Shown here: positions 1-64,000 of the stretch, in pieces
Numbering within the stretch: the first letter of the stretch is position 1
How the letters are laid out: each line of letters begins with the position of its first letter
Source: Pecten maximus
Taxonomy: Eukaryota
Reading direction: 5' to 3'
DNA length: 64,000 nucleotides
Assembly: GCF_902652985.1 (NCBI RefSeq)
Contig: NC_047022.1
Coordinates: 14,446,001-14,510,000 of the forward strand
Position numbers and translations under genes: made by a program
Notes under the pieces: model-generated
Told to the model about the DNA's origin: nothing
The model's database searches: none
What the model saw: only the letters and a program-made list of their open reading frames with translations

Positions 1-105
1 TCTACATTATCATTAGTAAGCAGAGGTTTAAGCAGAACGTGTGTGTTTATCTGGTGTGGGAAGACAAAAGCACAGAGGGTCATTATAACGTAGTAAAATC
101 ATATA

Positions 106-1153
106 CAGTCAAACTTCGATGTTTCGAAGTTCAAGGGACTAACAGAAAAACTTCGAAACAGCGGGACTTCGAATTATTCATGGTTGACAATAGATCGATG
201 TTTTCTTGATAATGACCATATCTGTTAACGTTATATGTCTCTGCATGTCCTCAGTGTCTTCGTGTTGATCGTCGCCTGTCGTGCTCACATCGAAAAGTTT
301 AGTTAATTTATACCTCAAACACAACAAAATAAAAATTCTTTTCATTAATTATACCTAAGCATTTTATTAATCAAACAAAATATGTATCGGTTACAAAACA
401 CTTATATCGCGTTTAACAGATAAAGCAAAAGAAGTACAATGCACACTTACGTAAGCCGGTAGGCTTTTCTGCTAAAGACACGTGCGTTTACGTTATGTGC
501 ATATAAAATACGGAATGCCGATCGGTTGGAGAATGCATGATTGAATGACAAACAATCGATTTACTTGGATATTTATGTATAAGTTTGAACCGTGACACTT
601 TGAATATGAGTAAAGCCATCGCTAATTGTTTGTGTTTAAAATTGGTCCGGTTGTTTTACAGTTCCGTAAAATTTACTCACCAACCGCTGATTTCAATGGC
701 GGCGGAGATTATCAGAGACGACTACCGAAATGTTTTACCGGAGTGATTAAATGTCATGGCTTCTAAATACACCTTTTATCTATCAATTTGGTCTGATTAT
801 TAATTAACCCCATGACCGGGAGTGACAACACACGCTATCGTTATCCCTATTGTCAGTCAGGGCATTTGGGGGAGAGGTGTGAAATCTTGCCGCAGGGGTC
901 ACGACAAACACCTGTCCAGTGGTCAGTACAGGTAAATTTTTTGTTCGAATCATGAGATGTCAATTACCTATAATATCATAGCTAACGGGTCATGAAAAAA
1001 GTTCGATACATCGAAAACTTCGATTTATAAAACTTCGAATCATACATAGTTTCGTTAGTAGTGTTATATAGTGGGAAAATTCGGGACAAAGCAAAAAGTT
1101 CGATACAGCGAGAAATTCGAATCAACGAAGTTCGAATCATCAAGGTTTGACTG
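106..1153. mobile_element. Non-autonomous Tc1/mariner (pogo/Tigger-like) DNA transposon
   Basis: TIRs CAGTCAAAC (106) and GTTTGACTG (ends 1153), TA on both sides (104-105, 1154-1155), many subterminal TTCGA repeats at both ends, no transposase ORF. Confidence 0.8.
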
Positions 1154-2338
1154 TACATCTACAACGACTGTATACATTATACGTCGAAATTCTTTTAGTA
1201 TATTTATGTAATTTGTGGTTCTATGTCTACGTGTATCGCGCTATTGTATAACTGTCTCATCATGAAGCATGACACTTTTATCTATGACTAGCTCAGAGAC
1301 GTACATTGTGTAGTCTCGGATGTTAGATGGGTAAAGCACCGCCATATATATTATTATATTATTTTACTCTCCTAACGGAGACAGATTTTTTTGGCAAACC
1401 GAGGTATTTTTCGGTGGATCAATTGCGATCTTATTGAAATACACGGAATATTCGGTATATATAAATGTTTTTACTGATTTTTGCAAAATGTCCGAAATTT
1501 GACAATTTCGATTGCTTATCACAGAATCACTGTCTTGATGTATTTGAAAGCTTGGTTTAAGATTATTGCTGATACTTATTCATCATTTCTTTCAGGAGTA
1601 ATAGTTATAGCAAACAGAATGAAAAAAATGAGGTCGTAGTATAAACCGCGTTGTTGGATTATGGATAGATAGCTTTAGAAATGTGTTCATCCGTTTGTTA
1701 ATATGATCGTTTCTTCGTAACATTCCTTACACTGGGTATTAATTACAGATAATTTTACTCCATGCTACTAGGTTATAATGTAGCTACAGCATAGAGAAAT
1801 ATTCTGGATTCGAGTGAGAGTGAAATGTGTTGTTTTTTGTGGTGGCATTAGTTATTGGTTTTCCATTAGATCTCCACTAGATAAAGAAAAGGGTAACCCA
1901 TTCTACCGTTCGTTGGTCGGAGGCAATTTCAACATACTAGTACTTACAAACGCCATAATTATATACAAGTGTACATTTTGGGACTGTCTCGTACAGAAAT
2001 AGACCATTCATGTAGTCTGTATGCAACGCTCAAAATGTTTTCAGATATTTGTGAATAATTTTGAAGGATTTCTCGATTTGCCAGGCGGATGTCGGCGATT
2101 TTTTTCCAAGGGTCCCCTTGCAATTTTATATCTTGTTCGAACCATTAACCAAAGCCCTCGTGCTATCGATTTAATGTTAAAATTGCTGGATTTTTTTTTA
2201 GTCGGTGTTTCCCGTTCTTTTTTATGAATAACAAAAGGTCGATGATAGACACTGTATGAATTATTTTACTTAGCAAAGTAACACTGTATGTGTTTCGGTA
2301 TTTAAGTATATCATGTTGATCAGATATAATAGCAATGT

Positions 2339-2570
2339 AATCATTTTGAATCCACGGAAACATTTTGTTATTTTTGGAATCATTTTAAATCCACGGAAAC
2401 ATTTTGTTATTTTCGGAATCATTTTAAATCCATGGAAACATTTTATTTTCGGAATTATTTTAAATCCATTGAAATGTTTTGTTATTTTCGGAATTATTTT
2501 AAATCCATGGAAGCATTTTGTTATTTTCGGAATTATTTTAAATCCATGGAAACATTTTGTTATTTTCGGA
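2339..2570. repeat. 39-bp minisatellite, ~6 copies
   Basis: Unit AATCATTTTAAATCCACGGAAACATTTTGTTATTTTCGG; explains the repetitive ORF IILNPRKHFVIFG. Confidence 0.9.
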
Positions 2571-3079
2571 GCCTGTCTGTTGACAACATCGTATCATCGA
2601 ACGATAATTCTGGTAGGATCGCTTTGTGTAAATAAGAAACGGCATGCGAGTCTTGAAACATAGTTATTGTTTGTGTCGCTCGTATAGACATGGTATGGTG
2701 TATAATTATTACGGATTAGAGTTGTCGGCCATTATATTGAATCCACGATTGCTGCCGTTTGTTTTGAATGAAGTTGGTCCAAATTTGAGACGTATTATCA
2801 CTCGGCTCCAGCACCTGTTACAACAAAATATCCTCTTGCATAATATTTCGGAGTTTGTTTCAATAGCTAGCTACCATTGATTGCATGACACACCTGGTTT
2901 TACCGCAATGGTAGTTAACATGGCATTCGTATTGATTTTTTCCCGTATCGCCGTGGTACATATGACACTGCGTGTTGGCGCTGTAGTATATTGTCCTTGT
3001 GTGTTGAAGCTTTAGTTTTTTACATTTTTTTTTCATCAATTTGTAACAGAACTTTTATGTGAATATAAGTTTTATTTCG

Positions 3080-3410
3080 TTACTAGTACAAGTTACACGC
3101 CAGGACAACATTAATATTTCATTACATTGTACAAGTACACTAATATTTCATTACTAGTACAAGTACACTAATATTTCATTACTAGTACAAGTACACTAAT
3201 ATTTCATTACTTGTACAAGTACACTAATATTTCATTACTAGTACAAGTACACTAATATTTCATTACTAGTACAAGTACACTAATATTTCATTACTAGTAC
3301 AAGTACACTAATATTTCATTACTAGTATAAGTACATTAATATTTCATTACTAGTATAAGTACGCTAATATTGTATTACTAGTACAAGTTATACGCCAGGA
3401 AAACACTAAT
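3080..3410. repeat. 28-bp minisatellite, ~10 copies
   Basis: Unit TAATATTTCATTACTAGTACAAGTACAC; first and last units are longer variants containing CGCCAGGA. Confidence 0.9.
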
Positions 3411-4174
3411 ATATCTGATATTTTTGGTATTGAAAATTGATCACGTTTCAGCTGTTTGTTCTATATAGATACTAGATCTAATAACAATTTTAAAAAACAC
3501 GGGATCAATGCATCATATTGTTAGCATACCAGATAAATACGCTGCAGTCCGAGTAAATCAACACTATATGATTATAAGCTAATGTTTGATTTCATGAGAA
3601 TTTCTTCACTTGTCTGATCCGCGTATTTTAAGGGCCTTTTTTTACAAAAGATAAGTTTTTATTTATCATTTCGGATTGCGGTAGGATAAGTTAATTACAC
3701 ACAATATTTTGTAGGTAGAGATCGGGTTGTGTAGAAAATTGAATGAGTGCGGAACGAATTGAATCTGCGTGCGATAGTAACTTATCTGTTAAAGTGTTAG
3801 CGTTGTATACTAATACAAGAATATGTTTGTATCTCAAAACACGTATAGAAGTGATGTGTAAGGGTCGGAGAGATTTATCAATCTGGAGAGATTTGTTTTA
3901 AATAAAAGATATATATAATTTGTACATGAGTATAAGGTGTTATGCAGTGTAAATATTATGTAAAAATGGGTATAGCTATAATAAATGTAAATTGAATAAA
4001 AAATGAAATACACTAGATCCGTGTCTGTTCTTTTTGAGTCTTTGGTGCTTTGAAAGGTAAAGCTTGTGGAATAAAAAAAATCTAGATTGCGCTTCATTTG
4101 GTAGAAATATACATTTCATTATTTTGTTCATCCCATCGTGTCGAGTCCCGGATGTTAGGCAGGGATAGGTTCGC

Positions 4175-4620
4175 AAGGACGCTCTACCGACTTTATTAAT
4201 GATCTAATTTTCCTGAAAGTTCATACACTTATTAACAACCATCGTCTCTTGTACGAGTTCTCGTTTCAACCACATGAGTTCTAAAATGAGGTCACTGTAA
4301 CTATGAATAGATTTTCGGCGTTCTTGCTGTACAGACTTCATTAGTTATCCAATTTTCCTGAAAAATTATATACTTATTCTCATCTCATGAAGGAATTCGC
4401 GTTTCAATCACATGGATAAAAAATGAGGTCGTTGTTACTTTAAATTCTCGATGTCCTCGTTCTTACCGACTTCATTAATGATCCAATTTTCCTGAAATTT
4501 CATACACTGACAACTATCTTCTCTTGCACTATAAATTGATTTTCCGACGTTCTTGCAGACTTCCAACTTCATGAATGTTCCAATTCTCCTGAAACTTTAC
4601 ATACTTACTCTCAACTCGTT
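4175..4620. repeat. Degenerate ~100-140-bp tandem repeat (Helentron-associated satellite-like)
   Basis: Motif ACCGACTTCATTAATGATCCAATTTTCCTGAAA..TCATACACT recurs ~4 times, with GAGGTC motifs. Confidence 0.6.
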
Positions 4621-5212
4621 TTGTGAACTTAGAACCTCTTACCGAATCTTCACAGTTGTTGATAAGATAGACCATTGGTATTCGAACAGTATGAAGTGAT
4701 CTGTTTGGATTGTATCCCCAACGCGCTACCTTTTAATGAGCACTACACCACACTAGTAGTGGACCGAAAAGTGTCAACAATTGGAACACAAACATATAAT
4801 TCCAATCATGTCCAAATGTCCACACGTTCTACTTAGGTTACATAAGAAACAATCCTGGATATTTTCGATATTTTTGCCTACTTTGACCATTTTTGTATAA
4901 ATGTTCGACATACCCGGGCCCAGTTCCTTAAATTAAAGACATCACTGAACGTTTTCCACAGGGAATCACCATTGGAGTTTAGGAAATAATTCTTCGTTAG
5001 GGAACATTCGCTGAATTCTGTAATTCCTTCCAATTGAAACTGTCTAGCTAGGGACAGTAGCCAATAATCGTCTGTGATCACGTAGAAGTAATTTGATCTA
5101 CACCTGAACAAACATTAATTAAGATGAACAGTTCTATACTAAATAGTATAAATACGACATGAAAACTTGACATATTTCAAACGTCTTTATTGCATTATCT
5201 TAATTTATTTTT

Positions 5213-8200
5213 CTACTGTTTCGGTGCGTTAGACTCATCAGACCATTTATGGATGTCAGTGGTTCCGATGTGCGATTCCCAGTTTTGACCGTCAAACGTC
5301 TCCACGACCATGCTCTCTATTGTTCCGCCATCAATGCAGTGTGGACATACGCCTGAGTAGGTTAAAAATGGATAAAAAACAAACAAGTTTGACCTTTTTG
5401 TATTATTGATATTGTGTGATAATGTATTGTTAGTCCGAATGTTATTGTTACGTTTGGTCTCTGACGAAGTTGAAACGAGGACGAGTTTTCGGATAATTTG
5501 AATATGTAGTCTAGTTGAATAGAGTGACTTGAACGCCATTTTATTGTACTTTTCAACTTCAATTCAATTCAATTCATTTATTGTTTTATATATACATGAC
5601 CGATAATTACATACAATATAGTAAAAGGTAGGTAATAAACACACAGACCTCGCATGCACACACACATATCTCACATACACACACATATCTCACTCAGATA
5701 GCTTGTCGCAGGACGTCTTTTGAGAAAAATAATAATTGTACAAACGAGAAACAAGTGAATAGCACCTTTAAAGATGAGGTCAGTAAAAGAAACAGTTGAT
5801 GTTTAATATACGTGGTATATATAACTGCATCATAGAGCTGTTAATTACTTGTATTCACAGCCGCCTGGGGACAGAGCCCATAGCTTACCTACATGGCGAA
5901 CTCTCAACCCAAAATGCCAGCAGTAAGGTAATATAAAATAGAAGGTAGCTTGTTAATGACTGAGAAAAACAGTCTCTAGTGAATCGTACGTCCTGTCAGT
6001 AAGAACGAGAACAATTGCAGATAGATATTCAGAACCCTTCCCAACGTATTAACGACATGGTGGTAATTAAAACAAGCAGCTGCTTCAGTGCTTATTGCAT
6101 TGCTCTAATGGATGGTACATACTGGGGTAATTCCATCACATGAGGACGGCGTTATCGCTAGCTTACCTTGATTTAGTTGTAACTTACCTCGCTATACCGG
6201 GTAATTCCATTTACTGGGTAATTCCACCACACGAGGACGGCGTTATATCTAGCTTACTTTGATTTAATTGTCACTTACCTCGCTATACCGGGTAATTCCA
6301 TTTACTGGGTAATTCCATCACATGAGGACGGCGTTATCGCTAGCTTACTTTGATTTTATTGTGACTAACCTCGCTATACCGGGTAATTCCATTTACTGGG
6401 TAATTCCATCACATTAGGACGGCATTATCGCAAGATTACTTTGATTTTGTTGTGACTAACCCAACTATACTGGGTAATTCCATCACATTAGGACGGCATT
6501 ATCGCTAGATTACTTTGATTTTGTTGTGACTAACCCAACTATACTGGGTAATTCCACCACACGAGGACGGCGTTATATCTAGCTTACTTTGATTTAATTG
6601 TGACTAACCTCACTATACTGGGTAATTCCATCACATTAGGACGGCCTTATATCTAGCTTACTTTGATTTTATTGTGACTAACCTCACTATACTGGGTAAT
6701 TCCATCACATTAATTAGGACGGTGTTATCGCTAGCTTACTTTGATTTTATTGTGACTAACCTCACTATACTGGGTAATTCCATCACATTAGGACGGCGTC
6801 ATATCTAGTTTACCTTGATGTTATTGGTGTTATTGATGTTATTGGGTCGCTATTTGTGTTTGCCATTGACTCACCATATCCGTCCGGATTGGATCTTGGT
6901 TTGTAGAAGCTCTGGACTCCACATACTCTACAGAACATGTGTTTGGCTTGGTGTGTGTTGAATGTGTACGTTGTTATACTGTCCATGCCCTGTTAACAGT
7001 ACATATGTTAATGTGACTCACAAAAAAACAACATATTCCAATGCAATATTATCATTACTGACAAGGTACACAATGTGAAACCGGAAGTGTTTTAAGGTCA
7101 AATAAAAAATGAACCATTATATAAGGTACAAAAATATGTCTCGGGTTATAAAACGTTATAAGAAGTTTAAACTGTTTTCGGGTGGGTTTTTTCGGTCCCA
7201 AACTTTATGCTTTCATTCTGCTGCAATACTGGGCAAATAGCTTGATTCCCGGGGCTTCTTGCTAGTCGGAAGTAGTTTCAAGATTTTAACACATTCGACA
7301 AACGTGGCGCTAAATTGTTTAGGATCATATGTTTGAATCTTATTGAACAGATTTATATCTCAGTGTCTATTAACGAGATGTCATAACCCCATACTTTATT
7401 ATCAAGAAGGTGGGTTTTTAACGATTGACCCCTTTGACCTTTCAGTTTCGCTCTGTACGTGCTACCTATTAGAGAAATAAATGCACATCATTTAATAATA
7501 ATCATATTGTATAAAGAGAACTTTGAGTATAACTAGGTGATTAGATACATTTGTATATAATCCAGACTCGATCCAATTTATCGCTTACCCCTCCGGTTCA
7601 TGTACCTAGTCGTATAACAGCCAGTGTTTTCTATCATTTGATGACATTTTTATAGAACTTCGACTTAAGTTGACGGACAAAACAGACTAACCAGAACCCA
7701 AAGCGTGTTTAACATTAAAATAGTATTATGATTATTGTATACGTGTCCCTACTAGTAGAGTTGATGCAATCTCTCCCAGAGTGCATTGCGGTTCCCTTCA
7801 TAACACCGTGTTATGAAGGGAACCGCAATGAACTCTGGGAGAGATTGGAGTTGATGAATACATCTGTTGCACAAGCAACGTGTTGTCCTGCTTGACAATT
7901 ACGATACCTAGTCCAGCAATGTTTAGCAGTAATTCGTGTTTGTCATATGCATGCAAGTCTATTGTGACCATTACTAAAATGTATACTATCATTGGAAATT
8001 CTTCGAACTGTATCAATTATCAACATTACGTCTACTTAAAATGCAAGGAGACATCTTGCATCACAAGACACTTAAATAAAATATCTGAACGCAGCTGGAT
8101 TAATGCAGGGGTCATTGAGGATAATCCATTAAAAAGGAAAGTCGCTTAATCTTTTCATAACAAGTTAGATATAAAAATACCAATACACTACCGACTTACC

Positions 8201-8910
8201 TTTGTGTACAGAAATATGGGTGGAGTCAACCACCTCATGAATATATATAATGAGATTGGAATCGCTACCCTGCATTAAACCAGCTGCAAAGAAAATCAAG
8301 CTTACCTGCAGGAGTTTGAATTTCGACTCCGGCACAATGAAATGCTTATTCTGCTTCTTAGCACATATGGAGCAGCTACAATATATACATGTACATGTGT
8401 ATATATATAACTTAGCAACACAAATGACGACGGAAGACAACTTTTTGACTCGTGCCCTGACCGAGCCTCGAACTCACGATCTACGGCACCCAATCGCCTA
8501 GCCAGAAATACCCGCAGCCTATACCGCTGCGCCACATCGGCGTTCTTAGAAAAGAATGTTTCAATGGCGCAACGATGGTCGGGCTGATACCCTGACATGA
8601 TCATTGTGGAGGTCGTCTATAAGATTATATGAATACCTGGATCGCAATGTATTTACATACATGGATACGAATTATATCTATATATATAGCATATATCAGG
8701 AAATATCAACATATTAAGAGGAACAATGGGATATTACCATAAGTTTATATTGTAGTGATACTAGTAATACACTTTGTAAACAAAACTATAGAAATGATTT
8801 ATTCCATACTTGCAGTCGTATACATGGACTTTCCTTGGTGCCATGACTTCAAACCTGACGGCTCCACAATGACACCCGCCCGCGTGCTTCACGACGTCGT
8901 CGTCCGACAT
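5213..8910 (-). CDS. CENPV: Centromere protein V (CENP-V/GFA family), ~141 aa, 4 coding exons
   Basis: Exons (-): 8910-8810, 8375-8306, 6989-6875, 5352-5213; all GT-AG, phases consistent, 426 nt. Translation MSDDDVVKHAGGCHCGAVRFEV...DCNCSICAKKQNKHFIVP...YTFNTHQAKHMFCRVCGVQSFYKPRSNPDGYGVCPHCID...FDGQNWE carries the GFA motifs GGCHCG, CNCSIC and FCxxCG. AATAAA on the minus strand at 5186-5191. Confidence 0.95.
6113..6820. repeat. Minisatellite with ~75/92-bp units, ~9 copies (CENPV intron 3)
   Basis: Unit ACTGGGTAATTCCATCACATTAGGACGGCGTTATCGCTAGCTTACTTTGATTTTATTGTGACTAACCTCACTAT; early copies carry an extra GGGTAATTCCATTT. Confidence 0.9.
7767..7847. mobile_element. 81-bp palindromic MITE with 9-bp TSD
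   Basis: 40-bp arms (one mismatch) around a 1-nt centre; termini CAATCT...AGATTG; direct repeat GAGTTGATG at 7758-7766 and 7848-7856. Confidence 0.85.
8405..8570 (-). mobile_element. Interspersed repeat with tRNA-like head (family A, copy 1)
   Basis: Minus strand GCCGATGTGGCGCAGCGGTATAGG...GAGTTCGAGGCTCGGTCAGGGC has A-box and B-box-like motifs; related copies at ~29000-29140 and ~53335-53425. Confidence 0.75.
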
Positions 8911-10831
8911 ATCTATAACTGGTCCATCAATAATAATAGTAAAAAAAAAAACAGAAACAAAAAACAGCTCGTGTTAAAGAGGCTTGCCCGCAGAGAGATC
9001 AGAAAAATTGGCTAATAGAAAAAGATTTTTTACACATGACAGATTGTTGGAATTGTTGAGTTTTTCGTTTTATGTTCCTTATAAAACGCTGAAGAGTGTT
9101 ATTAAAACCTCATTTTTTAAATATTATTTATTTAATCGCAACCCGCAATAAGTCCCCGCTATAAAGTGGAGTCTAATTTGATTGACACATCAAAGAAACA
9201 AGCACGTGCACAGTGCCACACAGTGATAACTTCAAAGGCAGCGGCGATTTACAAAGAAGATTTGCCGTTATATTCGATACATTTCCCTCTCAGGTTGAGT
9301 TTTAAAACGTCTTTTAAATACATATTCTGTAATTGTTTTCAAGAAATAAAGTCGGAAAGCCTCTAATTTTGTCACATAGAAACGTGTACTGAAGTTTATT
9401 TAGTGATCGGAGATGTGCCGTTTACCGGTCCGTCTGCGGGTAAGCCTCTTTAAAGCTTTAAATACTATATATAGCAAATAATATATATCACCAATTTACA
9501 AGTTAATGTATCGCTCATACTCAAGAATGAATTTGTATGATAGGTTTTCCTGTACATCACAACGTGCTTCTAATTAAATATATGTTAATAGACCTACTTT
9601 ATTCAATTAAGGCTGAAGATTCTGGCTAGAAAAGTTTGAAGACAGCGGCGATTTCTAATAGATAGCGACACTATAGTTACACTGTTCTATTTTTAACAAG
9701 TTGGACGGAATCTCTCAACCGTGATATCAACGTCTTCTCCACAAATCTGACTAATACCAGTGTCATAGTGTCACGTAGGAAGACATGTACTAATCCATAC
9801 TTATATATATATATAAGTGTGATATATCTAGTACATGGACGTGTGTGAAAGGCATGACCTGGTCGGTATGACATACATACTTACTTATTTGATGGAGAGT
9901 AAAACTAGGTCGTACCTCAAAGGAATGACACAGGGGAAGCAACTCTAGGTAGATTTGCACTACTTACCGGGTAGACCATACTATACTAGTTTAGCGAAGT
10001 GTGTAGAGCTACCGGAAGCCAACGCTAGTTATGCAGACAATTCTTTAAGGTTTGGTTGAGTTAGCGTAAATCTCAAAGTATCCTCTTCTTTTACTAAATG
10101 GCCAATTAACGCTATTGCAATAGTTGTAGCTTTTAGTTCAGCTACGCCATCGGTTCTTTACTTTTAGTTTTACTGGTGTGGTGTCAACCACGGTGTTCAG
10201 TCCATTTGTGGCTTTGTAGTGATGATATCACTAGAAAGGCGTCCGTTAGTGACCAACGGTTTATTTTAAACATCCAGTTCCTTACAATAGCCAATCTGAT
10301 TAATTGCATACTAGAACGTAGGCTTAGCAAACGAAGGCGTGAATAGAGGATTTGTTATTGTGCAACAACTACTAATAAGCGCTCCCTTGTCGGTTATAAT
10401 AAAAAATCCTACGAACGGTCCACGATTCCAGTAAATCAGAAATGTTATGATATGTGTTCAAAACAATTACGTGCGTGTTCTCAATCTGCAATCTGCGTTC
10501 ACCTTATTGCATTCGTGTAGAAATAAATACAATCTGGCGACCGTTCAATGGTTTTATTTAATGAATAACTATACTCTGGATGCCATGGAAAACATTTGTT
10601 TCCCTTAACGAGAGGATGAACTCCATTGATTTGGGGGTCAAATGTCAAGGTCAATGTCATTTAACGATTCAGATCCGTTTATACGTCGACACAATTTATA
10701 TAGAATAGTCATCAGAGTCAACAACACTCGCAATACCCCGTCTTCATGAGGGGCGTGCATATGTACTCTATTATGTTATGAATCGTTGATTTAAAAACCA
10801 TTTTGGTTGACCTCGGCGGAACCAAAGGGGC

Positions 10832-11030
10832 TTTTTTTTTTTTTTTTTAACGTCCTATTAACAGCCAGGGTCATTTAAGGTGCAGGTGGAGGAAAGCCGG
10901 AGTACCCGGAGAAAAACCACCGGCCTACGGTCAGTACCTGGCAACTGCCCCACGTAGGTTTCGAATTCGCAACCCAGGGCTATAGTGATAAAGTGTCGGG
11001 ACACCTTAACCACTCAGCCACCGCGGCCCC
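10832..11030 (-). mobile_element. tRNA-derived SINE with V/Meta-type central domain
   Basis: Minus strand GGGGCCGCGGTGGCTGAGTGGTTAAGG (A box), GAATTCGAAACC (B box), GGTTTTTCTCCGGGTACTCCGGCTTTCCTCCACC (core), poly(A) tail; diverged TSD CCAAAGGGGCTT / CCACAGGGTCTT. Confidence 0.85.
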
Positions 11031-11310
11031 TCCACAGGGTCTTGAATTAAGAGATAGCCATAAATACCTATATACTTAATATGTATGTATTTCTGGGATT
11101 CTTTTTAAATATAAGACTAGACATGCCCCTGTGGCGGAACTATGGCAAGGAATCTGTATGATGATGTTTGAAGCAGCGGTTAATTATACCTTTGCTCTCT
11201 GCCGGTAAGAACATGTACAAACTGTATTATAATACAGTGGATAAAGAAAAATAGCTCTACCACACTAAATATTATACAATCTGCATATATAAATGGGGAA
11301 ATACTGATGA

Positions 11311-11553
11311 CAATCTAATTAAAATTAGACTTGTAATTTCCGTTCCTCTACGATACACTGCAATACAAGATCTAACGACGCCCCGTAGGAGGTCATCTCA
11401 GCATGACCTTTGAGCTCAGCCAATCAGCGCGTCGCCTAGAAATTTTCGGTGTGATTTCGTTCTTCGGAAGTATAAATACTTACGTAACGTTCCCGAGGTA
11501 TTGCAGTGTATCGTAGAGGAACGGAAATTACAAGTCTAATTTTAATTAGATTG
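11311..11553. mobile_element. 243-bp MITE with 56-bp perfect TIRs and 9-bp TSD (Mutator-like)
   Basis: TIR CAATCTAATTAAAATTAGACTTGTAATTTCCGTTCCTCTACGATACACTGCAATAC; TSD TACTGATGA at 11302-11310 and 11554-11562. Confidence 0.9.
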
Positions 11554-11828
11554 TACTGATGACTAACTGAATGTACACAAAGGTAATAATCCCTTAATCT
11601 ACCATCTTGATCTTATTACTAATTATTTGTATCATAATAAAGAAGAAATCATTGTAACAGTTTTATTAGGTGTTCCTAATAATAAATAAATGAAACTATA
11701 CATGTAGTTGTTTAAATCAACATAATGCTCATAATGTAACTTTAAATGGGCGGAAGAAGCGTACGGGCGGTTGGTACCCTCTTTCGATTTCTAGCGACAA
11801 TTCATTCAGGATGGTCCCTCCTGTGTGC

Positions 11829-12009
11829 TAGTCCTATAATATAAGACTTCGAAGGTTCATATCGTGATTTTTTACGTTTATTATCGGATAATTACATTTT
11901 TGTTATTTGTCGAATTTCGAGGTTCGACAAATAACAAAAATGTAAATATCCGATAATAAATGTAAAAAATCACGATATGAACAATATGAAGTCTTATATT
12001 ATAGGACTA
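11829..12009. mobile_element. 181-bp foldback MITE with 10-bp TSD (Mutator-like)
   Basis: Near-perfect palindrome TAGTCCTATAATATAAGACTTC...GAAGTCTTATATTATAGGACTA; TSD TCCTGTGTGC at 11819-11828 and 12010-12019. Confidence 0.9.
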
Positions 12010-12321
12010 TCCTGTGTGCGAGCGAGGTGCATACATGTACGTGTGATGATTGCGTGTGGGTTTTTGTATGGTCTTTGGCTCCTTTAAATAGCCGCCTTTA
12101 TAGTGCTATCTCACTGAAGCATACTGCCGAAGACACTATCCGACAGGCGGATGATGGAGTCTGCATATTGTAATGTTATCCAATGACACCAAGTGTGTGG
12201 AAAATGATTCATATCAACACTGCATGCAAACGTCATTTATTTCCGAATACATTACTACAAATAAAACAGGAAATGTCGCTTTCGGCGTCATCACTTAGAG
12301 TCCCACAATTCACCGCTATGT

Positions 12322-15077
12322 TTAGAGTCTGCCGTTGATGGCGTTGACCAGAGACTGTTGAATCTGTCGCAGTTGCTGCCATTCGCATTCATTCAGGCCG
12401 TGAATGTTCAAGGTCATGGAGTGCAAATCTGACACGGGAGAATAACAAAAACGTGTAAGTCGCTGATAAGCAATTTTTGGACACTTCTGATACGTATGTG
12501 ATCGTATTAACCCTAGGATTTATGATGTTTTATGGGCCTTTTAGAAATCTGATATTAGCCAATATTCGGATTAGTCATAGTTTATTCTGAAAACGTAAGG
12601 TTTGTGGGAAATATGCTATGTATACACGTCACAGGGGCTCGTTCCTATATGCTCTCTTCAAAACTTTATTTACCTTTACAACAATTGCAAAACAAGTTAC
12701 CATATATCAATTTAAATTAATCACTCTTGTTGGCCCTAATAGAAACACCCGAGAGGAAACCAGGGCACCCGTAGAAAACCCACGTAGTCGGGCAGGTGAC
12801 CGATCCGGGAATCGAACACTGGCCGCCTAGGTGAAAGATAGGCGAGTGTGTACCACCCGACACCCCTATGACCGATAATTTTTGTGACAGATCTGACGAC
12901 TACAGTGGTCGTTATACTTTATCTGAGCTTGCGACTTACGGAGTTTGTTGTGGATCAACAGTAGACGTATTTTGTCAATAGTAGGCACGACCAGATGGCA
13001 GCACAGTTGTATATGTCTTAACTTCCGGTTCGATATCAGCAAATACAACAGCTCCTCATCTATCGGTGGGTTCTTGTCCAGCTGGAGAGTTAAGTGTTCT
13101 TAGAAAGAAAGAAAAATATTGCTAGCTCTTTTGAAGCGCACAACCAGCTCTTTTTGCTGTACTCGGTATTTCTTGGATTTGGCCTTTTAGAAGTCTACTT
13201 TGCGGTTGTCCTCAATGACGTCTAAACATTTTTCAAGGATCTTTTGTTTCTTAATTCTCCCCTCGTTTCATCTCTAGGTTAGAATATTTAATCATGTATA
13301 GATGATGTTCGTGTCGGCCCCCAGTTTTTTCAACGTTCTTGTTCTAAAATGAGCTTCTTAGTTAAGATAAAAAAACTCCAGGAAAGTCATGCTTGGATAA
13401 ATCTTAGCTAATATTTAGCTTGGGGATTTTCGAAACATTTTATGGTAGGAATATTGATGAAACGAGGGTTTGCTCCGGTTAATTAGTATATATTCCTCTT
13501 TATATTAGAGTAGGACATTCTGGTATGTCGAAGATTCAATGAGATTGCTATTACAACCACAGGATCTCGTTTCTATTTATATTGATCAGTAAAATATGAT
13601 ATTGATATTAACCATTGACACTTGGCCCCGGTTTCAGCAACATTCCTTAGGGTTATTCCTTAACTTGAAATTTTCCATCGTAAGCATTATTTGATTTAGG
13701 GAAACAATCTTAACCGGGAAATGTTCCCTTAAATTCTGTAATGCTTTCCTATGGGGCAATTTAAGTTAAGAGGTTTCCTAAGTTAAGGAATATTGATAAA
13801 ACTTGGGCTCATACTGGATTCCAGTATTATTTTACTAATCTATAAAAACGAGCTCATGTGGTTCAAGCTCCAAAATCAGTTATGCATTATGGTTTTACCA
13901 AAATTCTTTCGTGTTGCATCTTCTGTTATTGAATGAGTGATAATGTATGTTCATATTAGGTCGTCTGATGACTCAGATGACTACGTTCACAATGAATGTC
14001 TCATAACTACAAGTAGCATATACGTACCAAGTGTGTCCTGGTACGTTCTTCCGATATGTCGGACCAGAAATGGAATCTGTCCTTGCATGTCATCATGTGT
14101 TGCAATCGATGCACATGACACGACGTACATTTCTCTGACTGGGATTCCTTTGACCAGTGGCGCAGTAGGATCGTAGAGTCTTCCCGTAACGTATATATAG
14201 AGAATCACCACTGCATCCGAACATTTCTTACTAAAATTGTTCCATACTTCTGATGGAATAACAATATGGCTCACGTTCTTTTCTATTGAAAGTGTCAGTT
14301 TCTGCAATGTGTTGCTCAGGTTTTCAGCGAAGGAGTCTAAAATATCTGAGTTGATAGATGAATAGTTGACGTATATCTGTGTGAGGGCTGAGAATTTGGA
14401 CAATGTACTTATGTACCGTCTGTGACGTATCGGCAAAACATTTGTCTGGAAAAGATCGTCAGCAGATAACACTTTGAGCGTCTTCCCAGCGTAACCGCGG
14501 CTAAGGGATTCAAGCAGACGACAACCTTCGTGTAACGAAAGCCGACAGGAAACGACACTGACTGATTCCAGATATCGAAGACGCCTGAACAATCTACAGA
14601 GAGCCCCAATGACTTTATTACGTGATATCCAAAAGTGCCAGCAATTCTCCAAATCCAACTGATGCAAAAACACTCTAGGTGAGACGTATCTTCGAGTCGT
14701 AAAGTAGATGTTTCAGATAAGTTTCGGCTGCCAGCGCCATAACCTTGACCGTCCGATATGTCGGTTTACCGAAAGGAAAGCTTTAGTGTCTTTAAATACT
14801 TGCCCATGGTGTTGATGTATTGACACTCACGCTTCGCCTTATTTTCGGCCTTCAGTCCCATAAAATGTACCCGTCTACGTCGCCAAAGGGACGGCGTATA
14901 AAACAGATCCCGCCATCGCCTGCAGACGCATGCCATGTGCAGCCTCGCGTGGTCACACAGATATCCGTATATTTGTATTACCAGAATGTCGGGTAAGTTA
15001 TTCCATCTTGAACTAAAGTCGTCATCCTCTTCTGAAATTTTGAGGTGGCTATCATCTTGTTTTTCCACCGCCGCCAT
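12322..15077 (-). CDS. FBXO39: FBXO39-like F-box protein (F-box plus LRR-like region); frame interrupted at 14675-14769
   Basis: Segments (-): 15077-14770, [95-nt GT-AG segment], 14674-14028, 13098-12940, 12428-12322. F-box WNNLPDILVIQIYGYL...ACVCRRWRDLFYTPSLW. The downstream motifs EGCRLLESLS, VNYSSINSDIL and IDEELLYLLIS resemble FBXO39 as recalled. AATAAA (-) at 12236-12241. Orthology versus paralogy is not established. Confidence 0.8.
12745..12866 (-). mobile_element. Degenerate tRNA-derived SINE (V/Meta-like core)
   Basis: Minus strand GTGTTCGATTCCCGG (B box) and GGGTTTTCTACGGGTGCCCTGGTTTCCTC (core). Confidence 0.6.
13624..13809. mobile_element. Degenerate MITE (Harbinger-like termini)
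   Basis: Imperfect inverted ends GGCCCCGGTTTCAGCAACATTCCTTA / TAAGGAATATTGATAAAACTTGGGCT; related relic at ~13316-13470. Confidence 0.45.
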
Positions 15078-15188
15078 TACAACCGAGCATTGTGACGTAA
15101 TTTCAAAACAACGTCATATTTCGCGGAAGAAATTGCACAATTAGTATGGCGGGTGTCGTCGATGAAGCAGAAGGCGCTTACGGAGCAT

Positions 15189-15730
15189 TTAAGCATTGAA
15201 CTGTTTTTGTATGGTATTTATGATATATTTGAATGCCAGAGCTTTGCAAGCAAACAGCATACTGTGCGTTAGCACATTATGATTTGTTTGCTTGCGAAGC
15301 TCTGGCATTCAAATAGATCATAAATACCATACAAAAACAGTTCAACGTTTATATTTACATTCCTTTTACTTTTTTTATCATTTAAATGCTATAATTCATA
15401 TTTAACATTCATAATTACCGCCTTACCGACAGTCAACAGATGTTTTGTCTGTCGTTGGAACAGCCGGAACATGGTCGAGTGCTTTTTGGCAAACAAAATA
15501 GTACATCATTTTATTATCAACGTAATGCGCAAATGGCATATTTTTTATAACAAATAATGTAGATAAAATAATAAGTCGTTGAATTTGTTTATCCTGGATA
15601 TTGTAGTTCCGGTTTGTGTTGTATTAATACGCTGATAAGTGTAGCGCGTGATGGATGGCATTTAAACGTACATCAATGCCAGAGCTCCCAAACAGACTAT
15701 ATAGTGATAATACCAGACAAATGTAAATAT
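15189..15730 (+). mobile_element. Hairpin/ICR-type non-autonomous element (Crypton/DIRS-like architecture), copy 1
   Basis: TTAAGCATTGAAC starts a ~160-bp hairpin closing at GTTCAACGTTTA (15351), directly followed by TATTTACATT; the complementary AAATGTAAATAT is at 15719-15730. Confidence 0.6.
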
Positions 15731-16019
15731 ATGGTATTATTACCCTTGTGCTTCGCGTCGAGCAATAGTCATGATCTTGGGTTGTTGCCCTCTGTCCCAG
15801 TCAAACAATTGCACATTATCATCCTTGTACAATAATGTACTTTTCATCGAGTCTCCATGTAAATTTACATTTTGTGGTTATTTTGCCCACGTTAAATCGA
15901 TTTCGAGTTTAAATTAGGGTTTGGTTATTTATTGTTTTGGGTGAAAGGAGAATGCATTTTTTCAGTCGTGTCTTTTTTAATCCTATTTGCGTATTCCCTA
16001 TATAGACATGACTTACATA

Positions 16020-16325
16020 GTTATGAACATGTTCAAAAATACTAACCATAAAGCGTTATGAACAATTCAGTGGGACAGGTTCAACAATACTAACCGTACA
16101 TCGTTATGAACAATTTAGCGGAACATGTTCAAAAATACTAACCGTACAGCGTTGTGAACAATTTAGCGGCACATGTTCAAAAATACTAACCGTACAGCGC
16201 TGTGAACAATTTAGCGGAACATGTTCAAAAATACTAACCGTACAGCGCTGTGAACAATTTAGCGGAACATGTTCAAAAATACTAACCGTACAGCGCTGTG
16301 AACAATTTAGCGGAACATGTTGAAA
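16020..16325. repeat. 48-bp minisatellite, ~6 copies
   Basis: Unit TGTGAACAATTTAGCGGAACATGTTCAAAAATACTAACCGTACAGCGC. Confidence 0.9.
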
Positions 16326-16399
16326 CAACTGTACATGTACTAACAGACCACTTGATTCCAGTTGCGATATTGTGTAGAACAGTAAGTAATGAATGGTGC

Positions 16400-17016
16400 T
16401 ATTGTGATGTCCCATCAACATCAATGTGTATTGCCGTAAAGTCACCCTGAAGTATAACGATTTACACTGGACATTCTGAAAAAAAGAACATCGAGCTTTG
16501 CCTAGCAGAACTGGGCTGAACGCCGGTACCAGCTGTAAAAGATGTAAGAGACGGAATATTGTCACTGTGGACACCCTAAAGAATTGCTATCTGGACATTC
16601 CTGTCTGCTTGGTCGAATGCCATATATTACATGGACGGGATATTTGTTTACAAATTGAGTAAACAAGAGTTTTGTATGCATGTATGTTTAGTTGATATGA
16701 CCGCCACTGAGCTGGGCTCTCGGGATGATTGATCAGGCTATAAATTTTACAAGCTCTGCATGCTTACATTTGAAAAAAAAGAATACATGTATTTAAGTAT
16801 GTATCTTTCTTTGTCCTTTGTTGTATTTTTGTTCGTATCCATAAGTTAGTCATTTTATATAACTTGCATGCTGTGATATTACCCTTGTTTTTGTTATAAA
16901 GTTTTTCTCTGTATTTTACTTATGTTAAGTCGTAGAAATAGCTCTACAGAGCTAATGTTCTTTGTTTTTAACATATGACAGTCGGACTTTAAATAAATCT
17001 TCTTGTATCTTGTATC
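16400..17016 (+). mobile_element. Degraded 3' end of a non-LTR retrotransposon (CR1/L2-like)
   Basis: Relic C-terminal YCHCGHPKE motif (~16556-16582), T-rich 3' region, AATAAA then a (TCTTGTA)2 tail at ~17002-17015. Confidence 0.45.
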
Positions 17017-17888
17017 CGCAGATTCCCAGTCCGACAGTCTAATAAACAATGGGTTTTCCATATTCTAGCCACAGGTATACTTGTGGACATGATTATGATG
17101 TTTTTTTTACAAATTAAGCATGAGATTGTTATACAATAATTTACTCGTCTATAATGTAATATTTTGATTAAAAACATCATAATCATGTCCACAAGTACCT
17201 GTGAGTCTAGCAACAGATTTGATCGTTCTGTTGAAATTAGGGTAACACTTGCAAACGCACGAAACGATTGACAGTCATTTCACGATGAAGAATATTGAAT
17301 CTATCGAACTCTGAACATTTGATTTTTTACAAAGAAGCTCATATTTAAAGACTTTTCCAATACAGCTTACTAAAATTTAGAAAAGCATGACGTGTAGCGC
17401 TTAGTGTAGTGTAATCACCCGACCGTGGCTACCGACGATGCACTGCTTTGAATTCCCGGGGAAATTTCGCTTCACGCTGTAGTGTCCTGAAAGATGTAGT
17501 CTTCACTAGGAATTCTAGCTTGGATGAGCCATATTTTATAATATAACTTAGTGGCATGCGGAGCATGCATTTTATATAATAAATGACTCTGCCAATGAGT
17601 CTTGCAAATACTAGATGAAAATAAAACTCAATTTCAGGATTAATTGATCAATATATTAAATTTAATAACATTGTGTAAATCAAATAAATTAACAGCATCT
17701 TTCAAAATATATTCCATGCAATTCCACTCTTGACAATATCAATATCCAACACGTATTTTCAAATGTTAAATTGGCATCTCCTTAGATCTACAACCATACA
17801 AAATGATACAAATGAATGAAGTGGGCAGGGAAATGTGGATGGCTCTTGTTTGATAACAGGAAAGGAAAGCACATGGTAAAATTTCCTA

Positions 17889-17966
17889 GGGAAGGGGGGT
17901 GGGGGTGGGGGTGGGGGTGGGGGGGGGGGTGGGGGGGGGGGTGGGGGGGGGGGGGGGGGGGGGGGT
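17889..17966 (+). repeat. (GGGGGT)n / poly-G tract, G-quadruplex-forming potential
   Basis: ~75 nt almost entirely G with T spacers; further G-rich runs to ~18545. Confidence 0.9.
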
Positions 17967-18611
17967 GTAATAGAGGAAATTGAGATTCCAAGATATGTGA
18001 ACATGCCAAAAGAGGATGGTGAGCTCTCAAGATGGGAAGGATCATTCATAATAAATATGTGTATTCCTATAGTAGATTTCAAGCAATCTAAGTACTTAGT
18101 AAGCTTTTATTACATTTTTACCAGTGAGATATCAAAAATTATTCATTCTATAAAAGTGATATTTTTCACTAGTGAAAAAATATCAATATATTTTAGGGTG
18201 GGGTGGGGTGAGGTTTGGAAAAGCAAAGGGTCATTTATAGAGGAAATAAGTGTTCTTAGGGATGAGGGAATGCTAAGAGAGGGGGACATTCATAACTGTC
18301 TGGTGGTGGTGGTGTGGTGTGTGTGTGTGTGGGGGGGGCAGTTATACAGGGGAAGGAGCTTTTATAAGGCAAATAGCATGCCTGTGGGGAAGGGGGGGGG
18401 GGGGAGTGGTATTTATACAGGGGAGGAACACCTAAAAGGGAGTAGGATGGATGCCTAGATGGTAGTGTCATGTGTCATTCATTGGGAAGGAGTATGTCTA
18501 GATGAGAGTGGCATTGAGGGGGGGGGGAACAGACCTAGTGGGGAGTGGTATTCATAAGGGTGATGCTAAGATGGACTATATCTAGAGGAATTGGGTGAAA
18601 GAGCAGGCCTC

Positions 18612-19070
18612 TTATCTCTTATCTCCCATTCTCTCATTCTCCATCCCCCACTCTGTCATTCTCCATCTCTCACTGTCATTCTCAATCTCTCACTCTGTCA
18701 TTTTCCATCTCTCACTCTGTCATTCTCCATTTCTCATTCTCCATCTCCCATTCTCTCGTTCTCCATCTCTCACTCTGTCATTCTCCATCTCTCACTCTGT
18801 CATTCTCCATCTCTCACTCTGTCATTCTCCATCTCCCATTCTCTCGTTCTCCATCTCTCACTCTGTCATTCTCCATCTCTCATTCTCTCGTTCTCCATCT
18901 CTCACTCTGTCATTCTCCATCTCTCACTCTGTCATTCTCCATCTCTCACTGTCATTCTCCATCTCCCATTCTCTCGTTCTCCATCTCTCACTCTGTCATT
19001 CTCCATCTCTCACTCTGTCATTCTCCATTTCTCACTCTCCATCTCCAATTCTCACATTTTCTGTCTCCCA
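18612..19070. repeat. CT-rich 22-bp minisatellite, ~20 variant units
   Basis: Unit CATTCTCCATCTCTCACTCTGT with variants CCCATTCTCTCGTT. Confidence 0.9.
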
Positions 19071-19502
19071 TAACATTGTCTCATGCACAATTTCTCTCTT
19101 GTGGACAACATGATGTCAGGATCAGTTATACCATGTTTCCCTCTCTGCTTCATGACAAATTACCTTTATATGAAAGTGCCACTGTATTACACTCCTCGTG
19201 TATTTCTCTACACTCATTATATTGGATATCTCTTAAACATCCTGTCTGTGTCAATACGATCAAACCTGTCTATAAAAGAGCTCAATGAAGCAGAGGAAAA
19301 TTGTCTTTACAGAATGTTGGTCTTTGAGGACAGGTTGATAGGGAGGTGGCTGGTAGCCTTTAGGGCAGGTTTGACTGCATATCCTCCATGTACCTTTTGC
19401 TTACATGATTTTACACAAATGTTCCTGTTTAATCACTACTTCTCTCAAAGAACTATGTTAATGATGTAGTCAGGTGATCCAGTTTGCTAAGTTACTGTGC
19501 CG

Positions 19503-22500
19503 TCAGTACTGGGAATGTTCCTTCAAAAGGAAATACAAGTCCGCAAAAAACACTATCGTACCAAAGATGAGACCCATAATCATTTGCTGAAAAACAAAAA
19601 AATAAAACACCATATAAAATACGTAACATACAATGATTTAAAGAGTCGTAATCTATATGACACATTCATTGCAACAATTTTGGGGTAATCTGATTTTCCA
19701 GTGATAATTAAACTTTTGTGGTTATCAGATTTTTGAGTGAATTTTTAGGGTAGTCTGATTTCTGAGTAAAGTATGGGGATAACTCATGATGTTATTTTCA
19801 TACATGCTCTTTGACAGTGATTTATGGGGTTGATATTCGAAGGTGATTTTTGTGGGTTAGGTGATTTTGGAATGATTTTTGGTGGGCGATTAACAGTATA
19901 ACTACCAGTATATCGTATACAGGTAGGTAGTCAGTGTTTGTCTGACCATAGTGACAAAGGTATGTTTATATTGCATTTACATTATAACCATTTATTTGAC
20001 TTTCTGATCGAAGGATATTACTTATCAACATAACTCTGATCATAATTACCAAAAATTCTGGTTTAAATGTCACATTAATGATATTTATGGAACTTTCTGG
20101 TAATTGGGATAAATTTCAATACATATATGGAAGCACAGAATGATACGGGTACAGGTTTTTCTTTCTAAAGATAACGTTTACATACCGCAATCATGGCATG
20201 CTTTGATCCACCCAGTGCTATTTCTGTTGCTTTGTATCCAAATGCAAAAGCTCCTCCTACAGTCACAACAAAGTTGACCACAGACCACATCTGGGAGTTC
20301 ATGGCTTTCACTGGGAGGGAAACATAACACAAGTTAAAAATACCCGATAAAATTAGAAATCAAAGATATCAAAGAGGAAATGAATGTGTTGCAATATTGA
20401 GCAGATGATTCCAGAAAGTAAGATTTAATTAGAAAAAAAAAGCATTTTGAAAAGACTAAGACGTCCTTTTAAATAAAACAAATTAGTAATAGCAACCTTT
20501 TTTGTCAAAAGTTATATAAGTTATATACAATGTATAAAGTATACATATATTTTTTAAGACCTTTTCCCTTTGTCAAGTTACACAGATGTAACAATTACTT
20601 TATGTAAGAAATATACATGGCCTCAAAATTTATGAAATATTATTACCCTTCTGTTCATTAACCCTGATCCCTGATGTCTGATTTCATGACCCAAGTTTTT
20701 TTTTGTTTTTGTTTTTTTTATAAATCTTACCTTCAGCACCAATATTCATTTTGTCCATACAATCTTTTTGCTGAAAAAATACAGCCAAAAACCAAAAATG
20801 ATGATTCAATGATATGCTTCAAAGTAAGGTGATCAAGATTTGCTATGCAATTGATTTTGATCAAGATTTGCTATGCAATTGATTTTTAACAAGGTAGAAA
20901 CATTTTCAAAAAAATATGAAGTAATGTTAATTAGATGCTAGACAAGGATCCTGATTTGTAAAGTGATTGAAACTAATTAAGACAGATTTATTTAGTCAGC
21001 TGAAAGGAATACTCTTAAGAAAATTCTGCATAAGAAGTTCAGAAACTAAAACGTAACTTACAGATTTGTCTACATTCCTTGTCATTTCCTTGTATCTCTT
21101 ATTTTCTTGTTCTGCTTTTAATTTTTGTATTCTTGCTTCCAGCTCAGGATTCTTTAATAGGTAAAAACATTATCAGTAAAGTAACCATTTTCAAATTCAT
21201 AACACCAGTAGAAGCTTTCATAATGAAAAACAAATATTCTTTTTACTCAACAGCTGATCATTTTATTTACAGTGATAAAGGATATATCTATATATTCAAT
21301 GACTATATTTTATATGGGAGAAAGACAAGTCCCTGTGCTGAATGATCTATATTGTAACGATTACTTTAGATGGGAGGAAGTAAAAGTCCCCATGATGAAT
21401 GATTTATATATTGTAATGACTATTTTATATGGGAGAAAGACAAGTCCCTGTGCTGAATGATCTATATTGTAATGCTTATTTTAGATAGGAGGAAGTAAAG
21501 TCCCCATGATAAATGATTTATATTAGTAATGACTATTTTATATGGGAGAAAGACAAGTCCCTGTGCTGAATGATCTATATTGTAATGCTTATTTTAGATA
21601 GGAGGAAGTAAAGTCCCCATGATAAATGATTTATTTATTTTTTTAATGACTATTTTAGATAGGAGGAAGTCAAGTCCCCATGATGAATGATTTATATTAG
21701 TAATGACTATTTTATATATATGTAGGAAATCAGCTCTTGATATGTAGGAATTATTTTATAATTGTTATACTCACACGAGGCGGTAACTTGACGCATGGCA
21801 AATTAATGTCACTATCTTGTAAAACTTCATGAAGGTAGCGTTGTTTATGACCTGAAATTGATTTATATACATATTACAAATATACACAGTAATTATCTGG
21901 CAATCAGGTCCAATATCTGATAAAATCAATGGGGTGGGCTTATTACTAGACAAGAGGTTAACTATATGGAAAACTAGACAGAATTTTACTGTGATAACTT
22001 TTTTTTTGGTATTTCTAAATGATAATTCAAAACATAGTGAAAATAAAATGTTAGTAAAAACAATACATTTATTTGCTTTTGAAACAGGAAATATTATCAA
22101 ACAGGTGTAATATACAGCCATGTCTGCCATGTTAATTTTGATCTTTGTGAAATCAAAATGAAATCCAGGACTGAATTGATACCTTCACTTTCATTCTATG
22201 ATTATAATTATTCTCCATGAATGTATGTAAGGATTGTAGCCCGAGTTTCTGTAGAATTGTACCGACTCTTAAATGACCATAACCATGACTTTGATTAATT
22301 TGTTTCATTGGTGATTATGTGATTGTTATTTTCGGAGAGACCTTTATATAAATCGTTATACAGTTCATACAAATACAAACAAAATCCTGACGCTTTGTCA
22401 TTGTTTTTTTTTTTTACCGAGTATTGAGAAAGTAAACACGTAGATATAATTTGAAAATGAAGAAAGTGGCAGGTACTAGCCAAAAGATAGAAAAAAATAT

Positions 22501-23365
22501 TCGATTTTGTTGAAAATTGGTGTTAGTGGTTTTGAGGGGTGGCGAAAACAGTATGTTCCCCATTACAATTAGTAATTGTTCTTTATATATATTTTATTAT
22601 ACAAGAAAATTGGCAATAGCACACGTTAATGTGCTCAAAAGGCCTATACAATTTTTTTCCTGGGGGAGACACCCATACCCCTATAGCGGTAAGGGGGCAT
22701 ATCCCCCCCCCCCCTTCCTCATGGGTTGGTACCTTCAGCACCACATCTGCGTACACATAAAAACAAGTCTAGCTATGCCACTGTATACAGTTCCGAGATT
22801 CTTTTGTGGATTGAAAAAAATCCATACCATTAATCATGATGAGCAAGAAAACATTACACTGATTTTTCTCATTCTGGACAACATTACTATGTTTTATCTC
22901 ATCTATGTCTAGTATATATACTGTCCCTACATTAGCTAGTATATACCTAGACTAATATACAGTAGGTGCAAGTGAAGTCATTTCAAGAGTTATTCCCCTT
23001 CGCCGGTTAGGTTTTCCTAATGCGCATTAGAGAGAATTGCAATTTGATTTTCATGGTCTGTCAATTTTGTAATTAATATAATATTTCACTTTTGATATTC
23101 AACACTTCATTATGTTTAAAACAAATCTCATGATACTCCTGTAATATCAGTATTGAATTGTCTATCATGTGATGAAGAGACACGCACCTGCTAGTTTGTT
23201 TCTGTTGTGTACGTCTCTTATTACTCTAAATGGAATACTGTCTTGGTCCTTAAAGTTATTTATATGATCTTCAATATCACTCTGGAAAGCATCGTCATTT
23301 CTAAGGGAATCTTTCAAGAACTCCAAGACCGAATCCGTGAACAACACCTCTGGTTCCATTTTCAT
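19503..23365 (-). CDS. TMEM199: TMEM199 / Vma12 V-ATPase assembly factor, ~197 aa, 6 exons
   Basis: Exons (-): 23365-23188, 21851-21775, 21151-21062, 20770-20731, 20310-20186, 19586-19503; GT-AG, phases consistent, 594 nt. Motifs IPFRVIR, YLHEVLQDSDINLP..PPRNPELEARIQKLKAEQENKRYKEMTRNV, then two TM segments (SVVNFVVTVGGAFAFGY; GLIFGTIVFFADLYFLL). Confidence 0.92.
21298..21716. repeat. Dimeric higher-order minisatellite (~56+57 bp, ABAB)
   Basis: Alternating ATGACTATTTTATATGGGAGAAAGACAAGTCCCTGTGCTGAATGATCTATATTGTA and ATGCTTATTTTAGATAGGAGGAAGTAAAGTCCCCATGATAAATGATTTATATTAGTA units. Confidence 0.85.
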
Positions 23366-23657
23366 GTTAGACAGACCGGAAGTTTGTTAAACAGGAAACT
23401 ACACGGATAACTTTATTAGCATAAACCGATAGGGGGAGAAAGGTCGGAATATTATGAAGAAGGGCTATGCATCCCGGATTCAAAACGCACGTGAATTGAA
23501 ATAAAGTTCGTTTTTACCATGAATTTGTTAAATTGAAAAAAAACCCATTAAAATTAAATTTTACTGCAACGACAATAATGACTTCTCGTTATTTTTAATT
23601 TGATCTAAATTTCTTTACATAAATAGACTTTCCCAAAACGTACGAGAAACAAGAAAG
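23366..23657. promoter_or_regulatory. Bidirectional promoter region TMEM199/SFSWAP
   Basis: Only 292 bp between the divergent ATGs; ETS-type CCGGAAGT near 23376; YY1-like AAGATGGCGGC overlaps the SFSWAP ATG. Confidence 0.75.
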
Positions 23658-26600
23658 ATGGCGGCGGCGCAGTGGTGGGCGCAAGCAAATGAAGAGGAAA
23701 ACCGCCAGAATAAAGAAAAAGAAGAACTATTTGTTTTCGGATATGCGTGTAAGCTTTTCCGTGACGACGAGAAGGCGATTTTAGTGGACCAGGAGAAACA
23801 CCTGATACCATGGATGTCCGACGACAGACTTCTCATTGACAGGTCTGTTCTCCATACAACTCGGGAGCCACAAAAAAAGGTTTCGATTTGAGTCGATTTC
23901 GCGCATTGTACTAACATCTGCCATTAGTTTTCAGCTTCATGGATTTACAGGGAGTATGTGTGTTTACTGGTATGCATCGGCAGTGACCGTTTTGTATGCC
24001 AGTAATCAGATGACCCAATTCTGATGACCTTGCCCTTGGTTTCTTCTGTCAGAATACCATTCTGAATGGAGAATAGGAACGATGATTGTCAGATGGACAG
24101 GAAGCTCAGACAGCTGATGGAGATGGTTCAGAGACGTCACACTTCCATTGATAATCAAACAACTTGCTAGGACCTTTATGTTCTGTCATGTATTTTGAGA
24201 ATGTCAGCACTTGACTTGGCGTTCACAGTTGTGCAGATGTTTTCAGGAATTTGTTTTCAGATGTACATGTGTCCCCCTTGTATTGATGATGCGAGATGAA
24301 ACAAGAGTGTCATATCAAATGGTATGAATTGGTATGCCAGGTGACAGGTATCAGTATGGAATAACTCAAACCACAGAAATTCCATCTAATATGGAAGAAA
24401 ATAAAAACTGTTACATGACAATGTGCGTTTATTTACACATACATGTATACTGTATAAATGTCCTTCATACATGGAAAATACATAGCCCCAATAATGACTA
24501 ACTATTTCATCAAAATGACGCAAACTTTTCAGGATCAGGAACTGATATATGGGTCCGGACCGAATTGTATCGTACTATTGCTTTATCTCTCAATTTGAAT
24601 CTCTCTACACATATAATCCATACATCCGATATTGCAATCTTTCCACTGCAAATTATGCATAATGGGTCTGAGCTACTTCAGACTTTCATGGTAAAATTAT
24701 ATCTCTATTAATGATTTGATAAGACTACACTAATTAAAATCAAATACACGGACACATTTTGAATATTAATGATAAAATCATCAGTTAAGATGTGGCTACA
24801 AACTTGCTGAGAAAGCTCATGGTATCAAATTTTCAGAAAATGTTAGTTTGTGCACATCAAGTTGCAATGTTGACAAAACTACTTCCAAAAATTAAAAGTG
24901 AGACATAAAAGTTTGAATGAAAATTTCAAATTATCAGTTTGTTTGAATATTAAGGGATTATGAGCTTATATATCTTCTTTATTGGCACAAGTTATGTATC
25001 TCCATATGGTCATGATTACGCCAAACATTTGTAGGAAAGTAGGATGTAGAGTTGGGGTTACATGTCATGGATGTAAGACATATTTCAATATCTTTTCACT
25101 TCAAAGTTTGAGCATGACTCATGAATTCACTCCAAAATTTTTTGATTTTTTTTGCATAAATAATAATTTCAACAAACTGTTAAAAAGAACAATTATAAAT
25201 ACAGTGTAGTATCGATGTAGCTGTTGATCAAAGATTGAAGAGCTGTTATTTATAATATGTAATGAGACATATTTGATTTGATATAAAGGTTTATGAATAA
25301 GGGATCACAACAATAAAGAGGTAAAGATATTGATAATATGTGTTACAATCATTGATGAATAGTAATTATTTCAGATTGTAGCAAAGTATCGCTGTTGAGG
25401 ACTAAGATGTGTAGCCACGATTAACATTAATTGTACAGTTGTTTATGTATACCTGTATCATGTATTTGTTTGAAGAATGATTTCATGCAACAAGTTTTAC
25501 ACAGCCATTTTTACTCTGTTACAAAACATTGCAAGTTTCAGTTGGTTAGTTAGATTATATTGTTTATCAGTAAATGGAAAAAAAGTATATCCATTGGACA
25601 TTAAATTTGATCGAAATAATTTGGAATGAAATGTTTCCCTTCTCCCTCCCCTTTTTCTTAATGAATTTTGATACCTTCATACTTGCCAAATCACAGTAGC
25701 TTAAAAATTTAACTACATGGAAGCACTATGGACATTTCTTTTTAAGTTCTTGTATTAAATTCCGGTACATACTTTTGTTGCTGTGTATAGTTAAGGTATG
25801 ATTTGATTCTCAACACTTGTTGTCTCGCTCTGTGCATTTCATTGAGTTCATGCATATGTTGTGTGACATTTCTGCATCACTCCCTTTCCTCCCTGTGATT
25901 AATCTGGTTTTGTGCATCATAAATATTCAATCTAAATGTTACTATGTAGCGTGGGAAAATAAGCAAACTTGATTATGTGCAGTTGAAGAAAAATTATCAA
26001 TTTCATACCAATAATTGGAAATATATTTCAAAACATTTTGAGATATTTGTAATTTTAAATAGCATGATTGTAGAGCTGTTAGGAAATTTTTGGACTTCAG
26101 TCAAACATTTTTTTTGTGGGAAGTCATATCATCATTTGTCACATAAATTATTGTGACTTTGGAACTGACTATCAAATGTAGGTTCTAAAATTAATCTAAT
26201 AGATAGCTATATATAGTTAAAGAAATGGCATCCGAATGCATGTCATTAAAATATGCTTCCTATAACTGCAGATGAATACTTTTGATGTGCATTCTTGTTT
26301 TTACAATGATCACAAAATATGTCCTTTATCTAGTTTAAAACATTTCTGCTTCATGCATGTAAATAGTTTCCTGTTATGCTTGCTCAAATCTGTCTTGGTT
26401 TCGCATCAGTTTTCTGTGTTACATGTTAATTTAGGTAATACATTACTTTAGGAACCATGAGCCTATCCTTACTCTGTTTTTATCTGCCGACAGGTATGAC
26501 GGACGGGGTCACTTGTTTGACCTTTCAGCATTTGATGCCAGCAATGTTAGAGACACCGATCAAACTCTCACTGAAGATGAAGAACATATGGAGAAGTTGT

Positions 26601-29600
26601 GCGATGAAGAGCGTTATCTGGAGCTGCGTACAGATATGGCCGAGAAGACCATGTATGAAGGTAATTGATGCGTCCCCTTTTCCAATTGCTGTGATTTTCT
26701 TACTCTTATTATGCAGGGGCCTGCGGTTTTTTGATTGGGAAAACATGGTCGTGGTTTGTAATATTGGGGAAAAAAACCCAACTTTTTTCCAAGCTCAAAA
26801 ATAACCATCAAGTCTATATACAAATGTACTTAATATGCATAATTTAGCTATGGTCAGTGGAGACTAGTAGAATTATAACATTGGCTTGTTAAAACATTAT
26901 GTAAAATATATTATGATCACAATTTTTTCACATTAATTAACATACAGGAAAATGACATTTTCTGGTTATTTCTGGTTGGGAAAAATGTGAACTAAAAATT
27001 TGGGAAAATAAAGCAAAATTTATCTAGGAGAAGGGGCCTGTATTTGGCCCCAAATGCACCCAAAGAAAAAAACACTGAAATGAGTCAAGTGTGTGAGATT
27101 GAACAATTTAAAAATATAAAATGGAAAAAAAAAGTCCAATAGAGAGCTTGGACATCAAATACTGTTTCTTTTCTCTTACCCCCTGGCACACTGATCCTAA
27201 TTTATTGTGCCTTCCCTTGACTGCAAAAGTCCTTTTTGCTGCAATTTTCAATAAAGCATTAGTATGGTTAACTCCCAAAAATTTTCAAGTATGTTACAAA
27301 AAGCAATCTATTAATTGGTTTGGCCTTAGAGTCATTGGTAATTTATTTCTTTTACAGAGGAGGAGTGGAAGCGTTACTACCTGTCCCTTTCTGAGGGTTA
27401 CAATGCGGTCGGCTTCAGCTATGACTACGCTCAACAAATGGCAGCTGAGCAACACCCACAGGTCAAAATAGGTAACACTGATGAAAAATGTAGATAATGC
27501 AAAGACAATTCATCAAGGTGTAATAAATAATGAGAAAGCAAAAACTTCCAGCAAGAAAACCATCTTTCAAATACATTTTGGCATGTTCATTTAAGACATC
27601 TGGATACTTTTCTTTTACATGAATACCAACACACACTAAAAATTATATCAAGCAATTGTGCACTACAAGGTGTAGTCACTTGTCGAGTTGTTGTTTGTGT
27701 GTATGTAGATGATGAGATGTATTGATGAATGATGATCGACGCCGTAGACTCTTCTTCATATTTATTATGTACAAGTTCTATACATATATGGCAGGTATTT
27801 TTACAATATAAGTCCAATGATAGAGAGTTGTAAGGTGTGTCTCCGCCCGGCCTACTGGCCGGGACTGTCCCGAGGACCAGTCACCTTTGGTCCTAAGGCT
27901 GTCTCTCTCCTAACTCATCGCACTACTTCTTTATATGCTAGGGACGATGTTAATTACATAATCCAAATCACTTAATACTTAGGTAAATATATAACTTGTG
28001 TCCAAATAGACAGTTCTTATGTAAATGGCATTGTATACCCAGGGGCAGTGTCCTTGTCAACAGGTAGTGGCCACGTTTACAAATATACTGCCCTTAGGAC
28101 ATACCGTGCCATCTGAATATCAATTTCCGCATTCTTAATAATTTTTATAAATTCAAAAATAAATCATTATACTTCACAATGATTTGAATAGGTTATGTTA
28201 TGCAATCACATTTTGTTTAAACAGAAGCTGTGGAAGATAAACCATTTGTTGCTCCCGAGGAGTTGCATGTTCCACCTGAAGTCATTGTGGTAAGCACAAG
28301 TATTTCATGATTTAAAGTTTGAATTATGTTTTAAACATAAATCTGTATAATTTATAAATTTTGGTAGTTGTTGTTTTAGCAATATGTTTTGCTTTTAGAA
28401 TAAATTCATAAATTTTGTATTAAACCTAAAATCAGTATATAAAAAGCTAATCTACATGATGTTTTAGTCAATGTATTATATCATTGTGTAAAGTTATATT
28501 TTGCAGCAGACACTATATCATGTATTTTAATTTTGTTGGAATATATATATTACTGGAATTAATATTTAAAGTAATTTCTATTAACTTGTTCCTTCAGCAT
28601 TACTACTTACAATCAAACACTCAACACTGATGTCAAAACAAATTTCAATCTTTTTTCAAATTTTATTTTTTGTTTTGGAAGGTTCATGTCACAGCATTAT
28701 CTGTCTGATCCTAGTTAATTCTTTAACTTCAGTATTATCTTAATGAGATCTGTAATGTTTCAGTCTCTTATGTCCACATATATCAGATTTAGAATTGTGG
28801 GTTGTGATGTTATGGGCTTGAATAATGTGTTATAAAAACATGTACTGGTACTTTTGATATCTAAGTGAAGTGAGAGACATTCGGGCAAGATAATTGGCTA
28901 GTAATAAGCTAAGATTAATAAGTAAAAATGAAGACCTACTTAATTTAAAACATGTTACAGTAATTGTTTACATTTCTTGCTCTGTTGTGTATCATGTATG
29001 CCATTGAAACAATCTTTTAAGAACGCCGATGTGGCGCAGCAGTATAAGCTGCGGGTATTTCTGGCTAGGCGATTGGGTGCCGTAGATCGTGAGTTCGAGG
29101 CCCGATCAGGGCACTCGTCATTTGTGTTGCTAAGTTATATATCTTTATTAGCACAATGTATCATATACACTATGTGTTGGTGATCCGAAGATATAGATTT
29201 GAATTTCCTGTCGTAGTTGTACCGAGAGAAATATATATAACATATTATATATATAATTACTATTTTCCGTACTGCAGCCTGAAACAGAAAAACAGAATGC
29301 GATCATAGAGAAGACTGCCAAGTTTATAGCAGAGCACGGAGCTCAGATGGAAATCATTATCAAAACAAAGCAGTCTAATAATTCACAATTTGAGTTCATG
29401 CATTTTGAGAATGTACTGAACCCTTATTACAAGCACATGGTGACGATGATCAAGTCTGGAAAGTATCGACCCAAGGCTGAAGAGGTACAGGAGGACCAGG
29501 ATAGCAGTGAGTAACATGTTCTCAGTGACCTCAGTTTTACAGGCTGTGGTGGTGAGTACACTGTCATGTGATTACTTCTTTCCAGACAAATTTTATCGTA

Positions 29601-32600
29601 AGAGAGTCATAAGATTTCTGAATTTAAGGTTAACCCCCCCCCCCCCTTTTTTTTTCGGGGTGTCAAGTGGCAGCATTGTCTTACAACATTTCTAGTTTGT
29701 AGATATTGTGAATATAAATATGTTGAACACCGAAGATTTTATTATCTGCAATGTAACATCTTACAAGTAAATTTACTCAATGTCTCAGAAAAGACAATTA
29801 TATATAGCTCACACCTTGACAAGATCTCACTTTTCCAAGATTGCATACTGGTATATTTTATTGACCAGTTTGTATTGCAATTAACCAATACAATATAACT
29901 GCTCAACACTGATTTGACTGATATGTATTATAATTGTAGGCTATGAGGAAGAACAACCAGATGGGTACCTCCATCCCAGCCTGATGATCCAGCGTGCCTC
30001 TCCCACCCCTGACCTCAAACCTATTAAGATGCCAGTAGTCAGCATCCATGACACTCCGTATGGACAGCTCATCAAGTCACTCAAACGTTCCAACAAACAG
30101 CATGAGAAGGCCAAGTACGTTAACACAGGAGTTCACACTGAGAGCTTGTGACTATTTTATTTGTTGATTTCCTGATAGAATTACAAACATTAATCTTATG
30201 ACTGCCAATGAAACTAGTTAACTATGCTGCTTTATAAATAAAAGAAAAAAAAATTGATTTTAAAAGATGAACTGTGATCTAATCCATAAAGTTTTACTTG
30301 TGTTGTACTGAATTTTGTAAATAGTATGGTTTATGATGATAATTCTGTTTGTTAAGCAGTGACAATGCACCTGACCGACAGACTTGTGAAGAAGCGCCGT
30401 CCATACAGCCACCTCCGCTGCCTCCCTTTATGTCTGCATCAGAGTACAGCCCCTCCAATTCGAGTTTGCCCCTTCCTCCAGGGCTTGAGCCTGTCACTCT
30501 CCCGTCCGCGCAGCAGCCCCAGCCCCCTCCCCCAGGGACGGATGTGGGCGGTAACTTCTACCTCAGCCGGGACAGTCCGGCCAGTGAAGACAGTTCTTCA
30601 AGGTAATGCTGTTTGTCAATTGAAAACACAAAAGTACACTCAATCCATTGTGAAATTCTATGTGGTTTATCCTCTCCTCTCTTTTAAACCGAATTTCCTA
30701 AAGTGTATCTCCCTATCTTTGAAAATTATATTGTGTTCAGACTTTTGTCTAAATTGACCTGTCTTGTCAACAAGGTTTAATATAAACATGCTTTTTGTTT
30801 CATATGTACTTTATTTTGTGTTTGTTTTGGCAGGGAATCCTTTAGTATACCTGGTGCTCCACAAATCGTTCCACCCCCACCTGACCTTCAGCCTGTCATA
30901 GACAGAATGGCAATGTACGTTGCCAAAAATGGGGTCGAGTTTGAAATTGTTGTAAAAAGTAAAAACGATCCCAGATTTGCATTTTTGGAGTCCTACCATG
31001 TCCATTACCCATACTACAACTTCAAGAAAAATATTCATATCACAGTAAGTATGATTCTCTTCTAGAAAAGAGGTAACAGGTCAATATTTTTTTTTTTTGA
31101 CGTTTGTGTAAAGTTTAAAAAGGTTGAATTACAAATCTGAAAGGTCAACAAAACATCTCTAAAATATGGACATCTGTCCATTCAAAAGTGTCAACTCTTA
31201 GAGGAGTCAAAAAACATACTCTCAAGGGGTCGAGTGCATGACCACTAATTTGTCTTTATTAAAATTTGTTTATACACTGCTTTACAATGGGTTAAAACAA
31301 AAATTCCTGTGCACCAGTTTTGAAATAACATCATTATGTTTTTCATCAATTGAAAAGTGATTGAATGTGAGGACTGATTTTACACACATTAGCTTGGCCA
31401 GGTATTTCATTTTCGTGTATATTTGACAGGAGACAGCCAAGGAGAAGAGACGCTTAGAAAAGGAACGACCTAAAGGGGTGAGCTTCAGCATCAAAGGCAA
31501 GCCTCGCGAACAAGAGAGTACTTCACTGGAAAAACGTCAGGTGTTTGACAATGATAGCAGTGATGAAGAAAGTAAGTAACCCTCAAGTGTAATAATAATA
31601 ATGTTTTATTCAATTATTGAAGTTAAGTTGTAAAGCAAATCAATTTCTTTTTATCTTTTTAATGATTCAGAAGTAATATTGGATTCCTTTTCTGGTTAAT
31701 TTGGGGAAGAGTTCTGTTTAAGAGTGTGAATTACATTTTAATTTAAAAATGGACATTTATATAAGAACAAGAAATGGTCTAGAAGGATGAATATGTATAA
31801 GAAAGTAAAAAACACTAAGACAGATCAGTGAAGGATATATATACTGAAGTTTGAAAATGTACAAAATTGTTATCAAATCAACTTAAATGTACACTGATGT
31901 GGCTAACATTATACAACTCTGTTCAGCTGTGACTTATTGAAACCTTACAATGTGATATCTTTGTTGATAGGTGATCGAGATAAGCCTTATAAATCTGACC
32001 TATCTGGGACATCCACTCCTGTTGATGCAGATTTCATGGTGTCAGAAAACACAAGGCCAGAAAGTTCAAGGTCAGAATATTCAAAAGCAGAATATTCAAG
32101 GTCAGATCACTCACGGACCGATTACTCAAGGGTGGAGAACAAGGTCGATCGAGCAGAGTTGATTGAGAAGTTAGAACGAAAACAAGGTTTGTATTTTCTG
32201 TCAGAACGAAAACAAGGTTTGTATTTTCTGTCAGATCGATACATGTTTTTTATCACTTTTAATAGAGCAAATATTGTTTATATAGTGTAGAGAAGATGTA
32301 AATTTATATCATGATAGTATTAATTTTAAAGCTGAAAGATAATTGAAAGACAGCTACATTATAATTGATCCCTGGATGAGATAGACCTTTGTTCTATGCC
32401 TTTGTGATATATTGAAAGACCATGAATTTGTAAGATCTCTCCTGTATTTCATCCGAAATATTTCTAATTGAATAGTCTGTGTAAAAGTAAATTATCAGGG
32501 TTGCCAACCTGTAAGTAGCCCAATGTGGGAGATAATTTAATTATTGTTAGTGTAATTTAAAGACACACAGACAATTGAAACATGCTGTAAATGACGCTGA

Positions 32601-35460
32601 CTTTATGTTGAAAATGAGTATAACTGTTGTAGGTAACTTCTTTTGTAAAATTTATGGTCACCTCTTACTATTTCTTGTTCTACAGTTTAAGATATGAAAA
32701 TTGTACTGATTATGAAAATTATCATGTATTTTAGCTGAAGAACGTTTAAAAGACAAAATGGCAGCTGCAGCACGTGAAAAACTAGTCCAGGCTAACAAAG
32801 AGAAACAGATGCAAGCTGAAAGGAAACGAAAGGCAGCCATGTTTATTAACATGCTCAAATCTACCAACGTAGTAGCTTCCACTGCATCAGCTGCAGATGA
32901 CCAACATGACATGGACGAATCAGGTGAGTGAAAAAAACCATGAAAAACTAACACTTGTTATGCCCTGCCATGAAATGAGGTTGCATATTTATGTTACTGT
33001 TCCGTCCCATCTCGTCCCATCCCGCCACCTCCTGTCCCCTCCTATCCCCTCCTGTCCCCTTCCGTCCCGATGCAACTAGTTAATCTCAGGAACTGCTGGG
33101 GTGTCAAGTGGCAGTGGGGTATGCCTTGCAGACATTTTCTAGTTTTAATATTAAGATATCATTTGCTGTGTTTTGTATTTTGTATAAGATATTTTATGAC
33201 AAGTCATTTTAAAGATGCTGGCAATCATTATGCTTCCATTATTGAGTAATTCATTGTTAGTTTGTGTAGGTACAGTCTACTCTGGTCTGTTTGCTGCTAT
33301 ATATTATGTCTTCTGTAGCTTTAGATTATTATAAAGGAAATTGTTTGCATTAACACAGGAGGAACAGGATCATCAGATACACCTATAGGCAGCCGTTCTC
33401 ATACACCCAGTATTCAGGAGGAAGACCGTCTCAGCGACTACTCGGACCGTTCTTCAAGGTCCTCAAAGAAGTCAAGAGAAAGAGGCTCATCTCCGCCCTC
33501 AAGGTCACGCAAGTCGCTAAGCCCACCAACAAGATCAAGGTCTCCAAGAAGGAAACGATCCCCTATACCATCAAGTTCTCATGGTAGAAGTAGAAGGTAT
33601 ACATGCCTCATGTCAAAATCAAATAGAGACTATATATTTAAAAAAAAAAAAAAAGCAGTTGTGGGCTATTATAGATCTCTATATCACTGTCTTTGTTTAC
33701 ATCATAACCACCCAGGTAATCGAATATGAAACAACTTTGATAAAGCACGCCAATTAAAGGATTTTCCAGTGAATAACTTATGATGTTTCTTATAGGTCAT
33801 CATCAAAGTCACCGCCCAGAAGAATTATACCACGGCCTCCAAGTCCTCGTAGGAGAGATAGGTCAAGGTCGCCGAGACACAGGTCAAGTCCTTCCATATC
33901 TCCCAGCAGGTTAAAATCACTGAAGAGGTCACGATCACCATCACCATATAGAAGTTCATCAAAATCAAGTAGGAGGTCACCAACACACAGTGTCAGAAAG
34001 TCCAAAAAGAAGAAGAAATCACGCTCAAGGTATTAAAGTGTGAGCTAAAGTAGGGTTCATTTACATAAATTGAGTTCTTCAGGTGTGTTGGATTGGTGGA
34101 TTATGGTGTGATATGATTATGCGATGATATTATACAATTATTGACCTGTTTATGTTTAGAATTGACCAATCAGGAAAGGGGAAAAGTCACAGTCATATGA
34201 TAAATAATATTATTGTCTTACATTTATTAAGTGCAAATATATAATATAGTTCCTGTTATAAAAAGCAAATTTGGTACATTTATATTAGATATAAAATATA
34301 TTTCTCATGTGTGAATGCATGATAGAGTAACTTATACTCACACTGTATAATCTGTGATGGCTATAAATTACAGGTCTCCTCATCACAAGTCATCCAGCAG
34401 TAAGAGTGTTGGAGACCTAATTGGTCCTGTCGTCCAGAGCTGTGATCTCACCATCAAACAGGAACCACAGTTGTCACACTCCGCTGCAGATGTCACAGAA
34501 AACATAGACAAATCTAAAGCATACACATTTACAGAATTTTCTAACTTGTGAGTAGTCTGGATAAAGAGATTGTGATTAAAACTGTAAATTTATGGTTTTT
34601 ATGTATGTTTTCTAAGGATGGAAAACATTTCCACCATAATAAAAAAAAAAATTTGGCTTATTTCCGAATAGTTTTACAGTCTAGCTATGTATAGCAGGGA
34701 TGCTGTAGTTTACACTATTAAGCTGACATAGTCTATGTTTGCCAAGACAACCACTTGATTTCTAAATATTATTTGTCTACTTGTAATCACTACCTTGTTC
34801 CCCTGTGTTTGTATATATAATAATCTTACATATGAATATAAACATAACGGAATGAGCAATAAATCATAATGAAATGATTTGTTCACAGGCCACCCCTGCC
34901 AGACTGTCTGCCCCCAGAGCCCCCATCAGACTCAAGGGCGCCCCTCCCTCCTCTACCTCCATTACCCCCAGACTCGGACAGTAATAGCTGCAGTCTGCCA
35001 GGAGACTCCAAATCTGAGGAGAAAACTGTTTCAAAGGTAGACATTGGTCATAGTCAACTTTTATTTTATTAAGTAGATTTTTTTTTTCTACATTTTTCAA
35101 GGTTTTAAGGTTAATAGACAATGATTTGGAATGCTATATTTCATGATCATGACTATGTTTTGAAAACATTTAATTCAGTTGTTGATGGTCATATTAGTTT
35201 AATACACAATATTCCTTTTACCGTGTCTGTCAGATGAAGTGAAGGGGGTGATGTTATGTAAATGTGTCCACAGTGTTATCTATAGGGTTTCAAGATAACC
35301 GGATGTTTAGGAAATCTGCTTTTACCACACTGCAGCTCTTTATTGTCACAATACTTCAGTGAATTTCTTGTGTTTCCAGTACATGTTGAACCGTGTCCGA
35401 GCAATCATAAAGGCATCACGACAAGCAATTCTACAGGAGGAAGGAATGGATGATCCTTAA
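23658..35460 (+). CDS. SFSWAP: Splicing factor SWAP (suppressor of white-apricot homolog), ~936 aa, 16 exons
   Basis: Exons: 23658-23842, 26494-26660, 27358-27471, 28225-28289, 29278-29506, 29940-30114, 30360-30602, 30834-31044, 31430-31571, 31971-32186, 32735-32923, 33359-33596, 33796-34029, 34374-34547, 34889-35036, 35380-35460; all GT-AG, phases consistent, 2811 nt. DRY_EERY domain ([17 protein letters not shown]...[10 protein letters not shown]...CDEERY), two SURP domains ([10 protein letters not shown]; [14 protein letters not shown]), [19 protein letters not shown] and an RS-rich region. Confidence 0.95.
29000..29140 (+). mobile_element. Interspersed repeat with tRNA-like head (family A, copy 2)
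   Basis: GCCATTGAAACAATCTTTTAAGAACGCCGATGTGGCGCAGCAGTATAAGCTGCGGG...GAGTTCGAGGCCCGATCAGGGCACTCGTCATTTGTGTTGCTAAGTTATATA matches the reverse complement of 8405-8570. Confidence 0.75.
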
Positions 35461-38400
35461 TACACTCCCAAAACACATCAACAGTTACAGGAACTGGCGA
35501 ACTCAAAATACGACAGTGTTGAAACAGGTGTCAACGATCCATAAATACACTGGTTGTAATGATGCAGGAGTCGACGATCCCTTGATACACTGGTAGTGTT
35601 GATACAGAATTTGACCAAAGAGCACAATATCATTGATTCTCCACAGTCCTTTTAGAGGAATAATTGAGTTTTCAAAGACTGTTAGAAAATAATCTCTCTA
35701 GTCCTATATTGTGAGTTGGGAAATATTCATTTTGCTAGCTTTGTATTCATTTGGGTATTTCATTATTTCTTCACTACAATTTATACAAGAGTGTTTTAAC
35801 TAAACTGATATATCCATTCTCTAGCTAGTTTTGAAAAAAAAGCTCTTAAAAAATGTTGAACAAAATTTTCATGGTCTGTAGTTCAACTGTTCAGTGGTGA
35901 TCATGTTAACATACACACAAATAGTGTCACAGATATTACAGGCTTTATAGATGGAAAGTAATTCCATGTTAGCCTAGAAAGACCCTGTCCAGCTCTATAA
36001 AGTGACTACCTGCCTATAAATAGTACGGTTCCAGCATAAGTTATTAATAACAATCTTGATGTTTGTTTAGAAGAGATTGCATCTCCCTTTCTAGCTTTAA
36101 GTTGATTTAATTTAGTTTAATGTTTTCCAATAAGAGATGGAGGCTTCAATATTATGTGTAAATAATTAATGTTGGTCATTTTTTACAAGTGCTACATGAC
36201 TTTCAACTAATTTTTCTCTATATTACACAAATCTGCTTGAAAGCAAACTGATATGGAAAAGTGTAATTAGTCGGTACAAATTCAGGTAATTTTATAGTTG
36301 AATATATCGTTTTTGTAACAAAATATGTTTAGGTTAAATATTATTTTTCTGTCCTGACTCCATGTTTTGCTGCTATTTGCAGTACTATTGTATGACGTCT
36401 GACTATTATACCACCTCTGGGTTCTCTCATGTATAAGTCAAGTAAAACTCTTATTTCTACTTCTTCACAAAAGATATCTCTGTCTCAGAGATTAGAATAT
36501 GTCATTTTGCACACTAATATGTGTTCAAGTTTTAATGTCATTTTGTGCGACCTGCCTGAGAGGGATATTCTGCTCGAGTTGCAAAATTTCTGGTTGTTCT
36601 GAACAAGAACTCTTTTAAATGACATTTAAAATCATTGACAGCAGTAAAATATCTTTTCTGCGGTCTGACGAATGAACAAAATTGGTGGGAATACCCCCGG
36701 TCAGTATGAAATAAGACCACCTAAACATTTGGGAATCTGGAACTGAAGGCTCACTGGATGATAGATTTTATGTAAGGTATTGGATAAACACACAAGAATG
36801 TGAGCTATTCACTTTAATATAATTTCTGCTGGGATCGCAATTTCATCGCTTTATTAGGCATTAATATTTGTTTATTTATTTGTTTGTTTATAGGGTAAAA
36901 GTTTCTACTTTAAAAATTGATCTAATTTTCATAAAAAGCATTTGATAAAACCTAGCCTGTGTGGAATATCCCTTCAGATGTAGTAATAAGTCCAGGTGAT
37001 CAGATGTCCAAATGTCATGATAAGTCAGTCAGTTTCACTGCCTCGTATTTGTTCTCAAAACTGATTTTGTATCAGGCTTATCAACTCAGCTGGCGTCTGG
37101 TAAATTATGTTTATACTTTAATGTTTGTTGTCTTCTCTTCAGCATATATTTTTACATATGTTTTGTGTGACAGCTAGATTCTGTATTGTATATGTTGTGT
37201 ATATTGGAAGCTTCCCAAGGTTGATAATTATTTACCAATGAGTGAAGTCAAACAAGAGGTACATATTACATTAATGTACCAGTTTCTTGTAATACCAGGG
37301 CAAATTAGTATTGATCTGTAACATATTGATGTTACAGTATAATGGCATGCTTCTGTAAAAGACGGTACTGGTATCATTGTTAATATATCCTGTTTTTTTA
37401 ATCACCCTTTGTCTGATGTAGTGCATCTCCATATTGCATCAGTTTCAGATTAAAATGTGGAGTGCAAATCTGAACATTCAAAAATCCCAAGAAATTCTGC
37501 AATGTTGTGGATTTTATAATGACAACCCTTTAATTTCAATCCGAAATGACTTTCTTATTTCATGTATTAAATAGAAATCAAGTTTACAAGATATCATTGT
37601 AATGTTGATATGTATTTGTTTATTTATTTATTATTTACAGCTTCAGTCTATTACCAAACTTTTGAAACATGCGGAAATATTTTAAAAGGACAAATGTTGC
37701 AAACACCTTAAGCCTTGATTTTGTTATTCAGCAAACACCTTATACAGTGTGCATTCATGTTTCCACCTTATAAGTTGTGAATTTCCCTAGGCTTGAAGTG
37801 GTTTTTTTTCCAGCTATTCTATGACAGTGACAAGTGTACATAATAAATTCCTTGCTTTTCTTCTGTCCATGATTCACTTACTGTGCTATTTATTGATGAG
37901 TGTGTTGAATATTACACTACAACTATACAAAATCAAAGTACAGGATGCTTTTATCAGTTACAGAAAATATGTTTTTTTAACTTATTCATATAAGCTGAGT
38001 TGTATTGTAAACGTATTGACTAGTATATATGAAGCCATGACAAATCCCTTGGTCTGTAGGAATTGTTACAGTTGTGTCTGTTAAAATAGATTATCACAGC
38101 AGTAAAATTGCTTAATTGACAGGGTAAATATTTTAAGCACACTGATCTGACAGGGCTAAATATATGTAAGATCCTGTACTTGTATGGGTTTCTCTTGTAT
38201 ACATTCCAACAGTATAGTCAACCTGAGATGTCATATTTTTGAATACTAAGAACGATCACCTAAGCATAATTTATATATGATTATGTACTGTACATAATAT
38301 ATATTATATACGATACATGTGCTTCACTTTCATCCAAATTAATTCATTGACACTTCTATAACTTTTATATGTGACCTACTGAGTGTTAACTTATTATTTG

Positions 38401-39357
38401 TTCAGTAAATTTATTGCTAGAGTTGATGTATTTCATTTAATGGAAAGACATCATCCAATGAAGCTGCTTACATAGTCTAGTCATTTCTGCTAGAATGTTC
38501 AGTATGTTTTAAGATATTACCATGTTCACACATTATATTGACATTTCATCAGTGTCATTTCTACTTTCTGAATCTTGTACAAGATATTGAAGACCTGGAT
38601 ACCATTTTATGAAGCTTCCTAACTTACAAATTTTTGTAATGTTTGCCTAAAACAGATTTATGAATTACTGAGCTTTTTGAATGTCACAGAATGGTACTGG
38701 CAAAATACTCATGGTCATGCATCTAAATTGTATGTATATTCGTAGACTGCGCCAGCAATCAATTAGTCTATTTTAAGACTGAACTAGAGTGTTAGGTCTA
38801 TCTGTGTGCAGTGAGGAAAATCTGTTAAAATTGTGTTGTTTCTGTTTATTTTACCGCATGATAAACAATATCCAATTGGAATTTTATAGAAAATTTTATT
38901 TGTTTCATTAATACGGTTTAGATTGAACAAAATAAAGTTTCTTGTCTGGGTACAGGACATGTCTCTGACGGACATACACTTTTCACTCTAAGTGTCATCT
39001 TTTTTAACCTCCCAAGTTAGAGAGCGGTATATTTTTACCAGGAGAACTTACGTTTTCGTAAGATATAAAAAAGTTACAAACACGTTTGTGAAACCAGCTT
39101 AAGAATTTCCCAAATATTTATGAAAATTCCTAAGTTATGAAGCTTTGTGAAATGGTACCCTGATTTCTTTGCCATCTCCCTATGTTGATGTACAACTGTC
39201 CCTTTGGTTGTTATGTGTTCCTCAATTTACAATGTACCAAGATAAGTATACTTTTACATTGACTTTACAGGAAGTTAATCAAAATCAGTAATCTGAAATA
39301 TTTTCCTATATTTTGTTCTTACTGCAATACATGAACGAGAAATGGCATGTGTCAGAC

Positions 39358-39737
39358 TAGCTCAGCTGTACTAAAGGCGAGCAAGATATTGCTGTGGTGC
39401 TGGGTTGTTCGTCTGACCGTATTCATCCAGCTGCAACTTTTTTCCTTCCAGTGACTTCTCTAGAAGATTTAGTGTAGGGTCACTACTTCTATCAAAGCAA
39501 AGGCCTAGATTCATGATATTTGACAGGTAGCTTCAGGGATGGACCCAACAAAGTTTCCCTAGAGAAATGCCTTAAAACCACGTTCAAGGTCACAGAGGTC
39601 AAAGTTCAAACATATAAAAGACTCCTAATGGTTAACTGAAAGGCTTAGAATCAAGTTTTTTTAATCAAATGAAATAATGAGAGTTGTTAAACAAGTGAAT
39701 ACTAGGTGAGTATTGCAGGCCCATTGGGCCTCTTATT
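39358..39737 (+). mobile_element. Helentron-associated (HINE-like) non-autonomous element
   Basis: 5' TAGCTCAGCTG, CAAGGTCACAGAGGTCAAA core, and 3' AGGTGAG...GGCCCATTGGGCCTCTT hairpin end. Confidence 0.55.
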
Positions 39738-41837
39738 ATCCGTTACTTTATTATTATTTTTTTTACTTTGGCATGGCACAAGTATTGATGATATTGTTAG
39801 TAGTACTCGTGTTGATTTGAGGTATAATCACACTCAATACCACTGGACAAATGTATAACTTCTGCAGTCAGTTTACATAAACTGATGTATAAAATTGTAC
39901 ATGTAGGTTCTGGGTGTAAATAATTACCTGTATATGATGATTGTGTATGTATATAAACAAATTTGTTAAGTTTTATTTTACGATGAGGGTATGATTAAAG
40001 ACATTTATTTTGCATGTCTGTACACATACATGTACATGTTGAGGAAGTCTGACCTTAATCTCAAATGTTACTTGTATGAATGCTTTGGTAATAACGAGCC
40101 ACAACAAGCCATGACTACATGTTTACTGTCATATTTAAACTTTCAAAAGTACATAACAATTGAATTGCTGCCTGTTGTTTACATTTACATTGGTAAGACT
40201 CCAAAAAATGCCATGTTACTATCATTAAGAAGATATAATCCATGTCCACAAAATAATGTCAGATCTCTTGAACCTATTGCAGGAAATACTTTCTAAAAAC
40301 AAAATTGAAAATGTTTTCAAAATAATTGTTTTTTTTTGTTTTTATTTGTGGAAGCCTACTGGTTTAAAGGGGTTATTGTTTGAAATGGCATTACATTTTT
40401 TCATACTTTCAAACTTATTACTGCAACATCAAACACCACAGGTGTGGTGATTAGGCACAAGTTTTACCCTTTTACAATGTTAATGCATCAATTATTTTTT
40501 GAAAGTGAACATTTTATTTTATGTATGGATATACTAGGTTTGTGACAGAGATGAATGTAGAAGAATATTTGAAATGGAAGTTACATGTGTGAGAGTTTGG
40601 GTCGGTAGTGTAAAGTTTCCCCATGTAGGTCTGCCCTCATTTCTGGCATTATGTTATAATGGTGCTTCGTAAATGTTGACCTTTGTAAGGCTATGTAATA
40701 AAGAAGAAAAGAACACACACACACACTTGTTATTTTCTTTGTTGGATACTGAAAACACATATTCTCAAATGAATTGATTTCAAATATTAAAGAAACATAG
40801 ATTGACATTTCTAGAGTTTTACAAGGGAAACTAATTTAAAAGGACATATCCTCCATTTGATATACCTGCCATGGAAAAAGTGATACCAGGTATATTTGCC
40901 TTTCCATGATTTCATTCCCAGGACATATCCGCTGTAATAATTGTGAAATAGGATCTTCAGGATCTGTGTGTACATCTTGGAAGACACCTTTTTCACACTA
41001 GAAGTATGTTGCTGAGAATATTTTGACCTTTGTACATTTTTGTTTTAAGAAGACAGTTCTGCAAGTGAATTAGTCCCCAACAAATTGAAATTATATGCCA
41101 AGAATGCACAGATGATGAATTTGTGTTGGAACTAATTCTAACACTGATTGTTTGACAGACCCACCGCTTTCTAAAATGTGAATGAATTCATAAATATTAC
41201 TTATGTAAGTTAATGAAATCGGAAGTTCAATGCAAGTGAACTCCATGTAAGATGAACCTATTCCCCAAGTAATAAGTTCTGCAGTGACAGGAAGAGAAGC
41301 AGATAAGACAATTCTTTGTCTTTGATGCAGGTCAAAGGTCAGAGTGACCTACATTTGATACATGTTGACCTTATATGTGAATCCATGAGCTAAGTTTGAA
41401 GTTCTTGTGACAAGTAGTGTTGAAGATAAAGCTTGGACAAACGTTTTCTTTGAATATATAAATCAAAAGTCAAAATGTAGGTCAGAGTGACCTACTTTTG
41501 GCACATGGCATATCACCTCTTCGTGGGGATCCCATGACCCAAGTACGAAGTTCCAGTGACAGTAGTAAGGATATAATAGAGCATAGACAAGTGTGGAAAT
41601 ATATCTCCTTCCTATTGCATTCTACATTAAATTACTGTGACCAATATTTGGACACTTGACCTTTAAGAATAAAATCCTTTCTGAATCGTGTATACATAGG
41701 TGTTATTTTGAAAATTCTTGAATGGTAACAGATAGAATTGAAATCAGGGTTATCTTAATAATTAACTCTGTTCAGAGTTATTTGTCTAAACTTTACAACA
41801 TAAATTCAAATGGTTTTTATACACATATCTTTTGAAA

Positions 41838-43080
41838 TTTTAGGTCACCCGAGACGAAAGTTGACCTATTTTAATTGACTTTAGTTCATCGTCTTCTCTC
41901 ATGCATCGTCCGTTTGTAAACAATTGATATTTTCAACTTCTCAATAACCAAGAGGCTAAAAGACCTGATATTGGGTGTATAGCATGCTGGGGTGAAGGGC
42001 TATGAAGCTTGTTCACATGAATGACTGATCTTTATTCAAGATCACATGGGTCAAATATGCTAAAATATATTAAACAACTTCTCACTAACCAAGAGGCCTA
42101 AGAGACTTGATATTGATAGTGATTCCTTACTAAGGAAGAGGCCCAGAGACATGATATTGGGCCTGTAGCATGCTTGGTTGAAGTGCTATCAAGATTAAGA
42201 CATGATATTGGGCCTGTAGCATGCTTGGTTGAAGTGCTATCAAGATTAAGACATGATGTTGGGCCTGTAGCATGCTTGGTTGAAGTGCTATCAAGATTGT
42301 ACAAATGAATGATCTTGACCTTCAATCAAGTCACAGGGGTCAGATATGCTAAAATATGTAAACAACTTCTCATTAAGCAAGAGGACTAGAGACCTGATAT
42401 TGTGCCTGTAGCATGCTTGGATGATGGGCTATTAAGAATGTTTAAATGAATGATGTTGACCTTCATTTAAGTTTACAGATGTCAAATATGCTAAAATCTT
42501 TAAACAACTTTTTTTCACTGAGGAAGAGGCCCAGAGACATGATATTGGGCCTGTAGCATGCTCGGTATAAGTGCTATCAAGATTGTTCAAACGAATGACC
42601 TTGACCTTCAATCAAGGCCATGGGTTTAAATATGCTAAAATCTTTAAAACAACTTCTCACTAACCAAGAGGCCTAGAGACCTCATATTGGGCCTGTAGCA
42701 TGCTGGGATGAAGTGATATCAAGATTACCCAAATGAATGACCTTGACCTTCATTCAAGGCTACAAAGATCAAATATTATAAAATCTTGAAAACAACTTTT
42801 TTTCATTAAGCAAAAGGTCTAGAGCTCCGATATTGGGCCTGTAACATACTTGGGTGAAGGGCTATCAAGGTTGTTCAAATGAATGACCTTGACCTTCATT
42901 CAAGGTCACATGGGTCAAATATACTAAAATCTTTTAACAAAATCTTCTCTCTAAGCAAGAGGCCCGGAGACCCAATATTTGGCCTTTAGCATGCATTGAC
43001 CTCAAATTCAAGTCACTGGAATCAAATCTGCCAAAATATATCTAAACTCAAGTGACTGTTACGGTCCACTGGCCTCCTAT
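41838..43080 (+). mobile_element. Helentron-associated (HINE-like) element with internal satellite array
   Basis: 5' TTTAGGTCACCCGAGACGAAAGTTGACCTATT, CGTCCGT microsatellite relic, ~6 tandem ~170-180-bp units (GATATTGGGCCTGTAGCATGCT...GAATGACCTTGACCTTCATTCAAGGTCACA) plus an internal triplicated ~51-bp subunit, 3' CAAGTGAC...GGTCCACTGGCCTC. Confidence 0.7.
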
Positions 43081-43567
43081 AATGGACTTGTAATGGAATA
43101 AAAATTGTATACTGCATGACTACTTGATTTCAGGCTTTGGGCAAGCTTCTTCTAGAGCCTTGGTCAGAATGGTGTTGTTTCTTTTCATCAAATTGAATGT
43201 TCTTGGTGTTTTAAGCAAGGAGGGGTGTCCAACAGTGACACTATGACATCAATGAAAAAAAAGTGTGTTGACATGCTTGTGACTATTTAAGATGAAATAC
43301 TCTGGTCTAAAATCGTATGCAGGAACGTTCTAAATTATCAAAATTCAAAGTAGGTATTGGCTAACAGGCCTTAAAAAAGGGCCTGATGAAACTTTGATTG
43401 GTATACCTTGCATTTGTTTGCAGTGGTCTTATTGTATGCCTTGTTTTATTTCCTTAAGTTAGTAGTAAACTTTATCTTGACAAAAAACTAAACAATTTGA
43501 TATTCGTTTCATAATATAATATTAAGTTTCAGTACAAAAATACATTGCATACATGTTACCATTAGTG

Positions 43568-46500
43568 CTATATAGAGTGTCGTAGCCTGGAATAGACGAC
43601 ATGAGCCACCCCTGACACCAAGGCATGGTTAGCGAACTCCAGAATATGTTGCACCAGCGGGTAGGCAGGTAATGGAATGTCATTGGCACAGAACTTTTTT
43701 ACTGGTGGACTGTAATCATGGTCACCTCCAACACATGGACTAGGGGGAGTTTGGCTGGTCCACCTCACAATCAGCTCCTTCATAAAGCTGGGAAAAACAA
43801 GGTCTACAATGCTCTCAGCTGGAGGCAAGTTGTCTATACAGTTTATGTGCTTTTGTTTGAAGTCCTCAACCCTTTGGGAAATTTTAGGCTCCAATTTGTG
43901 GAATTCTTTTCCCAACCAATGAGAGACAATGTGCAGAAAAGTGTTTCTTTGTGAGGAGTTGCCCCAGCTGTCATATGCAGTTTCAGTATTTCTGTCTGTC
44001 CCCAACATGTCCAGATAATCCTGTATTAACTGGAATGGAAAACCTTTGTTTTCTTCCAGGAACATATCCTGTATTAGTAACTGGAGTATAGTATGAAACC
44101 TCTTTATAAGAGGAGAGAGTTCTAGATTCTGAAGGTCTGTTTCCATTTGAACAAGATATTTAATTAAACTCTCCAGAACATTAATGCAATCCTTCATCAC
44201 ATCTTTTTTTGGGAAATGTTTTGAAAGGTATTTTTTCTTGCAGTTTATTTGGGAGCATTTCTTGTGATTCATAGTTCTATTTTCTGTACAATGTAAACAT
44301 TGCGGAGTAAGAACGACAATCATATCCATATTGATGTCTGTCTGAGGGGAGGCATTTCTATGTGTGACGGCCTTGGAGTCAGTCATAGGACAATCATGAA
44401 CTGAAGAGTCAAATTGATCAGTTTGAACACCCACTGAAATCTTTGTAACACTTCGTGGCACTGTGTCAATTTGTGTAGCTTTACTGCAGCAGAGAGGCTT
44501 GTGTACTAAGTTTTCAAACCTATATGCAGGGCATATTCCCCAAGATGTTTCCCCATTTTCTGTCACTGTTGATTGGAAGGATGGACAGGTCAATGACCCA
44601 CATGAGTGACAGAGATGGATGTTGACATCTACAGAAAGGTCCTTCTCTCCAAGTTCCTGTATATTGTCCTCACTTGTGTTAGAAGAATGGCAGGATAGGG
44701 CATTATCAGCGACCAGGGGTGCCTGTCCTACGTCTTTTTGGACATTCTCCTCTTCAGAATTAGATGTGTCCTTGTCATTCTCAATAGCATCCAGTAGGGA
44801 AGTTTCATTCATCTGGTTTATTTGTTTTGTTGAATTGTTGGAAGTTATATTTTCCTGTCTTGAATCATTGCTACCACTATCCCTGCCATGCTTAACCAGT
44901 TCTATGACAACCTCTCCTCCAGTCAGGGGAAACAACTCCTGCTCCACATCTGATCTAGGAGAATCTTTGTTACCCACGCCTGGTTCAGACAACTTGTAGG
45001 ATTCCTCTACAACTGGAGTGGAATCGCCTTGAGAACACTGAATATCCATGGTAACAGTAAGACTTTCTGGAAGATTATCATCATGATATCTGCAAAGCCA
45101 CATATCCTACAATAAAATAGTTTAATATTAATTCTACCATGCTTGCTATGCAACGCCAGTTTTGATTGGTTTAAAACCATGTATTATTTTCCAATAACCC
45201 ACGCTCGTGCCAATAATACACGCACGTGAGTCACGGCTGTTACAATTTTATATATCTAATATTCACCCATTTCATCAGCGGTCACCACAGCCGAGTGGGC
45301 TAATGGGTTAGTCTTTCAATAAATTTTTATCACGACGCGAGTTCGAATCCTACGGAGGCCCCCTTTTTTTCTTTGTTTTTTTTTTCTTTTTCTATCCTTT
45401 TTTTCAAAATCAATGCCATATGATAGATGCTCTTGATCGTAGTACTGTATTGCCTGTATATTTCATCAACAAATAATGCAATACTCAAGAAATAAAGTAC
45501 AAGGTTTTCTCTGGGTTTCTTTGCCGTTTTTCTATTAAAAAGAGGTCGATCTCAGAACTAAACAGTACATGGTAGAATAGAAATAATCAACTTTGACTCG
45601 TGTATTGTTGCAGCCTTCGTTATTAATTCAATTGCAAAATATCCTCGTCCTCGTATATCCTGCAATAATACACGAATCATCGTTAATTATTTCTTAAATA
45701 ACCGGCCAGCATCCTAGTAATCTAATATAAATGATATTTACATTAAATATAGTTATTGTTAATTTCTATTACTGAAATTAATTAAACCAGTCAACATAGC
45801 ACCATTATATTTCTTATTTGAAATTAACTGATAATTAATTAGTAGATGATTTCAAGAACCATAAACTTGACAACTCAATACTTGAACTGACTTGTAATTG
45901 GTTTACAAAACACTGTTGATTTCATTTAAGCTCTTCTCTAGAGAATGTAAATGATCACCTTGAGTTTAGACAGGCAGTCTCTTTGTACACACTTTTCCTG
46001 GTATTCAAATACCACCTGGAACACACCACAAATGTTGTAAAACCAAACAGTAGCGCTGTGACTCACTCCAACTACCCGGAAATCTGCAGAGAAGAAAAAG
46101 TTACAGTATAGAGAAATCTGCAGAGAGGAAAAAATTACACAGTGCATGGAGGAAAAAGGTAATAATTACCAAACAAGTTTAGCTATGGCACTTGGAAATA
46201 CAAAGGAATGTCACAGCCAGATTTTTTTTTAGGTAACAGCAGGTATAGTATGAAGATGAATTGGACCACATGCAGAAATCACATAATATAAACTCAGTTT
46301 ATGATGCTCTGCTATGCATTATAAAATTCAATCCATAGTGTAGTATGTGTACTATATTAATATTTTCATTATTCAAATCACCTACTTGTAGGACACCCAG
46401 GTATACCACTGGAACCATCAGATAACTACCCTGTACACTACTTACCTTTCAATAACAGTTTAGTTGCCATGCCATCTTTTGAATAACGTGCATGGATCCT

Positions 46501-49500
46501 GGTGAAATTTTTCGGCATTTGGGAGCAGCCACATAAAACATCACTTGCCAGAAACAACGGTATACCTTGTGACTGAAATTATTTTAAAAAATTGTTGATT
46601 TTTTCAATAAATTACATTTAAGTTTAACAAGCAATATATAATTCAAATCAAAATCCTCAACTCATCATCTCACCTAATACAAAACTGTTATTATGATTCG
46701 ACCTGGAACTGGGTCATGTACATGTATAATGTACATGCCTCCCAAAACACACAGTCGCCACAATGATTTACATGCCCCTCGTAAACAAAGGAGGCCATCC
46801 TTAAATGAACATAGCTGTTGATAGGATATCAAACAATACCAAACCAATCTAAATCCTCTTACTAGAAATAGGTTTGGTCAGTTAGGAAATCTTTTAATTT
46901 GTTTTTGACAGTTTAACTAAGGCTATATGGAGAAGGAATATCAACTTTGATAGTCCTTGATATAATCCTTCATTGAAATGGACAAAAACTTCAAGAAATT
47001 ACATGTAAAGTCTATAGGGTTACTAGAAACATACTGTTTGTTGTTATCTATTCCAGCCTATATATTCATTATTGGACTGAATATAACTCTTAACCCTTAC
47101 AGACAATTGCTGCAATGTCTTTTGTTTGATAAAATTTGTTCCCCGGATTTGGCATTTTTAGCAAATTTTTTGCAGCAAAAAAAAATCATTTTCAAGTCTA
47201 CCTTTGCAGCAATTTCCCACAACTTAAGTTACAAGAACCTGTACCTACATACTTGATTATGTTTGCAATTTACATGAACTTTGCAGCAGTTTTCCGTGAT
47301 CCCCGAGGATTCAAGAACCTGTACTTACAAATTTTTGTTTGCAAGAACTATGCTGAAATTTCTAATAGGTCAGTTTTAAATGTGAATTAGTCAACCCATG
47401 TTTTTTTTCTGTACATGTAGTTGATTTCAATCTGGTAAGATGGATTAGATTCTACTTCGTTGCCTGTTTATGCCTAAACAAAATCTTTTAAAAATATTAC
47501 TTTTTTTTCCACTCCTGGGATAGGCCTATTTCTTCTGAACCAGAGCTTGTCGCCATCTTGATTTAATACTATAGCTTAACATTGTGTAGTTTCATTTGTA
47601 TCTTTATTTTTTATATATTTTTTTTCTTTTTTCTTTTGCAATTGATCATGTTAAATAGCATGATTGGTAAGAAGTTAAGGGTAAGGTGACATAGAACTCC
47701 CAATCTCTCTTTTGTGTAAATAAAAGTAGAACTTGCACTTTCTATTTTGAAAACCATCATAGATGTTGACACCTTTTAATTGACAGTTGGGAATCAGTTG
47801 CATTTCCAATTAGACATTGATTATAATTGATAATTGGGACAACATTAGGTGAGATATTTCTAATTATTAGATATGCAACGGGTCAAAATATTTTACCAGT
47901 TACTTGTGTATATTTAGAAAGCTGAGCCCAAGAAAATTCCAATTATACTGCTCTTATGTAGATTTTAAAATGACAGATCTTTTCAGTCTCAAATTATTTT
48001 CATACAATGTAATAGAAATATATAGTCTTAATATAAGGATATCACTATGATATTGATATTTTTTAAAATTAAACCATAATTAAAATCTTCGAATGTGTGC
48101 CTGTATTTATGATTTATCTACATACAACATTGTCAAGAAATGGCAAAAATAGGCAAACAGTCGAGACAACTTTCAACAAATCCAGGATAAGAACAAATGA
48201 CTGGGCCCCCATCTTGTCAACTATCTGCATCATGCCTGAGGCAAGTTTTATAGATGGAGAGTAATATTTAACAAGTCATTAACCTAAAGGGAAAATGGAG
48301 ACATCCTCGATTTTACTAGACAGAGATGGATTTTACGATTGAATGTGCCCAACATAAAACATTTTCGAAAAATTAGTTTTTGTATTTGGCGAATTTCATG
48401 GTTTTTATTCTTCAGAGAAACGGTGATTTCGGACGCTTCGAAATCAGTGGAAATTGGCAAAAAATATTACTGCTCAAACAACAGTTGCTTATAGTAAGCA
48501 AAAGAGGTGCTGTTACCACAGGTACTAGGGGTAAGAAATTATATATTGTGAATATATATACTATATATAGCCTCGTATAATATATAAAATGGAGCCATTT
48601 TATACAGTAATACGAGGCTTTATGATACCTTTCCTTATTTTACACAATATAAAAAGTAGACAATAGAAATGCTATTTGAACCACATCCTCAAAAAAATGC
48701 TATTAACCAGGTTAATAGGCAAAAGTGCTATTTTTAATACCCGGAATAAACGCATTCATATTTTCGCGGGGTTTTTTGCGTTCTTTCTGATTGGACAATG
48801 TATACGCGTTTTCGACACTTTTTGCTTTCATTCTGATTGGACAATGTATACGGGTTTTCGACACCAAGACGAAGCGGACACAGTAATCGTTTAAGGGAAT
48901 GCTACAGGAACATTTTGGAAAATGGCTTCATCTGACAAATCGACAGCACTAACACAAAACGAGTAATAAAAACGCCAGCTAGCATGCTGAAAGACTATCC
49001 ACGGGGAAAATCATGAGTATTTGTGAAGGATTTGAACACTGGTTTGAGAGAAAAAAATGGAATGATTAATATGCTGGAATAATAAAACAGTTATTGTATG
49101 GGTATTTCTGGAAATAGCACTTGTATTGTCCCCCTTGACATTAACTATTTGCCTCGGCTTCGCCTCGGAAAATAGTTCATGTCTCGGGGGACAATAAAAG
49201 TGCTATTTCCCTCACACCCATACAAATAAAGTATATATATACAATATATAATTTCTTACCCCAAGTACCTGTTACGAATGATAGAGAGCGCATTGCCCGT
49301 TCGCGTAGCGAACTTAATGGTAGAGATGTCTCGGAAACCCCCCCTTTTCCCCCAATATACTTAAGAGTTCAAAAACTTTTTCAGTAACCGGAAACAGGAA
49401 GTCACGACAAGATCCAGTCTTGCGCAAGACTGTATTCAAAGTCACATTCTCGGGAGATTACAAAATATCAAGATTTTAAAAATATGCAAATGTTCACACT

Positions 49501-50198
49501 AGTTAGAATTTGTTAATAAAATTTATCACGAACAATTAAGTTCTTAATTTTTTATATTCAAAACGTAACGGTATAATTTTCAACGAAAATATTTCCGGTG
49601 TTTTACGAGTGCAGCTCCGGTCCGTTCGAGTTGCATGTATACAAGTTTACCAAATATAGCACATAAAATAAAGAGGACTTCCGAATTTTTTTGTTGTCGT
49701 CTGCTGCTCATCTGCGAGATCTGCTGTCCCGTCACCTTGTCATCGCTTAATCAGTCTATTTTAAGACTTATTCTACGATTAGTTTTTGTAGTAAGTTATC
49801 TAAATCATAATTCTTGTTGATATATACTTTATCACAAACCAGTGTATAGATCTGTTGGCAATATATTCATTTTGTAACGTGGGATTTACTATTCTAGTAC
49901 ACTAGATTATGTGTGCTTGTTTCTCGAATTCCATGGGCACCAGGATTGCTGCGCTCTCACATAGGCCTAGGCCATGCCTAAAATTATATTAAGAAGATAT
50001 TGAACATCGAAATCCAACCCAAATTTTAACAAATTAGGCTGTAGTAAAACAATATAACACACACAATACCTCATCCAGTGTTTCAGGGGCATTGATGCAT
50101 TTTTTATCTCGAAGTACGAGAAATCTTATTGATCTGCCACCGAGACATATTGACGATAACTTGATGCTTGCAGACGGTTGCTGCCTCGTATCCGCCAT
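43568..50198 (-). CDS. Uncharacterised ~639-aa protein: Bro-N-like N-terminus, acidic disordered linker with QT motifs, helical C-terminal domain; 4 exons
   Basis: Exons (-): 50198-50070, 46572-46446, 46083-45959, 45106-43568; GT-AG, phases 0/1/0 consistent, 1920 nt. ATG in AAGATGGCG context. The last exon contains the 511-aa ORF from the track. Confidence 0.85.
45131..45694 (-). mobile_element. Hairpin/ICR-type non-autonomous element, reverse orientation, containing a tRNA-like segment
   Basis: ATTCTACCATG (45131) pairs with CATGGTAGAAT (~45568), which abuts the hairpin AGAAATAATCAAC...GTTAATTATTTCT (to 45694). Internal AGCCGAGTGG...GAGTTCGAATCC (A/B-box-like) at ~45290-45350. Confidence 0.6.
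48519..49271. mobile_element. TIR element (~43-bp TIRs) with nested hairpin-type element(s)
   Basis: Left CAGGTACTAGGGGTAAGAAATTATATATTGT..ATATATACT and its inverted copy ending AAGTACCTG at 49271; flanks TTACCA / TTACGA; internal hairpins at ~48565-48622 and ~49090-49230. Confidence 0.7.
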
Positions 50199-50414
50199 CT
50201 TTAAACAATCATGATTTACTCCGAGCCTACTTTAAAAATAAAATAAAATATTTGGATATCGTATGTAAGCATTGAACATATGAAATAGAAGAAACTATTT
50301 GGAATCAGGTACAATATGTATATCTATAAGATTAAAATTCCCTGTATTTTTAATCCAACCAGTCTGAAGCCCTACTTCACTCCGAAGATTCTTTTGTCCA
50401 CATCCGGCTCGAAG
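50199..50414. promoter_or_regulatory. Bidirectional promoter region (uncharacterised gene / ZCCHC8)
   Basis: 216 bp between divergent ATGs; both ATGs lie in AAGATGGCG (YY1-like) context. Confidence 0.7.
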
Positions 50415-53400
50415 ATGGCGGAGGATATGTTTGGCGATTCCTCTCTCTTTGACGAATTCGAAAAAGAGCGAGAGTCGTCAGGAAGCTTTATATTATATAA
50501 AGTTAATGATGAAGGAGAAGAAGACAAAAGTAGAATTCTTTTTCGGATGGGTGATTCCGAGGAGAGCGAATCATCATCTGACGATGATTCCGGCGAAAGT
50601 GAAAATGAAAACAACGGAGTTGACCAACTTGATGATGCTGAAGAGAAACACGAGGAAACATCGATTCAAGTAGACGGCAGTGACATCGTTAATGGAGGAA
50701 GTTATCACATTAAGAATCGCCAATCTGCCGATAGAAATACCGAGTATAAGCTGACACATGAACGTATCCTACTAAATAGCTAAAAATACGAAATGTATAA
50801 ACATGCAGACAGTGTACGTACAGGCACCAAATGTACATTGCCATTTATTAATTGTTTATCATTTATTGCCTGGTAGCAATTGCCTGATGCCTTACATAAA
50901 ATAGTTATTGAACTACATCAACCGGGGTACCTTGTGTCCTCTGATATGCTGCTGCCAGCTGCAGACCTGTCCCTTTTGAGTGCAGCTGCGTCATGAAATG
51001 TTTCGATTTCGCTAGCCTACGTTTGCTTTCATTATTAACCTGTATATATACTGAGCTGTTAGTTGGATTTTTGTCATTCTTCTAAACATTATTTCAATAA
51101 GTATAGGTGAAATAACAATTTTCCGCTGACTCTGTCACCTGACTATTAAATATTGATGGATAGTCATTTGGTTGGATAAACAGAGAATGTAGATATAAGT
51201 TGCTTCAATATCAGAAGCTACCATTTGCAATACATATCTGTTGTGTGACACTGCACATTTATTGCGATGAACTAATGGGCTTATTAAAAATTTACTGCAT
51301 ATTTGTAAAATGATATTTCTCTAAACATCTCTCCTAATCAACTTAATTAGTGGGTAATATCTCTCAGTTGTAATTTCCATACATAGATGGATTAAATTAA
51401 GTATTTATGATGTAAATTTATCCAAAACCAGTTATTAAGTGTCAAGTCACTGTTTCAGTATGGTATTGGTATTGGTATTGGCCTGTATCTGCTCTGAGGA
51501 CAACGGAACATTTAGGTTTCTGATACCTGAAGAATGGACATCAAATAAATTAATATTATTAATCACAGCAAGAGGGTCCTGATGAAGCCCAATGCTTGGG
51601 CCAAACATCTATATACCAAACCAATAAAGACAAGGAATCTGTACTCCCTAGTTTGTTGCTAATGATGTACCCATTTAATTTTGTTCTCCAATCGCCCCTG
51701 CATGCTTTATGGTATGCAATTGTAAGCAAAAGTCACACTTAAGCTTGGACCAATGTATCTGCAACTACTCATCCTGGCGTTGGCTCTTCTTCATTAAACA
51801 TAATATTAATTACAAGATAACAATTAAGTACAATGAATATCAAGAAGTTGTTTGAAAGTTTTCTTTTAAGATATGTCTATCTATCAATATTAACATTTCT
51901 TTAACAAGAATCAGGCAATAAGTTTGAGAGATATGCAAGAGTTATTGACTCCACAAGGTAAGTATTATAACGTTTTCTATTGAACTTCAATCACAAGTCA
52001 TTGTAATTCAGGATAGTCTGACTGCTGTTTTATAATTAATTGTATACAGATCGTGTATCTCATCTAATTGAATATTCTAAATTTGTGATCTTTGATTTTT
52101 TAAAGCTTTGTAAAATTTCAGGATAAAATGTGTACAGCACATGTACACTCTGTAAATACTTATGGTCAAAAAAAGAAAGTAGTTAGAATGGAAATCAAGT
52201 AATGATTAGCAGCTGAAGATAACTGATTTAGATTAACATTATTTTAAGAGGAAAATCTACATGCTGTAATTATAACAGTATAATTCATCAACTCATAAGT
52301 GTGTCGGTGTCATGTACAATATACATTGTACCTATCTTCAATATAGAAATGGAATATGGTTTTCATCGAAGTACAGAATAAGCACTTATCTATATTGAGC
52401 AATGCATATGTTTTTTCTCCATTTTTTTTTAATTTACGAATGCGATGTATATAAATTAATACATCAAATTAATATTGAAAATATATATGCTGTATATTTT
52501 TGTCCCACAAAAGCAACTGTGATATAACTAATTATATTGTCTTGAATAGCTAGACATTTTAATCTGTTTAAATATTTCAGGTTTTTTTATATATGTTATA
52601 AAATCAAATTGCTCCTTCATCTTAATCATTCTGAATGTGTCTCTGTTACAGATTTACTGCAGACTCCAACAGTCCTGCTTGTCAGATTATATATCAGAAT
52701 AACGACTTTTCCAGGTACTAAGTAGTTTTACCTTTATCTAATAATATTAATGATGATTTATACTCATGTACTGAGAGTAATCCGATATGGTTTTGATTGA
52801 CAGTCTACTCTTCCATTGATGAAGATGAATCTATAGTAACAGTTAAATTACTTGATTGGTTCTCTCTTCACCAATTAGAGAAAAAACAATATTTTTTACA
52901 TATTCTACATTTTGAGAGAAAAAAAAGGAAGAAAGGGGAGTTCAAATTTGAAAGCATTGTGACCACGCAATTTGTAATAACGACGCTTGTTGTAATAAAT
53001 GTGGTTGAGGAATTGTTTTTGATATAATACAGTATCACACTTAGGTTTTAGTTATCTCTTTGTATTTATGAAGTGTTTAACAGGATATGACTTCAGTTGG
53101 TGTATACTAGGCACTTTTAACTACACTGGCAGTTTACACAGAGTAGATTTGATTAAAAAAAGGAACCAGACCTTGAAATATGGCTGGATTATAGAATAGA
53201 CAGAGTCAGGTTTAGACAGATTTAATCTACTACATATATTTCTCTCGGTATAACTACGACAGGAAATTCAAATCTATAACTTCAGATCACCAACACATAG
53301 TGTATATGATATATTGTGCTAATGAATAGATATATAACTTAGCAACACAAACGACGAAGGAAGACAAATTTTTGACTCGTGCCCTGACCAGGCCTCGAAC

Positions 53401-56400
53401 TCACGATCTACGGCACCCAATCGTATATATAGTAGGAATTTTCTAGACAAAATTATTTAACCAGTTTAGACAGAGATACGGATTGGACAGAGCCCGGTTT
53501 ATACAGTCCACTGTACTCATTAAGATGTGTGATGTGTAGGGAGCTGTGGACAGTATACAATATACCATTATACTGGTGAAAGTAGGATTGATGGACCAAA
53601 ATAATCTGATGGAATAAAGAAATAAGCATTATTTATAGTATGCTATTATGCTCAAGTGTTAAATATATTTTTACTTTTAAATTATCGTTCATCAATTGGA
53701 TAGCTTTGTAGTATTCCTTCTAAATAACAGAACAGTAAAATATTATCATATTCTATCTGATTGTTTCAGGAAGTATCGTACATCAATTGAACAGTACATA
53801 ATGCATCTGATCAACAGAGAGGAACAAAGCAAGAGAGAGAGATTGCCAGATATACAGCTCAAGGTTATTGACAGAAAAAATTGATTTTGAGAATGATTTT
53901 ATTTCACCATATTACAAACATAATCAAATGATAAATAATTTCTCTCTTTTGATTGATGAAAATCTCAATATTTCAAGATACCCTTAATGTCTTTATGTTA
54001 ATAGTACAGTACTAAGTTAAATATATAATTCTTCGTATTACACAAAGAATACTTTTCTATATATATTATATAAAATTCAAATTAAAGAATCTGTGGAAAT
54101 GTGAGGATTCATCTTTTCTCTGTGGTATGCAACTTATATTAATAGATGTTGGATATCTTAAACTCTGAAATCATTTTATCCGATATAGATATTATTTGCT
54201 TAATTTTGCATGAAAAATCCTAAGTTACATTCTGACTGTTTCAGAGCTCAAATCCTGACATGCCTTGATTTGAACAGCAAGCTGACTGGTAAACAACGAA
54301 CCATGAAAATGTGGACTTCTCATGCGGTATGTCATATACATTTAACATGTCCCCTAAATGTTAAACCTGAATTCCATTCATTGACCTAAGTTAAATATAA
54401 AAGTGTCTATATGCCTGTGATAATTGTTCAGGACAAAATCTGAAATTATAAAATATCATTGGGTGATTCTTATAGACATTCATAAGATTTTCTTCACTTC
54501 TCCAGTATAGAGCACTGAGAAAAATGTTATCTAATACTAAATAAGTACATTGTAAACAGAGGGACCAGTACCAGTAATAATCAGTAATGTTAAATGTCCT
54601 TTGTTATGTCCTGGGTAGACTTGAAAGAATCTATCAATACCTGTATAATGAAGACATTTAAATCTCAACAGTAGGGCAGGATTATGTAGCTTTATGAAAA
54701 GGCTTTGTCACATGCCAGGGCTTTTTCCTACTGGTTTGGGAAAGACTTTTTCAGGAGTAAACTGCAAATTTTGGGAATTTGACTTACAAATGAAGTAATT
54801 TCAATTGGGAATGGGGCCAATTAACAGCCCGAAAAAGCCCTCAGAAAAGCCCTGCATGCTAAGTATCAATCTCCAGTATTGAGATTTCTGTCTACATCAT
54901 GATACTGTAGTGATAAAATAGTTTTCTTTAAAATCATTCAATTAACCTAGTGGTACATTCACGAAGTGTGCAATAGAATTGATGTCAAAATCCTGCTATG
55001 TCGTTAAGTCATATAAAATATTCAATGTCATAGTGTCATATAAATGATCTTATGTCGTAATGTCATATAAAGTGTCCTATGTCATAATATCATATAAAGC
55101 ATCACAAATTATTTTATGTTATGTCATAAACTATCCTATGTCATAATGTGATATAAAGTGACAGTTTGTTAGTCTGTTTAGTTTTATCTAAATTTATGTA
55201 TTCTTTGTTTTGCTGCAGATCATTGGGAGCAGTCAGTTCCACAGAGATTTTGTTATTGATCCATTAGGATGGCCACTAGTGTCCAATAACCCTTCCCTCA
55301 CAGACAGCTGGGAAGCTCCCAAGTATCCTTGATGATCTGTTCATTTTCTTATGTCAGTATTTCAAATAGGTTACATGCATTTTCAGCATAAAGAAACATG
55401 GTCCGTTTAATCATCTAGATATCCGATTTGATGCACCTCACCATTTTATGGGGAGCTTGTTGTGTTACCAATACATGTCAGTCTGGAATCAGTGTCATCA
55501 CTTTAACAACTAATTTCAAATAATCATTTTGATAAAAGTACTAATTAAAATACCTCAGTCAAATTTAAAGGTCAAAGTTTCAAGTTCAAGGTCACTGTTA
55601 CTTTTTATAGCAAGTCAACAAATTCTGTGATATGACAGTTAGTATTCAAGCAACTTGATTTTTTGAGGGATTTTGATCAAACTGGTTTATGGAAGATCAT
55701 GTATAAGAATGCCTCATCTGAGTCAACATTTCAGGGTTCAAAGGTCAAAGTGTACACCTGTTTATGAAATTACAATTAAGTATCTATATACATGTACATC
55801 TGAGTAAATTTTCTATTATTTTTATGTTTAATTGATTGATAATGTTTTTTGACAATTGATAATCAAATGAACAAAAATGGACAAACGAATATTTACCTAA
55901 TAAGATAAATTAGTGATTGAAGTTTCCTGATTTCCAAAAGGTTTAATTGAGGTTTCCTATACAAGGAGCCACAATAGCTCTGACAGTCTGTTAGAGCACG
56001 ACCACGTAATCTCGGGTGAAGACCCGAGGTGCGTGGTTCGACTCTCCCTACCTGTATCGGTTTGTATTTCTCAGGAAGCTGTGAAATAGGCTGGTCTATG
56101 CTGTTGTGGTTGTGTCCTTTGGTAAGACACTTTACCCTAATTGCTCTGTATGGCATGTGATGTTCCTCCTGTATGTTGTTCAGTGAAGTAGTCACCAACT
56201 ACCACAAGGAGACCATGCCTCAAAATGACCCCTGGCGGTCCACGGGGTGATAAACTTAACAAACAAACAAACAAACAAACGAAAGAGTTTCCTATACAGG
56301 TAGATATGAACAGGTATACACAGATCCACTCCCATTAGCAGAGGAGGAGTTGGACACCAGTGCTAGTAAACCCCCAAGGTAAGAATTGTACATGCTTTGT

Positions 56401-59400
56401 CAGAGGGTTGGAGAGCCATATAGTTGAGGAAAATAAAGGTAAAAGTTTGATTTTTTTTTCTAAATGAATGTACCTATTAACTTCCGGTTCTTAAGATTTA
56501 CACTGGAAAATCAATGGGTAAATTTTATTGTCCTTAATATTGTAAAGAAGGAGGGTTACTAAAAGGGAAATATAGATTTGTGTCGAGTGCTATTGTTTTT
56601 AACTTATTTAAAAAAAAAAAAGAGAGAGATCAAAACTTTTTCAAGATCAGATGTTGTCTTTCAGAGGTAGTAAAGTTTTTAGTTTGTTTTTTTCATCAAT
56701 AATTAAAAACAAAATTGCTATGAATGATATTTGGCAACAGAAATTTTGTCTAATGTCAACAAAAAAGATTGTTTGAACCTCCAGATGCAGGCTTGGTGGA
56801 TACCGGTATCTTGATTTAGAATGTAATGATTGTATTATAAAATTAGTAAGAGAGATCGCTGTGAAACTATATACACTGTACTTAACTGTTTTCCTGTTAC
56901 TCTAGATTTGGTCATTTCAGACAAGTTAAACTTTATTCCCTACCATTAGTGGGTTAAATGGGTTATATATGATTAATGGGATGAAGAGCTTGAGGTAATC
57001 TTTATTGACAGTGAACAATTAAATGATTGTCTAGTCTAGGAAAGTATGAATACATCTTGGAGAGCTATGTCTGTCTATCATCTTCTTTCTTTCAGAAAAA
57101 AAAACAGCCACTTAAATTGAAAATGATCTTTTTCAGACAAAAGCAAACATGTTTTAACTGCTGTGGTGAACACATGATAGCTGATTGTCCAGAGCCCAAA
57201 GACTTCACACGTATCAGACAGAACAGAGACAAATTCCGTCAGGATAGTGTGTCACAGAAACCAACGTAAGATCAATTTAATCTTGTCAGTTGTCTGTCTC
57301 AATAACACTGCTTCATTGATTCGTCAAACAGATTTAATTTGGGTCAAGAGCAATAAAACATTTTTTGTTGGTTGCTTTCGACATTCTACAAATACAATGC
57401 TTTATATGCATGTATCATCCTACAGCAACTTTAATGTTAGATTTTATCAACTGCTATCTGGAAGCTCTCAGTCTGTATCATAAGATATGATTAACCGTAA
57501 TAGCTACCTTATAATCTAAAATACATGTATACGTATATATATATGTCTTAGTGTATCAAGAGATTTTAAAATATTTCATTATTTTTATAAAAAAAAAATT
57601 CACTTACCATTTATTTTGACCTAATGACCTTTTCAGTGCAGATTGGCCACAAAGAATGTAGTAATAATAATCATTAAATATATTTAATCGTTTTTGTTGG
57701 CCCTGATTGATACATACATAGATGGATGGGGAAGTGAACCCCAACCGTCTTAATGAATACCAAGTGTACTATCACTACGCCATTGTATCAACCACCTGTT
57801 GGCTAACATGTTATTAATCGTAATGTAAAGTCCCATAAGGAATATTTTGTTTTCAGAAAAAAAAGTTTGGTTTATATTCAAATCTTTTTTTATTTTATAG
57901 GTCCAAAAGATATCACTTAGACAAATCTTTCCAATCCGAAAGCAACAGTTTTGTACCAGGTGTTATCAGGTAAGGAAATGATTGTATTGTGATATGGGGA
58001 CTTAAGGAAATAATTAATGTGTTCTGATGTGTATTGAACAGTAGTGCATTGTGTTTCAGTTTTGATTTAACAGTTGTGTACAGTTTCAGTATATTGAACA
58101 GTTACTGTAATAGTTACGCATTGTGTTCCAATGTAATGAAAAAAAGGTATTGTTTCAATGTGATGAGGAACAATAACAGTTACTTATTGTGTTCTGTTGT
58201 AATGAATGTTTGGATGTTTTGTATCAGGAGATGAACAGTTGTGTACAGTGTTACTATAAGTGTTTTAAGCATTGAACTGCTTTTAGTTGGAAGTTATGGG
58301 CTGATGAATGCCAACTGGACAAAGGCGAATTTAATGAAGCGAGCTAGCGCTTCATGTTGAACTTGCCTTTGTCCAGTTGGCATTCATCAGCCCATAACTT
58401 CCAAATGAAAGCGGTTCAATGCTTATATTTACATTTGACAATGATTTTTAAAGATCATATCCAGGAATTTTGCTCCGACGATGAATGAACCAATTATTAT
58501 CGTCAAAGACAGAACAGCGTTTCAACAGCCATCTATCGTTATCGCTGACGTAACAATTATGACGTCACTATAATAATGAGGTCATAATAAAGATTTGGAA
58601 GTTATGGACTCATAACCTTCAAGTGAGCTTGGTAACGTTATATAGAGGGGCTGCAGTAAATGTAAATATTGAGTTATGAGAACACTTACATACAGAATTC
58701 TTATAATTATGAAAAGGAACATATTGTGGAGTAGAACTTTGTTGGTTTCAAAGTGTGGCACTTTATCTTAAATAACAAATGAGAAAATTATTACTTTAAC
58801 ATCACTTTAATTTATAAGTATAATGTTACATTACAGTGAAGAACTGATGGATGCACTGGGGATCACGTCGCGCTATCTTCCCTCATATATTTACAAGATG
58901 AGGGTTCTGGGGTATCCACCAGGCTGGTTGGAGGAAGCCAAAGTACAGAGCTCTGGACTTGTCTTGTTTGACGGCGAAGGAAATGGTTAGTCTGTTGGAT
59001 TTTAAAATCTAATTCAGAATCAGATGAAAAAAATATGTTTTTCAAATACATTGTATGACTATGAACTGTTTTACCACACTGTGTATGACTATGAACTGTT
59101 TTACCACACTGTGTATGACTATGACCTGTTTTACCACACTGTGTATGACTATGAACTGTTTTACCACACTGTGTATGACTATGAACTGTTTTACCACACT
59201 GTGTATGACTATGAACTGTTTTACCACACTGTGTATGACTATGTTCTAATTTACCACACTGTGTATGACTATGTTCTAATTTACCACACTGTGTATGACT
59301 ATGACCTGTTTAACACACTGTGTATGACTATGAACTGTTTTACCACACTGTGTATGACTATGAACTGTTTTACCACACTGTGTATGACTATGAACTGTTT

Positions 59401-62400
59401 TACCAACACTGTGTATGACTATGTTCTAATTTACCACACTGTGTATGACTATGAACTGTTTTACCACACTGTGTATGACTATGAACTGTTTTACCACACT
59501 GTGTATGACTATGAACTGTTTTACCACACTGTGTATGACTATGAACTGTTTTACCACACTGTGTATGACTATGACCTGTTTTACCACACTGTGTATGACT
59601 ATGACCTGTTTTACCACACTGTGTATGACTATGAACTGTTTTACCACACTGTGTATGACTATGAACTGTTTTACCACACTGTGTATGACTATGAACTGTT
59701 TTACCAACACTGTGTATGACTATGAACTGTTTTACCACACTGTGTATGACTATGACCTGTTTTACCACACTGTGTATGAATCTGAACTGTTTTACCAACA
59801 CTGTGTATGACTATGACCTGTTTTACCACACTGTGTATGACTATGACCTGTTTTACCACACTGTGTATGACTATGACCTGTTTTACCACACTGTGTATGA
59901 CTATGTTCTAATTTACCACACTATGTATGACTATGAACTGTTTTACCACACTGTGTATGACTATGAACTGTTTTACCACACTGTGTATGGCTCTGAACTG
60001 TTTTACCTCACTGTGTATGACTATGAACTGTTTTACCACACTGTGTATGACTATGACCTGTTTTACCAACACTGTGTATGACTATGAACTGTTTTACCAC
60101 ACTGTATGACTATGAACTGTTTTACCACACTGTATGACTATGAACTGTTTTACCACACTGTGTATGACTATGAACTGTTTTACCACACTGTATGACTATG
60201 AACTGTTTTACCACACTGTATGACTATGAACTGTTTTACCACACTGTGTATGACTATGAACTGTTTTACCACACTGTGTATGACTATGACCTGTTTTACC
60301 TCACTGTGTATGACTATGAACTGTTTTACCACACTGTGTATGACTATGACCTGTTTTACCTCACTGTGTATGACTATGACCTGTTTTACCACACTGTGTA
60401 TGACTATGAACTGTTTTACCACACTGTGTATGACTATGAACTGTTTTACCACACTGTGTATGACTATGACCTGTTTTACCACACTGTGTATGACTATGAC
60501 CTGTTTTACCACACTGTGTATGACTATGAACTGTTTTACCACACTGTGTATGACTATGACCTGTTTTACCACACTGTATGACTATGACCTGTTTTACCAC
60601 ACTGTGTATGACTATGAACTGTTTTACCACACTGTGTATGACTATGACCTGTTTTACCACACTGTGTATAACTATGACCTGTTTTACCACACTGTGTATG
60701 ACTATGAACTGTTTTACCACACTGTGTATGACTATGAACTGTTTTACCACACTGTGCACGACTATGAACTGTTTTACCACACTGTGTATGACTATGACCT
60801 GTTTTACCACACTGTGTATGACTATGAACTGTTTTACCACACTGTATGACTATGACCTGTTTTACCACACTGTGTATGACTATGAACTGTTTTACCACAC
60901 TGTCTATGACTATGAACTGTTTTACCACACTGTGTATGACTATGAACTGTTTTACCACACTGTATGACTATGAACTGTTTTACCACACTGTATGACTATG
61001 AACTGTTTTACCACACTGTATGACTATGAACTGTTTTACCACACTGTGTATGACTATGAACTGTTTTACCACACTGTGTATGACTATGACCTGTTTTACC
61101 ACACTGTGTATGACTATGAACTGTTTTACCACACTGTGTATGACTATGACCTGTTTTACCACACTGTGTATAACTATGACCTGTTTTACCACACTGTGTA
61201 TGACTATGAACTGTTTTACCACACTGTGTATGACTATGAACTGTTTTACCACACTGTGCACGACTATGAACTGTTTTACCACACTGTGTATGACTATGAC
61301 CTGTTTTACCACACTGTGTATGACTATGAACTGTTTTACCACACTGTATGACTATGACCTGTTTTACCACACTGTGTATGACTATGAACTGTTTTACCAC
61401 ACTGTGTATGACTATGAACTGTTTTACCACACTGTGTATGACTATGAACTGTTTTACCACACTGTATGACTATGAACTGTTTTACCACACTGTATGACTA
61501 TGAACTGTTCTACCACTTGACTTTTTTTACCACACTGTATGACTATGAACTGTTTTACCACACTGTGTATGACTATGAACTGTTTTACCACACTGTGTAT
61601 GACTATGAACTGTTTTACCACACTGTGTATGACTATGAACTGTTTTACCACACTGTGTATGACTATGAACTGTTTTACCACACTGTGTATGACTATGACC
61701 TGTTTTACCACACTGTATGACTATGACCTGTTTTACCACACTGTGTATGACTATGACCTGTTTTACCACACTGTGTGTATAACTATGACCTGTTTTACCA
61801 CACTGTGTATGACTATGACCTGTTTTACCACACTGTGTATAACTATGACCTGTTTTACCACACTGTGTATGACTATGAACTGTTTTACCACACTGTGTAT
61901 GACTATGAACTGTTTTACCACACTGTGTATGACTATGAACTGTTTTACCACACTGTGTATGACTATGAACTGTTTTACCACACTGTGTATGACTATGACC
62001 TGTTTAACACACTGTGTATGACTATGAACTGTTTTACCACACTGTGTATGACTATGAACTGTTTTACCACACTGTGTATGACTATGAACTGTTTTACCAC
62101 ACTATGTATGACTATGAACTGTTTTACCAGTCTATGTTAGGACCATAGATTTGTGTTGTGTTCATTTATCTGTCCACCTGTTCTTTAATTATGTCCCCCA
62201 AACGAAGGGGGGGGGGGGGGGGGCATTTTGTTTTTGCTCTGTTTCTTATTATTATTACCTGGTATTATTATTATTGTTTCTTCTCATTTCTTCCGCCGCA
62301 GAAGTTCAGAAGGATCTTCATGAAACTTCACAGACATACTCATTAGGGACATGGGGTGTGCACACATGTTTTTTTTCTCCGTAATCGGAAATCCAAAATT

Positions 62401-63279
62401 GCCACCAGAACTGATTTCTGATTTTGGATTTCGATCTCCAGTTTCGGTAAAAATTGGTCCATAGGGGTTTTTAGGGATGCCAAATAACGTTGTAACATTT
62501 TCGGAATGTTTGGGATACCGAATACAATGGTATGACTGTGAGGTCCCCATTACAATCAGTTCTTGTTTGCACTAATTTTCTCCTTCCTGCACGTTGTCTT
62601 CCTTCTCGGAGATCTATCTCCTACGATACTTGTCACTGGAACTTCATATTTAGGTCATGGGTTCAAATAGGTGAGATGGTGTTATTCACCAAAACTAGGT
62701 CACTCTGACCTACATTTTGAACTTTGATCAAACTAAGGTCATGGGTTCATGTGATGTAAAAATAAAAGTGAAGATCAAAATAAGGTCACCTTGACCTTTA
62801 CTGAGATAAATCTCATTGAATGTTTCAATTCTATCAATGCAGAGGTGGATGCAAGTGGGAAAAGCATGGAAGATGGTGAAGTCAGTGACAGTGTTCCTAA
62901 CAAAGGTAAGATGCTATCTTTTCCTACATTGACTTCTCCGACTTTAATTGGACAGATGTTTTAAAATACATTTTGTAAGCGGAAAAAAAGGTAAACTGTC
63001 TGGGTTCTTGTATATCTCCTACAGCTCTTGTGTCTGGAAACTTATCAGTAAAAACCACACCAAAAGATCTTTTTGGTTGTTCATGGTTAATTTGTGATTG
63101 ACATGTTCAAAAGGGAAACTTGATGTTAGGTTATTCATACAGCTCTGATGAAAAGATATCTATGCTTATCCTTGATTAACTTTTTGATATATTCTATTAA
63201 CTTTACAGGCCAGATAGACCCTGAGAAGATTATAGCATATCCTGGTTTTACTGTGGCGGTACCACCAGACACCATAGAT
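50415..63279 (+). CDS. ZCCHC8: ZCCHC8 zinc-knuckle/PSP protein (NEXT complex scaffold), 5' part; continues beyond the window
   Basis: Exons: 50415-50763, 51915-51957, 52652-52714, 53770-53863, ~54245-54326 (phase problem), 55219-55322, 56304-56378, 57137-57265, 57901-57969, 58837-58985, 62843-62905, 63209-63279. Motifs FGDSSLFDEFEKER, DPLGWPL..NPSLTDSWEAPKY, CFNCCGEHMIADCPEP, PSP domain FVPGVISEELMDALG..LPSYIYKMRVLGYPPGWL, IIAYPGF. Confidence 0.93.
50764..51914 (+). other. U12-type (minor spliceosome) GT-AG intron 1 of ZCCHC8
   Basis: 5' splice site GTATCCTA; branch-like TTTCTTTAAC at 51896-51905, 9 nt before the end of the AG; no polypyrimidine tract; splicing keeps the frame. Confidence 0.8.
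53335..53425 (-). mobile_element. Truncated family A tRNA-like repeat (copy 3)
   Basis: TAACTTAGCAACACAAACGACG...GACTCGTGCCCTGACCAGGCCTCGAACTCACGATCTACGGCACCCAATCG closely matches 8408-8496. Confidence 0.75.
54716..54854. mobile_element. 139-bp MITE with CAGGGCTTTT TIRs and 5-bp TSD (hAT-like termini)
   Basis: CAGGGCTTTT...AAAAGCCCTG flanked by CATGC at 54711-54715 and 54855-54859; a related degraded copy may lie at ~26714-27077. Confidence 0.75.
55323..56303 (+). other. U12-type GT-AG intron 6 of ZCCHC8
   Basis: Canonical U12 donor GTATCCTT at 55323; acceptor ...TTTCCTATACAGGTAG| at 56303 restores WEAPK/YEQVY. Confidence 0.8.
55964..56286 (+). mobile_element. tRNA-derived SINE with CORE-like domain and 12-bp TSD
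   Basis: A box TAGCTC...GTTAGAGC, B box GGTTCGACTC, core TGTGTCCTTTGGTAAGACACTTTACCCTAATTGCTC, (AAAC)n tail; TSD GTTTCCTATACA at 55952-55963 and 56287-56298. Confidence 0.85.
58265..58669 (+). mobile_element. Hairpin/ICR-type non-autonomous element, copy 2
   Basis: TTAAGCATTGAAC starts a ~160-bp hairpin closing at GTTCAATGCTTA (58425), followed by TATTTACATTT; terminal AAATGTAAATAT at 58658-58669. Confidence 0.65.
59047..62135. repeat. 30-bp minisatellite, ~100 copies (~3.1 kb), in ZCCHC8 intron 10
   Basis: Unit TGTATGACTATGAACTGTTTTACCACACTG with 28/29/31-bp variants; source of all the YDYELFYHTV / MTMNCFTTLC ORFs. Confidence 0.97.
62200..62800. mobile_element. Helentron-like repeat fragments
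   Basis: (TAT)n microsatellite, GATCTTCATGAAACTTCACAG, and AAGGTCACCTTGACCTT / GGTCACTCTGACCTACATTTTG motifs similar to those at 41280-41600. Confidence 0.4.
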
Positions 63280-64000
63280 GTGAGTCTAATCTTGGCATGG
63301 AGTATAAAGAAAATTGCTGAAAAACAATTGAATACATAGCCAAGCAAACTGTTGTCAAGAATTTTACCAAAGGATCTGTTAAACAGGGTTAAAATCTAAA
63401 ATCATGTTAGAGAAACCCAAAACATTTTTTTAAATGTTCTCTGTAAAGTAACTAAATGCATAGCTGTGTCAAAATCTTGTCAAGAAATTCAACCAAGGGA
63501 CATAACTTTTGAAAAAGTGTCAACATTGAAAATCAAGCAAGGAGGAACAATTACATTAAGCCATGGTTTAACAGACCACTAAGTTAGAAAAATAAAATAA
63601 TAATTATATACATGGTCAGACCAAATCCCTTCATCAGCTGATAGGCTAATTCCATTATTACTCCCCTCCATAAACTAAAATGCTTGGGGTATAAATTCCA
63701 TTATTACTCCTCTCCAAGAGCAGAATCAAAATGAAAATGATTATGTGAAAATTCCCAGTTATAGAAAATTATTTTTTCTTTGATATCGAGAATGCAGCTA
63801 ACTCATTAGAAATCAGAACCTTTATATGAAAAAAATGTTTACAGGTGACAAATTTTCAATTATTTTACAAAATAGTAACATCTAACTCATAAACCATGTT
63901 TGTTAATTGACACATGGAAGGAATAGGACAAAACAATCAACAGTCTGGTCTCAGAAATCTATAATAATGGAATGTAGTATATAATTAACATATTTTATTG

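Follow-up and report, generated by a model that had tools for sequence, protein, structure and literature searches.

A conserved, uncharacterised animal gene family with a predicted Bro-N-like winged helix, seen in a spliced scallop gene

In PMC11013392 and PMC5944126, which cite Zemskov 2000 and Iyer 2002, BRO proteins are described as DNA-binding regulators. KilA-N/Bro-N-type domains are regarded as viral, and the known case of capture by a host is that of the fungal APSES factors, SBF/APSES being reported as a viral KilA-N domain taken up by the fungal ancestor (PMC4862756). PMC4509781 sets the animal domains of INI1, Ski/SnoN/Dach, BCOR and DNTTIP1 apart by an additional helix that they carry in the loop of the wing, and gives the second helix and the wing as the DNA-contacting elements of Mbp1 and INI1. 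Literature on Bro-N together with metazoa or animal domestication, judged mostly by listing, comprised virus and virus-genome papers only. Here, we describe a gene of the scallop Pecten maximus that belongs to a real, conserved and uncharacterised animal gene family with a predicted Bro-N-like winged helix. We consider it quite probable that this spliced, single-copy, animal-wide gene with its predicted domain encodes a nuclear DNA- or chromatin-binding regulator, with HCF-1 docking in some lineages.

The gene lies on the minus strand of the window, the whole stretch of 64,000 nucleotides that was analysed (contig NC_047022.1, positions 14,446,001 to 14,510,000). In window coordinates, its features are:

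50199..50414, no strand: head-to-head interval of 216 nt between the ATG of this gene and the ATG of a ZCCHC8-like gene at 50415 (plus strand)
50070..50198, minus strand: exon 1, 129 nt, aa 1-43; start codon and first beta-hairpin of the predicted winged-helix domain
46446..46572, minus strand: exon 2, 127 nt, aa 44-85; PLFLASDV strand/helix, predicted recognition helix and first wing strand
45959..46083, minus strand: exon 3, 125 nt, aa 86-127; second wing strand (WFY), helix 103-113 and beginning of the last helix
43568..45106, minus strand: exon 4, 1539 nt with stop, aa 128-639; end of the N-domain (W130), variable linker and conserved helical C-terminal domain
43445..43450, minus strand: candidate poly(A) signal AATAAA, the sole such hexamer within 1 kb past the stop

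The 1920-nt join of the four minus-strand exons encodes a 639-aa protein with a single terminal stop, and all three introns of this scallop Bro-N-like gene have GT...AG boundaries. An earlier note, made from the letters alone, had joined three short exons in frame to a 511-aa last exon and placed the gene at 45959..50198; the splice and the first 131 residues stand as written and the N-terminal exons do lie there, but the last exon has 512 codons and the gene extends to 43568. Contigs of 7 of the 24 listed public runs were compared with the locus, and the junction counts given here refer to four of them, which are RNA by guess, not by record. Intron 1 was spliced out in RNA-type contigs of all four runs, from three studies (joint 50070|46572), intron 2 in those of three of the four, and intron 3 was spanned by one contig, from run X5; loose contig ends at 45958 that match the start of exon 4 were present in all four runs. 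When the 918-Mb genome was searched with a coral relative as query, this gene was the one locus recovered, a count that is a lower bound. With three spliced introns, one copy found and host neighbours, the locus is a spliced host gene, as had been claimed, and is not encoded by a virus, phage or mobile element. The exons are also present in public models for two further scallops (638 and 627 aa), so the gene model is not new.

The introns carry repeats of their own. Intron 1 holds a MITE-like element at 48518-49272, whose 52-nt inverted arms are 85% complementary and separated by 651 nt; it encloses a hairpin of 49 nt (49110-49210) and a tandem pair of 46 nt (48773-48864). At 49295-49960, the same intron is covered by several separate RNA contigs with loose ends, probably repeats transcribed elsewhere. 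Repeats in intron 3 at 45131-45694, possibly a SINE, occur at very high abundance in RNA contigs (depths summing to thousands); among them are an inverted pair of 35 nt at 45579-45694 and, near 45310-45355, a tRNA-like GGTTAG...GTTCGAATCC stretch. On the other side of the start codon, a head-to-head neighbour lies where the earlier note had ZCCHC8 and a bidirectional promoter, the latter being putative: a downstream plus-strand exon encodes a PSP domain (E 4.6e-8), which fits ZCCHC8, and spliced contigs of the neighbour occur in the same runs as those of the Bro-N-like gene. Elsewhere in the window, long minisatellite tandem arrays, open in several frames, occupy 58866-62137 (directly 3' of the PSP exon) and 18570-19285, and two open frames of 241 and 115 aa at 13990-15113 (minus strand) look F-box/leucine-rich-repeat-like by eye.

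The gene is a single-copy member of a pan-animal family and no scallop oddity. With its C-terminal part as query, eight proteins were retrieved, led by three scallops at 76-77% identity; six had the full N-domain, while one isoform and one fragment were without part or all of it. A profile search gave 85 proteins (N-domain in 70) and an unindexed search 227 at E<=0.001, of which 150 were listed. Among 210 proteins whose domain content was recorded, 112 had both domains, 8 the N-domain only and 90 the C-domain only, many of the last looking like fragments. Names were looked up for 30 of 125 new representatives, and the group labels of all named members are ours. Named non-bilaterians comprise a sponge (Corticium), Trichoplax, corals, an anemone and a jellyfish; protostomes comprise molluscs, a brachiopod, a bryozoan, an annelid, nemerteans and myriapods; and deuterostomes comprise echinoderms, hemichordates, amphioxus, sharks, teleosts and amphibians. 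No amniote, insect, nematode or non-animal is among the named members, which is not proof of absence. Vertebrate members bear the locus name si:ch211-110p13.9 (Esox, Sardina and Carcharodon records), and a full-text literature search returned no paper with ch211-110p13.9 and none on the family; supplements and most subscription literature lay outside its scope, so that a mention in a domain survey is possible.

All named members are recorded as uncharacterized or hypothetical, save two oyster records in one GPCR-named cluster. One oyster gene model of 1019 aa (working labels P0370 / P0369), which carries both family domains (aa 11-131 and 465-590), is named as a GPCR, is probably merged and lends the cluster its 'cephalotocin receptor' name. 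A tree of 36 named proteins (264 columns) recovered scallops, Mytilus, nemerteans, corals, amphioxus and vertebrates as clades at 93-100% support, with shark followed by teleosts and amphibians among the vertebrates; its deep nodes are without resolution. The tree fits vertical descent. Identity to other scallops is 83-89% in both domains versus 54-57% in the linker.

The fold of the N-terminal domain was predicted. A model of the Ylistrum domain, 87% identical to ours (pLDDT 92.6, pTM 0.86), has the element order hairpin-strand-helix-helix-wing-helix-helix, in agreement with a coral model. Its wing strands (79-83, 88-89, 97-101) have no helix between them, and the coral model has a 3-residue turn only. 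Thus the extra wing-loop helix of DHD-like domains is absent from both models, which match the Mbp1-type winged helix that is without it. The predicted last helix spans 116-132, with W130 in 80 of 81 domains. Granulovirus Orf22 ranked first by Z among 48,161 solved chains (7.1, rmsd 4.2, 99 aa), and the top 12 also contained Mbp1 (6.4, 6.3), Dachshund (5.9), SnoN (5.5), Bqt4 (5.2 and 4.7), DdrC, Swi6 and SMARCB1; the PCG2-DNA complex gave a Z of 6.2. The best 50 rows of viral predicted structures comprised 20 Bro, 8 repressor/antirepressor, 13 unnamed and 9 other proteins (including one KilA-N and one N1R/p28), and those of the coral model 23 named Bro and no KilA-N. These Foldseek matches reached a probability of 1.0, yet at E>=1.2e-3 and with predictions on both sides. 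In the ESM Atlas, five of seven structure rows were Bro-N clusters (TM 0.54-0.59, residues 8-139). Ski/Dach alignments end at residue 115-116, short of the last helix with W130, which those with Orf22, Mbp1, PCG2 and the Atlas Bro-N clusters include. Because of this coverage and the missing wing helix, the modelled domain is of the plain Bro-N/KilA-N type; its predicted winged-helix fold has Bro-N proteins as the nearest predicted structures.

At the sequence level, the four Bro-N-type motifs of the earlier note are present and kept across the family. Its proposal of Bro-N membership fared less well: Pfam Bro-N (PF02498; cut-off 25.6 bits) matched none of 8 proteins at E<=10, none of 53 at E<=0.05 and nothing in the scallop genome, and was absent from the best 25 of 47 Pfam families for the 85 members, whereas the phi11 control scored 84.8. 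The KilA-N and Ski_Sno profiles likewise had no match in the 8 and 53 proteins. For profile comparison, 43 of 120 Bro-N proteins remained after an 80% filter; next, 4 of these were combined with 9 of 10 phage genes, one split gene being omitted. Against the phage Bro-N sets, hhalign aligned the first motif alone, PLFLGaDV with PWFVAkDV (28 and 16 columns, P 0.017 and 0.033, above 60/60 block shuffles), and its global mode gave no whole-domain alignment. HMM cross-scores were higher for real than reversed sequences in 51/52 and 72/81 cases, versus 23/85 for the C-domain control; they peak at 8.1 bits, among mutually related sequences and in a comparison without a KilA-N or Ski control set. Sequence searches turned up no viral relative. 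Because sequence support is thin and both a Pfam match and a viral sequence relative are missing, we name the predicted domain Bro-N-like and do not class it as Bro-N. The THAP C2CH zinc finger was found in none of the scallop proteins and in one of 53 relatives. In the crinoid Anneissia (working label P0096), a THAP domain stands ahead of the Bro-N-like domain (E 1.2e-12), as a real fusion or a merged model.

Where the domain came from is a separate matter. The descent from a virus or mobile element that had been proposed does not follow from the fold, since the same superfamily holds animal Ski/Dachshund/INI1 and fungal Mbp1 with Z within about 1 of the best match. There is close to an even chance that this winged helix has long been cellular and was inherited vertically as a sister of the Ski/Dachshund/INI1/BCOR/DNTTIP1 domains, its closeness to Bro-N being a shared plain form of the fold. 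Against such a history speak the missing extra wing helix that marks DHD-like domains (PMC4509781), the Ski/Dach alignments that stop before the W130 helix that Orf22, Mbp1, PCG2 and Atlas Bro-N rows include, the lack of a relative outside animals among the named members and the weak sequence signal towards Bro-N. Alternatively, the gene may descend from a Bro-N gene that an animal ancestor acquired from a DNA virus or phage; it would then have become a regulator of transcription, kept in single copy from sponges to amphibians, with the link to HCF-1 added later. Any capture would predate the sponge-eumetazoan split because the family is pan-animal, and such timing fits a named range of animals only and nearest folds that are viral. 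Since the fold also occurs in old cellular proteins, no viral sequence sister was found and structural rank is without direction, we hold this capture to be tentative, at somewhat below an even chance. Vertical origin concerns the origin alone and is compatible with a DNA-binding regulator.

The protein features that bear on function are:

46480..46515, minus strand: predicted recognition helix, aa 63-74, with N65, R68, H70 and K/R72 conserved in 81 domains, followed by K75, wing K81 and R88
44336..44476, minus strand: three TQT-like linker motifs (aa 338, 354, 381), similar to sites for the dynein light chain LC8
43571..43975, minus strand: conserved all-helical C-terminal domain, aa ~505-639, without a known match
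43712..43723, minus strand: DHDY, aa 589-592, with the HCF-1-binding-motif (HBM) consensus, then the basic patch SPPVKK

A basic N-domain is seen in 74 of 81 relatives (+7 in the scallop protein), in contrast to the C-domain, basic in only 30 of 85. Basic residues kept in the N-domain are R25, R68, K/R72, K75, K81 and R88, conserved together with N65 and H70 on the second helix and wing. The protein does look like the undescribed nuclear regulator of the earlier note. A fold that was kept for protein binding, as in Bqt4, the Swi6 N-terminus and BCOR PUFD, would instead make the protein a scaffold; complexes of Bqt4-Rap1/Sad1, Swi6 and BCOR/PCGF1 do occur in the list of similar structures, whose top solved entry carries the title of an envelope protein domain, but the most conserved surface-type residues are basic and sit on the elements that contact DNA in Mbp1/INI1 (PMC4509781), and we regard the scaffold as unlikely. 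A chance resemblance to Bro-N, a small alpha/beta domain fitting a common arrangement, is very improbable.

In the linker, the LC8-like pattern [TSIV]QT[DE], which only the aa 354 motif of the scallop protein fits, occurs in 24 of 210 proteins versus a shuffled mean of 7.7 (max 15). The consensus for HCF-1 binding is D/E-H-x-Y, which does not bind in every case (PMC13631171). Of the 192 proteins in which both anchors are present, 71 carry this HBM in the loop between two C-domain helices, where shuffling gave 1.2 (at most 6 over 500 shuffles); counted against the proteins whose loop has >=22 residues, it is 71 of 135. Outside the loop, there are 10 matches in 66,584 residues. This enrichment is new here. 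Coral, amphioxus and vertebrate members are without the HBM. Where present, it sits in an exposed, variable segment, as in HCF-1-recruiting factors. The millipede Chamberlinius (working label P0107) has four D-H-x-Y motifs in an enlarged loop, and similarly long loops occur in Strigamia and three unnamed proteins.

We infer that the protein is likely a regulator that binds DNA and, in some lineages, recruits HCF-1, with a THAP-like layout. On this view, the major groove would receive helix 63-74 and the minor groove the wing (K81, R88), in the style of the Mbp1 family (PMC4509781), while the long, fast-evolving linker would hold the N-domain apart from the conserved helical C-terminal domain. 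The D/E-H-x-Y of the C-domain loop, where it occurs (in molluscs and several other lineages), would contact the propeller of HCF-1 and so recruit chromatin-modifying partners to the sites bound, like THAP factors. The basic patch beside DHDY, SPPVKK, resembles a nuclear import signal and would serve import. The family, with its plain Bro-N-like form, is a candidate new DNA-binding regulator in the animal toolkit, offers a stable host-encoded handle on Bro-N domain targets and is open to direct tests in zebrafish-type fish (si:ch211-110p13.9), Nematostella and sea urchin. If capture were true, it would be a second possible kingdom-level capture, the animal counterpart of virus-derived APSES/SBF, and the family would form a class of animal transcription factors that has so far gone unrecognised.

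Compared with the scallop protein, the si:ch211-110p13.9 vertebrate members are of the same family, have a shorter linker without the HBM and are annotated uncharacterized. Metazoan DHD-like domains (Ski/SnoN, Dachshund, INI1/SMARCB1, PHF10, BCOR, DNTTIP1) differ in their extra wing helix and in alignments that miss our last helix, and our protein is without a Ski_Sno Pfam match. Unlike fungal APSES/SBF (Mbp1, PCG2; KilA-N, PF04383), it is an animal protein without a KilA-N Pfam match or ankyrin repeats, and KilA-N rows are rare among the viral structure matches of its domain. From Bro-N (PF02498; baculovirus, ascovirus and entomopoxvirus BRO, phage antirepressors such as phi11 Gp07), it differs in falling below the Pfam profile, in 6-19% identity, a longer first hairpin, a spliced single-copy host gene, a C-terminal domain unlike ANT/ORF6C and the HBM; it shares the whole-domain predicted fold, the N-terminal position, PLFLxxDV (PWFVAkDV in Bro-N) and a last helix with Trp. 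While the THAP zinc finger is missing and the HBM lies inside the loop of the helical domain in some lineages only, the layout of an N-terminal (here putative) DNA-binding domain, a linker, an HBM and a helical C-terminus is shared with THAP1, 3, 7 and 11, and one crinoid member has a THAP domain.
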